Of a stretch of DNA of 52,704 nucleotides, positions 1-52,704 are shown one piece after another. How positions within the stretch are numbered: position 1 is the stretch's first letter; the number at the start of each line of letters is the position of its first letter. This stretch comes from Methanobacteriota archaeon (GTDB taxonomy: Archaea; Halobacteriota; Bog-38; Methanoflorentales; Methanoflorentaceae), in NCBI GenBank assembly GCA_963719035.1, contig CAVRAO010000010.1, forward strand, positions 1 to 52,704. Reading direction: 5' to 3'. Below the pieces are notes generated by a model. That model was not told the DNA's origin and made no database searches. It worked only from the letters and a program-made list of their open reading frames with translations. Made by a program: the position numbers and the translations under genes.

Positions 1-342
1 AGTTCCACCTAAAGCCTCCGTGTAGTTAACGAAGTACCACGGCAAGCTTAGATTCCCGTTGCTCAGCGTGAGAAAAAATTCGCCCGTGAGTACCACTATA
101 ATTTGACTGTTAACGTCTTTCAGCGTCGCGTTGTACGCGACAAACGTGTAACCGTCAGAGGGCGTCGCTTTGAGCGGCCCGATGCTTTGCGGCGACCCTG
201 CGTAGCGCACAGAGACGTTCACTGCGGAATGTTTGGCTGATTGCGAGACTGAGGCTTTTTCAGAAACGGATCCATTCTGCGCGCCAGCCGCCTGTGCGCT
301 CGCGACGCTGGCGACACGAAGCCCCGATGTGCTCGCATGCGT
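1..342 (-). CDS. Partial extracellular protein, DUF4352/Ig-like domain (runs off the window edge; start unclear)
   Basis: Stop-free minus frame from 342 to 1, not in the ORF track: S/A-rich linker then AVNVSVRYAGSPQSIGPLKATPSDGYTFVAYNATLKDVN. No ATG after the upstream TAA at 343-345, so it may be frameshifted from upstream or use an internal GTG. Confidence 0.4.
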
Positions 343-355
343 TTAGCACAACCGT

Positions 356-847
356 TCACGCTGGAATTGGGGTCACTTGCACGGCAGCGGTGGGCCCCAA
401 AGATATCGTCGTGAAGTCATCGTAGCTGGGGCGGCCCGCACTTATGAGGACCGTGGCGTTACCTTTTGCGAAAGACACGCTCCACCCGTCTGAGGTGTTG
501 TCATCCGTGTCCGACGGACGGTACCCCAACTTGGGCATCTGCGCCTCGTAAAACGCTTTAACGCTCGACACGGAATCCTTTGTGTGATAGACCCATCCCG
601 TACTGTAGTTACTAGGACTAATGACTCGGACCGACGGCTGATACCGCGGTATCGCCGATGGGTCGGGATCAGACCCGCGACTGTCGTACAAACTAGTAAA
701 CTTGTCGGATGGTCCGGCTGACGGTTGCACGCTTGCGGACGCTTGTGGGCTCGGTGACGTCGTTGACGACGTGCAACCAGCAGTGCACGCGACAAGGATC
801 ATCAGGCCACACAACGCTGCTACGAGGTATTTTGGTGGTGTACCCAT
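356..847 (-). CDS. Lipoprotein of unknown function
   Basis: ATG at 847 follows GAGGAG. Basic residue, hydrophobic stretch, lipobox-like TAGC, S/T/P-rich linker, then a small domain (VKAFYEAQMPKLGY...SFAKGNATVLI). Confidence 0.75.
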   Translation of the reverse strand: MGTPPKYLVAALCGLMILVACTAGCTSSTTSPSPQASASVQPSAGPSDKFTSLYDSRGSDPDPSAIPRYQPSVRVISPSNYSTGWVYHTKDSVSSVKAFYEAQMPKLGYRPSDTDDNTSDGWSVSFAKGNATVLISAGRPSYDDFTTISLGPTAAVQVTPIPA

Positions 848-1084
848 GCTAAACTCCTCTTTGAGACGCTTGAAAGGCGGCCATTCTATTAAAGCCATTT
901 GTTTTGCTCGCTGAGGGCGTTTAAAGTCGCCGGGCGCCTTTCGGGTCACTGTTTTTACATAGAGAAGCGTTTGTATTCGTGCTATATGTGTGCAATAGCC
1001 GAGCCGCCCCCCCCGTAAGACGGCAAAGAACTAACTATTCGTGCTGCGTATCGCGAAACAGAACATGAAAAGGAGGTGAAAACC

Positions 1085-1726
1085 GTGGATGAAGACCAAT
1101 GTCAACAATGCGGCACACCCGCGTCACCTGGCGCAAAATACTGCGAAAGTTGTGGCGCAAAACTGATCGCCGAACGCGCACAACAAGCTCCTCCGCACGT
1201 GACCGCGCAACCGCAGCCGCCAAGCGCCCCACCGTACGCGCCCGCTCCGACGTTTCAAGCACCCTCCGCAGCAGCTTCGCCGTATCAGGGCGTCGCGATT
1301 CGCTTTGTAGCAATCTTCATTGATACCATCATCATCGCTGTTATCTCGGGCATCCTGACGTTCCCGCTTCAAACGCCCATCGTCACGGTGACGATTACCG
1401 AGGGAACCCCAAGTTTCGCGTCGACGCCCAATCCGCTCGCGTGGCTCTCCGGCGGGGTCTCGCTGCTCATCTTTTTGCTGTACTTCATACTCCTCGAAGG
1501 GTCGTACGGCCAGACGGTTGGCAAGATGGTCGTCAAGATCAAAGTGGTGAGAGATAACGGGGCAAAGATCGAATACGCGGACGCGGCCGTGCGTAACATC
1601 CTGCGCGTCATCGACGCCATTCCGTTCTTTATTCCGTACCTGCTCGGTGCCATACTTATATGGACGTCAGATATGAAGCAGCGGGTTGGCGATCGTGCTG
1701 CAAGCACCGTTGTCGTAAAGGCATGA
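1085..1726 (+). CDS. RDD family membrane protein with N-terminal zinc ribbon
   Basis: AGGAGGTGA lies before the GTG at 1085. CQQCG...YCESCG ribbon, P/A/Q linker, and RDD motifs IRFVAIFID, GQTVGK, RNILRVID, QRVGDRAASTVVV. Confidence 0.9.
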   Translation: MDEDQCQQCGTPASPGAKYCESCGAKLIAERAQQAPPHVTAQPQPPSAPPYAPAPTFQAPSAAASPYQGVAIRFVAIFIDTIIIAVISGILTFPLQTPIVTVTITEGTPSFASTPNPLAWLSGGVSLLIFLLYFILLEGSYGQTVGKMVVKIKVVRDNGAKIEYADAAVRNILRVIDAIPFFIPYLLGAILIWTSDMKQRVGDRAASTVVVKA

Positions 1727-1753
1727 GGCGCGGCCTCGTGCTCTTTCCCTTTT
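1725..1753 (+). terminator. Possible terminator after the RDD gene
   Basis: Short hairpin GAGGC-GCG-GCCTC followed by the pyrimidine tract CTCTTTCCCTTTT. Confidence 0.3.
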
Positions 1754-1834
1754 AAAGAGAATTATTTGGAGTAGATTGTGAGTAACGTTATAGCGTACAT
1801 ATAAGCGCTCCGAGCACACGCGCAGGTGAGCCCT

Positions 1835-2275
1835 ATGATCACTGTTTCAATTATTAAAAGGCGACTTAAGGAAGGAAAGACGTACGAGGACTTTCGGAAG
1901 GCGTGGTTTCACACCGTTGGGTTTGGGACGGCGAGCACTCTGTATACCGTCATTAACACGTTTGACCCGCGGGAGATTATCGTCATCGGCTTTGTTGAGA
2001 TGGACGCCGGCAATGACCCAATGTCGATTCTCAGAGTTGACGTTAAAGAGCGGCTTGAGAACCCGTTGGATGAGGTGATCGAACCGGAGATCGGACGCGA
2101 ATTTGGTATATTGGTCTCAGAAGACGATTTTTCTGCGGCCGGTGCACTTGAGTTCAGCCCAGCGACCGTTAATGGAGAAGAAACCGATTTTAATGAGATT
2201 GTTGAGGTACTGGCACCAGCAAAAAAATTGGTTGCTCAGGCAGCCGCAGAACGAGATAGCTCCACGAAGGATTAA
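1835..2275 (+). CDS. Hypothetical protein (weak EthD/dimeric alpha-beta barrel-like N-terminus)
   Basis: AGGTGA before the ATG at 1835. Protein-like composition; RRLKEGKTYEDFRKAW resembles EthD-type starts. Confidence 0.7.
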   Translation: MITVSIIKRRLKEGKTYEDFRKAWFHTVGFGTASTLYTVINTFDPREIIVIGFVEMDAGNDPMSILRVDVKERLENPLDEVIEPEIGREFGILVSEDDFSAAGALEFSPATVNGEETDFNEIVEVLAPAKKLVAQAAAERDSSTKD

Positions 2276-2359
2276 ACAGCGTGGCACCAGTCTAATTATT
2301 CGCCAATGCACAGATCCGAATAATAGCCCTGGCACGCGCGTTGTGTTCTCAGATCGCCC

Positions 2360-2956
2360 TTGGTAACAAAAAAGGTGGTGTTTTACATTTGTTTTACAGA
2401 ACCGAGCTCTCTTAAGGTCCTTTCCACCGTGTTGGGCGGCTATGTGGGCTCCCACTCATACAAGCGCTACGCCGAAAGCTTTGGCCTGACAGGGAGTGAG
2501 TGGGTGCTTGACTACGGTTCGGGCTCCGGCAGGATTACGCGACATATAGCTGCGCGCCTCGCGCCGCGGGGCGGCCACCTGACGTGCGTCGACGTCTCTA
2601 CGGTGTGGATGGACGTAGTAAAAAGGCGGCTGAAGCAGTACCCCAACGTTGACTTCAAATTAGGGGACATCGCCTCACTGGACATCCCCGATGACGCCTA
2701 TGACGTCGTTGTCGTGCACTTCGTACTGCATCACGTCAACGCAGACGTACGACAGAAGAACGTAAGCATATTGTCACAAAAACTGAAAAAGGGCGGCAGG
2801 CTCTTCTTCCGAGATCCGATACGCGAGGAGCACGGCACCCCGGTGCACGAGATCAGACAGCTCATGTCGAACGCTGGGCTTCACGAACGCGCGTTTCAAA
2901 TGGAGAAGTCACTCCATATGGGCCCTCGATATAGCGGTGTGTTCGTTAAGGACTAA
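2360..2956 (+). CDS. Class I SAM-dependent methyltransferase
   Basis: Motif I VLDYGSGSG, CVDVS, YDVVVVHFVLHH, LKKGGRL. Exact start uncertain. Confidence 0.88.
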   Translation: MVTKKVVFYICFTEPSSLKVLSTVLGGYVGSHSYKRYAESFGLTGSEWVLDYGSGSGRITRHIAARLAPRGGHLTCVDVSTVWMDVVKRRLKQYPNVDFKLGDIASLDIPDDAYDVVVVHFVLHHVNADVRQKNVSILSQKLKKGGRLFFRDPIREEHGTPVHEIRQLMSNAGLHERAFQMEKSLHMGPRYSGVFVKD

Positions 2957-3739
2957 CGGCACGCTAAATCGGTCTTTAAAGGCCCTTCATGAGATTTTCG
3001 CCGGTGGAGCACGCTTGCGAGCGCCACGAAAATTACGCTGAAGCCGATGAGCACAGCCCACGTGAGGGCAATGGGTATGGTGGTGCTGCCGAGCAAGCTG
3101 AGGTCGAACCCGGCGACGAGGTAGGTGATGGGCGAGCAGTAGACTACGGCCCGCGCGATCCCCTGCAAGCTCGCGATCGGCACAAAAATGCCGCTGATAA
3201 AGATGAGGGGAAAGCGGACGAGGCTTGAGAGCATCATGATGTTAGACGGGTTGGTGCTCGCTGGCGACGCGAGGAGCACGCCGAGCGCTGAGAAACAGAA
3301 CGCGCCGAGTACCAAACTCACGCCCATCAGCAGGACTCCTGTGACACTCACGGCGTAGCCGAATGCCGCTGTTCCTATGGCTAAGATGATGACGTTGATG
3401 AGGATGCCAAAGAGCATGCCCGCTACGACGTCGCCGAGAATGAGGGTGTTGATGGTGACGGGAAAGGAGAGCAGCCGTTCGTAGGTGCCTGCCCGCTTCT
3501 CCCACGGGGTGATTAACGGCCCGACGGATGAGGCGATGAAAAAGACAAACATCGCCGCAAGTCCGGGAAAGAGCGTGTAACATGTCGGCGCTGCGGCCGA
3601 AGTAGAACGCCATGAACATGATAAAGGGAAACAGGAAGCCAAAGATGAACACGGGCGGCTTAGTATAGTAGATGCGCATGTCCTTTTCGGCAACGAGCGC
3701 GATGCTGCGCAGGTTACTGAGAAGGGAATCACTAAACAC
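2953..3739 (-). CDS. ABC-2 exporter permease (frameshifted near 3579)
   Basis: N-terminus (IALVAEKDMRIYY...) in ORF 3242..3739 joins TLFPGLAAM...EKRAGTYERLL...PLIFISGIFVP in ORF 2953..3732 if one base is removed. A second extra A near 2995 would give ...HRRNLMKGL* with a stop at 2976. Confidence 0.88.
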
Positions 3740-4676
3740 GTGCTTTTCCCTCCGTTAAGGTGACGAAGACGTCTTCGAGGCTTACGCCCTCGATGCTCAA
3801 CGCGGTAAAGGTGAGGCGCTGCGCTTCGGCGAGGGCGAAGATGAATTTGGCGAGGGCGTCAGGATCATCGGTGTAAAAGCGCCACTTCTCACCCTCCCGT
3901 TCTGTCCTGATCACGAGGCCGCTGCGTTCTATTGGGCTCACGTCGACGGGTTCTTCAAACGCGACCTCGACGGACTGGGTCTCCTTGAACGCCTGTTTAA
4001 GTCGCTCAGGCGCGTCGATGGCCGCAAGCCCCCCGCGGTTGATGATGGCAACCCGGTCGCAGAGGGCGTTAGCCTCCTCGATGTTGTGGGTCGTGAGGAA
4101 CACCGTGGTGCCCGCGTCGTTCATCTCCCTGATGATGGCCCGGATAAGGCGCTGGCTGTGCACGTCGAGTCCCGAGGTGGGTTCGTCCAGGAAAAGTACG
4201 TGCGGGTCGTGTACGAGAGCGCTTGCGATGAGCACGCGCTGTTTCATGCCCTTGGAGAACCCTTCGACTTTGTCGTTCTTCCTTTCAGAAAGCTCGAACT
4301 GTTCCAGGAGTTGGTCAGCGCGTCGGTCGGCAGCGTTTCTGGACATGCCGTAAAATCGTCCTGCCAGAGCGACGTTCTGTTTGGCGGTCAAATCGATGTA
4401 TACGTTGCTCATTTCAGGAATGATGCCCATCTGCATCTTTGCGGCGATCGGGCGCTTATGCAGGTCGATCCCGCCAATCGCGATATCACCGGCATCTGGC
4501 GTAAGAAGGCCCGTGAGCATCCTGATCGTCGTCGTCTTTCCCGCGCCGTTTGGGCCGAGGAATCCAAACAGCTCACGATCTGGGACGTTAAACGAGATGT
4601 TGTTGACAGCGGTGATGGCGCCGAACCGTTTTATTAATCCGCTAACCGCGATCATTGCGGTTCGTTCTTGTTTCAT
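3732..4676 (-). CDS. ABC transporter ATP-binding protein (DrrA-like)
   Basis: Walker A GPNGAGKTT, signature FSKGMKQR, Walker B LFLDEPTSGLD, H-loop TTH. Confidence 0.95.
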   Translation of the reverse strand: MKQERTAMIAVSGLIKRFGAITAVNNISFNVPDRELFGFLGPNGAGKTTTIRMLTGLLTPDAGDIAIGGIDLHKRPIAAKMQMGIIPEMSNVYIDLTAKQNVALAGRFYGMSRNAADRRADQLLEQFELSERKNDKVEGFSKGMKQRVLIASALVHDPHVLFLDEPTSGLDVHSQRLIRAIIREMNDAGTTVFLTTHNIEEANALCDRVAIINRGGLAAIDAPERLKQAFKETQSVEVAFEEPVDVSPIERSGLVIRTEREGEKWRFYTDDPDALAKFIFALAEAQRLTFTALSIEGVSLEDVFVTLTEGKARV

Positions 4677-4707
4677 GTCCCTCTGTGAGTCGGAAATTAG
4701 ACAACGC

Positions 4708-4741
4708 TATATATGATTGTTATACATATCAATGTCATATA
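4708..4741. promoter_or_regulatory. Divergent promoter region with inverted repeat (candidate PadR operator)
   Basis: TATATGA (4710-4716) and TCATATA (4735-4741) are reverse complements, with inner TTG/CAA arms. They overlap a TATATAT box between the divergent ABC and padR genes. Confidence 0.5.
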
Positions 4742-4754
4742 AAGGAGTCAACTC

Positions 4755-5123
4755 GTGTGTAATCAAAACCGTTGTAGGTGTTGGGAAACGTATCCGGAAC
4801 GCAGTTGGATTCAGTTTTTGACGCTCCGGATTCTCTATGAAACCCCGACTTACGGGTATCAGCTCCTTGACGAGATTGAAGAACGAACCTGTGGCTGTCA
4901 TAAGCTGGAGCCCGGCAGCATCTATACGGTGCTGCGGCGGATGGAAGCGAAGGGATGGTTGGCATCGGCGTGGGAACGGGGTGATTCCGGCCCGGACAGG
5001 AGAGTGTATACCGTGACGGAGAGGGGTGGTGAAGTCCTGAAGACGGGGCTGAGCACGATCGTTCGGCGGAAACAGCTCTTTGACGATTTGATCGGGTTTT
5101 ACGAAAGGCGTTTTAAGGAGTAA
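4755..5123 (+). CDS. PadR family transcriptional regulator
   Basis: PTYGYQL, PGSIYTVLRRMEAKG, GPDRRVYTVTERG. GGAG precedes the GTG start. Confidence 0.93.
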   Translation: MCNQNRCRCWETYPERSWIQFLTLRILYETPTYGYQLLDEIEERTCGCHKLEPGSIYTVLRRMEAKGWLASAWERGDSGPDRRVYTVTERGGEVLKTGLSTIVRRKQLFDDLIGFYERRFKE

Positions 5124-5142
5124 TATACGGAGGTTAAGGAAA

Positions 5143-5403
5143 ATGTGTGGAGGAGAAAATTATCACTCATCTGAGGGCTGTTCCTGCGGTTGCAGTTCTG
5201 GATGCAGCTGTGGCTGTGGCGGACATCATGGCCATCACGGGCACCATGAGCACGGAATGGGCGCAGGGATGCACCATGGAATGGAATTTGCGTTGCCGCT
5301 GATGGACGTTGACGAAGAGATCAAGATGCTTGAAGAGTACAGAGACTCTCTAAGCGCGCGTCTTGATAAGGTTAAAAAGCGGCTTGAGGGTCTTAAACGC
5401 TAA
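5143..5403 (+). CDS. Small Cys/His-rich protein with C-terminal coiled coil (DUF5320-like)
   Basis: GGAGG upstream. GCSCGC twice, HHGHHGHHEH, then EEIKMLEEYRDSLSARLDKVKKRLEGL. Confidence 0.85.
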   Translation: MCGGENYHSSEGCSCGCSSGCSCGCGGHHGHHGHHEHGMGAGMHHGMEFALPLMDVDEEIKMLEEYRDSLSARLDKVKKRLEGLKR

Positions 5404-5468
5404 AGCAGCACGTCAAAGGCGCTTTTTTCCCCAGGCGACTGTGCTATACGCTTAATACAGCGCTTTAT

Positions 5469-5484
5469 CGCTAAAGTTTATAAA
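5469..5484 (+). promoter_or_regulatory. Archaeal BRE/TATA promoter of the Cys-rich peptide gene
   Basis: CGCTAAAG followed by TTTATAAA (5477-5484), about 100 nt upstream of the ATG at 5585. Confidence 0.55.
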
Positions 5485-5584
5485 TCTTGCAAAAGAGATT
5501 TATACGATCGTGTGAAGGTACAACCTAACGAAGCTGCACTGAAGGGAGACAATCAAGCTCGACGTATGCGTTGGAGGAAAGAAG

Positions 5585-5869
5585 ATGAAAAAACCAATTA
5601 TTTTTGTATTGGCGCTATTCGTAGCCCTTTCGCTGTTCACGGCGATGAACGTGTCAGCTCAGTGTGCTGCGACGACGACCTGTCCATCGACCACGAGCGC
5701 TCAGTGCACGAGCTGCACCACCTCATCGTGCTGCTGCTGTCCGTGCCCCGTTACGTGTCCGACCGCATGCCCCACAACAGCCTGTTGTGCAGTGGCGTCC
5801 AGTGTTGTGACCTCGTGCGGCCACTGCGCCTGGGATCCCTATAATCAGGGCTGGATCTGGGTGTCGTAA
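5585..5869 (+). CDS. Secreted Cys/Thr/Ser-rich small protein, unknown family
   Basis: GGAGG RBS. Sec signal MKKPIIFVLALFVALSLFTAMNVSA, then a 69-aa mature part with 15 Cys and a WDPYNQGWIW tail. Confidence 0.85.
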   Translation: MKKPIIFVLALFVALSLFTAMNVSAQCAATTTCPSTTSAQCTSCTTSSCCCCPCPVTCPTACPTTACCAVASSVVTSCGHCAWDPYNQGWIWVS

Positions 5870-6315
5870 CGCAGGCTTTAAGACGATAACAGCTAGCGCT
5901 TGAGCTGGAGCACGCGTACAGTTTAAAGGTATTTTTGTACGCGTGCTGAGAGTTGTGTAGATTGCACGGAGCTCTATCAGTAGTATCGAGTTGCATTTTG
6001 CTTATTTGCGCGGTGAGCGTGCGTGCCACTGACAAATCTGTGCATTCGCGGTTTTGACGGGCGTTACCGATCAACCGCGTCGTTTTTCGAATTTCATACT
6101 CTAGATGCACTTGATCGATCGACGGTCAGCCAGCTCGCTTTAATTACGTCAAATATTTTTTAAAATCAATTAGATATATCAAACGCAAACTATGTCGTGA
6201 TTCTCTTCTGTCGGGTCGCTGACCGATGGCACAAGCGATTACGCGTCCTAGCCGCGGTAACTGCTCTTGACGGTTCTGAAAACGCGGTAAGGTTTGGGTC
6301 ATCTTGGCCATCTTT

Positions 6316-7830
6316 TTACTGTAGCCGCTTACGGTCGGGCTCGGCTCGCAGCAGCTCACTGAGATCTTTCACGATTAACGTCGGAAATTCGTCCTCATCC
6401 AAATCGTCGATCTGCTCGCGCGTCGTTTCACCGCTTAATACGCAAATAAAACTGCATCCGACGTTGTGTGCCATCTTCCCGTCGGTATACAATCGATCAC
6501 CAACGATAGTCATCTGACCCACGCCATATTGCTCAGTAACGCGCTCCAACAAGCGGGGGCTGGGTTTGCCAAAGACCGCTGTGGGTCGTCTACCCGTCGT
6601 CTTTTCGAGCACCGCTAGGATGCAGCCACAGTCTGGGACAAATCCAAGTTCAGATGGGCACACGAGATCGGTGTGCGTCGCAAGAAACAGCAAACGCGAG
6701 TTCTGCTGCAGCAATATCGCGGCGGCTCGCAGCTTGTCGTACGTGAGCTCAGTGTCGTACGCTACGATGAGCGCCTCACACGCGTCAGGATCTGCGGTCA
6801 GCTGCAGTTCTGGTAGCGCCTGTCGCAGATATGCTTCAAACCGGACGTTCCCGAGCAGGTACACGTTGCGTATGGAGCGCGCTTGCAGGCATGCAATCAA
6901 CGGCTCGAGCGGCGTAATGATGTGGTCGCCGTCGACTGGGATGCCCATCGCATTGAGCCGAAGGCGATAGTCCTCAGGAAGCTTTGACGTGTTGTTGGTG
7001 ACAAAATAGAACGCCCGTTCACGAGCGTTGCGGTCGATGAATTCAAGCGTGCCGCGTATGGGTCGATCTCCCACGTATACCGTTCCGTCCAAGTCGAGGA
7101 CGAAACAGTGCGTGTTGGACAAGGTGAAACGGCTAAATCGCTTGTCGGCGTCGCACAAGTCGTCCATCGAGCGAATGGCGGCCCAATTGACGCCGGCGAC
7201 ATCAGCAAGCGTTACCCGCACGGTGCGGACGAGATCGTTGAGTGCTTTTGCCATTGACACATCTGTTTCAACAGCGCGTTTTGCTACGACGCGTTTGAGG
7301 GTAGCGACCGCACGAGCGTTGAGCTTCCATACGTCAGCTGAGACTGCCGTGACCCCCTCCGTGGTGACAGTCGCGTTGACGCGAACGACGCGTCCGCTCT
7401 GTACCAGTATCGCAGCGCCGCTGGATCGACCCGTATCGCCTGCAACGGCGTTTGTGCTGGACCGTGTCAGCTCTTCGATCAGGCGATAATCATACATGCA
7501 TTCGCCGTTGCTGACGAATAGGCCCTCTTTGTCGAATTCCGCGGTCTGAAGGGCGAGGTGCAACGAAAGCGCAACGTTCTTTAAATGATAGTCGGCATTT
7601 TTCACAAGGCGTATCTCAGGGTGCACGCGCTTCAGAAAGCGTTTGATAGCGTTGTGGTGGTAGCCTGAAACGACTATAATGGACCCCTCGGCGATTCCAG
7701 CCTTCAGATAACTCAGTATCTGATGTTCGAGCAGCGGAATTCCGTTGATCTTAATTAAAGCGCCTGGTTTTCGGCTGTTGAGTGGTCGCAACTCCCTATT
7801 ATCGTTCTCAGCGAGGATGATGGCTTTCAT
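6316..7830 (-). CDS. Fusion of a degenerate LicC-like nucleotidyltransferase domain and a HAD-IIA (NagD-like) phosphatase
   Basis: N-terminus MKAIILA...LRPL...KP.ALIKING. C-terminal HAD motifs DLDGT, TNN, GKP, GDRLYTD, VLSGET. Confidence 0.88.
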   Translation of the reverse strand: MKAIILAENDNRELRPLNSRKPGALIKINGIPLLEHQILSYLKAGIAEGSIIVVSGYHHNAIKRFLKRVHPEIRLVKNADYHLKNVALSLHLALQTAEFDKEGLFVSNGECMYDYRLIEELTRSSTNAVAGDTGRSSGAAILVQSGRVVRVNATVTTEGVTAVSADVWKLNARAVATLKRVVAKRAVETDVSMAKALNDLVRTVRVTLADVAGVNWAAIRSMDDLCDADKRFSRFTLSNTHCFVLDLDGTVYVGDRPIRGTLEFIDRNARERAFYFVTNNTSKLPEDYRLRLNAMGIPVDGDHIITPLEPLIACLQARSIRNVYLLGNVRFEAYLRQALPELQLTADPDACEALIVAYDTELTYDKLRAAAILLQQNSRLLFLATHTDLVCPSELGFVPDCGCILAVLEKTTGRRPTAVFGKPSPRLLERVTEQYGVGQMTIVGDRLYTDGKMAHNVGCSFICVLSGETTREQIDDLDEDEFPTLIVKDLSELLRAEPDRKRLQ

Positions 7831-7993
7831 ATGCGTTAGGCGTTACCGGCAAATGACCGGCTGTTAGACTCTACGCGCTTTTTGCTTATAACATCAAACC
7901 ACGTATGGACGTGTAAAAACGCAAAGGTAGTTAAGGGGCAAGTGAAAAAGTGAAATACTGTAAGGCTATCCATCGCTTCAGGAGTGCAAGCGT

Positions 7994-8728
7994 TTGAGAC
8001 TCAAGTTTGGCGAACGGCAGATCGATCCGGATATCCGACGACTCTATGACCTGCGTGACGTCGCGTTTGACACCGCGTGGTTTGAAGACGTTTCTGACTG
8101 CGACGCGTATTACATGTTCCGGGACCTCTCGCTCACACCGACTGACGCGGATACGATTAAACGCCATCACCTTCGCTATGACATCACGGTTATTCCACCC
8201 CTTCAAATGGGGCTTGAGTTTGTCAAAACGTACGGGCACTACCACCCGCGCGTTAACCCGAAACTGGGATATACCTATCCGGAGGTTTACGAGGTGCTCG
8301 ACGGCGACGCCCACTACATGCTGCAACGAGCACAAAACGAACACAGCGTCGATGAGGTCATCTTGGTTAAGGCGACGCGCGGCGATAAGGTGATCGTCCC
8401 GCCAAATTACGGGCACGTGACGATCAACCCGTCGGAAAAAACGCTCAAGATGGCCAACTGGGTGTCCCGGTCGTTCGAGTCGCTCTACGAGCCCTACACG
8501 CAGCTTCACGGGGGGGCGTACTATGAGCTCATCAACGGTAGGCTGTTACACAACCGAGCATACGATAACGTGCCTGAGATACGGATCGCTTATCCGAAAG
8601 AGACGCCCGAGTGTGGGTTGGTTAAGCGAAAACCGATGTACGAGCTGATCGAAGAGCCGTTGCTGCTCGAGTTTTTGACAGCGCCCGAGAAGCATGCGGC
8701 GTTGTTTCACGAGTTCTATTCCAAGTGA
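7994..8728 (+). CDS. pgiA: Cupin-type (archaeal) glucose-6-phosphate isomerase
   Basis: YYMFRD, LRYDITVIPP, KTYGHYHP, YPEVYEVLDG, VPPNYGHVTINP. TTG start. Confidence 0.88.
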   Translation: MRLKFGERQIDPDIRRLYDLRDVAFDTAWFEDVSDCDAYYMFRDLSLTPTDADTIKRHHLRYDITVIPPLQMGLEFVKTYGHYHPRVNPKLGYTYPEVYEVLDGDAHYMLQRAQNEHSVDEVILVKATRGDKVIVPPNYGHVTINPSEKTLKMANWVSRSFESLYEPYTQLHGGAYYELINGRLLHNRAYDNVPEIRIAYPKETPECGLVKRKPMYELIEEPLLLEFLTAPEKHAALFHEFYSK

Positions 8729-9002
8729 GGGCGACTTTCGAATGCCCTCCGTTGTCCCTAATACAACAAGCTAACGCAGTGTTTGAACTTGATAGCGGAC
8801 GTTAAAGTCGTATCGAGGCGTTCAATCAGTTTTTTGAAGCAAACGTTGAGCGCAGCCTGCCCCATCTGACTGAACACCTAATGTATTTTCGTTGGCGCTA
8901 GCAAACGTCTCAAGGGTGCACTGCGAGCAGGTGACGAATCAACCATAGAATCAATCATAATAACAACCTTTTTCAAGACCATTGTTGAATCGTACACTGC
9001 GT

Positions 9003-9887
9003 ATGGAGCCCATAAAAAAAGCCGTTATCCCCGCTGCGGGATTGGGGACGCGGTTTCTTCCCGCCACCAAGGTACAGCCAAAAGAGATGCTGCCAATTGT
9101 GGACAAGCCCATCATCCAGTTTGTGGTCGAGGAGGCGATCGCTTCTGGCATTGATGACATCATCATCGTCACGGGGCGGGGCAAGCGAACGATCGAGGAC
9201 TACTTCGATCTCTCTCCGGAACTTGAGACGCATCTCGCAAACAGTAGCAAGCACGAGCAATTAGAGGAGATACGGGCGATCTCGACGCTCGCTGACATAC
9301 ATTACATACGGCAAAAAGAGCCAAAAGGGCTGGGCGATGCCGTCTTGAAAGCAGAGAAACACGTGGGAAATGAGCCGTTTGCCGTGCTGCTCGGCGACGA
9401 CATCATACGGTCCGCGGTGCCGTGCACACGGCAACTCACAAACCTTTTTGCTACATACCAAAGCCCCCTCATTGCCGTGGAACACGTGCCACCCAATAAG
9501 ATTTCGAGCTACGGCATTATTCGAGGGGAACGAACAAATGAGTCCGTTTATCGCCTGAGCGACGTCGTCGAGAAGCCGGCGCTGTCTGAAGCGCCCTCGG
9601 ATCTGGGCATCGTCGGTCGGTACTTGATGACTCCTGATCTCTTTAGTTGCATCAAACGCGTTGCTCGTGGAACAGAGGGCGAGCTGCAGCTTACTGACGC
9701 CATTCGCGTGCTCCTCAACGAACGCGATGTCTACGCGCACGTGATAGATGGTTCGAGGTATGACGCCGGAGATAAAATCGGCTACATAAAAGCAGTCATT
9801 GATTTCGCACTTGAAAGGGCGGATTTGCGCGAAGAGTTAGCGCGGTATCTGGATGAGAAAATCTCGAAATCACGAAAAGATGCGTAA
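9003..9887 (+). CDS. galU: UTP--glucose-1-phosphate uridylyltransferase
   Basis: KAVIPAAGLGTRFLPATK..PKEMLPIVDKP, RQKEPKGLGDA, VEKP, GELQLTDAI. Confidence 0.96.
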   Translation: MEPIKKAVIPAAGLGTRFLPATKVQPKEMLPIVDKPIIQFVVEEAIASGIDDIIIVTGRGKRTIEDYFDLSPELETHLANSSKHEQLEEIRAISTLADIHYIRQKEPKGLGDAVLKAEKHVGNEPFAVLLGDDIIRSAVPCTRQLTNLFATYQSPLIAVEHVPPNKISSYGIIRGERTNESVYRLSDVVEKPALSEAPSDLGIVGRYLMTPDLFSCIKRVARGTEGELQLTDAIRVLLNERDVYAHVIDGSRYDAGDKIGYIKAVIDFALERADLREELARYLDEKISKSRKDA

Positions 9888-10223
9888 ATGATGCTAGCGC
9901 AGCAATCTGGCTAATGCGTGTTTTTTTTCCGAGGGCCTTGAGATGGGTCGTTCGTAGCTCACTGATGGTGTGTTTAGATACTGCTATTGTCCTACGTTTC
10001 AGAATCGCAGCAGGGCTCTCGCACGTATTGTTTACGATGATCGAAATGATCGACGGTCGCGGTGTTCCGCAACGTTGGCATCATATGCTGGAACGAACGA
10101 TGCCTCGCAAGCACTTTATGTTCAATCTATCATTTTTTTAACATAGCCGCGCGAAGGTTCTCTGGTGCCTTTTCAGTGACAGAGGGCCAATTTATGGTGG
10201 CCGCTAATTTTTAACGATACCTA

Positions 10224-10240
10224 ACGGAATCTTTAAATGA
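10224..10240 (+). promoter_or_regulatory. Likely TATA box for a leaderless or short-leader ugd transcript
   Basis: TTTAAATG at 10232-10239, 30 nt before the ATG at 10262, with no SD sequence. Confidence 0.4.
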
Positions 10241-10261
10241 ATAGTCACGCACGTAAAATCG

Positions 10262-11614
10262 ATGCAGCGCATATCGATCATTGGAACCGGTTACGTCGGA
10301 CTGAGCACGGCTGTCTGTTTTGCTACTCGCGGGTACCACGTTATTTCAACCACTCAGAAAACTGAGAACGTGCGCTTAATTAACATGCAGCAAGCGCCAT
10401 TTTACGAGCCCGGACTGGAAGAAGCCCTCAAGCGCAGCGTCGAATCTAAACGCCTACGTGCTGAAGTCAGTCGCACAAAAGCGGTCTTAGAGACTGACAT
10501 AAGCTTCATTACTGTTGCTACGCCCAGTCAACCGGATGGGACGATCGATCTTCGGTATGTTATCAGAGCAAGCGAGGACATCGGGAGGGCGTTGCGCGAA
10601 AAAGGCACCTATCATCTTGTCGTAGTCAAGAGCACTGTGACCCCCGGCACGACGCGCTACGTTGTAAAGCCAGCGCTCGAGAGAATGTCGCATCTCGTCG
10701 CCGGACGCGACTTCGGTCTTTGCGCGAATCCTGAGTTCTTGCGACAGGGCTCAGCAATTCAGGATACGCTCCATCCCGACCGAGTCGTGATCGGCGCGCA
10801 CGACAGACGATCCGGCAAAGCGCTCGAGGAGGTTTTTACCACCTTCTACGAGCGCTCGGTTCCCATACTAACTATGGGGCTTGAATCGGCCGAAATGGTC
10901 AAATACGTAAGCAACGCGTTTCTCGCTGCGAAGGTGTCTTATGCGAATGAAGTGGCGAACGTTTGCGAACTGGTGCCCGGAGTCGACGTATCGCAAGTGA
11001 TGGGCGGCGTTGGGTTAGATAAGCGGATCAATTCTCAGTTTCTCAACGCGGGCGCCGGTTTTGGCGGTTCGTGTCTGCCCAAGGATGTGAAAGCGCTGTG
11101 CAAGTTTGGCGAAACACACGGTTACCAGGCGTCCCTGCTGCGCGCTGTTCTTGCAATCAATGACGATCGAGCGCGTCATATCGGGCAGCTCGTGCTGTCG
11201 AGCCTTGGTAAGCCGAACGGTAAGAAAGTGGCGCTGCTCGGGCTCTCGTTTAAACCAGATACTGATGACGTGCGTGATGCTCCGTCTCTCAAGATCGCCA
11301 AGCTGCTGATGGAGGCGGGAGTGCACGTTTGCGCGTTCGATCCGGTCGTTAAAGTGGTCAAACTCCCGGGATATGACGCGCTCGAACACGCGCATTCAAT
11401 TCAGGCCTGTTTGGCCGGAGCTCATTGTTGCGTTGTCGTGACTGAGTGGGAACAGTTCAAAGCCCTGACGCCTGACGACTTTATCACCCATATGGCTCAG
11501 CCGGCGGTGATCGACGCCCGGCGGATTTTTGACCCGCTGCAGTTCCGGGATAGGTTAAAGTTTCACGCTGTCGGTTTGGGCACCGATCCGCTCTCAGCGG
11601 AACGGGCAGAATGA
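10262..11614 (+). CDS. ugd: UDP-glucose/GDP-mannose 6-dehydrogenase (AglM-like)
   Basis: GTGYVG, KSTVTPG, NPEFLRQG, GFGGSCLPKD, FKPDTDDVR. Confidence 0.93.
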   Translation: MQRISIIGTGYVGLSTAVCFATRGYHVISTTQKTENVRLINMQQAPFYEPGLEEALKRSVESKRLRAEVSRTKAVLETDISFITVATPSQPDGTIDLRYVIRASEDIGRALREKGTYHLVVVKSTVTPGTTRYVVKPALERMSHLVAGRDFGLCANPEFLRQGSAIQDTLHPDRVVIGAHDRRSGKALEEVFTTFYERSVPILTMGLESAEMVKYVSNAFLAAKVSYANEVANVCELVPGVDVSQVMGGVGLDKRINSQFLNAGAGFGGSCLPKDVKALCKFGETHGYQASLLRAVLAINDDRARHIGQLVLSSLGKPNGKKVALLGLSFKPDTDDVRDAPSLKIAKLLMEAGVHVCAFDPVVKVVKLPGYDALEHAHSIQACLAGAHCCVVVTEWEQFKALTPDDFITHMAQPAVIDARRIFDPLQFRDRLKFHAVGLGTDPLSAERAE

Positions 11615-11647
11615 TCACTGAGGTGATCCCCAATATCAAGCATCGAA

Positions 11648-12895
11648 TTAACGTGCTTGTGTGCGTATTGCTTTTTCCAGAGTTGCTTCGAGCTTCTCAG
11701 CCGCGTTTTCCCACGTAAATTGCTGAACGAATCGATGCCCGTTATCTGCAATCCTTCGGCGCTCGTTTTCGTTTTCAATTAGCTGGCACACGCTTTTAGC
11801 CAGAGCATCAGGGTTTTGTATTTGGTCCTGTACGAGCGCAGTTTCACCATCTTTGAGGTAGTCGGAGAAGCCGCCCGCGTCAGTAGTAACCACCGCGCAG
11901 CCGCACGCCATCGCTTCCATAGGTGGCAGTGGAAAACCTTCAATCCAGCTCGGGAGGACAAACACATGCGTTTCGTTGTAGAGCGCTCTTAGTTCAGCAT
12001 CAGACGTACCTGTCGTGAAATTCTACCCACTTAGGAAGCTTCGCCAATTGGGGACTATCCGCCGGCGGCTTATGGCCAAAAACGGCGAAGTGTGTGTCTG
12101 GATGTCGTGCGTGTATCAGTCTGAAGGCGTCAACCCCCTCACTAAGTCCTTTCCACGCACCTAGCCGGTAAGGCATTAAAACGTTAATATGCTGGGCATT
12201 TTCTCTGTGATCGCCCTCTCTGAAAAAGATGCTAAAATTGACCCCATTTGGAATCACGTAATCCACCCGTTCTCCAAACCCACTTTCGATGACTTGTCTT
12301 AACCACTCAGCGATCGTTATCTTCTTTAATGGGAGTTTGAATGAGCCATCTACTGCTGCCTTTGGCATCTCGTAAATTCTTCTTTTTTGGAATTACGCGT
12401 GCCATAGAGACGGCACACGTTTCGTTGCTCCTTTTGTGTTTTCTTATCTCATTCCAACACTTTATTTCATTCCAAACATCCCAGATCTCGTAATTTTGCA
12501 CAAAATAAAACTTATCACCTTTGTTGTCGCTGAGTCTATCGACGGTGTACGCAGTTTGCCATGCGGTCGCAATGACCACATCAGCGTCTGGAATTGATTG
12601 TTCAATCAGCTTTGTGAATCGTGGATGGATGACTGGGAGCCTAATTAAAGAAGCGCGCGTTACAAACGGTCGTGCATAGTCTTTTCTAATCACGTTTCTT
12701 AGACGTTCCCACATACTTGTAAGCAGCCACGAGGCGAAAGCTCGCAAGGAGAGTCTCTTAAGATAAGCAAGATTCACCGCGGGGTACAGCAACGCAGACT
12801 TGATGGTCCCTAGCTTGCAAATGGTCGGCGTATTCAAACACCGCTCGGACTCCGCCTGATCTCTCGATAGCATTGAGCACAAAGGTTATCTTCAT
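11648..12895 (-). CDS. GT4 glycosyltransferase (three frameshifts near 12795, 12360 and 12006)
   Basis: ATG at 12895 gives MKITFVLNAIERSGGVRAVFEYA. Later segments read PDADVVIATAWQTA, YFVQNYE, VIPNGVN and EGFPLPPMEAMACG. Confidence 0.85.
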
Positions 12896-13123
12896 CGTTG
12901 CTTAATCTGCTCCTGTTTTCACGTTTGTTTGATTTCACCGTGTAGATTAAAGAGCTTCGAAAAACCTTAGCTATAGTGTGTATTTCAATAATAATATAGT
13001 CTTACTCGAAAAGCTTTAGTTCAACAGAATCCTTTTCAAAAAATAGCTCGCAGAAGGACGCAATTCATATCTGCCGTAAAGTGAGAACAAGCACAATGCA
13101 ACGACATCCGAAGGAGACAAAGT

Positions 13124-14668
13124 GTGAACAACAACGAGACTGAAGTCACTGATGATGGCATCTATACGAGCCTAGCTGCGCGTTCGATAAAGGGCTCTGG
13201 ATGGGTATTTTCACTAAATATTGCTCAGCAGTTACTCAGTTTCGTAACACTTGTTGTGTTAACGCGTATTCTTCTTCCAAGCGACTTCGGTCTAATGGGG
13301 ATATGCACGTTGACGATCGCGATGCTTAATGTTTTCACACAAACAGGCTTTGAAATGGCGCTGATTCAAAAGAAAGAGGACATTGAGCCATTCCTTAACA
13401 GCACTTGGACGCTATCGCTTATACGGGGTATCCTTTTGTTTGCCTTTCTTTTTTGTATCGCCCCCGTCATTGCTCTGTTTTTCAATGCCCCGGCCGCGAC
13501 CTTGATACTCCAAGTATTGGCATTTTCGTGCGTTTTACAGGGCCTTTCGAACATTGGAGTCATAGCTTTCTCTAAGGAGCTTCAATTCAACAAGCAGTTC
13601 GTACTTCAAATTGTGAGTAGCATTGCAGTTTTTGTAGCAACGATCGCGGCCGCTTTAATACTGAGGTCTGTTTGGGCCCTAGTAGTTGGGTCGCTTGTAG
13701 GCAGCGTCGTTGCGCTCTTCGCGAGCTACCTCCTGCACCCTTATCGCCCACGCTTCGATTTTGACAGGTCTCGGATTCGCGAGCTATGGGGCTTCGGCAA
13801 ATGGGTTTTTGCCTCTTCGATCATTTTGTATTTTTTGATGAATGGTGACAATCTATTCGTCGGCAAGTTTTTAGGATTAGCTTCCTTAGGTTTTTATCAG
13901 GTTGCCTACACGATATCAAATACCCCCGCCACTCAGATAACTCACGTCATTCATGATGTCGCTTTTCCGGCGTATTCCAAGTTGCAGCACGATTTAAAAT
14001 CGCTTAAATCAGCGTATTTGCGTGTATTGCAGCTTACCGCGGCGCTTTCTATTCCTCTCGGATTCCTCATCCTTTTACTGGCGCCCGAATTTGTTGTCGC
14101 TCTCTTAGGCCAACGATGGGTGCCCATGGTTCTTCCGCTTCAGATCCTTTGTTTGTTTGGCATTTTACGCTCGATATTAGGGGCTGCAGGCCCAGTCTTT
14201 TATTCAATGGGCAGACCCGACGTAATGACGAAAGCTCCAGCACTACAGTTGCTTTTGATGGTTTTGACGCTTTATCCCTTAGCGATGAGATGGGACATAG
14301 CAGGCGTAGCAATATCAATAAGCATAGCAGAACTGGCCATTTTTGCGGTAATTATGCGTAGGCTCTTCGGTCTGTTGCAAATAAATGTTCAGGAGAAAAA
14401 GACATGGCTCGTATACACACTATTTCCGCTAATCGCGGTTGCTCCGGCTATATTAATCAAAGCGCTCGTCATCCAGTTTGTCGCCGCCCCTTTTTTGATC
14501 TTTTGCTTGACCCTTTCATCATCGATAGCCATCTACTTCTTGGACATATTCCTATTGGACCGTTACACTCGATATAGCATCGTTCCGATCATGGTAGCCG
14601 CGGTGAAGGCGTTGCTACGCACCGAAAAACCGGCTCTTGAGCCGATGTACGGCGAGAAAGTGAGGTGA
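13124..14668 (+). CDS. Wzx/WzxC-like oligosaccharide flippase
   Basis: Many TM segments; LTRILLPSDFG, ALIQK, KELQF, DNLFVGKFLG..LGFY, FPAYSKLQ. Confidence 0.92.
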   Translation: MNNNETEVTDDGIYTSLAARSIKGSGWVFSLNIAQQLLSFVTLVVLTRILLPSDFGLMGICTLTIAMLNVFTQTGFEMALIQKKEDIEPFLNSTWTLSLIRGILLFAFLFCIAPVIALFFNAPAATLILQVLAFSCVLQGLSNIGVIAFSKELQFNKQFVLQIVSSIAVFVATIAAALILRSVWALVVGSLVGSVVALFASYLLHPYRPRFDFDRSRIRELWGFGKWVFASSIILYFLMNGDNLFVGKFLGLASLGFYQVAYTISNTPATQITHVIHDVAFPAYSKLQHDLKSLKSAYLRVLQLTAALSIPLGFLILLLAPEFVVALLGQRWVPMVLPLQILCLFGILRSILGAAGPVFYSMGRPDVMTKAPALQLLLMVLTLYPLAMRWDIAGVAISISIAELAIFAVIMRRLFGLLQINVQEKKTWLVYTLFPLIAVAPAILIKALVIQFVAAPFLIFCLTLSSSIAIYFLDIFLLDRYTRYSIVPIMVAAVKALLRTEKPALEPMYGEKVR

Positions 14669-14893
14669 GTGTTTTTCAAATCTTTCGCTGTCGCAGAGGA
14701 TGGAGACCGTTTCGCATCGGGCACCGAACCTTGTTGTCGTTAGTGACTTATGCTGGGGAGTCAACTGATAGGGCTTACTTCAGGAGCCTAAACTTGTGCA
14801 CGAGAGAACAACAGCGGGGTGTCGTGACATACATAAGTATACGAAATCTGTGTTTAGGTTGTCTAGACCGTATACAAACGCTAGAGAGGTGAG

Positions 14894-15803
14894 TAGACTA
14901 CGAATCCCTGCAGAGTCAGCGTGATTATACCTACGTTTAATCGAGCGTTAAGCTTGAATAAATGCCTTGACAGCGTGTTAAATCAATCATACAAAGATTT
15001 TGAAGTGATCGTGGTGGACGATGGTTCCACGGACAACTCGTCTGACGTCATGCGAAGGTACTCGACGACTCACGAGTGCGGTATATAAGAAATAACACAA
15101 CCAGAGGCGCTCAAGCTGCTCGAAATACCGGAATTAAAAGCGCGGTCGGGGAATATATCGCCTTTTTAGACTCAGACGACGAGTGGGTTCCGGAAAAACT
15201 TCAGACGCAGATGGACAAGACAAACGAAGCTGAGGGCTTACGCGTAATCCACGGGGACGCTCTGATTGTACGCGGACAGCCGAATGAAAAAAAGCGTTTA
15301 AACGTCCCTAACCTGAATGGATTCGTATATAAAGAATTGCTGGCGCGCCCTGGCCCGCTTTTTCAGTGCATACTCGCTCCCAAGTCGTGTTTCGAAAAAA
15401 TCGGATATTTGGATGAATCAGTGCCATCGTGGCAAGAGTGGGACACAGCGATTGCCTTAGCGAAACACTACGAATTTGTCTTCTGCGATCAACCTCTTGC
15501 GATCTATTATTATTTTAGCAAGGATACGATTTCAAAAGACAAAAAGCGGTCAGCAGATGGCTTTCGCTACGTTGTCAACAAGTACAAACCAGAAATAGTC
15601 AGAGAAATTGGGAGAAAGGCCCTTCCACACATTATCTAACTATATACGCACTCTACACCGAAGCTGGTGAGATGAGAGATGCAATTAAGTTTTTGACAAG
15701 GAGTTTTTTCTTGAATCCGAGCAAAGCGAACGTTCGCTTATTGATAAGCTTGCTTTTTGGAAAAAAAACAGCCGTGATGGCTGCAAAAGCATACCGACCA
15801 TAA
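14894..15803 (+). CDS. GT2 glycosyltransferase (frameshifts near the start, 15065 and 15625)
   Basis: [11 protein letters not shown]...VVDDGSTD lies upstream of ORF 15076 (AARNTGI, FLDSDD). A shifted frame continues [13 protein letters not shown]... to TAA at 15801-15803. Start approximate. Confidence 0.82.
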
Positions 15804-15872
15804 ACGCGTTCAGCGTGCATAGAGGACTATTGTTATTGGTTGGCAGCTTAGGCGTGTTGGAGGCGTATTGCC

Positions 15873-16652
15873 TCAACGTTCTAATCTCCTCGCTATGACG
15901 ATCATATTCCAGTCGTTTTCCGTTAGTGTTTCTTCAAGTCCCATAAAGCGGTGCATTCCCAGCACCTCGTAACCTGTTTTGTTGAGTATAAACTCGAGCT
16001 CTTTCGGAAAAAAAAACCGCATTATGTGCGTTTCTTCGACGTGTTCGCGAACCGCATCGTTCTCGATGTGAAACACGTCGAAAGTGACGTTAACCGTCTC
16101 TGTCAAAATGTCGAGCTCAGGACGAGTGAGCCGTATCACCTGACCCGCGCCCTCCTCAAGTACGAGAATTCTGTCGTGCGGTCGTTGCGTGATCACTCCG
16201 GGCCCAAACCACCCATCAAAGATGAGGAGCCCTTCGATGTTGAGATGACGCCTCGCGTTAATCAAAGCGCGCTCTAGGGCCTCGTTAGACGTTTGATAGC
16301 CCATAACGGCAAACATTGCAATAGCGACATCGAAGCGTTTATCGAGGCCGAAGTTACAGATATCACCTTTATGAAATTCGACTAAACTTCCTGCCCGATT
16401 ATTTTTTTCTTGTGCCACAGCAAGCATCGCATCAGACCGGTCAACGCCAACGACTTCATATCCTTTCTGCGCGAGCACCAAGGCGTGCCCCGCAGTTCCG
16501 CAGCCCAGATCAAGGATGGTCTTTGTATCGCTGCTTGCGTAAGTTTTGATGAGCGTATCAACGTAGTCAGCTTCTCCGGGGTAATCCTTCTCTCTGTAGA
16601 AAAGGTCATAATACTGCGCATAGCGGTCAAATTCTGCCACTTTACCCTCCAA
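15873..16652 (-). CDS. Class I SAM methyltransferase resembling TylM1/DesVI amino-sugar N-methyltransferases
   Basis: YAQYYDLFYREKDY..EAD, ILDLGCGTAGH. Overlaps the end of the aminotransferase gene. Confidence 0.85.
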   Translation of the reverse strand: MEGKVAEFDRYAQYYDLFYREKDYPGEADYVDTLIKTYASSDTKTILDLGCGTAGHALVLAQKGYEVVGVDRSDAMLAVAQEKNNRAGSLVEFHKGDICNFGLDKRFDVAIAMFAVMGYQTSNEALERALINARRHLNIEGLLIFDGWFGPGVITQRPHDRILVLEEGAGQVIRLTRPELDILTETVNVTFDVFHIENDAVREHVEETHIMRFFFPKELEFILNKTGYEVLGMHRFMGLEETLTENDWNMIVIARRLER

Positions 16653-17808
16653 GCAACGCTTCCTTAACGGCTTCAGATACCGAATCGATCTGTGGCTTTG
16701 TCAGAGTGAGGCCGGACGGCAGGTAAAACCCGAATCGGTGAGCTCTATCCGTGTGAGGGAACGTCTCAGCTTTAAAGAGCCCGAGCTTTTGCAAAACGGG
16801 CTGTGCGTGCAACCCAAGGAAAAACGGACGCGTGCCGATGCCTCTGTTTTTGAGTCGCATCATCATCGTTTCTGCGTCGACGTCCAACGCTTCGTCAAGT
16901 TGCACTGCATACATCCAGTATACCGACTTTGCGTAAGAAGGCTCAGCTTGAAAACTGGATGCCAGACACGCCTGCCAAGCCCTGTTTGTAATAAATAGCC
17001 AGTAATCGCCTTCGTGCAATAACCTCTTCGATCCGTTCGAGCTGCGCTATTCCTACCGCAGCTTGAAGATTAGTCATCCGATAGTTGTAGCAGAGCTCGG
17101 TATGATAGAACCTCCTCTCTTCGTGAAAACAGAGGTTCCGATACGAAGCCGCCCGCTTAGCAATCGAAGGATCGTGCACACTACCATCCCCCCCTCGCCC
17201 GTAGTGAGGATCTTATTCGCGTAGAAGGAGAAACACCCGGCATCGCTCATGTTGCCGCACTTCATCCAACGATTTCCATTTTTCCTGCTGAAATATTCAG
17301 CACCATGCGCTTCGGCGGCATCCTCAACGATCTTGAGATTGTGGTCAGCTGCGCAGTCAAAGACAGGATCCATGTCAACGGGCAGCCCATAAATGTGCAC
17401 GGGCATAACAGCCTTTGTTCTTGAAGTGATCTTCGATTCAAGTTGTGCTGTATCCATGTTCCACGTCGTTGGGTCGATATCGACGAGGACCGGTCGCGCA
17501 CCCAAGCGAAGGGCAGCAAGCGCACATGAAATAATAGTGAAGGAGGGCATAATTACTTCATCGCCCTTTTTTACATCGATCCCATAGAGCGCTGTCTCAA
17601 GTGCCGCGGTCCCGTTGCACACCGTCACGCCGTACTGCGCCCCTATATAGTTCGAGAATCGCTCCTCAAACTCTCTAACAAAAGGTCCTTCAGACGAGAT
17701 CCAACCGCTGTCTATGCATTCGGCAAGGAGCTGCTTTTCGCGATCTTTAAGTAACGGTTCGTAAACTGGAATCGAAATGCGGTCCGAGGTCCTGTTTGTA
17801 GTCGTCAT
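16642..17808 (-). CDS. DegT/DnrJ/EryC1/StrS aminotransferase, perosamine-synthase-like (frameshifts near 17180 and 16952)
   Basis: GWISSEG, NGTAAL, EDAAEAHG, SFYANKILTTGEGGM, YNYRMTNLQAAVG, IGTRPFF, FYLPSG spread over three ORF pieces. Confidence 0.9.
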
Positions 17809-18220
17809 TTCGGTGAGAACACAATCTTGTCACGATTTCCGAGATATGGTCCCTGTTTTACTTCAATCATTTCAGTCGGTTCTAACATAGTTAAACCGTG
17901 CCCTCCTGAAGCTAACAGAATGACGTCTCCCGCCTCGAGCACCGTGCTGCTAAGGAACGCTTGTTTTTTATTGTAGAGATCAACTTTTACCCTCCCTTTT
18001 CGGACAAAAAGGACCTCTTGGGTTAGATGGACCGCCCGCTCAACTCGGTTGTGTATGTGCGGTGGAATGACCTTACCTTTCTGATGATGCATCTACCCAG
18101 CTGTTGGGAGAAGTCACCTGGCGTAAAAAATTGGATGCCTTCATTTTCAAAACGCGAGCTAATAATGAGAGCGACTAGCTCGTTGTCTTCATCGTAAAAC
18201 TCCTTGAGAAAATTTGTCAC
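17805..18220 (-). CDS. Small cupin-fold protein of sugar-biosynthesis loci (frameshift near 18094)
   Basis: FFTPGDFSQQLG joins MHHQKGKVIPPHIH...TQEVL...GGHG...EVKQGPY. Stop overlaps the aminotransferase start. Confidence 0.8.
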
Positions 18221-18536
18221 GTGTTTTCTAAGTAGTGGTTATTCAATTTCTTCGTTTCGATGCAGCGCTCTCGTATCGCGATGTACAGCACCTTATCGCG
18301 ACCGAATGCGGTTTCTCGAGCAGATACTTGAATCACGCAATGGAGTAGTGTGCGGAAGGGCTAAAAAGAGTTTCAGGCACTTGCAAATCCATCGTTGCTA
18401 CTTTTTTTAGCGAATAACTAAGGCGGCACCGATGACAAAAGGAAAGCCTGCTAGTAACGCACACACATAAAGAAGCATCGACTTCATCGTTTAATTCCGA
18501 AGAACGTTTCGTTAGGACGGTGACCGGATGAATAAC

Positions 18537-19942
18537 CTAGCGCGAGGATCTTTCAATTTCCTCTATCCGTTCAATCACTTTCCCAAAGTGCTTTGAGAAG
18601 TTGAACTCGTTCTCGTAGCAACGAAACGCGTTTGCCCTATAGCGTTCGTAATCGTTAAAAATCTTTTCAGCCAAGTATTCTATATCGTCAAATCCTTAGC
18701 ACACTCACCGCATTGGTAAGTGTCAACAACGTCCCTTAGACTGGGAAAATCGGTCGTTATGACCGGAAGTCCAACCTGCAGGAACGATACGAGCTTGTTT
18801 GAAGAGTGCCCAGTCTCGTAGAAATTTGGCCCCAAGTTCGGATAAAAAATAAGCCCAATGTCCGCGGAAGAGACTAGTTCCGACATCTTCTGCCACTCCA
18901 ATTGCTTAAGCGACAGATATACTTTCTTTGTCTCCGTCATTTCTTTAATTTGCTTTATCCATGGTTCGTTTTTACTGCTTTCATGCGAAGAATGTAAAAC
19001 CAAAACAAAGTCATCTCTCCACTTCTGTGCTTTTTGAGCCAAGTCCAGCATGGGCCACCACGTTGCGAAAGTTGAAGGGTGGAGCAGAATCTTTTTTTCG
19101 CGCGGGATGTCATACGTATCTTGAAGCAAGCCCCCCTTCCTGCTATCTACTTGCGCGAGCGACGATACCGGAACGCATACGATCGATCCTTCTTCAAGCT
19201 TATTATCATCACGCAGATATTCGGCACGCCGCCTATCCTGTATGATCGTGAAGTAGCACGTTTGATTGCATGTCCTTTCAAGTGCTTTTTTTATTTTGGA
19301 CTTAAAATCGTGGCACTCACTCTCTAACAACAACTCGTGGTTGTAGTAAATTACAGGAATCTTCTGCTTTTTCTTGGAAGCGCTAGCGACAAGTGTCGCG
19401 GCGATCAGTCCAAATGGTTCCACTCCTATGAAACATACGTAATCCTCGTCGATGTGATTAGTTATCTCTCGATAGAACTCGACTATAAATGGAAAGAACC
19501 GTTGCGCGTAGTTTTCAATCGTGTTTGTGGATGCAGTCGAAATTGCTCGCGCGTGTAAAAAATAACGGAACGATGCCACTAGCTCATTCCATTTTGACTC
19601 CAAAGCGCGCAGATTGCGCAAAATCAAGCGACCAGTATCAAGTAGAACAGAACCGTGAGACCATTTATCTCTCGATTTTGTTGCTAGATTAACAATAATA
19701 GCTTTCCAACGGTTGGAAACTGCCGCATTAATTGCGTCATTTGCACCTTTAACCGCTTGTACTTCGATTAGGTGTAAGCTTATATTATCTTCTTCGAAAT
19801 CTGCTTTTGAAAATTCATAAGAAGACCTATCAATGAATATATGGACGTCGTAGCCTTCCCTTGCCAGGGCAACAGCACTACTTGTCAATGAAAGTGAAGT
19901 CCCTAGCCAATACTTAAGAATGACAATGCCAATTTTCTTCAC
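18537..19942 (-). CDS. GT4-like glycosyltransferase (C-terminal frameshift near 18690)
   Basis: ADIGLIFY, SSNKLVSFLQVGLPVITTDFP. A shifted frame continues DDIEYLAEKIFNDY...NAFRCYENEFNF to TAG at 18537-18539. Confidence 0.82.
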
Positions 19943-20193
19943 TGCGTGGCTCCGGTGATAATTTTTAGCACGCGTGCGTTAAGGACCACCACCCTGAACA
20001 ACGCTTCTAATATTAAACTTGACCACACTGAGGTAATGCTTGGAGCAAAGTGTTGTTTTCAATAAAGAAGCTTCTGCTATGTGCTAGAATTGGCGGCTAA
20101 TCGCGCAGTGCTCGCGTTTATGTATACGCCATCTCGATTCAGCAAGTATTAAGATTTGTCAAGCAAACAGACTGTTCGAGTGTTTCATCATCC

Positions 20194-20974
20194 ATGCTAG
20201 GAAGGGTTTTCGTGTCAAAAACAGACCTAAAGGCTGAATTCTATAGGAATAAAGACGATGCTTACTCGTCATGGATTCGATGGGACTTGATTCAACTGAT
20301 ACCAACAGGGGACCACAAGATTCTTGAAATCGGATGTGGTGCAGGTCACACTTTAAAAAAGCTAAAAGAGCTAGGTAAAGCTAAAGAAATTGTTGGAATA
20401 GAGATAAATGAACAACTTACCCAGGATTTGTCTGACAATTTAGACGGGTTATACGTCGGCGATGTAGAGATAATGGACCTGCCAAATACCGAAAAGTACC
20501 TTGATTACATACTTTTTGGAGATGTGCTCGAGCATTTAATCAATCCGAGGAGAGTGCTTCAACGTTGCAGGAGCTTGATGAGTGACGATGGGTTTGTGAT
20601 AGCTAGTATTCCCAACATCAAACATCATAGCATCCTCTTAAGGTTGATTTTGTTCGATGAGTTTCAAGTACACTGATGCTGGGCTTCTTGATAGGTCCCA
20701 TTTAAGGTTTTTCACAAAAAAGGAAATCGTCAAGATGTTTAACGACGAGAAATTTGACGTAATTGATCTTATCCCTCTCTACGATGGGGGGCCAGGTACA
20801 GGCTATAAGGACAAGCTATTTACATACCTGAATAGTAGCAGACTTTTCTCGTACCTAAGTAGCTTGGAGATTTTTTTTCTGTTCTTTTTGGATAGCTCGT
20901 TTTATGCTCGCCAGTACATTATAAAAGCAAAAAAGGAAAAGTCTGAAGCTGCCGCCATAACTGCGCAATTCTGA
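20194..20974 (+). CDS. Class I SAM methyltransferase, glycan-locus type (frameshift near 20663)
   Basis: ILEIGCGAG, DVLEHLINP, ASIPNIKH, joined to FKYTDAGLLDRSHLRFFT. Confidence 0.85.
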
Positions 20975-21139
20975 TCCTCTATTTAAAATCGAACTGCTTT
21001 AAGAAATAACAGAATTGTCGCCACTTTGGAGCTCCAACACGAAAATTTAATTTTAAGAGCTGCGCTTTACGTGTTTCATTCCTCGCGAGAAGTGACGTGG
21101 ATAAAAAAAAAGAAAAAACGCTTGTCCCATAGCTAGCAA

Positions 21140-21862
21140 ATGCTACGCCAAAAAGTTGGAAAATTGGTCATTGTCGGAGCAACTAAACTCTTTAACGTCA
21201 CCAATGTGGCCCAGCGAAGTTACATCGACGCGGATAAGACTGTCAAAGCAGCGGAACACGAGGCATATCCGTTTGTGAATACGTCGAGTTGCTTTGGGGA
21301 GAGGGGGGAAAGACTGATACCGTAATTAATGAACTTAAGAACTGGTGCGTTGCCCCCCAGTGATCAAGTCTGTGAAATCGGGCCTGGAACAGGGCGCTAT
21401 TTAGAGAGACTACGTGACATTGTCAAGGCATCTCACTATCAAATATACGAGATCGATACGCGATGGGCTTCATATTTAGAGGAGCAATACGGTCCAACTG
21501 TCGTCAATCAGCCAGCTAATGGAGCTGATCTGCGCTACACTACTGCCAATTCGTGCGGCGTTGTATGTGCCTTTGGCGTGTTTACGTATTTGAGCATCAT
21601 CGGCAGCTACAATTACTTCGATGAAATGATCCGGGTATGCAAACCTAACGGATATGTTATCTTCGACTGTTGTTTCGCCGAATCATGGGATTTGTCTTCG
21701 CTTCAGAATTGAAAGAATGCCGCGAAACATACCCTGTCATAACTGCTAGAGAGATTGCTACGGGCGTTATTTAGAGGACGCAAGTGTGAACCTGTGCACA
21801 CTTTCACAGCAGCATATGGGTGCGATGTTTCAACGTACGTTATATTTAAGAAAACACTCTGA
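21140..21862 (+). CDS. Class I SAM methyltransferase (several frameshifts; may be a pseudogene)
   Basis: Core VCEIGPGTGRYLE...GVFTYL...KPNGYVIFD. Flanks can be rebuilt only with about four shifts (ISVCEYVELLWG; STYVIFKKTL* ending at 21862). Confidence 0.65.
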
Positions 21863-22180
21863 GTTCCGCTTGCCCTTACAAATCTTTTTCCAAATCATGG
21901 ATATACCTAAAGACACTCTCAAACCGAGACCACCCGCGAAGAGATCATTTTGGGGGCCGGATAGAGGGTGTTTATATCGTAGCAAATGTGAACGGATTAT
22001 AACACTTGGCACGTCACGTGTTTAGCCTCAAACGTATAAACGGGGTCAAGATATTCTATTCTACAAAAAGAGTACGTAAGTTGCCCTAAAATCGGCTTAT
22101 GCTTCTTCTAAACGATACGTAGTGGGTTTGGGGGGGGTATTTGTGCAGTTTAAACTAGGGAGTGGGAGACCAAAAATAAG

Positions 22181-23429
22181 ATGAAAATCACTATTCTTTC
22201 GCCCGACTTGTCCCACAACTGTCTTGGTAGGGCATATTTGTTAGCTAAGATTTTGCAGAGAAGACATAAGGTGGAGGTTGTTGGGCCTCTTTTTGGTGAG
22301 GAGATCTGGCAACCAGTCATCGAAGATTCCAGCATCCCTTACAGATGGACGAAGTTAAACCAGGCCTTCCATCCCTCTTGGCATCTGAATGATCTACTGG
22401 CAAGCTTTACTCCTTATTCACAGTTAAATGAACTCGCTCGAACGATAGACGCTGACGCATTGTATGCGAGCAAGCCCCTTGTTACTAGCTTTGGATTGGG
22501 GTTGCTGAAAAAGTTGGGAAAGCATGTACCATTAGTCTTAGATATCGACGATTGGGAGACGGGATTTGTGAAGGGTTACAATATAAACGATTCTGCCGCG
22601 GATCCGACCTTGTCAAACCGGGGAAAACCCCGCAACCCAAGAAGGCGCTTAGGCTCCTTCTTGCTTTCCTTGCAACATATCTACGAATTCAGCTCTCCTT
22701 TAAACGCTCGATTAGGTGAGAAATTGACCAGGTTTGCGAATAGAATTACAGTGTCCAATACTTTTTTACGCGAGAAATTTGGTGGAGATATCGTCTATCA
22801 CGGTCGGGACACGCACGCTTTTGATCCGAATAAATTTGACAGAGAAACGCTCAGGACGAAGTACAATGTGCATGAAGATGACCAAATTGTCATGTTTCTT
22901 GGCTCCCCGATGCCTCATAAAGGCATAACAGATTTAATTCAATCAGTGGCTTCGATCAAAGATCACAACGTTAGACTGTTTTTGGCAGGGTTAAACGACA
23001 ACGACCCGTATTCTATTGGCGTGGCTCGGGCCGCGAAACAGGCACTACACGAAAGGTTTAGGGGCTTTGAAGAGATCCCTTTTGCACGTGTTCCAGAGAT
23101 TTTGACCCTTGCAGATGTGGTGGCAATACCTCAAAAACGAGACTTTGCGTCGATCGGACAGCTACCCGCGAAGGTTTTCGACGCAATGGCCATGGCAAAG
23201 CCAGTCGTTGCGACAGACGTGAATGACTTGCCCCTGATCCTGGATGGCTGCGGATTGATAGTTGAACCAGGAAACCCAGCTCAACTGGCAACAGCAATTA
23301 CTTACATTCTATCAAACCCTGACAAAGCGCACGAGATGGGACAATTGGCGAGAAAACGATGTGTCGAAAAATACAGCTGGGACTGCTCTGGAAAGTATAC
23401 TGGGTGAAGTATTCAAAAAGATTAGTTAA
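22181..23429 (+). CDS. GT4 glycosyltransferase (C-terminal frameshift near 23385)
   Basis: GSPMPHKG, PAKVFDAMAMAKPVVATDV, KYSWD. A shifted frame ends LESILGEVFKKIS* at 23429. Confidence 0.88.
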
Positions 23430-23573
23430 CTTCCATCTTTTTGCTCACATGTCCAGTACCATAAGTCCGCTTTTTTAAACCAAGGGGGCCACAGAGCGCA
23501 AATATGAAAACGTAGCTGTAATCATAAAAGGTAGAAGAAAAAGCACACCGGTATAGAGGACAACAGGTAGTAG

Positions 23574-24512
23574 ATGCGACAAGCCGTTAAAGAGATACTC
23601 GGGCAGGCACGGCAATTTTACATAGAACAGATGCGCTCCAACTGGCCGCCATCACCTTCATCTCCGGATTCTTCTCCTCGCGTAAACGTGGCGGTAGTCA
23701 TTGTAAATTGGAATACCAGGGAATTATTGGCCGCCTTGCTTTTTTCACTCTGCCGCATTGTAGGCCGTGAACAGATCACACGAATTGTCGTCGTGGACAA
23801 CAATTCCACTGATGGCTCGCGCTTGTTGCTGAAATCACTGGCGGACGCAGGGTTGATTGACGTCGTTTTTAACAATGACCAGCGGTATCATGGACCAGGC
23901 CTTAACGATGGCATTCGATTTCTTGAGCGCCTGCAGCGAAACCCGATACGGCCCGAAGATGCAACCGATTACATCTGGGTGCTCGATTCGGACGTAATCG
24001 GTACTGCGCGATGATGTGATCAATGATGCTATTGCCGCTATGCGCAGCTCCAACTCCGCGCTGTGCGGTCAGTTTCAGACTGATTCAATGCCAGAGGGAT
24101 ACGCTGATATTAGCAGTATCATTTTTGACCCGTTAAAGATTTGGCGGCGGGGTTTCAGCCCGTTCGAGGAACATGGCGTACCGGGCTGGCAATGCAAAGA
24201 TCCTTGATTCGCCAGGGCGTTAATCGCTTTGATTTCCCATTCCGCGCTCGCGGGTACCTGATTCACTTTGGCCGCGGGACGCTGCGTATTATCCGCGAAA
24301 AACAAGACCGGTCGAATAAGTACTTTGCATGGGCAGCCGATCACTGGGAGAGCCACTATGGTGGCGATTCGAATGCCAGATACCTATATGAGGAGTTTCA
24401 GACAGTATTTGCAAAAGAAGTCCCCGACCTTTCGCTGAAATCTTTTGCCGAAGTCTGTTTACTACCGCAGCGTATTCGCCTGCGGCGCCCTTACACAATC
24501 ATCATCGATTGA
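23574..24512 (+). CDS. GT2 glycosyltransferase (frameshifts near 24000 and 24187)
   Basis: VVIVNWNT, VVDNNSTDGS, HGPGLN, WVLDSDV, then YLIHFGRGTL in the downstream frame. Confidence 0.78.
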
Positions 24513-24605
24513 TGGGAACCCTTTCCCTTTAAGACATGCTCATAGCTAGGAACCCGTTTTAAACTGCGAGTTAACGCATGTAAAAAAAAACGGAAACCTA
24601 AGTAG

Positions 24606-25648
24606 TTATATGAATGTTATCATACTGGGGTATTTTTTCATAATCAATCCCGCAAAAAAGCCCCCCAAAAAGTTACTGACGATGTCCCATCGCAATGTTC
24701 GTCCCAGATTAATCAGGTTATAGATCGGGAAATAAAGTATAAACGAAAGAAACTGTAGCGCAGTCGCGTAACGCCGCATAAACAGAACGGTGTTACGTGT
24801 AGGACAATATATTGAAAACTTAAGCGCCTTTCTAGTCGACGACGCGCTTTTATGCCAAATTGAACTTCGTAAGGTGCACACAACCTTGTATCCTGCTTTA
24901 GTTATTCGAAAACACCAGTCCTTTTCCTCTGCGTACAGGAAATAAATCGGATCGAGCATCCCTACCTCTTCTATGACACTTCTTTTTGCGAGGAGGCATG
25001 CGCCGTAAACATAGTCTACTCGCAAAAGGTAACTCTCATCTGAGCAAGCCAGCTCATCAACAGTTCTTCGATGATTGAGTGGAACGCCCCACCCTGTCCA
25101 AAAGTTTTGACAGGCGCCCGTTGTTTGAATTACTTGAGGCTCATCGTAGAAGCATATTTTTGGGCCCACAACACCGATCTTGCCTTCACTTTGCGCTGTC
25201 TTGACCAGTTCTGTCAGGAATTCAGGGTCAACTACGGTATCATTGTTGAGTAAAAGAATATATTCGGCATCTGTTTCGAAAGCATAACGAATTCCGATGT
25301 TGTTCCCTTCAGCAAAACCGAAGTTTTTTTCGTTCTTGACTAGTATGAGTCTCTCTATGCTCTGAAGAAGTCTTTTTCTGCAATTCAGGACCAGGGGCCG
25401 TATCTCGCTAGGTATTCTATGAGCTCAACTGGCTGGTGTTGATGAAAAGCTGAGAGAAAATTAGATTTAACGCGAAGCTTACCTTCACAGTAGTCTCTAA
25501 TCTTCTGAATTGAATCGTCTTCAGAGGCGTTATCAACGACGATGACTTCATAGTCGACGTAGTTTATTCGAAACAGCGACTCGAGACACTCGGTAGTGTC
25601 TTCCCATCCGTTCCAGTTTAATATTATGATTGCGACTTTAGAATTCAT
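24606..25648 (-). CDS. GT2 glycosyltransferase, WbbL/WsaD-like (frameshift near 25400)
   Basis: [29 protein letters not shown]...LLNNDT is in frame with ORF 24606..25169 ([19 protein letters not shown]). Confidence 0.85.
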
Positions 25649-26109
25649 CGCGCTGCCGAATTGTAGTTTGCTTATGTGCTCTTGCCACCGCTGCAACGAC
25701 ACTAAGTGAGCGTATCAATAGACTGCATACAGCGCATCTTTTCTCAAAGCGAAAAAGTAAGTTGAGCGGCATCCCGATGAGGCTCGAATTGCGCTTAAAG
25801 TAGATTTCATGCCAGTGTTATCGCTGCGTGACAGCCGACGTGTGCACCGGAGAACCGATTACGCCTAGCTCTGTTCATGCTCATATTTTGGATCTATCTT
25901 AGTTTTATCGCTCTTTTGGCTCGCTCTACACTCTGCCCGACAAACACTATTTAAGCATCTCGCCTCTACAAACTCAGCACATTCGTATTAGCTTTTCGCG
26001 ATGCGACATTAAGGGCTTTTTCAGCTGGTCTATCTATTGCTGCTTGCTAGAAGCTGCTTCGGCAGCTATATGAGGACTTAACACAGTCCTCCTTGAGTTG
26101 CCGACGACC

Positions 26110-27114
26110 ATGGATCCCCCAAGAGTAACCGTTTTGCTCCCGGTCTACAATGGTGAGCGCTTCTTGCAACTGGCAATTAATAGCGTGTTCGATCAGACTT
26201 GGAAAGATTTTGAGTTACTAGTAGTAAACGACGGATCAAATGACGGCACGTCTGCGATATTGGAGTGTTACCGCAACCCACGCTTGCGAGTCGTCACGAA
26301 TGAAAGAAATATTGGGGTAACGCGTTCCCTTAACCGAGGCCTCCGCTGCGCCCGAGGGGATTATATTGCGCGCATAGATGCGGATGACCTCGCCTTGCCT
26401 GAGCGGTTAGCTAAACAAGTGCAGTATCTTGAGCATCATCCAGTGGTGGGGTTGGTAGCAAGCGCATCGGCGATTATCGACGACGCTGGGGCAACTATGA
26501 GCGTTGACGACTCCAAGTTGACTCCTGAGCAGCTGTATTATGTGTTAACGTTTTCAAACTGTATCGTTAACTCTTCGGTAACCTTCAGAAGAGAACTCAT
26601 TATTGGGATTGGCGGCTACGATGAGTCGATAAAACTTGCCCCCGATTACGATCTTTGGCTAAGGGTGTCTCGCCACAGAATGATCGTCAAGCTTGATAAG
26701 GTGCTAGCTAAGTGGAGGGACACAGACACAGGCATATCAAATCGCCTAAAAGCAGAACAATCGGCGTACGCTGAAAAAACTTTTTTAAAGAACATGAGGA
26801 ATTTGATGGGCAACAGCATCAACGTTGATGAAACGCTATGCTTTCACGGCGTTGGTTTTCGCGAAAAACGCTTTAACATCACGTACGGCTCACTTTTGCT
26901 GCTCGAACGGATACATGAACGATTGCTAGCAGCTTGTCCGGAAGGATTGCACGAAACAGAAATCGAGAAATATGGTAACTATACTATAGGGCGCTACGTG
27001 GCCTTGATGATAATAAATGCTCGATTGCGTGACACGTTGAACGCGCTACGAAATGTAAGATATCGCCGCTTTTTAGTCAATTTCATCGTTCAAAAACTGA
27101 CACTAAACCGATGA
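26110..27114 (+). CDS. GT2 glycosyltransferase
   Basis: VLLPVYNGE, VVNDGSND, ARIDADD, DYDLWLR. Intact. Confidence 0.92.
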   Translation: MDPPRVTVLLPVYNGERFLQLAINSVFDQTWKDFELLVVNDGSNDGTSAILECYRNPRLRVVTNERNIGVTRSLNRGLRCARGDYIARIDADDLALPERLAKQVQYLEHHPVVGLVASASAIIDDAGATMSVDDSKLTPEQLYYVLTFSNCIVNSSVTFRRELIIGIGGYDESIKLAPDYDLWLRVSRHRMIVKLDKVLAKWRDTDTGISNRLKAEQSAYAEKTFLKNMRNLMGNSINVDETLCFHGVGFREKRFNITYGSLLLLERIHERLLAACPEGLHETEIEKYGNYTIGRYVALMIINARLRDTLNALRNVRYRRFLVNFIVQKLTLNR

Positions 27115-27219
27115 TTAGCGCTCGAATGAGTCACTCAGTTTATGCTCTTTTTGGCCATACTGTGATAGCTTTCGATATAAGACTCTCAAAGAAAAGTGCT
27201 ATCGTGCAAGCGTTTAGGA

Positions 27220-28165
27220 TTAGGTGGCGCTGAATCTTGACTCTTTAAATATCAAACGGTTATAAGCTTTGGTGCCAAGTTGTCTTGTGAGATGGTACGT
27301 CCTCTCGCCGAACATCGTTGACAATGCGAGAAGAAACGTCACCGCATTTTTATCATCCATCTTAAATGCTTTTAGCATATACGCTTTGCAGCGGTTGAAA
27401 TCGCCTGCAGCGTCAAAAAGAAATGCAGCAATCCTATAGTGCCATGCCAAACCGCTTCTTCCGATAAACTGCAACATATCGTTTCGGTGTTTTTCCACTA
27501 CATAAACATAGTCAAGTGCTGCCCTGATTTTGTTTTTTTGAAGGGAATTCGGATCATCTTGGAAGTAGTTAACGCACGGCTGATTGACTGTGGTGAAGTC
27601 AAATAGCTTGGAAAGGGATATACACGTGTCCCAATCCGCGTATGCCGAAATACTCTCGTCCACAAAGCCAATTTGCCTGAACCACTCTCGAGGCACGAGC
27701 ATACAGCCGTGCGACGGCCCATCTCTAGCAAGCAGTTCAGGATATACGTATCCCTCGTATTGTCTTTCGAACAATCTCAATCTTGTTCTTTTTCCATTTT
27801 CGACCAACCACATGCCCGTCAAAACAACGCAGTCGGCCCCTTTCTTGTTGATTGCCTCGAGTTGAAGCTCAATTTTTTCGGGAATCCACGTATCATCCGA
27901 GTCTAAGAATGCAATGTAATCTCCGCGTGCGTTTTTTATTCCGGTATTGCGTGCGGCTTGGTGCCCCCTATTTTTTTCGTGGCGTATATAACGCACTTGC
28001 GGATATTGGAAAAAGGTCTTTACCACATCGAAGGTTTCGTCAGTTGATCCATCATCGACGATGAGTATTTCAAAATCTCTATACGTCTGGCTGAGCGCAC
28101 TCCCTATGCTTCGTCGTATGACCCATGCTCGGTTAAACGTTGGTATGACAATACTAAGCTTTCAC
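27220..28165 (-). CDS. GT2 glycosyltransferase (one extra base just after the start)
   Basis: The ORF extends upstream in frame to KLSIVIPTFNRAW...IVDDGSTD; the GTG at 28165 is out of frame by one base. AARNTGI, FLDSDD. Confidence 0.88.
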
Positions 28166-28560
28166 CAAGCAAACCATCCTCTGATTGCCAAATAGACGCT
28201 CTTTTCACGCATAGCGACACGGCTTTTTTGGCTCGCGTACACTCACATGTCTCGTTACAGCAAACATAAAACTTCTCTCTCAAGATATGGGAATAAACCG
28301 GGAGTGACTTACGCTTTAACCTTCGAATCTTCTTAGCATATCTACCAGGATAATCACGTAAGCTGTTCCAGTTTGCCTAGGCCGATTATGTTGAATTGGT
28401 GGTTTCACATATTCTCACGCTCGCCGATAGCGAGAAGGCGAAAAACGTTCTGACGTGTGCTATCTGCGGCTTTTTGCTCGCGTTGCAACGAGGACCCCCG
28501 CAGTGCGCAAATAGTAACGGTTACACACGTAGCTTTGCGACAAGTATTTTTGTCCCTGGC

Positions 28561-29488
28561 TCACACCGCAGTCTTTTTCCAAAACTGGCGACTCGGCAGC
28601 TGGTTATCTTGAATCAATCCGTCACGTATGCCCCTCAGAAAAGCGCGGAATGCTTTTGCGTTTTTTTCGAAGAATAGAAAACGGAATACTGTGATACCAA
28701 AATGCACCCATAAAAAAGAACAGGTAGAACTGCGTGCGCGCCCACCAGGAAGCGTAAGCTCTCTCGATCCAGAATCGATTTCTTGTTATATAGTACGTTT
28801 GGAAGCCTACTACTTGTCGGCTGGTGTGCCCCTCTTTGTGCCAGACTTTCGCCGTCAAAACACAGACGGTCCCAAATCCAGCCCTCTTTGCACGAAAACA
28901 TAAATCAACGTCCTCCCAATACGCGAAATACTCAGGATTGAAAAAGCCGATGCGCTGAAATAGGGCTGTTTTTGCAAGGAACATGCTAACAAAGTCTACG
29001 TTGATGGCTTTAGGACGTGACTTACGGTCTATTTCGTCGGCTCTTACATTGTGCGCGCGCCCGATATTCCACTGCATCATATTTCCAGCCGCTTGGACAG
29101 CTGTAGGATCCTCTACATGATACAAGATCGGCCCGGCAATGCCTATCGACCCATCATCTTCTAAAGTAGCTATTAGTTCGTTTAAAACGCTCCGTTCGAA
29201 CGTTACGTCATTATTCAAAACGAATAGATAGTCAACGCTGCTCTCTATAGCATATCGGATGCCAATATTTTGACCCTCGGCATAACCCAGGTTTGTCTCA
29301 TTTTCAATTAGATGTACTTCAGGGAAATTTTGCTGAACAAAACCCTGTGAGCCGTCTGTAGAGCCATTGTCAACCACGATGATGTTGTAGTTCGGATAAT
29401 CTAATTTGCCGGCTGAGCGGAGGCATTCCTCTAAAACGTCCTTTCCGTTCCAATTCAAGATGATAAGGCTCACTTTTGGAATTATCAT
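28561..29488 (-). CDS. GT2 glycosyltransferase, WbbL/WsaD-like (probable C-terminal frameshift near 28682)
   Basis: LIILNWNG, VDNGSTD, NLGYAEGQN, LNNDV, YWEDVDLC, YYITRNR. A shifted frame gives FLRGIRDGL... ending at 28561; the as-read stop is 28622. Confidence 0.88.
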
Positions 29489-29650
29489 GTGGGTTTGTTA
29501 ATTATGCTGTAATCGTTAGTACATGCAATTTACATATTTCTAAGTGAAATTCGAGGCTGTCGGAAACCGTCGTCTCTCGAGCTGGTCTGCTTTAGAACTA
29601 CGGCGGTATCCAAACTGACTGACTGAAATTAAGCTAGTTGAGGATAATAG

Positions 29651-30485
29651 CTATATCGGCCCTAATTGAACGTCGTCAACGGCAAGATCGCTAGAGCCAA
29701 CCTCATCGTGGTTGAAAGCTTTTTTGATAAAAACGATTGAACTCATTATAACCATTTTTTCGAATTTTGATCTCCTAGCTGGTTTCCCTTTCTGCGTTCC
29801 TTTTGTAGCATCCTGCCGCAGCCTGCTCATCGACAAGCTGTTTAATAAATCCAACCATTCCGTAACAATGGCCGCGCATTGGTAACTTCAGACCTAATTT
29901 TCCCATTATCTTCAAAAAAAACAGCCAAAACCGAGTCCGTGCAAACTTTTGCTGAGCATATGATTCAAGGTTGAGCCTCTTACCATCGGGCCAATCGCCC
30001 CAGTAGCCGGTGCCCCAATCCTCAATAACATAAAGTCCATTTGGCTTAAGGTGGTTGTCAAATAGATGCCAAAACGCAGTTTTTGTTGGCTCACCGACAT
30101 GCGAAGCATCATCGATAATGATGTCAAACCCTTCAGGCGCCATTTTATTTGCAACCTGCGAAAGGAATTGAAGATCAGCTTGGTTCCCCTCAAAAATGTG
30201 AATGCGTTCGCCAGGGTCAAAACTCTCTGGAAGTTTAATGTCAATACCGACGATAGTTCCGAATGGAAAATAATCCCGCCATAGTTTGAGCGAACCCCCT
30301 TTTAGAACCCCAAGTTCGAGAAGAGCGATTTTCTTGTCGATGTATGGTTTAAAAACTTGATCGTATTTTTTTAGATGATCATTGTTTATCTTATCTGAAT
30401 CGTACTCGTCTAAAGACAATTCTAAGCTTCGCAAAATTGTTCTTCCTCTTGTTAAGCCATATTGTTGGTAATTTGTATAAAGCAT
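29651..30485 (-). CDS. Class I SAM methyltransferase, MycE/TylE-like sugar O-methyltransferase (frameshift near 29815)
   Basis: LLELGV.KGGSLKLWRDYFP, DIIIDDASH, LYVIED, GFIKQLVD. The C-terminus continues in ORF 29651..29854. True start may be a TTG near 30420. Confidence 0.82.
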
Positions 30486-30884
30486 GCAACTTAAGCATTT
30501 TTTTTACTTATCCTTAGATAAGATTGAGCAGTTTTCGTTTGCAGCTCTATTTGACTAAAGCCCATAAACATTTCAAAAGACTTCGGCGACTAGAAATTAA
30601 AAAAGAAGTGCCCTGGACTCGCTCTTCTGGTTTTTCGCGTTCTTCATTCACTAGGTTTAGATTGACATTTTAGCACGCAAGTCCTCTAGGTTCATGATAG
30701 TGGGACCGAGACCGTTGAACCAACATATTCCCAAGAGCCATTGTTGATACCCACAACATAAGAGAGAATAATCCAGTTCGCTGACAGAGCGTAGGATTCT
30801 GGAAATACATCCCTAATGACAAGGAACAGAGAGATAATGGACAGATTAGCGGCACAGAACAACCTCTAGACGTAAGCTGTCGAA

Positions 30885-32000
30885 TCATCGTCCAATTGTG
30901 CTGCTATAGGTTTCAAGGTAGTCGTTTGCTACGTCGTCCCATACTTGCACTTTTCTGCTCAGTTGTCCAACAACAGTTGTGGAATTGACGTGCCGTATCA
31001 AGTTGGCGAGAGCCTCATCGTCAGGCGGATAGTCAAGACCGAAACACCCAGGCTCGTCCAAAAACTCAGTCAGAGCAGACGTCTTGCTTACAATGCAAGG
31101 CGTTCCGTGGGCGAGTGCTTCAGCCACAACAAGCCCGTATGATTCCATGCGCGAAAGTAGTATCAGTATATCGGCTTTGGCGTATTCCTTATCGAGAGCC
31201 TCAGGTGGGAGACGAGCGAGCCACGTAACTTCCCGTTCGAGACCAAGTCGCTTGATGCGGTTTTTAAGTTCGTTAACATACTCACCTTCCCCAATAATCG
31301 TAAGAGACGAATCAACTTGATGTTCATCCTTTAATTTTGCCATCGCACTGAGGATGAATTGTATCCCCTTGTATTCAACGACCCTCCCAACGTAAAGAAG
31401 CGAAATGCGGTCTCCTTTCTCTCTCTCTTTTCGTTTTCTTTCTATTTTTTCAACGCCAATGGGGATCGTCCAAATCTTTTCGCGCGGAACAGACAAGTGA
31501 CGCTGGAGCAAGGTTGATTCGTAGTCTGATACGCAGATGACTGCATCCACCTGTCGAAGCATCCATTTTCCGAATGGGAGCAGCATCTTGTGTAAAATGT
31601 TCGCGATATTCGTTCTGCCAGACCCGTGATAGTAAGGCGAACATACTATTTTTTGGCTCGGATTTACAACTTTCTTTATGAGGACAACCATTTGCAGAGT
31701 TAGCAGAGACCAATAGCCGTGTATGTGAACGACGTCGAAAGTACTAAAAGCGCGCCGATTTCGTAGAGTGTACACGAGCATTTCTGGACTGAAATCGAAA
31801 AGCCGCTTGCTTAAACGCGCAGAAAATCGCTTGATATAAACGCGATTGAGCTCTTCCTCCTCTTGTGCCCCGCACGTGTTTAGCGTCAAGAGAGAACACA
31901 GGTGACCTCGCCGAGCGAGGCGTTCGGTCACCACCTTCACAACGACCTCCAAGCCTCCAATGCAGGGATCATAGCTCGGAGTAATGACCAATATTTTCAT
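30885..32000 (-). CDS. GT4 glycosyltransferase
   Basis: MKILVITPSY..IGGLE, YVGRVVEYKG, ESYGLVVAEALAHGTP. Confidence 0.93.
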   Translation of the reverse strand: MKILVITPSYDPCIGGLEVVVKVVTERLARRGHLCSLLTLNTCGAQEEEELNRVYIKRFSARLSKRLFDFSPEMLVYTLRNRRAFSTFDVVHIHGYWSLLTLQMVVLIKKVVNPSQKIVCSPYYHGSGRTNIANILHKMLLPFGKWMLRQVDAVICVSDYESTLLQRHLSVPREKIWTIPIGVEKIERKRKEREKGDRISLLYVGRVVEYKGIQFILSAMAKLKDEHQVDSSLTIIGEGEYVNELKNRIKRLGLEREVTWLARLPPEALDKEYAKADILILLSRMESYGLVVAEALAHGTPCIVSKTSALTEFLDEPGCFGLDYPPDDEALANLIRHVNSTTVVGQLSRKVQVWDDVANDYLETYSSTIGR

Positions 32001-32366
32001 GCGAATCACCGTGTTTCGACAGTCCCTGTGACGACAGGTAAGCAACAACATGTTCCGCGTTGTTGCTCTTTTGACATAACTCAGAGCACCCTATTACCGT
32101 AAATCTTGTCCCCGCTATGCCAATCTTTAGGCATCTAGTTTCTCGTCAAGGCGTATGACGTTACCGAGTTAGGCGCTGTGTGTCCTTCACAATTGCAGGC
32201 ACTGGCTCGTGAGCTACCAAGCGTTAGAATCTAAGGAGCGTCTTCTTGATACAGTTGAACGGAAAAAAGGAGAAGTTCTGAGGGTATAATAACTCAAAAG
32301 GCGAAACAGCAATCTTTATGTCATCAGCACGGAGATACAAACAAGCTGAGGGGAAAAACTCACGTA

Positions 32367-33341
32367 ATGGCATTGTCGGGACTTAAGCGGGATTCACGGG
32401 ATACAGCGACAGCGGATGACGATATACCTATCGGTTCGCACCTCTCGAAGATCTTGGTAGGTATTCCGTGCTACAACGAAGAGGTCGCTATTGGTAGCTT
32501 GATTTTGCGAGCTTCGCAGTACGCCGACGAAGTCGTCGTCCTAGACGACGGGTCGACCGACAAAACGATGGAAGTCGCACGCCTCGCTGGCGCTCACGTG
32601 CTAGTCCATGACGTAAATCTGGGCAAGGGCGCTGCTTTAAGGGACCTCTTCCAGTATGCAATGCATTCAGACGCCGACATCGTCGTTATCATTGACGGAG
32701 ATGGTCAACATAACCCCGATAATATTCCAAAGCTCATAAAACCGCTTTTGCTCAACGAAGCTGATGTCGTTAACGGAAGTCGGTATCTAAACGGGGCAGC
32801 GAGAGACACGCCGCGCTACCGCAGGTTCGGACAGGTCGTTCTCGATAGGGTCACCCATTGGGGCCTCAACGAAGACCTCAACATTACCGACACGCAAAGC
32901 GGTTTCCGTGCATTCTCGATGAAGAGCGTACCTTTCTTCAAGTTTACTACAGACGAGCTGGCGATCGACAGCGAGATGCTCATGGATGCTGCAAAGGCAC
33001 AATTGCGGATCAAGGAAGTGGGCATCGACGTTCGCTATGACGTGGGGCGTTCGTCCAAGAACCCTGTGAGCCACGGTGTGCAGGTGGTTGTGGGGGTAAT
33101 ACGCAACATCGAGTTTCAGAAGCCCTTGCTCGTGTTCGCCGTTCCAGGTGCCGTTCTCGTTACGCTGGGGCTGGTGGTGGGTGCGTACGTCGTACAGATT
33201 TTTCTTCGCTGGAACAAGGTCGTATATGGTCCGACGATGCTAACGATTCTTCTTATGGTTGTGGGGACGCTGATGTTGGTCACAGGGATCCTCCTACACT
33301 CCTTGTCCTCGCTCTCAGTATCGCCGGGCCGAAAGGGCTAA
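32367..33341 (+). CDS. DPM1/AglJ-like GT2 polyprenol-phosphate glycosyltransferase with two C-terminal TM helices
   Basis: IPCYNEE, DDGSTD, GKGAAL, IDGDGQH, GSRY, TDTQSGFRAF. Confidence 0.9.
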   Translation: MALSGLKRDSRDTATADDDIPIGSHLSKILVGIPCYNEEVAIGSLILRASQYADEVVVLDDGSTDKTMEVARLAGAHVLVHDVNLGKGAALRDLFQYAMHSDADIVVIIDGDGQHNPDNIPKLIKPLLLNEADVVNGSRYLNGAARDTPRYRRFGQVVLDRVTHWGLNEDLNITDTQSGFRAFSMKSVPFFKFTTDELAIDSEMLMDAAKAQLRIKEVGIDVRYDVGRSSKNPVSHGVQVVVGVIRNIEFQKPLLVFAVPGAVLVTLGLVVGAYVVQIFLRWNKVVYGPTMLTILLMVVGTLMLVTGILLHSLSSLSVSPGRKG

Positions 33342-33406
33342 ACGTCAGCCTCGGGTCAACCAGTGAATGAGAAGGTATATACTTTCAGCTGCATATAGGC
33401 GCTCAC

Positions 33407-33838
33407 GTGACGCGCGCTGCATCGCTCTCTCCGCTGAGCATAGTGCTCATCGTTATCTTAGCCGTAGCTATTTGTGCGACCGTATTTATCGCGATATCTC
33501 CGCCCCCCTCAGAACCTTTCACTGAACTGTACCTCTTGGGGCCAAGCGGCAAGGCGAGTGGCTATCCAACGAATTTGTCAGTGGGCCAGAACGCCACGGT
33601 GCTCGTGGGGGTTATCAACCGCGAGAACGCCGTGGTGAGTTACCAATTGGTAGCAAAGTTCAACAACACGACATTCGCCACGAAATCGTTCACCCTCGCC
33701 AATAACGAGAAGTGGGAACAACCGCTCTCATTTACGGCAACAACACGAGGCGCGTCGCAAAAGGTGACGTTTGATCTCTTTAAAGGCGCCGACGCGAACG
33801 TGTACCGTTCGGTCTATCTGCTTGTCGACGTAAAGTGA
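33407..33838 (+). CDS. Short DUF1616-like protein (single TM plus extracellular domain)
   Basis: EPFTELYLLGPSGKASGYPTNL...VGVINRE...YRSVYLLVDV matches the C-terminal half of ORF 37811..38743. Confidence 0.8.
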   Translation: MTRAASLSPLSIVLIVILAVAICATVFIAISPPPSEPFTELYLLGPSGKASGYPTNLSVGQNATVLVGVINRENAVVSYQLVAKFNNTTFATKSFTLANNEKWEQPLSFTATTRGASQKVTFDLFKGADANVYRSVYLLVDVK

Positions 33839-33904
33839 CGACTGCAGGTTCTTATAGGTATAGTGCGCTTAAACTGTACGGCTATAAAGAGAGTTGATGA
33901 ACCT

Positions 33905-34873
33905 ATGCCCTCTGCACTAATAACCGGCGTCACAGGACAAGATGGGTCGTACTTAGGAGAATACCTGCTTGACAAAGGCTACGAGGTCTACGGTCTCGTT
34001 CGACGGCTCAGCACCCCTAATCGGTCGCGAATCGACACTATCGCTGATCAGCTGGTTTTGCTTGAAGGCGACATCAGTGACCAGTCGTCGCTGAACGCTG
34101 CGGTGCAAACCGCGATGCCCGATGAGGTCTATCATCTCGCAGCACAATCGTTTGTCGCCACATCTTGGAATCAGCCCGTGTTAACGGGCGACGTCACCGG
34201 GCTTGGTGTCGTTCGTATGCTCGAGGCCGTACGTCATTTCTGCCCTACTGCGCGATTCTACCAAGCGTCAAGTAGTGAGATGTTTGGCACGTCGCCCCAG
34301 CCGTTGAAGAACGAAACGACGCCATTCCACCCACGGAGTCCATATGCGGTCGCCAAAGTGTACGGGTATCATACGACGGTCAATTATCGCGAAAGCTACG
34401 GGCTATTCTGCTGTAACGGCATCCTTTTCAACCACGAATCGCCCCGCCGCGGCATCGAGTTCGTAACCAAGAAGATCTCAGATGGCGTCGCGCGCATTGC
34501 GCATGGTCTAACGAGAGAGCTGCGACTGGGTGATCTCGAGGTGCGGCGTGACTGGGGATATGCCCCTGATTATGTAAAGGCGATGTGGCTTATGCTCCAA
34601 CGAGATGAACCTGACGATTATGTCATCGCTACGGGCGAAAGTCATTCCGTCCGTGATTTTGTCCAACTCGCCTTCGCCGAAGTCGGGTTGAACTGGGAGG
34701 ATTACGTCACCATCGACGATCGCTTCATGCGACCGGCCGACGTTTCTGACTTATGCGGGGACGCCACAAAAGCTCGCGCGATATTGGGATGGACGCCTGA
34801 GACCTCGTTCACTGAACTCGTGCACAAGATGGTGGCTGCTGATATGGACAGCTACTCGAGCGCGCGTGCGTGA
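33905..34873 (+). CDS. gmd: GDP-mannose 4,6-dehydratase
   Basis: ALITGVTGQDGSYL, LAAQSFV, QASSSE, PRSPYAVAK, ILFNHESPRRG, RDWGYA. Confidence 0.96.
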   Translation: MPSALITGVTGQDGSYLGEYLLDKGYEVYGLVRRLSTPNRSRIDTIADQLVLLEGDISDQSSLNAAVQTAMPDEVYHLAAQSFVATSWNQPVLTGDVTGLGVVRMLEAVRHFCPTARFYQASSSEMFGTSPQPLKNETTPFHPRSPYAVAKVYGYHTTVNYRESYGLFCCNGILFNHESPRRGIEFVTKKISDGVARIAHGLTRELRLGDLEVRRDWGYAPDYVKAMWLMLQRDEPDDYVIATGESHSVRDFVQLAFAEVGLNWEDYVTIDDRFMRPADVSDLCGDATKARAILGWTPETSFTELVHKMVAADMDSYSSARA

Positions 34874-37278
34874 ATTCAAAGCCCTGGTCAGAGGACGCGA
34901 TGTTTGCCAATCCCTTTCAGATGAATGACTGGAGCATCACCGCGACGCTCAAGACGAGCTTCGCTCTGTACCTCATAACGTGGGCGTTCATCGGCCTCGA
35001 CGCTGCGGGTTTACACGTACCCCTCGTTCGCGGGCTCTTTGCTCTTGTATCTCTCTTGTTTGTTCCGGGCATCCTCATTCTACGTGTGCTCCGCGCCCAC
35101 CATCTCGGCAGTGCGCGAACCGTGCTCTTTGCCGTTGGGCTCAGCGTCTCGACCGTCATGTTCACGGGGCTTTTTGTGAACTTCGTCTACCCGCTGGTCG
35201 GGGTTGGGCGGCCTTTCGCCCTCCTCCCTGCGGTAGGGACGATGACTACATTCGTTGCGCTGTTGGCTTTGGCTAGCTATTGGCGCGATCGGGACTTCGC
35301 TGATGATCCGCGGATTAGCGCGCAAGAGGTGTCAGCGCCCTCCGCCCTCCTCCTCTGCATCCTGCCATTTATCGTCGTTCTAGGCTCCTTCTTTATGAAC
35401 GCGTATAATAGCAATTTAGCGCTGCTCGGCGGGCTAGTCGCGATTGGCGCGACAGCGTTCTGGGTCGGCACGTCGGCCTCTTTCCCCAAGCGTTTGTACC
35501 CGTTCGCCGTCTTTACGATCGCCCTTGCCTTGAGCTACTTCGGATCGCTCGTCTCTTCGTACGTCTGGGGCTGGGACATTCAAAAGGAGCTCTACCATGC
35601 GAACCTAGTGCTTACGAATGGCGTGTGGCACGCAACGTTGCCCAACGTGACGAACGACGTGACGAACGCCGTCATCAGCGTTACGATGCTCGCGCCTATG
35701 CTCGCGCAAACATCAGGTCTGAGCTTGGTATGGCTGTTTAAGCTCGTCTATCCCCTGTTGTTCGCGTTGGTGCCGCTCGGACTCTTCGTAGCCGTTCAAA
35801 AACAAACGAACGATAAAATCGCGTTTCTTGCCGCCTTTTTTGTCTCATCTTTGTTTACGTTCTTTAGTGAGATGCCCGCGCTAGCGCGGCAGGAAATCGC
35901 GGAACTCTTCCTCGTGCTGCTGTTGGTCGTTATGGTGGATAAGTATCGATCCAGAGACGAAAAAAAGCGCGTATACGTGCTATTTGGAATTTTCGCCGTC
36001 TCGCTCGCGGTATCGCATTATTCGCTCGCTTTTCTCTATATTATATACCTCATCATCGCTTGGCTGCTGCTGTTTCTCATAGATAATCCGGCCTTGCGCC
36101 GTTTACAGCGATCGGTGGAGGGCGTGCCGACAGATCAATCTGCGACGCCGCACCGCATGCTGACGCTCGTCTTTGTTCTCGCGTTCGCTGCGTTTACCGT
36201 CGCCTGGTACATGAGTTTGGGGGCGGCTGCCTCCTTATCAATCGACAAAACACTCACGAAGATCGTTTACGACATCTTCACGCCGCGCGCGATTGCTCTC
36301 GCCGTTGGGATCGGGACCGCGGTCTACCTTATCGCTCTTGGACTCATCTACGTTATCGCGTCTCGGCGGGCGCACGGGTTGCGACCGGGACTGTCTTGTG
36401 TCTCTCCTATCGCGCTCTTAGCAGCGCTCGGTGCGATCACACTGAATAACTGGAAGACGGCACTCAATGACGTGCTTCAGATTGGCACCCAATCACCGCT
36501 TCACGAAGTAGGGCGCCTCCTCTATATTATTAGCGTGTTTCTCATCGCTGTTGGGCTCTGCGCTTTAGCGTTCCGTTACTACAGGCGTCGTTTCGACAAG
36601 GAGCTTGTCGCGCTCGCACTCGCCAGTTTCACCGTTTTAGCTGCAGCAACGATCGTACCGCCGCTCTCTTTCATTATGAACACGACTCGGCTTTTCCACG
36701 TCTCAACGCTATTGCTGGCGCCGTTTTGCGTCACCGGTGCGCTGCTCGTTCCGCAGATAGCGGCTCGCGTCATTGGGTGGCGGGACAGCGCAAGCGACGC
36801 ATACGTATTGAAAATTGTAGCCGCCTTTTTTGTCGTAATCTTTTTGTTCAATTCTGGATTTATCTACGAGGTGACGCACCAGGAGTCAACCTCCTTTATC
36901 TTAAATGGCGACATTGACGCGGCGCGCTTTAACGCGAGGGAGGTGGCGGCGGGCCAGTGGCTATTCCAAGTGCACGGCAAGAACGTTAGCGGGAAGTACT
37001 TGCCAATTTATGCGGATGCGCATCGTGCTGCGCTATTGAGAAGTTTCATAAACGATGGTGCTTATTCACTGCGACAGCCGCCGACAACAACACCGCTTAT
37101 CGGATACGTTTACCTAGGCACGTACAACATGGAAACCGGGCAGGTTGCGCAGGTGCAAAATGACTCATTACTTCAAGGTACCGTAATAAGCTATGCCTCT
37201 CTTGGCACAACAAATGCAATTCGCAGCAAGGTTTTTGACGATGGGGGGGCCGCTATCTATTACGGTAGCGCTAATTGA
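34870..37278 (+). CDS. DUF2206 family polytopic membrane protein
   Basis: 802 aa with many TM segments; FVPG, GWDIQKE, RQEIAELF, SHYSLA, TTRLFH, FLFNSG and a soluble C-terminal tail. Start overlaps the gmd stop (GTGA). Confidence 0.82.
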   Translation: MNSKPWSEDAMFANPFQMNDWSITATLKTSFALYLITWAFIGLDAAGLHVPLVRGLFALVSLLFVPGILILRVLRAHHLGSARTVLFAVGLSVSTVMFTGLFVNFVYPLVGVGRPFALLPAVGTMTTFVALLALASYWRDRDFADDPRISAQEVSAPSALLLCILPFIVVLGSFFMNAYNSNLALLGGLVAIGATAFWVGTSASFPKRLYPFAVFTIALALSYFGSLVSSYVWGWDIQKELYHANLVLTNGVWHATLPNVTNDVTNAVISVTMLAPMLAQTSGLSLVWLFKLVYPLLFALVPLGLFVAVQKQTNDKIAFLAAFFVSSLFTFFSEMPALARQEIAELFLVLLLVVMVDKYRSRDEKKRVYVLFGIFAVSLAVSHYSLAFLYIIYLIIAWLLLFLIDNPALRRLQRSVEGVPTDQSATPHRMLTLVFVLAFAAFTVAWYMSLGAAASLSIDKTLTKIVYDIFTPRAIALAVGIGTAVYLIALGLIYVIASRRAHGLRPGLSCVSPIALLAALGAITLNNWKTALNDVLQIGTQSPLHEVGRLLYIISVFLIAVGLCALAFRYYRRRFDKELVALALASFTVLAAATIVPPLSFIMNTTRLFHVSTLLLAPFCVTGALLVPQIAARVIGWRDSASDAYVLKIVAAFFVVIFLFNSGFIYEVTHQESTSFILNGDIDAARFNAREVAAGQWLFQVHGKNVSGKYLPIYADAHRAALLRSFINDGAYSLRQPPTTTPLIGYVYLGTYNMETGQVAQVQNDSLLQGTVISYASLGTTNAIRSKVFDDGGAAIYYGSAN
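35645..35668 (+). repeat. In-frame 12-bp tandem duplication inside the DUF2206 gene
   Basis: ACGTGACGAACG twice, encoding NVTNDVTNA. Confidence 0.75.
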
Positions 37279-37470
37279 CGCCTTTTACTATAAGCGATAC
37301 TAATCCTCGCCGCTGAGTTAGTACCTCTTGTGGCGCATCATCTTCTAACGCCGCAAGGTAAGGCACCTCGTGTAGTGGGCCACTCGGCGGCATCAAAAAA
37401 GGTTTTCAGACGACTGCTTGCTAATCAGACTAACTACCGGACTTCTGTCTCCAGCACCGCCAGAACGTGG

Positions 37471-37722
37471 TCATCGTCCGACGAAAGCGAGCGCGATTCT
37501 CACTCCGATGACTAAGAGAAAAACGGCGCTAATTGGCATGGCGAACACATAGAACGTCGTCTCGACGCTTTTGCTCCAATATGGCGTCTCCTTAAGAGCT
37601 GCTCTTGGGAAAAACAATAGCATAACAATGATCGTCAAAAAAGAGCCGATGAACATAACCGTATCGCTGGATATGGTTGACAGCAGACTCGCAACAGCGA
37701 TAGCCACAGGTGTAGATGGCAC
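37471..37722 (-). CDS. Small hydrophobic membrane protein
   Basis: 83 aa with two to three hydrophobic segments, directly downstream of and co-oriented with the DUF1616 gene. Confidence 0.7.
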   Translation of the reverse strand: MPSTPVAIAVASLLSTISSDTVMFIGSFLTIIVMLLFFPRAALKETPYWSKSVETTFYVFAMPISAVFLLVIGVRIALAFVGR

Positions 37723-37810
37723 AACTCAACATGGGCACTTTCATACTTAAGTGCGCGTAGGGCATTAAGCTCGCGCGTTGCTTAGCGGTGCGTGTGTTTA
37801 AACGTTCACC

Positions 37811-38743
37811 TCACGCTGTGACGTTGACCCACAAATGGGTCATCTGGAGTGGTGAGGTGTCGTTGTTGGCGTAAAGGATGAAACTCAGTTTTAGGTTCGT
37901 CCCGATTTGGTCAGGCCGTATCGCCACGGTTTGTTCCCAATTCTGGTTGTTTGCTAGGCTGAATTTTTCGGTGGAAAGCGTGCTCGATCCTGTCGTGCCG
38001 TTGAGCGAGGCGACAAGGGTGTAATCTACAGCACGCTGCTCGTGGTTCGTGACACCTACAATCACCGATTGCTCCTCTCCGAGGCGGAACTGAGACGGGT
38101 AATCCTGTGCTTTGCCATCCGGGCCAAGAACGTACAGCTCAGTGTAGGGCTGACCGCTGAATGGCGTTGCTACCAAGTAGACCGTCGCGACAAGCGACGT
38201 TATAACGATAAGCATTAACACGATAACAAGCGTCTTGTCGAGCGTTCCTGTAACTTTTGGCAGGGACAGTGCTCGTCTCACGTCTGAAACGCGAGGAATG
38301 ACGACGACAAATGGCTGCGCAGCGGAAAGAGAGCGGCGTCGCACGTACGCAGCGCACGTGCCTATAACGACGAAGACTGACGTTGACGCAACGAGTGGCG
38401 CTGAACTCAGGCCTAATTGGGTATACCTTAGGAGAAGGCCAACGCCGCCAACGATAATCACGCTAAAAACCAAAGAGAAGAGGACCCGCTCTACGTTCGT
38501 TATGCTCTCCTTTTTCGGAAAAACAGCAGCGAGCAACGCATAGCCGGGGGCGAAAAAGATAAGCACCAATCCTACGATAGCGCGGGGTATCATCACGCTC
38601 CCCAAGGGCGCTAAGACGACAACGATCGCTGCAGCGGTTACGATCAAAATAAGCGCTAAATCGAAGTATAGATGAGGGTTAGGCGCGGTTTTAGAGCTTT
38701 TGCACTGCTCATTGACGTCGGGACTTTGCTTGCTTTGTGTCAC
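37811..38743 (-). CDS. DUF1616 domain membrane protein
   Basis: FFAPGYALLAAVFP, ERVLFS, YTELYVLGPDGKAQDYP, VGVTNHE, HLWVNV. Confidence 0.88.
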   Translation of the reverse strand: MTQSKQSPDVNEQCKSSKTAPNPHLYFDLALILIVTAAAIVVVLAPLGSVMIPRAIVGLVLIFFAPGYALLAAVFPKKESITNVERVLFSLVFSVIIVGGVGLLLRYTQLGLSSAPLVASTSVFVVIGTCAAYVRRRSLSAAQPFVVVIPRVSDVRRALSLPKVTGTLDKTLVIVLMLIVITSLVATVYLVATPFSGQPYTELYVLGPDGKAQDYPSQFRLGEEQSVIVGVTNHEQRAVDYTLVASLNGTTGSSTLSTEKFSLANNQNWEQTVAIRPDQIGTNLKLSFILYANNDTSPLQMTHLWVNVTA

Positions 38744-38926
38744 GTGGCTTCTGTCGATACTCCTTATTCATTGCGTTAATGTACACGCGTGACAATTGGT
38801 TTGAGGTACGAATGATATTGATATATACCTGTTGATGTCTGCAGACGGTCTTGGACGGTGCAGCGTTGCGGGCCCCACGCGCAAACGCCACGCCTTTCGA
38901 CTGTGGTCGTTTTCGCGCCTTAGTTG

Positions 38927-39874
38927 CTAAGGGCCCCCCTCACGCGCGGAGCGGGTATACATAACGTAGCCGAAGCAGAATCCAATTCCCCAGAAGACAA
39001 GAATGGTGCCGACGAGCAATGTTTGTATCAGCGCAATGCGCGACCGATGAACGATTGTCTCGCGCATTCTGTTCGGGAAGAACTCGAATAAGAGTGTCGA
39101 TAAGTAATCGCGCCTTGTGTGAGGAGAGACTCGGTGTCCGGCGGCCCGTATCATATTCCCTTCTGACACGCCACCGGCAAACGCCCGCTTTAGCAACGCG
39201 TCGAATGTAAGCCTTTTTGCCGGAATTGCATGAAACACCTTCACGTCAGGGTTGCACAAGATCTTGAAGCCCGCTTGTTTTACGCGCCACACGAGCTCCG
39301 TGTCTTCGCCGCCAATCCACTTTTTTCCCTGCAACCCGAGACGTTCGTCAAACAGTCCGACTTGGTCGAGCACCGTCCTTCGGAAGGCCATGTTAGTGCC
39401 GAAACTGCGCTCAACTTCATATGTGGTCGCCGCCGTCACGTAGGAGCAACTGATCATCCAATAGAGCTCCTTTGGGAACCAGGAGGCGTTACTTTCCCAC
39501 CGAGGGATGGTTGACCCTGTGATCGCGCCGATACGTTCGTCCTCGGTAAAAGACGCAACCATCGTTTGTGTCCACGTTGGATCGGCCATAGCATCATCAT
39601 CAATCAACGCGATGATCTCGCCATTGGTTTCTTTTATGCCGAGATTTCTTGCATAAGACACGCCCTTGAGCTCTTCATTGAAGATGAGCTTAACGTTGCT
39701 CCAGTCATAGAGCTTTGCATCAGACACCATCTGACGGTACAGCGACGCGTTCTGGTCAATGACCACGACGATCTCTTCGACGGGAAAGACCTCTTCGCGC
39801 AGGGACTGTACTGTTTGGAGCAAATAGTGATAACGTTCAAGCGAATATGCACACACAATAACGCTAATTTTCAC
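38927..39874 (-). CDS. GT2 glycosyltransferase, AglG-like
   Basis: ISVIVCAYSLER, SYARNLG, IDDDA, WFPKELYWMISC, GTNMAFRR, GGEDTEL. Confidence 0.88.
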   Translation of the reverse strand: MKISVIVCAYSLERYHYLLQTVQSLREEVFPVEEIVVVIDQNASLYRQMVSDAKLYDWSNVKLIFNEELKGVSYARNLGIKETNGEIIALIDDDAMADPTWTQTMVASFTEDERIGAITGSTIPRWESNASWFPKELYWMISCSYVTAATTYEVERSFGTNMAFRRTVLDQVGLFDERLGLQGKKWIGGEDTELVWRVKQAGFKILCNPDVKVFHAIPAKRLTFDALLKRAFAGGVSEGNMIRAAGHRVSPHTRRDYLSTLLFEFFPNRMRETIVHRSRIALIQTLLVGTILVFWGIGFCFGYVMYTRSAREGGP

Positions 39875-40146
39875 GAAAACCTCTGGTATCTAGCGCTGCG
39901 CAGTGCCCCCTCTGCGCGGATTGTTGAGGCGCTTTTGTTTTTTCAGATAGATAAAATGATCCATATGCGGGGGCAACGCTGCCGCGTCGCAAACACTGCC
40001 GTTTCACGCGTTGCCGGAGAGATACCGCTGTTGCATCATTTGGCGCCGCCTTTCTTGATCCCGCGCTCTCGCGTGCTGGTCCGAACGGTAAAGCTTATGA
40101 GTTTGTTCGGCGTTGGCGAAATCGAGTCCGGTTCGAAAAAGTCACG

Positions 40147-41913
40147 TTGACCGCCCTTGGAACGGGCACTAAAGCTGGAGGGTGCAACATCGAAGTAACT
40201 CCGAGGACGAAATCGCTCTCGTCGGCGATACTTACCGCAGCGTCGTGGGCACTCTGGGCGTTCGCGCTCATCACGATTAAAAACAGCGGCTTGAACCTCG
40301 GCGCCTACGGATTGGCCGGCAGCCTGCCTCCAATTTTCTTTGCTGCATGCGCCGCTTTAAGCCTCGCGTTTATCCTCAACCTTGCAACGCCGCGCGTTGA
40401 CCGGTGGAGAGACGCCCTCTTCGTGTGCCAAATCGCCCTTTTAATAGCATTCCTTTTTGTCACGCCGGCGTTGATCGAGCCGTTTCCGCGGTTTCGAACG
40501 ACTTACAAGGTTGTTGGGCTCACCTACCTCTGGATAGCTAGTGGGGCGGTCAATCCGGCCGCCAGTGTGCTGTTCAACTGGCCGAGCGCGTGGGCGCTTT
40601 TTTCCGCGGTGTTCCAGGTTGCGTTGCCCTCTCCTGACACGCTGAGCGTTTTTGTCAAGTACTATGCGCCGCTTATAGAGGCCGCATATCGGCATGGCAT
40701 TCTACGTGCTGTTCAGGCCATTCTTAAGCAAAAAGCAGATTTATTTGGCGCTTTTTCTGTTTTATTCAATGAACTACGTCGGACAGGATTACTTAAGCCC
40801 TCAATCGGTGGCGTACCTCTTGTTCCTTGCCTTTTTGGCGCTTACATTTGTGTACATCATTCGCGCCCCCTCGATGACGATGCAGTATCCCACGGTCGCC
40901 ACCTCATCACTTCTGTTTATCATCTTCCTGTCGCTGGTCGTCACGCACTTTTTGACGTCTCTTGCTCTCCTGCTTTTTTTTGTCGTATTTGCCTTTTCAG
41001 CGCGAATCATCGAGAAGGTGCGATTGAACCGATTTGTTGTGCCGTATGTGGTCGCGATTCGCCGGCTGGATGCTGTTCGGTTCCGCCGCTTATTTCAACT
41101 ACATACTCAACAGGCAGGCTGCACAGCCTGTTTCGGAAAGCCTCTCGCAAGGACTTCAGCCGGGGGTTACGGGGGGGCTGGGAACCCCTTCTGGGGCAGT
41201 CGGAAGCGTTTCGCACGCATTCATAGCGAACGTGGGCATCTTAGTGGGCTGTGGCAATAGCTGGCGTAGTGAGCATCTGGTTTATATACCGATACGCTTT
41301 GTTGAGGGAGCTTGAAAAGACTGAAGCCGCCTTTCTCGCGCTGCTTGTCGGCATAACGCCAATCCTGTTGCTCCCCGGGTATGGCGGAGAGCTACTGTTT
41401 CGAGGTTTCTTATTAGCGCTCCCAGCGCTCGTGTACTATTTCGTGAAAAACGTAAGTTTTCGCGCTTTAAAGATCGCAGCGGTGGTGATCCTGCTCGCCG
41501 GCCCGATGCTGCACGTCGTTGTCGCTTACGGCAACGAAAGCTTCAACTACGTGAGTCCTTCAGAGATTTCGAGTTACGACTTCTTTTACCGGACCGTTGC
41601 CAATGGGTCGGTTTTTGGAGGCTTTCCTGTCGCGGAGTACGTCAATCAGCAGAATTACTCAAGCAGAAGTGTGCTTCAGTTTGTCTCACTCACAAGCGCA
41701 GGGCCGCTCAACGCATCTGTGCAATCCAATCTCTCAAGCGCAGGGGCATCGTATATCTTCTTTACGAGCGGAGATGATGCAATCATTCGGACGTTGTACG
41801 CCCCTCGAGTGAATGATTACCAAAACGCGAAAAACGTGACAGCAAACACCCCCTATCTTAACTTGATCTACTCTTCAGCCGACGTTGCGCTTTACCAAGT
41901 TCGGCCTTCCTGA
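40147..41913 (+). CDS. Polytopic membrane protein, GT-C/DUF2206-related (frameshifts near 40688, 41060 and 41255)
   Basis: Hydrophobic segments hop between ORFs 40147, 40694, 41034 and 41251. Motifs PRF..TYK, FNWP, NYVGQDYLSPQ, THFLTS, YGGELLFR, YGNE; the soluble tail has several N-x-S/T sequons. Confidence 0.75.
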
Positions 41914-42046
41914 GCGTTGCTGCCTCCTGCATCCTTCGTGCGTCTGCGGAGCTACAGTGCTAATTCATATAACGGCAGCTGTCGAATGATCCGTTCGGTC
42001 ATGGAGGATCCTCAGTGCCACGGCAAAACTGCCGGGGACTGACAGA

Positions 42047-43073
42047 TTATTTAACCTGTTTCATCAAGCCGAACAAAAGGGTGGTTACAAGTAAAGGCGC
42101 AGCAAATGCTAAAATTGCCCATACCCACGGAGCACCTGCTCGTTGGGCCGGACTTACTGAATGTGGATGCCGATGCCACGTTTGACGAAGATGCCGTAAC
42201 TTGAGGACTGGGGTGCGTGCCGTTCAACGTTGTAAATGTGACGTTTTTTGTCTTCAAATACTGGATGTATTCCCTCAACACCAGTACCTTTGTAGTGTTG
42301 ACGCCGTCTGCTGGGTGATTCTCTGCGAATTTCCAGTTGTGATATGCGACCACAATGTCATTGACGTGCGGGTCAGAAAGCAAGGGTTCAGTTTGGCGTG
42401 CTAAGGACTCGAAGGTGTCGTTTTCGCCAATGATTAGGAGTTGGGGCTTAAGCGTGAGACGTGCCCCGCTTGTGAGTGTAAACTCACCCTTGTATGAGCT
42501 GTAAACGGTAAAACCGAGCTCTGAGACCGCCGTTATGGTATTTTCGTCCCCGGCGTTATACGGTGGGATAAAGGTCGTCGGCGTAGCTCCAAACGCACCC
42601 TGCATTACGCTGCGACCCTCCTCTATGAGCCTGTATTGCTCATCGTACGGCATCCCTCGAAACTCGCTGGCTACTGGAATACCATACAGTTTGCTGTTGC
42701 TGCAATGTGCATACCCGTGTTGTGCGAACTCGAACAGGCCGCTCGATGAAAGGGACTGCAAGTATGTCACAAACGTTGCGGATGAGTCCTTGTTCGGAAC
42801 CTTTTGAGCACATTGGCTTTGAGCGTTCACCGGAAACGATTGGGCCGGTATCACGCCCAGTGTCACGGGGACACCCTCGTCAATGTGCACTTGGTTCACC
42901 GCTTTGAGCACGTCCAGCGACCCAGGTGTAACATCATCATCGCGGAACATCACGCGCTTGGCTTGCGCCCCGCTCGTCACCTGTGCGTTTGAGGTAGGGA
43001 GGGTTTGAAGCACGAGAGAAAGCACTAATACTATCGAGATAATCAGCAGTTGATGCTTGGCCCCCCCTTTCAT
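42047..43073 (-). CDS. Secreted DUF2334/CE4-like polysaccharide deacetylase, probably with a C-terminal TM anchor (frameshift near 42140)
   Basis: Signal peptide; FRDDD, TLGVIP, QHGYAH, SEF, FIPPYN. S/T linker, then a shifted frame APWVWAILAFAAPLLVTTLLFGLMKQVK*. Confidence 0.82.
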
Positions 43074-43366
43074 CTGAAAAACCCGTAGTGAGGCTCAGTG
43101 TTGCTCCTTATTATATGTTCCTTTGCATCTTCCCAGTTAACGTTTTTCCAGTTCAGCAGCTGGGATGCACGTGACGGGGCGCTACGAGCCCAGCTCTCAA
43201 GCGCGATGCATCAAGAAGCAGAAATACGTGCGTTGCGAGAGCGTTGTAATGACAAGCAGCTTTATGAATGGGCGCAGACAGATATGCTGGCCGCTGAGCA
43301 GCGTTGGAGACCAGAAAAGATGCGATCTTGCCTCGCTCGGGAGCAGCAGTCCAAAGAGGTGAAGGC

Positions 43367-44575
43367 TTGCACGTCTTAATTCCTTGCTATACGCGCGTAG
43401 AGTTAGAGACACTCGTACCTGTAGTGAGAGAACTGCCAAATGAGTGCGCGGTAACGGTGGTTGTCGATCCGCAGTATGAAGTGCTGGATCTGCTCGATGA
43501 GCTTCATAATCGCAAGATCTCCAAGACACCTATCGGATCAGTTCCCTTCGATGTGAGGAAGTTGCTAACCGAAAATCGCGTCTCCCTTGTTATTACCGCA
43601 CACGATGCATCTTTGATCGGGGCGTTGTTCTTGCTCGCAGCTAGAAAGGTTGGGGTCGCTTCGGTGTTCGTGCCACACGGTCCGCTGAGTACTGAGCGGG
43701 GCAAGATCACGGCGCTCAAACTCATCGGTGTGCACGTCAAGGGCATCTTAACATACGCCGCGCGATATGTCGCATCGGGATGCCTAGCAAGGGCGGCGCG
43801 AATCTGGACGAGAAAGTTCGTCTCGGGTCGGACGATCGACCGGTTGTGGGATATCGCTTGTGTAGCAGGACCGGCAAGCAAAGCGCTTTTTATGAGCAGT
43901 GGCATCCCTGAAGACGCGATAGTCGTCACCGGGCAGCCGCGCTATGATTCGTTCGCCAGTATTTGTACACCTCAGGAAAAAAACCCGGTTGTTGAGCATT
44001 TGGGGCTCGATAAGGACGCGCCGGTCGTTGCGGTGGCGACACAGCCGTTTGTGGAAGACGGTTTGTGGACGGCGGCCCAACGAACGCGTTTCCTTGAGCT
44101 CGTCGTTACGGCCGTGCTTGAGGCCGGCGGGCAGCCACTCATAAAACTACATCCAAGAGAGACGGGGGTATCTGTTTATCGCTCTCTTTTGTCCGAACTT
44201 ACCGACGCTCGGGTACCCATCGTGAAGGATGAGGTCAATTTGGCGACCCTGCTCACGGCGTGTGACGCTCTGCTCACTGTCCGTTCAACGATCGGTTTGG
44301 AAGCTATGATGTTGGGGTTGCCTGTCATCGTGTTCGAAGATGAAGGCGCGACTGGCCAGACCGACGCATTAGACTATGTTCAATATGGCGCCGCTATCGG
44401 CGTTTATAGCGAAAAAGATCTTGCCTCGACAATCGCGGCGGTGCTGTTTGACACCAACATGCGCGCTGACCTTGCAGAGGCGAGTAAGCATTATGTCTAT
44501 GATCACGCCTATCTGCAAGACGGGCTCGCGGCCACGCGAGTTGCGAGCGTCATTGCCTCACTGGTAAGGGGCTAG
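43367..44575 (+). CDS. GT-B fold transferase (TagF/KpsS-like motifs), candidate nonulosonate transferase
   Basis: GAGGTGA before the TTG at 43367. VPHG, TGQPRYD, IKLHPRE, STIGLEAMMLGLPV, DGLAATRV. Lies directly upstream of neuB. Confidence 0.7.
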   Translation: MHVLIPCYTRVELETLVPVVRELPNECAVTVVVDPQYEVLDLLDELHNRKISKTPIGSVPFDVRKLLTENRVSLVITAHDASLIGALFLLAARKVGVASVFVPHGPLSTERGKITALKLIGVHVKGILTYAARYVASGCLARAARIWTRKFVSGRTIDRLWDIACVAGPASKALFMSSGIPEDAIVVTGQPRYDSFASICTPQEKNPVVEHLGLDKDAPVVAVATQPFVEDGLWTAAQRTRFLELVVTAVLEAGGQPLIKLHPRETGVSVYRSLLSELTDARVPIVKDEVNLATLLTACDALLTVRSTIGLEAMMLGLPVIVFEDEGATGQTDALDYVQYGAAIGVYSEKDLASTIAAVLFDTNMRADLAEASKHYVYDHAYLQDGLAATRVASVIASLVRG

Positions 44576-44864
44576 GAACATGAAAAAAAGTGGTCCTGTT
44601 GATCATTTGCCCGAAAGTGCGCAATTACGGTCACGTTCTTTCGTGGTTGCGCTATAAACGCGACGAATTCTGGCGGATACATGATTTCTTATAGGGCTGG
44701 TTTGAAAGTAGTAAAGTAGCTCTCCAGCGCATTACACTTTAGTGCGCGCTGGGTTTAACGGCTTAGATCACGCAAAAATGGAATGGGCTGCGAGCGTCGA
44801 TGCGTGCCATTATGAGGTCGTCGCGACTGGCGTCCTCAGGCGCGACGCTGTGGGCGGGTGCATA

Positions 44865-45917
44865 GTGCAGACGGTAAAGGTGGGTGATAAGGCGATCGGG
44901 GATGGAGAGCCCTGTTTTGTTATCGCTGAGGCAGGCGTCAATCATAACGGGAGTTTCGAGCTCGCAAAGAGACTCATCGACGTAGCTGTAAAGGCAGACG
45001 CGGACGCCGTCAAGTTCCAAACGTTTCGAGCCGATGCGATAGCGACCCCCGAAGCGCCAAAGGCCATTTATCAAAAAGAAACTACTGGCGATGACCCACA
45101 GCTTTCAATGTTAAGGGCGCTGGAACTTACGTCGGAAGACTTCAAAGGGTTATATCACTACGCAAATGAGGTCGGAATAATCTTTCTATCGTCGCCATTC
45201 GATTTGGCAAGCGTTGATCTCCTCAGAGAACTTGGCGTTTCGGCGTACAAAATTGGATCAGGAGAGCTAACGAACCGACCGTTGCTCTTGCACGTCGCAG
45301 AACAGAAGAAGCCAATCATCCTATCGACGGGTATGTGTTCATTAGACGAGGTGCGCGACGCGGTCCACGCACTAAGGAGCCATAATGTGTCTGACCTGAT
45401 CCTCCTGCACTGCGTGTCAGAATATCCTGCCCGCGCCGAGCATGCCAACTTGCGGGTGATTGCGACGTTAAAACGAGCGTTCGATGTACCTGTCGGATTC
45501 TCCGATCACACAGCCGGGATCGTGGTACCTATTGCAGCGGCCGCTGTGGGGGCTAACGTTATCGAAAAACATGTTACCATCAGCAGATCTCTTCCAGGTC
45601 CCGACCAGCACGCGTCGTTAGAGCCTCACGAACTCCAGCAGATGGTCCAGTCTATTAGGATTGTCGAGAAGGCCCTCGGTGACGGCACAAAATGCCCCAC
45701 AAGAGGTGAAGTCCGCATGAAGGTGTTCGTGAGACAGACGCTAGTGGCCGAAACCGAAATCGCACAGGGAACTGTTATACAAAAGGAAATGCTCACCTCC
45801 AAACGTACGGGCGATGCGCTTGGGATTACACCTGCGGACATCGACCGCTTTATCGGTAAGAAAGCGACACAGCAAATCAAGAAGGGAAAGGCAGTCACAT
45901 GGCAAATGGTCGAGTGA
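44865..45917 (+). CDS. neuB: Nonulosonic acid synthase (NeuB/LegI family) with SAF domain
   Basis: IAEAGVNHNG, DAVKFQTF, KIGSGE, ILSTGM, LHCVSEYP, GFSDHT, IEKH, GPDQ.ASLEP. Confidence 0.93.
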   Translation: MQTVKVGDKAIGDGEPCFVIAEAGVNHNGSFELAKRLIDVAVKADADAVKFQTFRADAIATPEAPKAIYQKETTGDDPQLSMLRALELTSEDFKGLYHYANEVGIIFLSSPFDLASVDLLRELGVSAYKIGSGELTNRPLLLHVAEQKKPIILSTGMCSLDEVRDAVHALRSHNVSDLILLHCVSEYPARAEHANLRVIATLKRAFDVPVGFSDHTAGIVVPIAAAAVGANVIEKHVTISRSLPGPDQHASLEPHELQQMVQSIRIVEKALGDGTKCPTRGEVRMKVFVRQTLVAETEIAQGTVIQKEMLTSKRTGDALGITPADIDRFIGKKATQQIKKGKAVTWQMVE

Positions 45918-47056
45918 GAAAGATACTATACGTGACTGGAACTCGAGCGGATTATGGATTGATGAAACAGACACTCGACGCAATTGAAAGTATCCCCTCC
46001 CTCGCGCTGGATATCGTCGCAAGTGGTATGCACGTGATGCCGGAGTTCGGGATGACTGTTGATGAAGTCATCGCTGATCACCCGAGCGTTCACGTCTTCA
46101 ACGCCGATTACTCGACAGATGACCGGGAATCAGCGGCTTTGTTTGCTGGCGCTTTTATCATGGAGCTTACAAAGACGATCAAAGAGACGAACGCAGACGT
46201 CGTCCTCCTTTTGGGAGATCGTGCGGAAATGCTCGCAGGGGCCGTGGCAGCAACGTATCTTGGTGTGCCAATCGCTCACGTGCATGGCGGTGATGTGAGC
46301 GCTACTGTCGATGAGCACGTCCGCCACGCGATCACGAAATTAGCGCACATCCACTTTCCAGCCACACAAAAAAGTGCCCAAAGGCTCATCAAAATGGGGG
46401 AGGAGGCGTGGAGAGTTCACCACGTCGGCTCTCCGGCCGTTGACGCGATCCGCAATGAGCGGTTTATCGATCCGAACGAAATCGCCCGCTTGTATGACTT
46501 GGATCTGTCGAAACCCATCATACTGGTAGTTCAACATCCTGTGTCCGGTGAAGTGGATGACGCGCCCTTGCAGATGGGTGCCACCCTCGACGCAATTGCC
46601 CAGCTCAAGCACCAAACCATCGTGATCTTTCCCAATGCGGATGCCGGCGGTAGGGCTATGATACGCGTTCTCGAACAATACCGTTCATACGCGTTTTTAC
46701 AAATATTTGAGACCGTTCCGCGCACACACTACCTCGGTCTGATGAACGTTGTGAGCGTGCTTGTCGGGAATTCAAGCAGTGGCATCATTGAGTCACCGCT
46801 CTTTCATCTCCCTGTGGTTAATATTGGAACAAGACAGCGCGGGCGCGAGTGCGCGAGTAACGTTATTAACGTTGCCTATGATACACGTCAGATCGTCGCG
46901 GCGATTAAAACCGTACTTGAAGACGCGATGTTTAGAGAACTGGTAAACCACTGCAAAAATCCATACGGCGACGGAACAGCAAGCGCGCGAATCGCAGATG
47001 TATTGCGCGAAGTTGAAATTGATGCGAGACTGCTCCAAAAGCGCATGACATATTGA
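45914..47056 (+). CDS. neuC: Hydrolysing UDP-sugar 2-epimerase (NeuC/LegG family)
   Basis: VTGTRADYG, LGDRAE, HVHGGD, RHAITKLAH, PNADAG, GNSSSG, GTRQRGR, YGDG. The GTG overlaps the neuB TGA. Confidence 0.93.
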   Translation: MRKILYVTGTRADYGLMKQTLDAIESIPSLALDIVASGMHVMPEFGMTVDEVIADHPSVHVFNADYSTDDRESAALFAGAFIMELTKTIKETNADVVLLLGDRAEMLAGAVAATYLGVPIAHVHGGDVSATVDEHVRHAITKLAHIHFPATQKSAQRLIKMGEEAWRVHHVGSPAVDAIRNERFIDPNEIARLYDLDLSKPIILVVQHPVSGEVDDAPLQMGATLDAIAQLKHQTIVIFPNADAGGRAMIRVLEQYRSYAFLQIFETVPRTHYLGLMNVVSVLVGNSSSGIIESPLFHLPVVNIGTRQRGRECASNVINVAYDTRQIVAAIKTVLEDAMFRELVNHCKNPYGDGTASARIADVLREVEIDARLLQKRMTY

Positions 47057-47490
47057 CACGTCGGGAGAGGGAATTGACGAGGTTTAGCCGCTGGGAACCA
47101 CCAGTTATTAAGGAAGGAAAGCCAACGATCTACAACTGGATCGTTCGATGGATATCGGGGTTTGAGCTCGGACACCAAACCGATATCGGGGCCTTTACCT
47201 ACATCAACGCAAAAAAGGGGGTTATTCTGGAGGATCACGTGCAAATCGGTTCGCATTGCTCGGTGTACTCGATTTCCACTATAGACAACAAGAGTGGAAG
47301 AGTCGTGCTGAAACGAAACTGCAAGATCGGCAGCCACTCGGTCATCATGCCCGGCGTTACTGTCGGACGAAATTCGATTGTTGGAGCATTTAGCCTTGTG
47401 AATCGAGACATACCAGACGACGTGCTTGCCTATGGCGTTCCGGTGCGAATCATACGAGACCTGACGGTCGACGAGATAGCGGACGGGTGA
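47053..47490 (+). CDS. Hexapeptide-repeat (LbH) acetyltransferase
   Basis: IGAFTYI, IGSHCSV, IGSHSVIMPGVTVGRNSIVGAFSLV, GVPVR. Coupled to neuC and the aminotransferase. Confidence 0.9.
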   Translation: MTRRERELTRFSRWEPPVIKEGKPTIYNWIVRWISGFELGHQTDIGAFTYINAKKGVILEDHVQIGSHCSVYSISTIDNKSGRVVLKRNCKIGSHSVIMPGVTVGRNSIVGAFSLVNRDIPDDVLAYGVPVRIIRDLTVDEIADG

Positions 47491-48653
47491 TTCTGATGAC
47501 AAAGCGCGTACCGCTTTTTAAGATCTACTGGGACGATACAGACGTTCAGCGCGTGACTGAAGCCATTACATCAGGCAGCAACTGGGCGATAGGGGCTGAG
47601 GTCCAAGAATTTGAGCAAGCGCTCGCGCGCTATACAAACAACCGGTTCTGTGTCACATTTAATTCAGGGACGTCAGGGCTACACGCCGCCCTCTTGGCCC
47701 ACGGCGTTGGAGAAGGCGACGAGGTGATTGTGCCATCTTTCACGTTCATCGCCACAGCCAATGCTCCACTTTTTGTCGGGGCACGCCCAGTCTTCGCCGA
47801 TATTGAAGAAGACACATATGGGCTTGCCGCCGCCGATGTCCAGGGAAAAATTACGTCAAGGACAAAGGCAATAATACCCGCCCACTATGGGGGGTGCCCC
47901 TGCAGAATACGGGAACTAAGGGAGCTCGCAGATGACCACGGCTTGTTGCTCATTGAAGACGTAGCGGAATCGCTTGGCGCCACCGTAGACGGACAGCCCG
48001 TCGGGACATTTGGCGCCGCTGGCATCTTGAGCTTCTGTCAAAACAAGATCATCACTACAGGCGAAGGCGGCGCGGTCGTCACGAACTCGCTGCCCGTTTA
48101 TGAACGGCTTAAACTGATTCGGTCACACGGAAGGGTTGAGAATGACAACTACTTCTATTCGAATGAGCGTATGGATTACGTGACGCTCGGGTACAACTTT
48201 AGAATGTCGAACATATCAGCTGCGCTTGGAATCGCCCAACTCGAGAAAGTCGATAAGCTGATCGACTTACGGCGAGCGAATGCGAGTGTGCTCACTGCTA
48301 AGCTACGAAGCGACGCGCCCGACGTGATTCCGCCGAACCCACCGAAGGGGTACCATCACGTTTATCAAATGTACACCGTCGAAGCGCCACACAGAGATAA
48401 CTTAATGCGTTTTTTGGCCGAAAGGGGCATCGCAGCGAAGGTGTATTTCGAACCCGTTCACTTGACACACTTTTATAAGCAGGTCCTTAATTACTCCGAC
48501 ATGCTTCAGACAACTGAGGACGTGGCACAGCGCGTCGTGACATTGCCGATGTATCCCAGTCTCGGAAACGAAGATATCGGCTTTATAGTCGATGAGATCA
48601 AACATTTCTACGAGTTGCAGGGAGACGATGACGGAGCTAAACACGTTTTATAA
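47487..48653 (+). CDS. DegT/DnrJ/EryC1/StrS sugar aminotransferase (PglE/LegC role inferred)
   Basis: NSGTSGLH, PSFTFIATAN, EDVAESLG, SFCQNKIITTGEGG, GYNFRM, TLPMYP. Confidence 0.93.
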   Translation: MILMTKRVPLFKIYWDDTDVQRVTEAITSGSNWAIGAEVQEFEQALARYTNNRFCVTFNSGTSGLHAALLAHGVGEGDEVIVPSFTFIATANAPLFVGARPVFADIEEDTYGLAAADVQGKITSRTKAIIPAHYGGCPCRIRELRELADDHGLLLIEDVAESLGATVDGQPVGTFGAAGILSFCQNKIITTGEGGAVVTNSLPVYERLKLIRSHGRVENDNYFYSNERMDYVTLGYNFRMSNISAALGIAQLEKVDKLIDLRRANASVLTAKLRSDAPDVIPPNPPKGYHHVYQMYTVEAPHRDNLMRFLAERGIAAKVYFEPVHLTHFYKQVLNYSDMLQTTEDVAQRVVTLPMYPSLGNEDIGFIVDEIKHFYELQGDDDGAKHVL

Positions 48654-49626
48654 GGACAAGGCCATCCTTGTCACCGGCGGCTGCGGTTCTATCGGAAGCA
48701 ATCTGGTGCGGCGCCTCCTCGAATTTGACCCACGAGTCATTCGGATCTTTGACAATAATGAAGCGGGGCTTTATGAGCTCGAGCAGGACTTACAGTCAAA
48801 TAAGATCCGTCCACTCATCGGTGATTTGAGAAGCAAGCGTAGGCTGAAAAGAGCTGTAGAAGGCGTTGATATACTTTTTCACGCAGCCGCGTTGAAACAC
48901 GTGCCACTTTGCGAGTACAATGCTTTTGAAGCGGTGCAGACTAACGTCAATGGCACGCAGAATGTCATAGATGCCGCCCTCGATCACGAAATTGATAGGT
49001 TCATGTTGATTAGCACCGACAAGGCTGTGAACCCCAGAAATGTTATGGGTGCGACGAAACTATTGGCTGAGCGCCTGACGGTGTCCGCAAACTTCTATAA
49101 GGGTAGCAGGAAGACCGCGTTCTCGTGTGTGCGCTTTGGCAACGTGCTTAACTCACGCGGTTCGGTCGTCCCTCTTTTTGCCAAACAGATAAGAGAACAT
49201 CGCTGCATTACCATAACAGACACATCGATGACGCGCTTCGTCATGAGCGTATCACAAGCGGTCGAACTCATACTTAAAGCAACGATGCGCATGCGGGGCG
49301 GGGAAATCTTCGTCCTCAAGATGCCAGCGGTCAATATTACCGATCTGGCACGGGCGGTCATAGAAGAGCTCGGGCCGAGCTGCGGGGTCGCACCAGAAGA
49401 CGTCGCAATAAAGTGCGTGGGGAAGAGGCCCGGGGAGAAGATGCACGAAGAGCTTATGACTGACGATGAAGCAGAATACGCGACAGAGATGAACGGTCTT
49501 TACGTGATCGAATTAGGCAACCCTAACGCGCAGACTGAAGGTTCAAAAGCAAACTACACGTCGTACTTTAGCACCCGTCTTTCCGAAGACGAGATTAGGA
49601 AAATCCTAAGGGAGCCTTTTTCGTAA
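48628..49626 (+). CDS. UDP-GlcNAc 4,6-dehydratase (CapD/PglF-like catalytic domain)
   Basis: TGGCGSIG, HAAALKHVP, ISTDKA, NVMGATK, VRFGNV.NSRGSV, MTRF, RPGEKMHEEL. Confidence 0.93.
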   Translation: MTELNTFYKDKAILVTGGCGSIGSNLVRRLLEFDPRVIRIFDNNEAGLYELEQDLQSNKIRPLIGDLRSKRRLKRAVEGVDILFHAAALKHVPLCEYNAFEAVQTNVNGTQNVIDAALDHEIDRFMLISTDKAVNPRNVMGATKLLAERLTVSANFYKGSRKTAFSCVRFGNVLNSRGSVVPLFAKQIREHRCITITDTSMTRFVMSVSQAVELILKATMRMRGGEIFVLKMPAVNITDLARAVIEELGPSCGVAPEDVAIKCVGKRPGEKMHEELMTDDEAEYATEMNGLYVIELGNPNAQTEGSKANYTSYFSTRLSEDEIRKILREPFS

Positions 49627-49849
49627 AGCGTCTCCACGCAATCAGTTCGTGTCTCATATATCGCACGGTCCAATCTGTGCTTAAATGAGGTATCGGATCG
49701 CAAGCGATGGTGGACGGGCGAGATGCGGAGATTATGCTGCGCCTGCTGTTGTGTGCACAACAACGGTGCACCGGTCTGCATCTGTAGCGTTAAAGCCCCC
49801 TTTAGCCGCTTTACGATCTCAAGAGTGGCGTGCTGCTAGTCTCACAGCG

Positions 49850-50662
49850 TCAAACCGTTGAATAGATATCTCGCTTTATTGTCTCTATTTGTTTCTCGTT
49901 TTCCGCGTAAACGCGATCGATTTGCGCCTTGAGCTCGGTTGCCATCTCTCTCTGAATACAGTTCGCGTTGAGTTTTGCGAGCTCCGGGCGTTCACCGAGA
50001 TAGTCCATGACATCGTACAAATCTAACACAGTGTTGAAAGGCACGTGCGAGTAGATGTTGCTGATGAGCTCATAGTCCTCCTCATAATCCAACGTAAGCC
50101 GCAAATCAGGCCTGTTGAGTTTGTCTCTGACCGTGACGGTCTTTATGCTGAAGATTTCAGGTTTGTTCAATAGATACGCCCAGAATTCTGAGTCAGCGGT
50201 AGGCTTTAAGCGATCGATGATCTCGAATGCGTTCACTCGCACTCCGTACGTAGCCACACCCAACGGCAGTCCTTCCAGCTTAATAAAATCGTAGCATCCT
50301 CTCTTGGCTTCATTCGCGATGACGTTCGAGTAATGGATTGTGAGAAGCGGGTTGTCGGCGGTGATCGCTAAGAAATAGTCCAAGTCGAAGAATTTTGCTG
50401 CTTGAAGTAACCGTCGTACAACGTCGGTTTCATCGCCGACAAAGTAATACGCACCGTTGTTCAGTGCCGCATCTATGAGCGGTCTGTCTTGCGGGTTCGT
50501 TGAGGTGCACAGAATAACGTCTGATAAATATTTAACCTCCTTCGCCCTCTCGATGACCCGATCGATGACAGTCTTTCCCCGCAACGGTTTAAGAAGTTTA
50601 AGCGGCAATCGTTTTGATTTCAGCCGCGCCGTAACCAAGAAACCGATCCGCACGTCGATCAC
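49850..50662 (-). CDS. SpsF/KdsB-like cytidylyltransferase (CMP-nonulosonate synthetase role inferred)
   Basis: TARLKSKRLPLK, GDETDVVRR, ITADNPL, RLTLDYEEDY. Confidence 0.88.
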   Translation of the reverse strand: MIDVRIGFLVTARLKSKRLPLKLLKPLRGKTVIDRVIERAKEVKYLSDVILCTSTNPQDRPLIDAALNNGAYYFVGDETDVVRRLLQAAKFFDLDYFLAITADNPLLTIHYSNVIANEAKRGCYDFIKLEGLPLGVATYGVRVNAFEIIDRLKPTADSEFWAYLLNKPEIFSIKTVTVRDKLNRPDLRLTLDYEEDYELISNIYSHVPFNTVLDLYDVMDYLGERPELAKLNANCIQREMATELKAQIDRVYAENEKQIETIKRDIYSTV

Positions 50663-51066
50663 TCTCTCGCGTTTGTGGATGTGTAGTCTCTAATATGGAG
50701 CTTCATGCGGTCCCTCCGAATTGCTTGTATTGCCACGCATTTGATATCCCGCCTCTCTTTTCACGCGAAAAACCAGCGGTCAGTGCCTACGGTTACTCCC
50801 TCTTATATATTTCTTTCAATTCGTAGTGAGCGAGCTGCGAGTAGCGCTTGAGCTTCAATATCTGCTCCATGGGTATGTGGGGGGGTTTTGCGCGTTCGCG
50901 ATATCTGCAACTGCAGCGCGCGAGCAGGCCCATTACGGGTAAGGGTTGGAACGTCAATCGCGATTTGACTTGATCGTGTGTTGTTGTTCTTCAAACATCC
51001 AACGACCTTCAACCACCGCTTGAGACGCCTTTCGAAGTAAAGCGCGCGAATCTTGAAAGGGTCGCC

Positions 51067-52518
51067 TTATGTGGTACGCCGCAGCAGACTCTTGAAGAAG
51101 ACAAGCTCTTCGTAACTTATGCCTTTGAGAACCCATAGTAAGACGACGTAAATGCAAGCGCCTAAAGCCGTAACAAGCACGACGGGCAAGAGGCCTTCTG
51201 GCTTCACCGCAATGATTACGAGCGACATCGCCAGCGATGCGGCGCCACTCTTGAGCGCGAACTGTGTGCTAACGCCAACCCTAATGTATTGACGCGCGTA
51301 GTATGCCACGAGCGCAAAGACGCATGCGAAGGCAAACAGCGTTGCTATGGCCGCGCCAACAAATCCGATACGAGGCACGAAGAAGAGCGTAAGCACAAGA
51401 TTCAATGCGGCAGCAAGGAGCCATATCGTTCCAAGCACATGGGTCCGCTTTTCAAGCACGAGAACGTTTCCGATGAGTGCATAGCTTCCGAAAAGCAAAG
51501 CGCTTGCAGCTATGTAGGGCGTCACAACGTACCCTTGCGCGGCAATTTCTGGTGTGGACAGGATGGTGAGAATCTGCTTCGAGAGCAGTGATATGATAAA
51601 CGCAGCGGGTATTGCTAGCGCAAGAAAGTACTTGAGGCAATACGACAGGGTCGTCTTCACTTGGTCAATGCGGTGATTATCGAAGTAGGCCGAAAGCGTC
51701 GGCAGCAGAATTGCGGAGACGGGCGTAACGGCTAGGACGATACTGTACCCTACGGTGTAGCCCGGCGAGTAGTACCCGACCGCTATGGCGCCCAAAAAGA
51801 TGCTAATGATGTAACGATCACTTGAATTGACAATCCAATATGACAAGTTACCTGGCACGGTAGGCAACCCGAGCGACAAATAAGATCGTGCGTTGGCAAA
51901 CGTGGGTAGCACAACGCCGAGCTCTGAGATTATTCGAACTGTTAACAAAAAAGAGAGCAAAAGTTGTGCCAGCAGAAGTCCTAGCACCGCACCTGAGATG
52001 CCATACCCGAACAGCACAAACGTCGACACGACTAGAACGGTGAAGCAGGCCTGTAGCGCTGTAAAAAAAGCAAATCTTTTAATCTGTTGCCTAGCCCGGA
52101 AATACCCCAAGCACATGTAGTTAAAACTAGTTATGAATATGATTGCTGGCAAGATCGTGGTAACAGTGGTGTTGCCGTCGAACAGCAGTCCAGCCAGAGG
52201 CTCGGCTAACAGATAGAAGACGAAAGCGACTAAAGCACTTGAGAGCAGCGCAATCACCAAGCTTGCGTAGAAACCCTCTCGAATCGCATTTCGCTCCTGT
52301 GTTCCAGCTAACAGTCGCATCATTGCGACAGTCAGCCCGAGTGTCGTGAGGAACGGCAGCACGTCGGTCGTGACGGTGACTTGAATCCATACCCCGTAAC
52401 CCGCAGCCGCAGTCGTCTTTGTCAGAACAGCGAGTAAAATGATAGGAGCCAAGCTCACGATCAACGTTGAAACGGCCGTCAGTCCAACTCTCTTTGCAAA
52501 CAGCGAATGCTCAGTCAT
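51067..52518 (-). CDS. Second Wzx/MOP-family flippase
   Basis: Many TM segments; YGVW, LGL..AMMR, SSDRYII...GAIAVGYYS..Y, LLPTLS, GAAIAT. Confidence 0.92.
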   Translation of the reverse strand: MTEHSLFAKRVGLTAVSTLIVSLAPIILLAVLTKTTAAAGYGVWIQVTVTTDVLPFLTTLGLTVAMMRLLAGTQERNAIREGFYASLVIALLSSALVAFVFYLLAEPLAGLLFDGNTTVTTILPAIIFITSFNYMCLGYFRARQQIKRFAFFTALQACFTVLVVSTFVLFGYGISGAVLGLLLAQLLLSFLLTVRIISELGVVLPTFANARSYLSLGLPTVPGNLSYWIVNSSDRYIISIFLGAIAVGYYSPGYTVGYSIVLAVTPVSAILLPTLSAYFDNHRIDQVKTTLSYCLKYFLALAIPAAFIISLLSKQILTILSTPEIAAQGYVVTPYIAASALLFGSYALIGNVLVLEKRTHVLGTIWLLAAALNLVLTLFFVPRIGFVGAAIATLFAFACVFALVAYYARQYIRVGVSTQFALKSGAASLAMSLVIIAVKPEGLLPVVLVTALGACIYVVLLWVLKGISYEELVFFKSLLRRTT

Positions 52519-52704
52519 TTTCGTCAGGACAAGCAGCAGGGGCGGACTCCGAACACAGTAGCATTGTTCCTGTTTATCCTGTTTGTGCTTTTCTCGCGAG
52601 TTTTAGTAAAAGTACGGCGATTGACACACACGTTAAGGTGAAAGACGCCGCGCATACTTTACGGCATACGCTGGCCTGTGCACGCGTTACGGCAAAAATT
52701 ATTC

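Follow-up and report, generated by a model that had tools for sequence, protein, structure and literature searches.

The chlamydial protein OmcA/EnvA, an exported lipoprotein of about 9 kDa with about 15 cysteines, acts as a disulfide cross-linker of the envelope in a cell without a conventional wall. High- and ultra-high-sulfur keratin-associated proteins cross-link the hair matrix through dense intermolecular disulfides and have no globular fold, and metallothioneins are cytosolic proteins poor in aromatic residues. The archaeal halocin C8 (HalC8) arises from the C-terminal end of a precursor that is much larger and confers immunity as well. To our knowledge, no sheath is known in Ca. Methanoflorens, the genus in which the gene described here occurs. 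For Methanospirillum, a strictly anaerobic methanogen, the cited portions of two papers propose that extracellular disulfides hold the sheath rings together and give the envelope strength (PMC10593813; PMC11576556); the sheath protein SH is, in those portions, large, beta-rich and amyloid-like with two cysteines, and it gives no sequence match to the protein analysed below. Ser/Thr-rich clusters of archaeal surface glycoproteins are regarded, in the portion of the source cited, as O-glycosylation sites, and in Sec-exported haloarchaeal S-layer glycoproteins they form short, cysteine-free parts of large proteins (PMC6098224).

The window, by which we mean the whole stretch of 52,704 nucleotides that was analysed, contains an open reading frame (ORF) for a small, exported, cysteine-dense protein (Table 1). 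The preliminary description of this frame was accurate as to its extent, its 25-residue signal and its 69-residue mature chain with 15 cysteines, and likewise as to its Cys/Thr/Ser/Ala/Pro composition and near-zero charge: the mature chain holds 15 Cys, 13 Thr, 9 Ser, 8 Ala and 6 Pro, with no Lys or Arg, one Asp, one His and four aromatic residues. The two SAQC copies (residues 24-27 and 38-41) and the CCCC core (residues 49-52) were also located as described. The mature chain has a computed mass of 7010 Da and a pI of 5.1; Ser and Thr account for 22 residues and Cys for 22% of the chain, and the precursor ranks fifth in cysteine fraction among the 8,211 ORFs of at least 60 aa in the genome. 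Inspection of the N-terminus revealed an MKK n-region, an 18-residue hydrophobic core and the sequence NVSA-QC, with predicted cleavage before the Gln. Type IV pilins carry class III signals, in which cleavage at [KR]-[GA] precedes a hydrophobic stretch that the mature protein retains; no such archaeal pilin-like signal is seen here, the start MKKPIIF having no Gly or Ala after its basic residues. Tandem Repeats Finder detected no tandem repeats in the ORF. An overlapping minus-strand ORF (5751..6110) was dismissed, its counterpart in the second copy of the locus, on contig C2, being shortened to 58 aa.

Table 1. Positions of the ORF, its parts and the flanking elements in the window
Feature	Position	Strand	Basis or remark
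T6 run after the stop of the upstream DUF5320-like gene	5423..5428	+	by eye; likely archaeal terminator
BRE/TATA-like CTAAAG-TTTATAAA, about 100 nt 5' of the ATG	5471..5484	+	by eye
GGAGG ribosome-binding site, 7 nt before the ATG	5573..5577	+	by eye
Segment duplicated within the genome (C2:783341-784027, 93.6% identical)	5573..6258	+	sequence comparison
ORF	5585..5869	+	94-aa precursor: 25-aa Sec-type signal and 69-aa mature chain
Sec-type signal peptide, residues 1-25	5585..5659	+	cleavage VSA-Q predicted, by eye
Mature 69-aa Thr/Cys/Ser/Ala/Pro-rich chain	5660..5866	+	stop codon 5867-5869
AQCTSC, residues 39-44, invariant CxxC motif of the family	5699..5716	+	family alignment
CCCCPCP core, residues 49-55, opening a length-variable CP-repeat stretch	5729..5749	+	alignments A1 and A3
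Aromatic tail WDPYNQGWIWVS, residues 83-94	5831..5866	+	beta-hairpin weakly predicted
13-bp perfect hairpin, 40 nt past the stop	5909..5947	+	probable 3'-end element
Nucleotidyltransferase/HAD-phosphatase gene, syntenic right-hand neighbour, first gene of the glycan island	6316..7830	-	Pfam and synteny

Comparison by description places the window protein close to each of these systems in some respects and apart from it in others. OmcA/EnvA resembles it in small size, export and cysteine number, but has a lipobox and is not Thr/Pro-rich, whereas the window protein is Thr/Pro-rich and has no lipobox, because its cysteine comes after VSA-Q. Keratin-associated proteins share its Cys/Ser/Thr/Pro low complexity, their CC-x-P repeats and their variable repeat number; however, they are eukaryotic, cytosolic, derived from dying cells and not homologous to the ORF family, and they lack the signal peptide, AQCTSC motif and aromatic tail that are all present here. 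Metallothioneins are, like the family, Cys-dense and rich in CC, CxC and CxxC, variable in cysteine number and unfolded without ligand, but the window protein is Sec-exported, Thr/Pro-rich and aromatic-tailed. The haloarchaeal S-layer glycoproteins (PMC6098224, portion cited) are Sec-exported and contain Ser/Thr-dense stretches, as here, and AglJ-like lipid-sugar synthases are encoded nearby; unlike the S-layer clusters, the whole 69-residue chain of the window protein is Ser/Thr-dense and also rich in Cys.

Homology searches retrieved 66 distinct complete relatives, and this genome itself holds four full paralogs. Of 17 further genomes of the genus, 10 had strong matches, against none of six genomes of the sister genus, and a sample of 401 genomes across the phylum yielded only four weak matches outside family f1 (E 3.5e-4 to 1.8e-3). 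A search of 1.84 billion cluster representatives matched 13 clusters, all belonging to the same family as the ORF, and metagenome contigs supplied 109 relatives. The gene family is confined to one genus, GTDB 'Bog-38' (Ca. Methanoflorens). The excerpted literature presents this uncultured genus as a methanogen that uses hydrogen and is dominant in northern peatlands and in thawing permafrost. The ORF is a real gene under purifying selection: Nei-Gojobori dN/dS was 0.15-0.31 against three orthologues and 0.07-0.49 in 12 of 13 pairs, with 0.82 for the tandem long pair, and the mature parts of the window and C2 copies differ at two bases, both synonymous.

Sequence variation within the family follows a consistent pattern. 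AQCTSC occurs in 64 of the 66 distinct members and its columns are invariant in alignment A3; signal positions -3 to -1 read VSA in 57 members, and the first mature residue is Gln in 45. CxxC is present in all 66 members, CC in 59 and CxC in 51. Cysteine number ranges from 7 to 23, with 31 odd and 35 even counts, and the odd count that had been taken to allow intermolecular bonds is therefore not a family trait. In A3, about five of the 15 Cys columns show little or no variation; C49 and C50 never vary, and the CPxx units after them differ by indels (alignments A1 and A3). Thr, Cys, Ala, Ser, Pro and Val together make up 91% of the first 55 mature residues across family members. The aromatic C-terminal motif first noticed in the window protein recurs as [WFHY]xPY in 41 members, and the same tail as in the window protein is borne by a metagenome relative (L043); this retention makes a role of the tail in assembly or docking plausible. 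One N-terminal module is joined to varied tails, namely [WF]xPY, His-run, Q/N/T-rich, helical 19-aa repeats and Cys repeats, and the longer paralogs (170-283 aa) have this same module.

These patterns bear on the suggestion, made in the preliminary description, of a disulfide-rich archaeocin released against competitors. The product is small, secreted, Cys-rich, lineage-specific and multi-copy with a variable C-terminus, and halocin C8 is, by description, similarly archaeal, exported, cysteine-rich and small. However, the Cys framework is not fixed across the family, the mature chain is nearly uncharged, and the module recurs in the 170-283 aa paralogs. Genes for immunity, dedicated export or processing do not recur near members, and the window precursor, unlike that of HalC8, consists of a signal and 69 residues only, with no immunity-like part. 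Only the cysteine richness speaks for the suggestion as first made, and we consider it very improbable.

The N-terminal 25 residues are unusually conserved between subtypes, which would also suit the leader of a heavily modified peptide precursor (lanthionine, thiazole or thioether) in place of a signal peptide. The Ser/Thr and Cys composition resembles lanthipeptide and thiazole/oxazole cores, and a frameshifted family copy in one genome (G010) has a gene for a B12-binding radical SAM protein about 3.5 kb away. The N-terminus nevertheless has the n-h-c layout and VSA-Q junction of a Sec signal, by eye no non-Sec leader, and no modifying enzyme is co-encoded: Pfam found no radical SAM, YcaO or LanC domain among the 48 scanned window ORFs, in keeping with the earlier statement that the window holds no radical SAM, YcaO or lanthipeptide enzyme. 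In the whole genome (91% complete) no LanC-like domain was detected, nor LanB-N, whose control matched in no genome, and the sole YcaO (C2:275856-276791) lies 507 kb from the nearest paralog. The earlier judgement that a modified RiPP is unsupported stands with the modifying enzymes absent beside the ORF and the N-terminus of Sec type, and we regard such a precursor as scarcely credible.

Structure prediction gave no fold, the AlphaFold pLDDT being 47.8 in the short form and 42.7 in the long. In the window protein pLDDT stays below 50 for residues 22-79, and two strands (80-84 and 89-93) are predicted in the aromatic tail at a pLDDT of about 60; the best reading of these models is that the mature chain is intrinsically unfolded. 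Beetle antifreeze proteins form a Cys/Thr beta-helix, and a comparable helix was dismissed here since the cysteines are not periodically spaced and the models show no fold. Database searches agreed with the initial failure to recognise a family: Pfam returned no family for the window protein at E up to 0.1, NCBIfam only sub-threshold matches to the signal peptide, and the PDB profile search with the family no match at E up to 10. The ESM Atlas search reached a top score of 0.76 with no usable named match, and PDB profile searches with DUF4012 and DUF4352, two neighbouring domains discussed below, gave no match for either. No known sheath or S-layer family and no beta-rich lattice fold emerged from Pfam, PDB or AlphaFold. 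Literature searches found nothing linking Methanoflorens with cysteine-rich proteins, and for methanogen cysteine- or threonine-rich envelope proteins none was relevant among the matches listed (title and start of abstract).

The ORF is likely its own transcription unit, as the T6 run after the upstream gene probably ends that gene's transcript. The promoter and ribosome-binding site attributed to the ORF beforehand are both discernible by eye, and a GGAG-type site precedes all 18 family members listed. The promoter is particular to the window copy, because homology to the C2 copy begins only at about 5573; in ancestral loci a different box, GCAAA-TATATATA, is conserved about 165 nt upstream. 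Downstream, a 91-nt stretch with the 3' hairpin folds at -32 kcal/mol (z = -2.3), and the hairpin is kept in the C2 copy. A 5'-UTR stem that seemed by eye to be conserved in ancestral short-form loci was dropped after RNAalifold gave no pairs, and Rfam had no match in 5300-6400.

Genomic context connects the short forms with envelope genes. They stand head-to-head with a DUF4012/DUF4352 pair in all 45 loci in which both starts are visible; the two starts diverge and lie a median of 670 nt apart. DUF4012 lies in the fetched short-form flank in six of the eight species genomes that have short forms. Among 63 short-form metagenome loci, inspected with flanks of 2.5 kb or less, 38 carry DUF4012, 29 carry DUF4352 and 24 carry an AglJ-like GT2; because these loci represent many near-identical strains, 38/63 and 45/45 overstate the independent support. 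At fourteen of the 63, mostly on contigs below 3 kb, not one of these four neighbours was seen. The range of the DUF4012 orthologue matches that of the family (10 of 17 genus genomes, 0 of 6 in the sister genus), and in another genome (G009) a DUF4012 paralog stands head-to-head with a different Cys/Thr/Pro-rich secreted protein (P0015). The DUF4012 protein is membrane-anchored and the DUF4352 protein Ig-like, the pair being extracytoplasmic; a Bifidobacterium EPS locus also includes a DUF4012 gene, according to the table cited (PMC5412050, Table 1).

The Pfam scan identified 6.3-52.7 kb of the window as a glycan island, with more than eight GT2 genes, GT1, GalU, UDP-glucose dehydrogenase, NeuB, two flippases and further genes. 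Surface-glycan islands around short forms also carry AglJ-like dolichyl-phosphate-hexose synthases (the AglJ-like match scores 194 bits, under the 325-bit cut-off). The C2 copy lies at the end of a 45-kb island with DUF4012/DUF4352. DUF4012 adjoins neither copy in this genome: it is 37 kb from the C2 copy, and the window copy follows PadR/DUF5320. Directly upstream of the ORF are genes for a Cys/His-rich DUF5320-like protein, PadR and an ABC-2 exporter. The PadR/DUF5320 pair was found beside a family member in none of 80 metagenome loci and at no other genome locus examined, and an 80%-identical copy of the pair stands separately on contig C6; a functional tie of the ORF to the pair was dismissed on both grounds.

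We propose, at a probability of roughly 0.4, that the ORF product is an unfolded, probably O-glycosylated, thiol-cross-linked envelope matrix protein of Ca. Methanoflorens. It is exported, small, Cys-dense and encoded with envelope genes, the features of a disulfide-cross-linked envelope matrix. Among the functions listed in the preliminary description, the cross-linked envelope or fibre subunit is thereby favoured, through the DUF4012/DUF4352 pairing, the glycan islands and the variable tails, while the archaeocin is not. Signal peptidase would cleave the precursor at VSA-Q, and the 7-kDa mature chain would remain extended, its 22 Ser/Thr available for O-glycosylation via lipid-linked sugars made by the products of neighbouring genes. 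Through its 15 thiols the chain could then be linked, by intermolecular disulfides or by metal bridges, to further copies of itself, the longer paralogs or different envelope proteins. By analogy with keratin-associated proteins and the chlamydial small cysteine-rich protein, the outcome would be a covalently netted matrix or glue, in which AQCTSC and the aromatic [WF]xPY tail may serve as recognition points for the DUF4012/DUF4352 partners.

The cysteine content and motif counts given above would also fit a secreted metallothionein-like thiolate sponge, extracellular or surface-held, that binds metals; we regard this as doubtful. In bogs poor in metals, such a sponge might scavenge thiophilic trace metals (Ni, Co, Zn, Cu) for the methanogen, or it might buffer Hg, Cd and Cu where these are toxic; both roles are doubtful to the same degree. 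The variable cysteine number and absence of a predicted fold are as in apo metallothionein, and in two metagenome relatives (L090 and L092) the tail is replaced by PPHHHHH(H)PY, a run of five or six His; the invariant CxxC and the His-run tails suit metal binding as well as an envelope role. The Cys/His-rich DUF5320-like protein, PadR and ABC-2 exporter upstream would also be in keeping with it, but that arrangement adjoins a member in this window alone. Neither a metallothionein nor any other Pfam family was matched, the protein is predicted to be exported rather than cytosolic, and its chain combines a Thr/Pro-rich composition with a conserved aromatic tail. The genes that recur beside members are DUF4012/DUF4352 and glycosylation genes, with no metal transporter or uptake receptor among them, and literature searches on extracellular archaeal or methanogen metallothioneins brought up no such protein among the matches listed (title and start of abstract). 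A combined form, in which the family is a glycosylated, surface-held protein metallophore coat, in some variants with His runs, that harvests Ni, Co and other thiophilic trace metals from acidic peat starved of them, with DUF4012/DUF4352 relaying the metals or tethering the coat, seems to us unlikely. If true, it would help to explain the dominance of the genus in methane production in northern bogs.

The longer paralogs occupy a different neighbourhood. Long, helical-repeat and Cys-repeat paralogs lie in a conserved locus between a 1-Cys peroxiredoxin and a Bcp-type peroxiredoxin, adjoining rhodanese and MBL-rhodanese genes. This genome and three relatives share the arrangement, as do 9 of the 12 metagenome loci of this kind. 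It could indicate a sacrificial thiol shield, a coat whose free surface thiols would react with oxidants or with electrophiles, such as oxygen pulses, peroxides and peat-phenolic quinones, before they reach the membrane, and the DsbD/CcdA-type reductive thiol transporters that are present could keep external thiols reduced. Against it, the peroxiredoxin/methylase set was seen at none of the 63 short-form metagenome loci, and no short form, the window gene included, lies in the peroxiredoxin locus. The peroxiredoxins have no evident signal peptides, so their linkage to the long paralogs may be mere synteny. A thiol shield overlaps with the envelope matrix reading and does not exclude it; as the function of the family we consider it improbable. 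The host is a strict anaerobe of a reducing habitat, a setting that speaks against cross-linking. No oxidising partner was found in a search that covered VKOR.

What is new here is that one genus has its own multi-copy family of exported proteins dense in thiols, tied to DUF4012/DUF4352 and to very large glycan islands. The family offers a concrete lead on the construction of the cell surface and on its encounter with oxygen pulses, peat phenolics and metal scarcity, and the family would provide the first functional partner of DUF4012. Trypsin-based metaproteomics is blind to the mature chain because it has no Lys or Arg, and this blindness may be why the protein has escaped notice.

Metatranscriptome contigs from two studies match parts of the ORF; they derive from RNA libraries in which DNA carry-over is possible, and stretches of the ORF left uncovered by the RNA runs were given no weight. 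One contig of 174 nt spans 5727-5894 with three letters different. The 5' end of another, of 602 nt, agrees with the start of the C2 copy.

The window gene, a short form made of a signal peptide, a Cys/Thr/Pro module and a short tail, was re-read from the DNA. Its 94-codon open frame gave a product identical to that of the preliminary description, and the Sec signal claimed there was borne out by the layout MKK, 18 hydrophobic residues and NVSA, followed by QC. Cleavage would fall after NVSA, a placement backed by the family: VSA occupies positions -3 to -1 in 57 of the 66 distinct members, and Q is the first mature residue in 45 of 66. The mature chain (69 aa, 7010 Da, pI 5.1) contains 15 Cys, 13 Thr, 9 Ser, 8 Ala, 6 Pro, one Asp, one His and no Lys or Arg, and its four aromatic residues all lie within the final twelve positions. 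With no site for trypsin in this chain, a failure to find it in standard metaproteomes would mean nothing. The gene's proposed own promoter and ribosome-binding site were also seen: a T6 run, a BRE/TATA-like box and GGAGG mark the ORF as a separate transcription unit.

Coordinates of features in the window, on other contigs of its genome and at related loci
Feature	Contig or locus	Position	Strand	Remark
PadR regulator	window	4755-5123		upstream of window gene
T6 run	window	5423-5428	+	after upstream gene; by eye
BRE/TATA-like box, CTAAAG-TTTATAAA	window	5471-5484	+	by eye
GGAGG	window	5573-5577	+	7 nt 5' of ATG; by eye
Window gene	window	5585-5869	+	short form
Perfect 13-bp hairpin	window	5909-5947	+	3' of stop codon
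Nucleotidyltransferase/HAD	window	6316-7830
NeuB	window	44742-45917
CMP-sugar cytidylyltransferase	window	49850-50662
A/T run	C2	785312-785500		189-nt homopolymer
Long paralog L004	C8	162890-163468		192 aa
Long paralog L003	C8	165086-165646		186 aa
Cys-rich ORF	C11	82549-82740		63 aa
P0015	L140	215-808	-	198 aa
Small secreted ORF	L135	804-1064
Small secreted ORF	L142	687-968

Sequence comparison indicates that the ORF is a gene and not a chance frame. Among the 8,211 ORFs of its own genome that reach 60 aa, its precursor ranks fifth by Cys fraction, and a second copy on contig C2 encodes a protein 96% identical to it. Both copies lie in a 686-bp duplication (window 5573-6258, 93.6% identical), within which the mature coding part differs at two bases, both synonymous, and the downstream flank has far more changes. 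Nei-Gojobori dN/dS between genomes was 0.07-0.49 in 12 of 13 pairs; the exception was the own genome's two tandem long copies, at 0.82 with very few changes. These long paralogs (L003 and L004, on contig C8) share the signal and Cys module, and a Q/N/G-rich tail follows the module. Contig C6 holds one weak family match, interrupted by stops. The genome's most Cys-rich ORF, on C11, has 13 Cys and three CCPPPVT units; it is a divergent piece of the family, lacks an in-frame signal peptide upstream and may be a remnant. The homopolymer A/T run, at a distance of 1.2 kb from the C2 copy, probably arose in assembly.

The homolog search that had been proposed found, besides these paralogs, relatives in the genus and in metagenomes. 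A word-indexed search returned three relatives, and a profile search of 1.84 billion cluster representatives returned 13 proteins at E <=0.001, all with the module. In whole-genome searches of 24 genomes including the window's own, the entire class in the collection searched, the family was present in 10 of 17 other genomes of the genus (the seven match-free ones being 59-87% complete) and in none of six of the sister genus. A 401-genome sample of the phylum gave just four weak matches outside the host's family (E 3.5e-4 to 1.8e-3), three of them in long unrelated frames. Scanning metagenome contigs yielded 109 relatives, and 80 loci were retained; pooled with the genome loci, they gave 66 distinct complete proteins. 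A passage of PMC10805028 equates the GTDB genus Bog-38 with Methanoflorens stordalenmirensis, and a preprint passage equates the family Bog-38 with Ca. Methanoflorentaceae/Rice Cluster II, obligate hydrogenotrophic methanogens abundant in northern bogs. From record titles and these passages, we infer that the host, an uncultured organism, is a member of Ca. Methanoflorens.

The preliminary description had recognised no family, and membership failed for every curated family tested: no member had an above-threshold match in Pfam or NCBIfam, the family profile had none in the PDB at E up to 10, and the ESM Atlas gave no usable lead. AlphaFold models from the family alignment had a mean pLDDT of 47.8 for the short form (below 50 at residues 22-79), with a weak C-terminal hairpin as the sole predicted structure, and of 42.7 for the long form. 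AQCTSC is the one strictly kept motif of the module (64 of 66 members); in a 14-sequence alignment (A3), C41, C49 and C50 are invariant and C44 and C67 nearly so, and the stretch of CPxx units between conserved cysteines varies in length. The odd Cys count did not hold as a family property, mature-chain totals being 7-23, odd in 31 members and even in 35. T, C, A, S, P and V account for 91% of mature positions 1-55, no N-glycosylation sequon occurs in any of 44 short forms, and [WFHY]xPY ends the chain in 41 of 66 members. The variable Cys number, the length-variable CPxx stretch and the lack of a predicted fold argue that the module does not form a knottin-like fold with one set disulfide map. 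It is instead a chain of constrained composition, probably extended, that carries two specific motifs, AQCTSC and [WFHY]xPY. An archaeocin is very improbable, given the unfixed Cys framework, the nearly uncharged chain and the absence of an immunity or export context.

One signal and module bears very different C-terminal parts across the family. Short aromatic tails occur in the window gene and its closest relative (L043, 85% identical, same tail), and in two metagenome short forms (L090, L092) the tail PPHHHHH(H)PY... has five or six His in place of the aromatic motif. Other members carry Q/N/T-rich tails of 100 aa or tandem Cys-containing repeats; in metagenome members L097-L101 the module is followed by a 19-aa helical repeat (GQLSPEDLMKMKALLQQYE) present two to five times, the number varying among contigs, and then by a Thr/Pro/Glu-rich tail. 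Such a pattern, a constant exported "handle" bearing diverse "heads", would be expected of a surface attachment or cross-linking module. In a second short-form copy of relative G010 (L018/L032, contig C77) and in metagenome locus L079, the signal and mature part lie in different frames, with the shift near the cleavage site; at L077, L078, L080 and L085 the match spans the same stretch as at L079, the frameshift having been read directly in G010 and L079 only. Either the copy is a pseudogene, or the shift is a sequencing or strain feature common to these loci.

The proposed function draws on sequence features and gene neighbourhood, and of these the genomic context weighs most. Short forms of relatives stand head-to-head with a unit of two genes: the first encodes a DUF4012 protein of ~420 aa with a membrane anchor at its N-terminus, and the second an anchored DUF4352 protein of ~190 aa. 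DUF4012 was present in the fetched flank in six of eight species genomes with short forms, the exceptions being the own genome and G010. The 63 short-form metagenome loci, with flanks of at most 2.5 kb and many contigs shorter, included 38 with DUF4012, 29 with DUF4352, 24 with a GT2 resembling AglJ/dolichyl-phosphate-hexose transferases (194 bits against a 325-bit cut-off), seven with nucleotidyltransferase/HAD and 14 with none of these. Short form and DUF4012 were divergent in all 45 loci with both starts visible, spaced 424-1577 nt start to start (median 670); many near-identical strains are among the loci, and such counts exceed the independent events.

This redundancy leaves three observations untouched. 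The range of the DUF4012 orthologue equals that of the family (10 of 17 in the genus, 0 of 6 in the sister genus), and all seven other genomes with short forms have it. In three genomes with DUF4012 and no detected short form, the contigs (G007:C64, G014:C233 and G011:C222) end 0-290 nt 5' of DUF4012, exactly at the expected multi-copy short-form site, so the assemblies seem to break at the family. Finally, on contig C4 of G009 a DUF4012 paralog, 47% identical, stands head-to-head with another Cys/Thr/Pro-rich secreted protein, P0015, which has 19 Cys (TCPVTTCPVTTCPTTCAC...), TCPVTT repeats, NGNPVY-type C-terminal repeats and an FNPY end. Small secreted ORFs also occupy this place at other DUF4012/DUF4352 paralog pairs (L135, L142). 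In an alignment of short-form upstream regions (A7), a GCAAA-TATATATA box is conserved ~165 nt 5' of the ATG at L002, L007, L008, L009 and metagenome loci, and the 5' UTR is well conserved, with elements GCGTGAAGGCACGC and GGGCTTGA...TCAAGC. With synonymous sites close to saturation, such conservation outside the coding sequence stands out; RNAalifold returned no consensus base pairs for the region.

The genes around short-form loci are glycan genes, namely GT1, GT2, UDP-glucose dehydrogenase, epimerases, GalU and a MoxR/DUF58 cluster. The pairing with DUF4012 is broken in the own genome: the C2 copy ends an island of 45 kb in which DUF4012/DUF4352 are 37 kb from it, and the window copy retains the right-hand synteny of nucleotidyltransferase/HAD, then cupin-type GPI, GalU and UDP-glucose dehydrogenase. 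The window from 6.3 to 52.7 kb (6316-52704) is a single surface-glycan island with more than eight GT2 and two GT1 glycosyltransferases, two Wzx-type flippases, a nonulosonic-acid set (NeuB, UDP-GlcNAc 2-epimerase, DegT, PseB/CapD-like protein and CMP-sugar cytidylyltransferase), two DegT aminotransferases in all, GDP-mannose dehydratase, polysaccharide deacetylase and DUF1616 and DUF2206 membrane proteins. The stated lack of radical SAM, YcaO and lanthipeptide enzymes was upheld by Pfam, with radical SAM, YcaO and LanC in none of 48 window ORFs scanned. A RiPP precursor is extremely improbable, since the own genome (91% complete) also has no LanC-like domain and its single YcaO lies 507 kb from the nearest paralog; LanB-N was absent too, but its control matched in no genome.

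Upstream, the PadR gene is followed by one for an 86-aa protein, the pair spanning window 4755-5403. This protein starts with a stretch rich in Cys and His (CSCGCSSGCSCGCGGHHGHHGHHEH) and ends in a coiled coil that resembles DUF5320 at E 1.7e-4, a match short of the Pfam cut-off. A DNA copy of both genes, 80% identical, lies on C6; as conserved partners both were rejected, being absent at 80 of 80 metagenome loci and every other genome locus examined. We regard a metal binder as unlikely: the Cys motifs, fold-free chain and His-run variants would suit one, but there is no conserved metal-transport context, and DUF5320/PadR was the sole local clue.

The long, helical-repeat and Cys-repeat forms occupy a separate conserved locus, with a 1-Cys peroxiredoxin on one side and one of Bcp type on the other. 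A methyltransferase, a 102-aa protein, rhodanese and MBL-rhodanese are encoded nearby. This arrangement was seen in the own genome, where the methyltransferase gene sits between L004 and L003, in three relatives and at 9 of 12 such metagenome loci; DUF4012 occurred at none of the 12. The locus would favour a thiol shield against oxidants or quinones, but short forms never occur there, which makes that role improbable.

We tentatively favour, at a probability of roughly 0.4, an envelope component whose chain would be O-glycosylated on Ser/Thr and whose cysteines would provide cross-links. This reading draws on its export, lack of predicted fold, extreme thiol and hydroxyl density, two motifs, variable heads and tight genomic tie to two extracytoplasmic proteins and lipid-linked sugar synthesis. 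The exact chemistry (disulfide, metal bridge or free-thiol coat) is its least secure part. The own genome encodes two or three DsbD/CcdA-type thiol-disulfide transporters, so extracytoplasmic thiol chemistry is provided for, but no oxidase was identified, VKOR having been sought and not found.

Small cysteine-dense envelope or matrix proteins are known from Chlamydia and from hair. The nearest functional analogues, all non-homologous, are the small cysteine-rich envelope protein of Chlamydia, high-sulfur keratin-associated proteins and metallothioneins. The closest archaeal counterparts are the disulfide-linked sheath and, in S-layer glycoproteins, the Ser/Thr clusters. Passages of PMC6098224 take Ser/Thr-rich clusters of archaeal surface glycoproteins as O-glycosylation sites, and passages of PMC10593813 and PMC11576556 propose extracellular disulfide linkage of sheath rings in Methanospirillum, which sets a precedent for such bonds in a strict anaerobe. 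A search by title and abstract start, with subscription journals mostly outside its coverage, found no description of the Cys-rich family. A small exported cysteine-dense envelope protein would be of a known kind and new for archaea; the Thr/Pro-rich, probably glycosylated form and the DUF4012/DUF4352 partnership would be new.

Metatranscriptome contigs from three runs of two studies cover parts of the stretch and, coming from RNA libraries without a DNA control, lend weak support to transcription. A 174-nt contig matches 5727-5894 with three differing letters and spans the copy-specific tail and stop, and another run of that study gives a 167-nt contig that matches 5727-5893 with five. From the other study, a 602-nt contig matches 5606-5748 with six differing letters, and its 5' extension matches the start of the C2 copy. 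The top contig depths, 65 and 54, fall at the conserved core (5692-5748).
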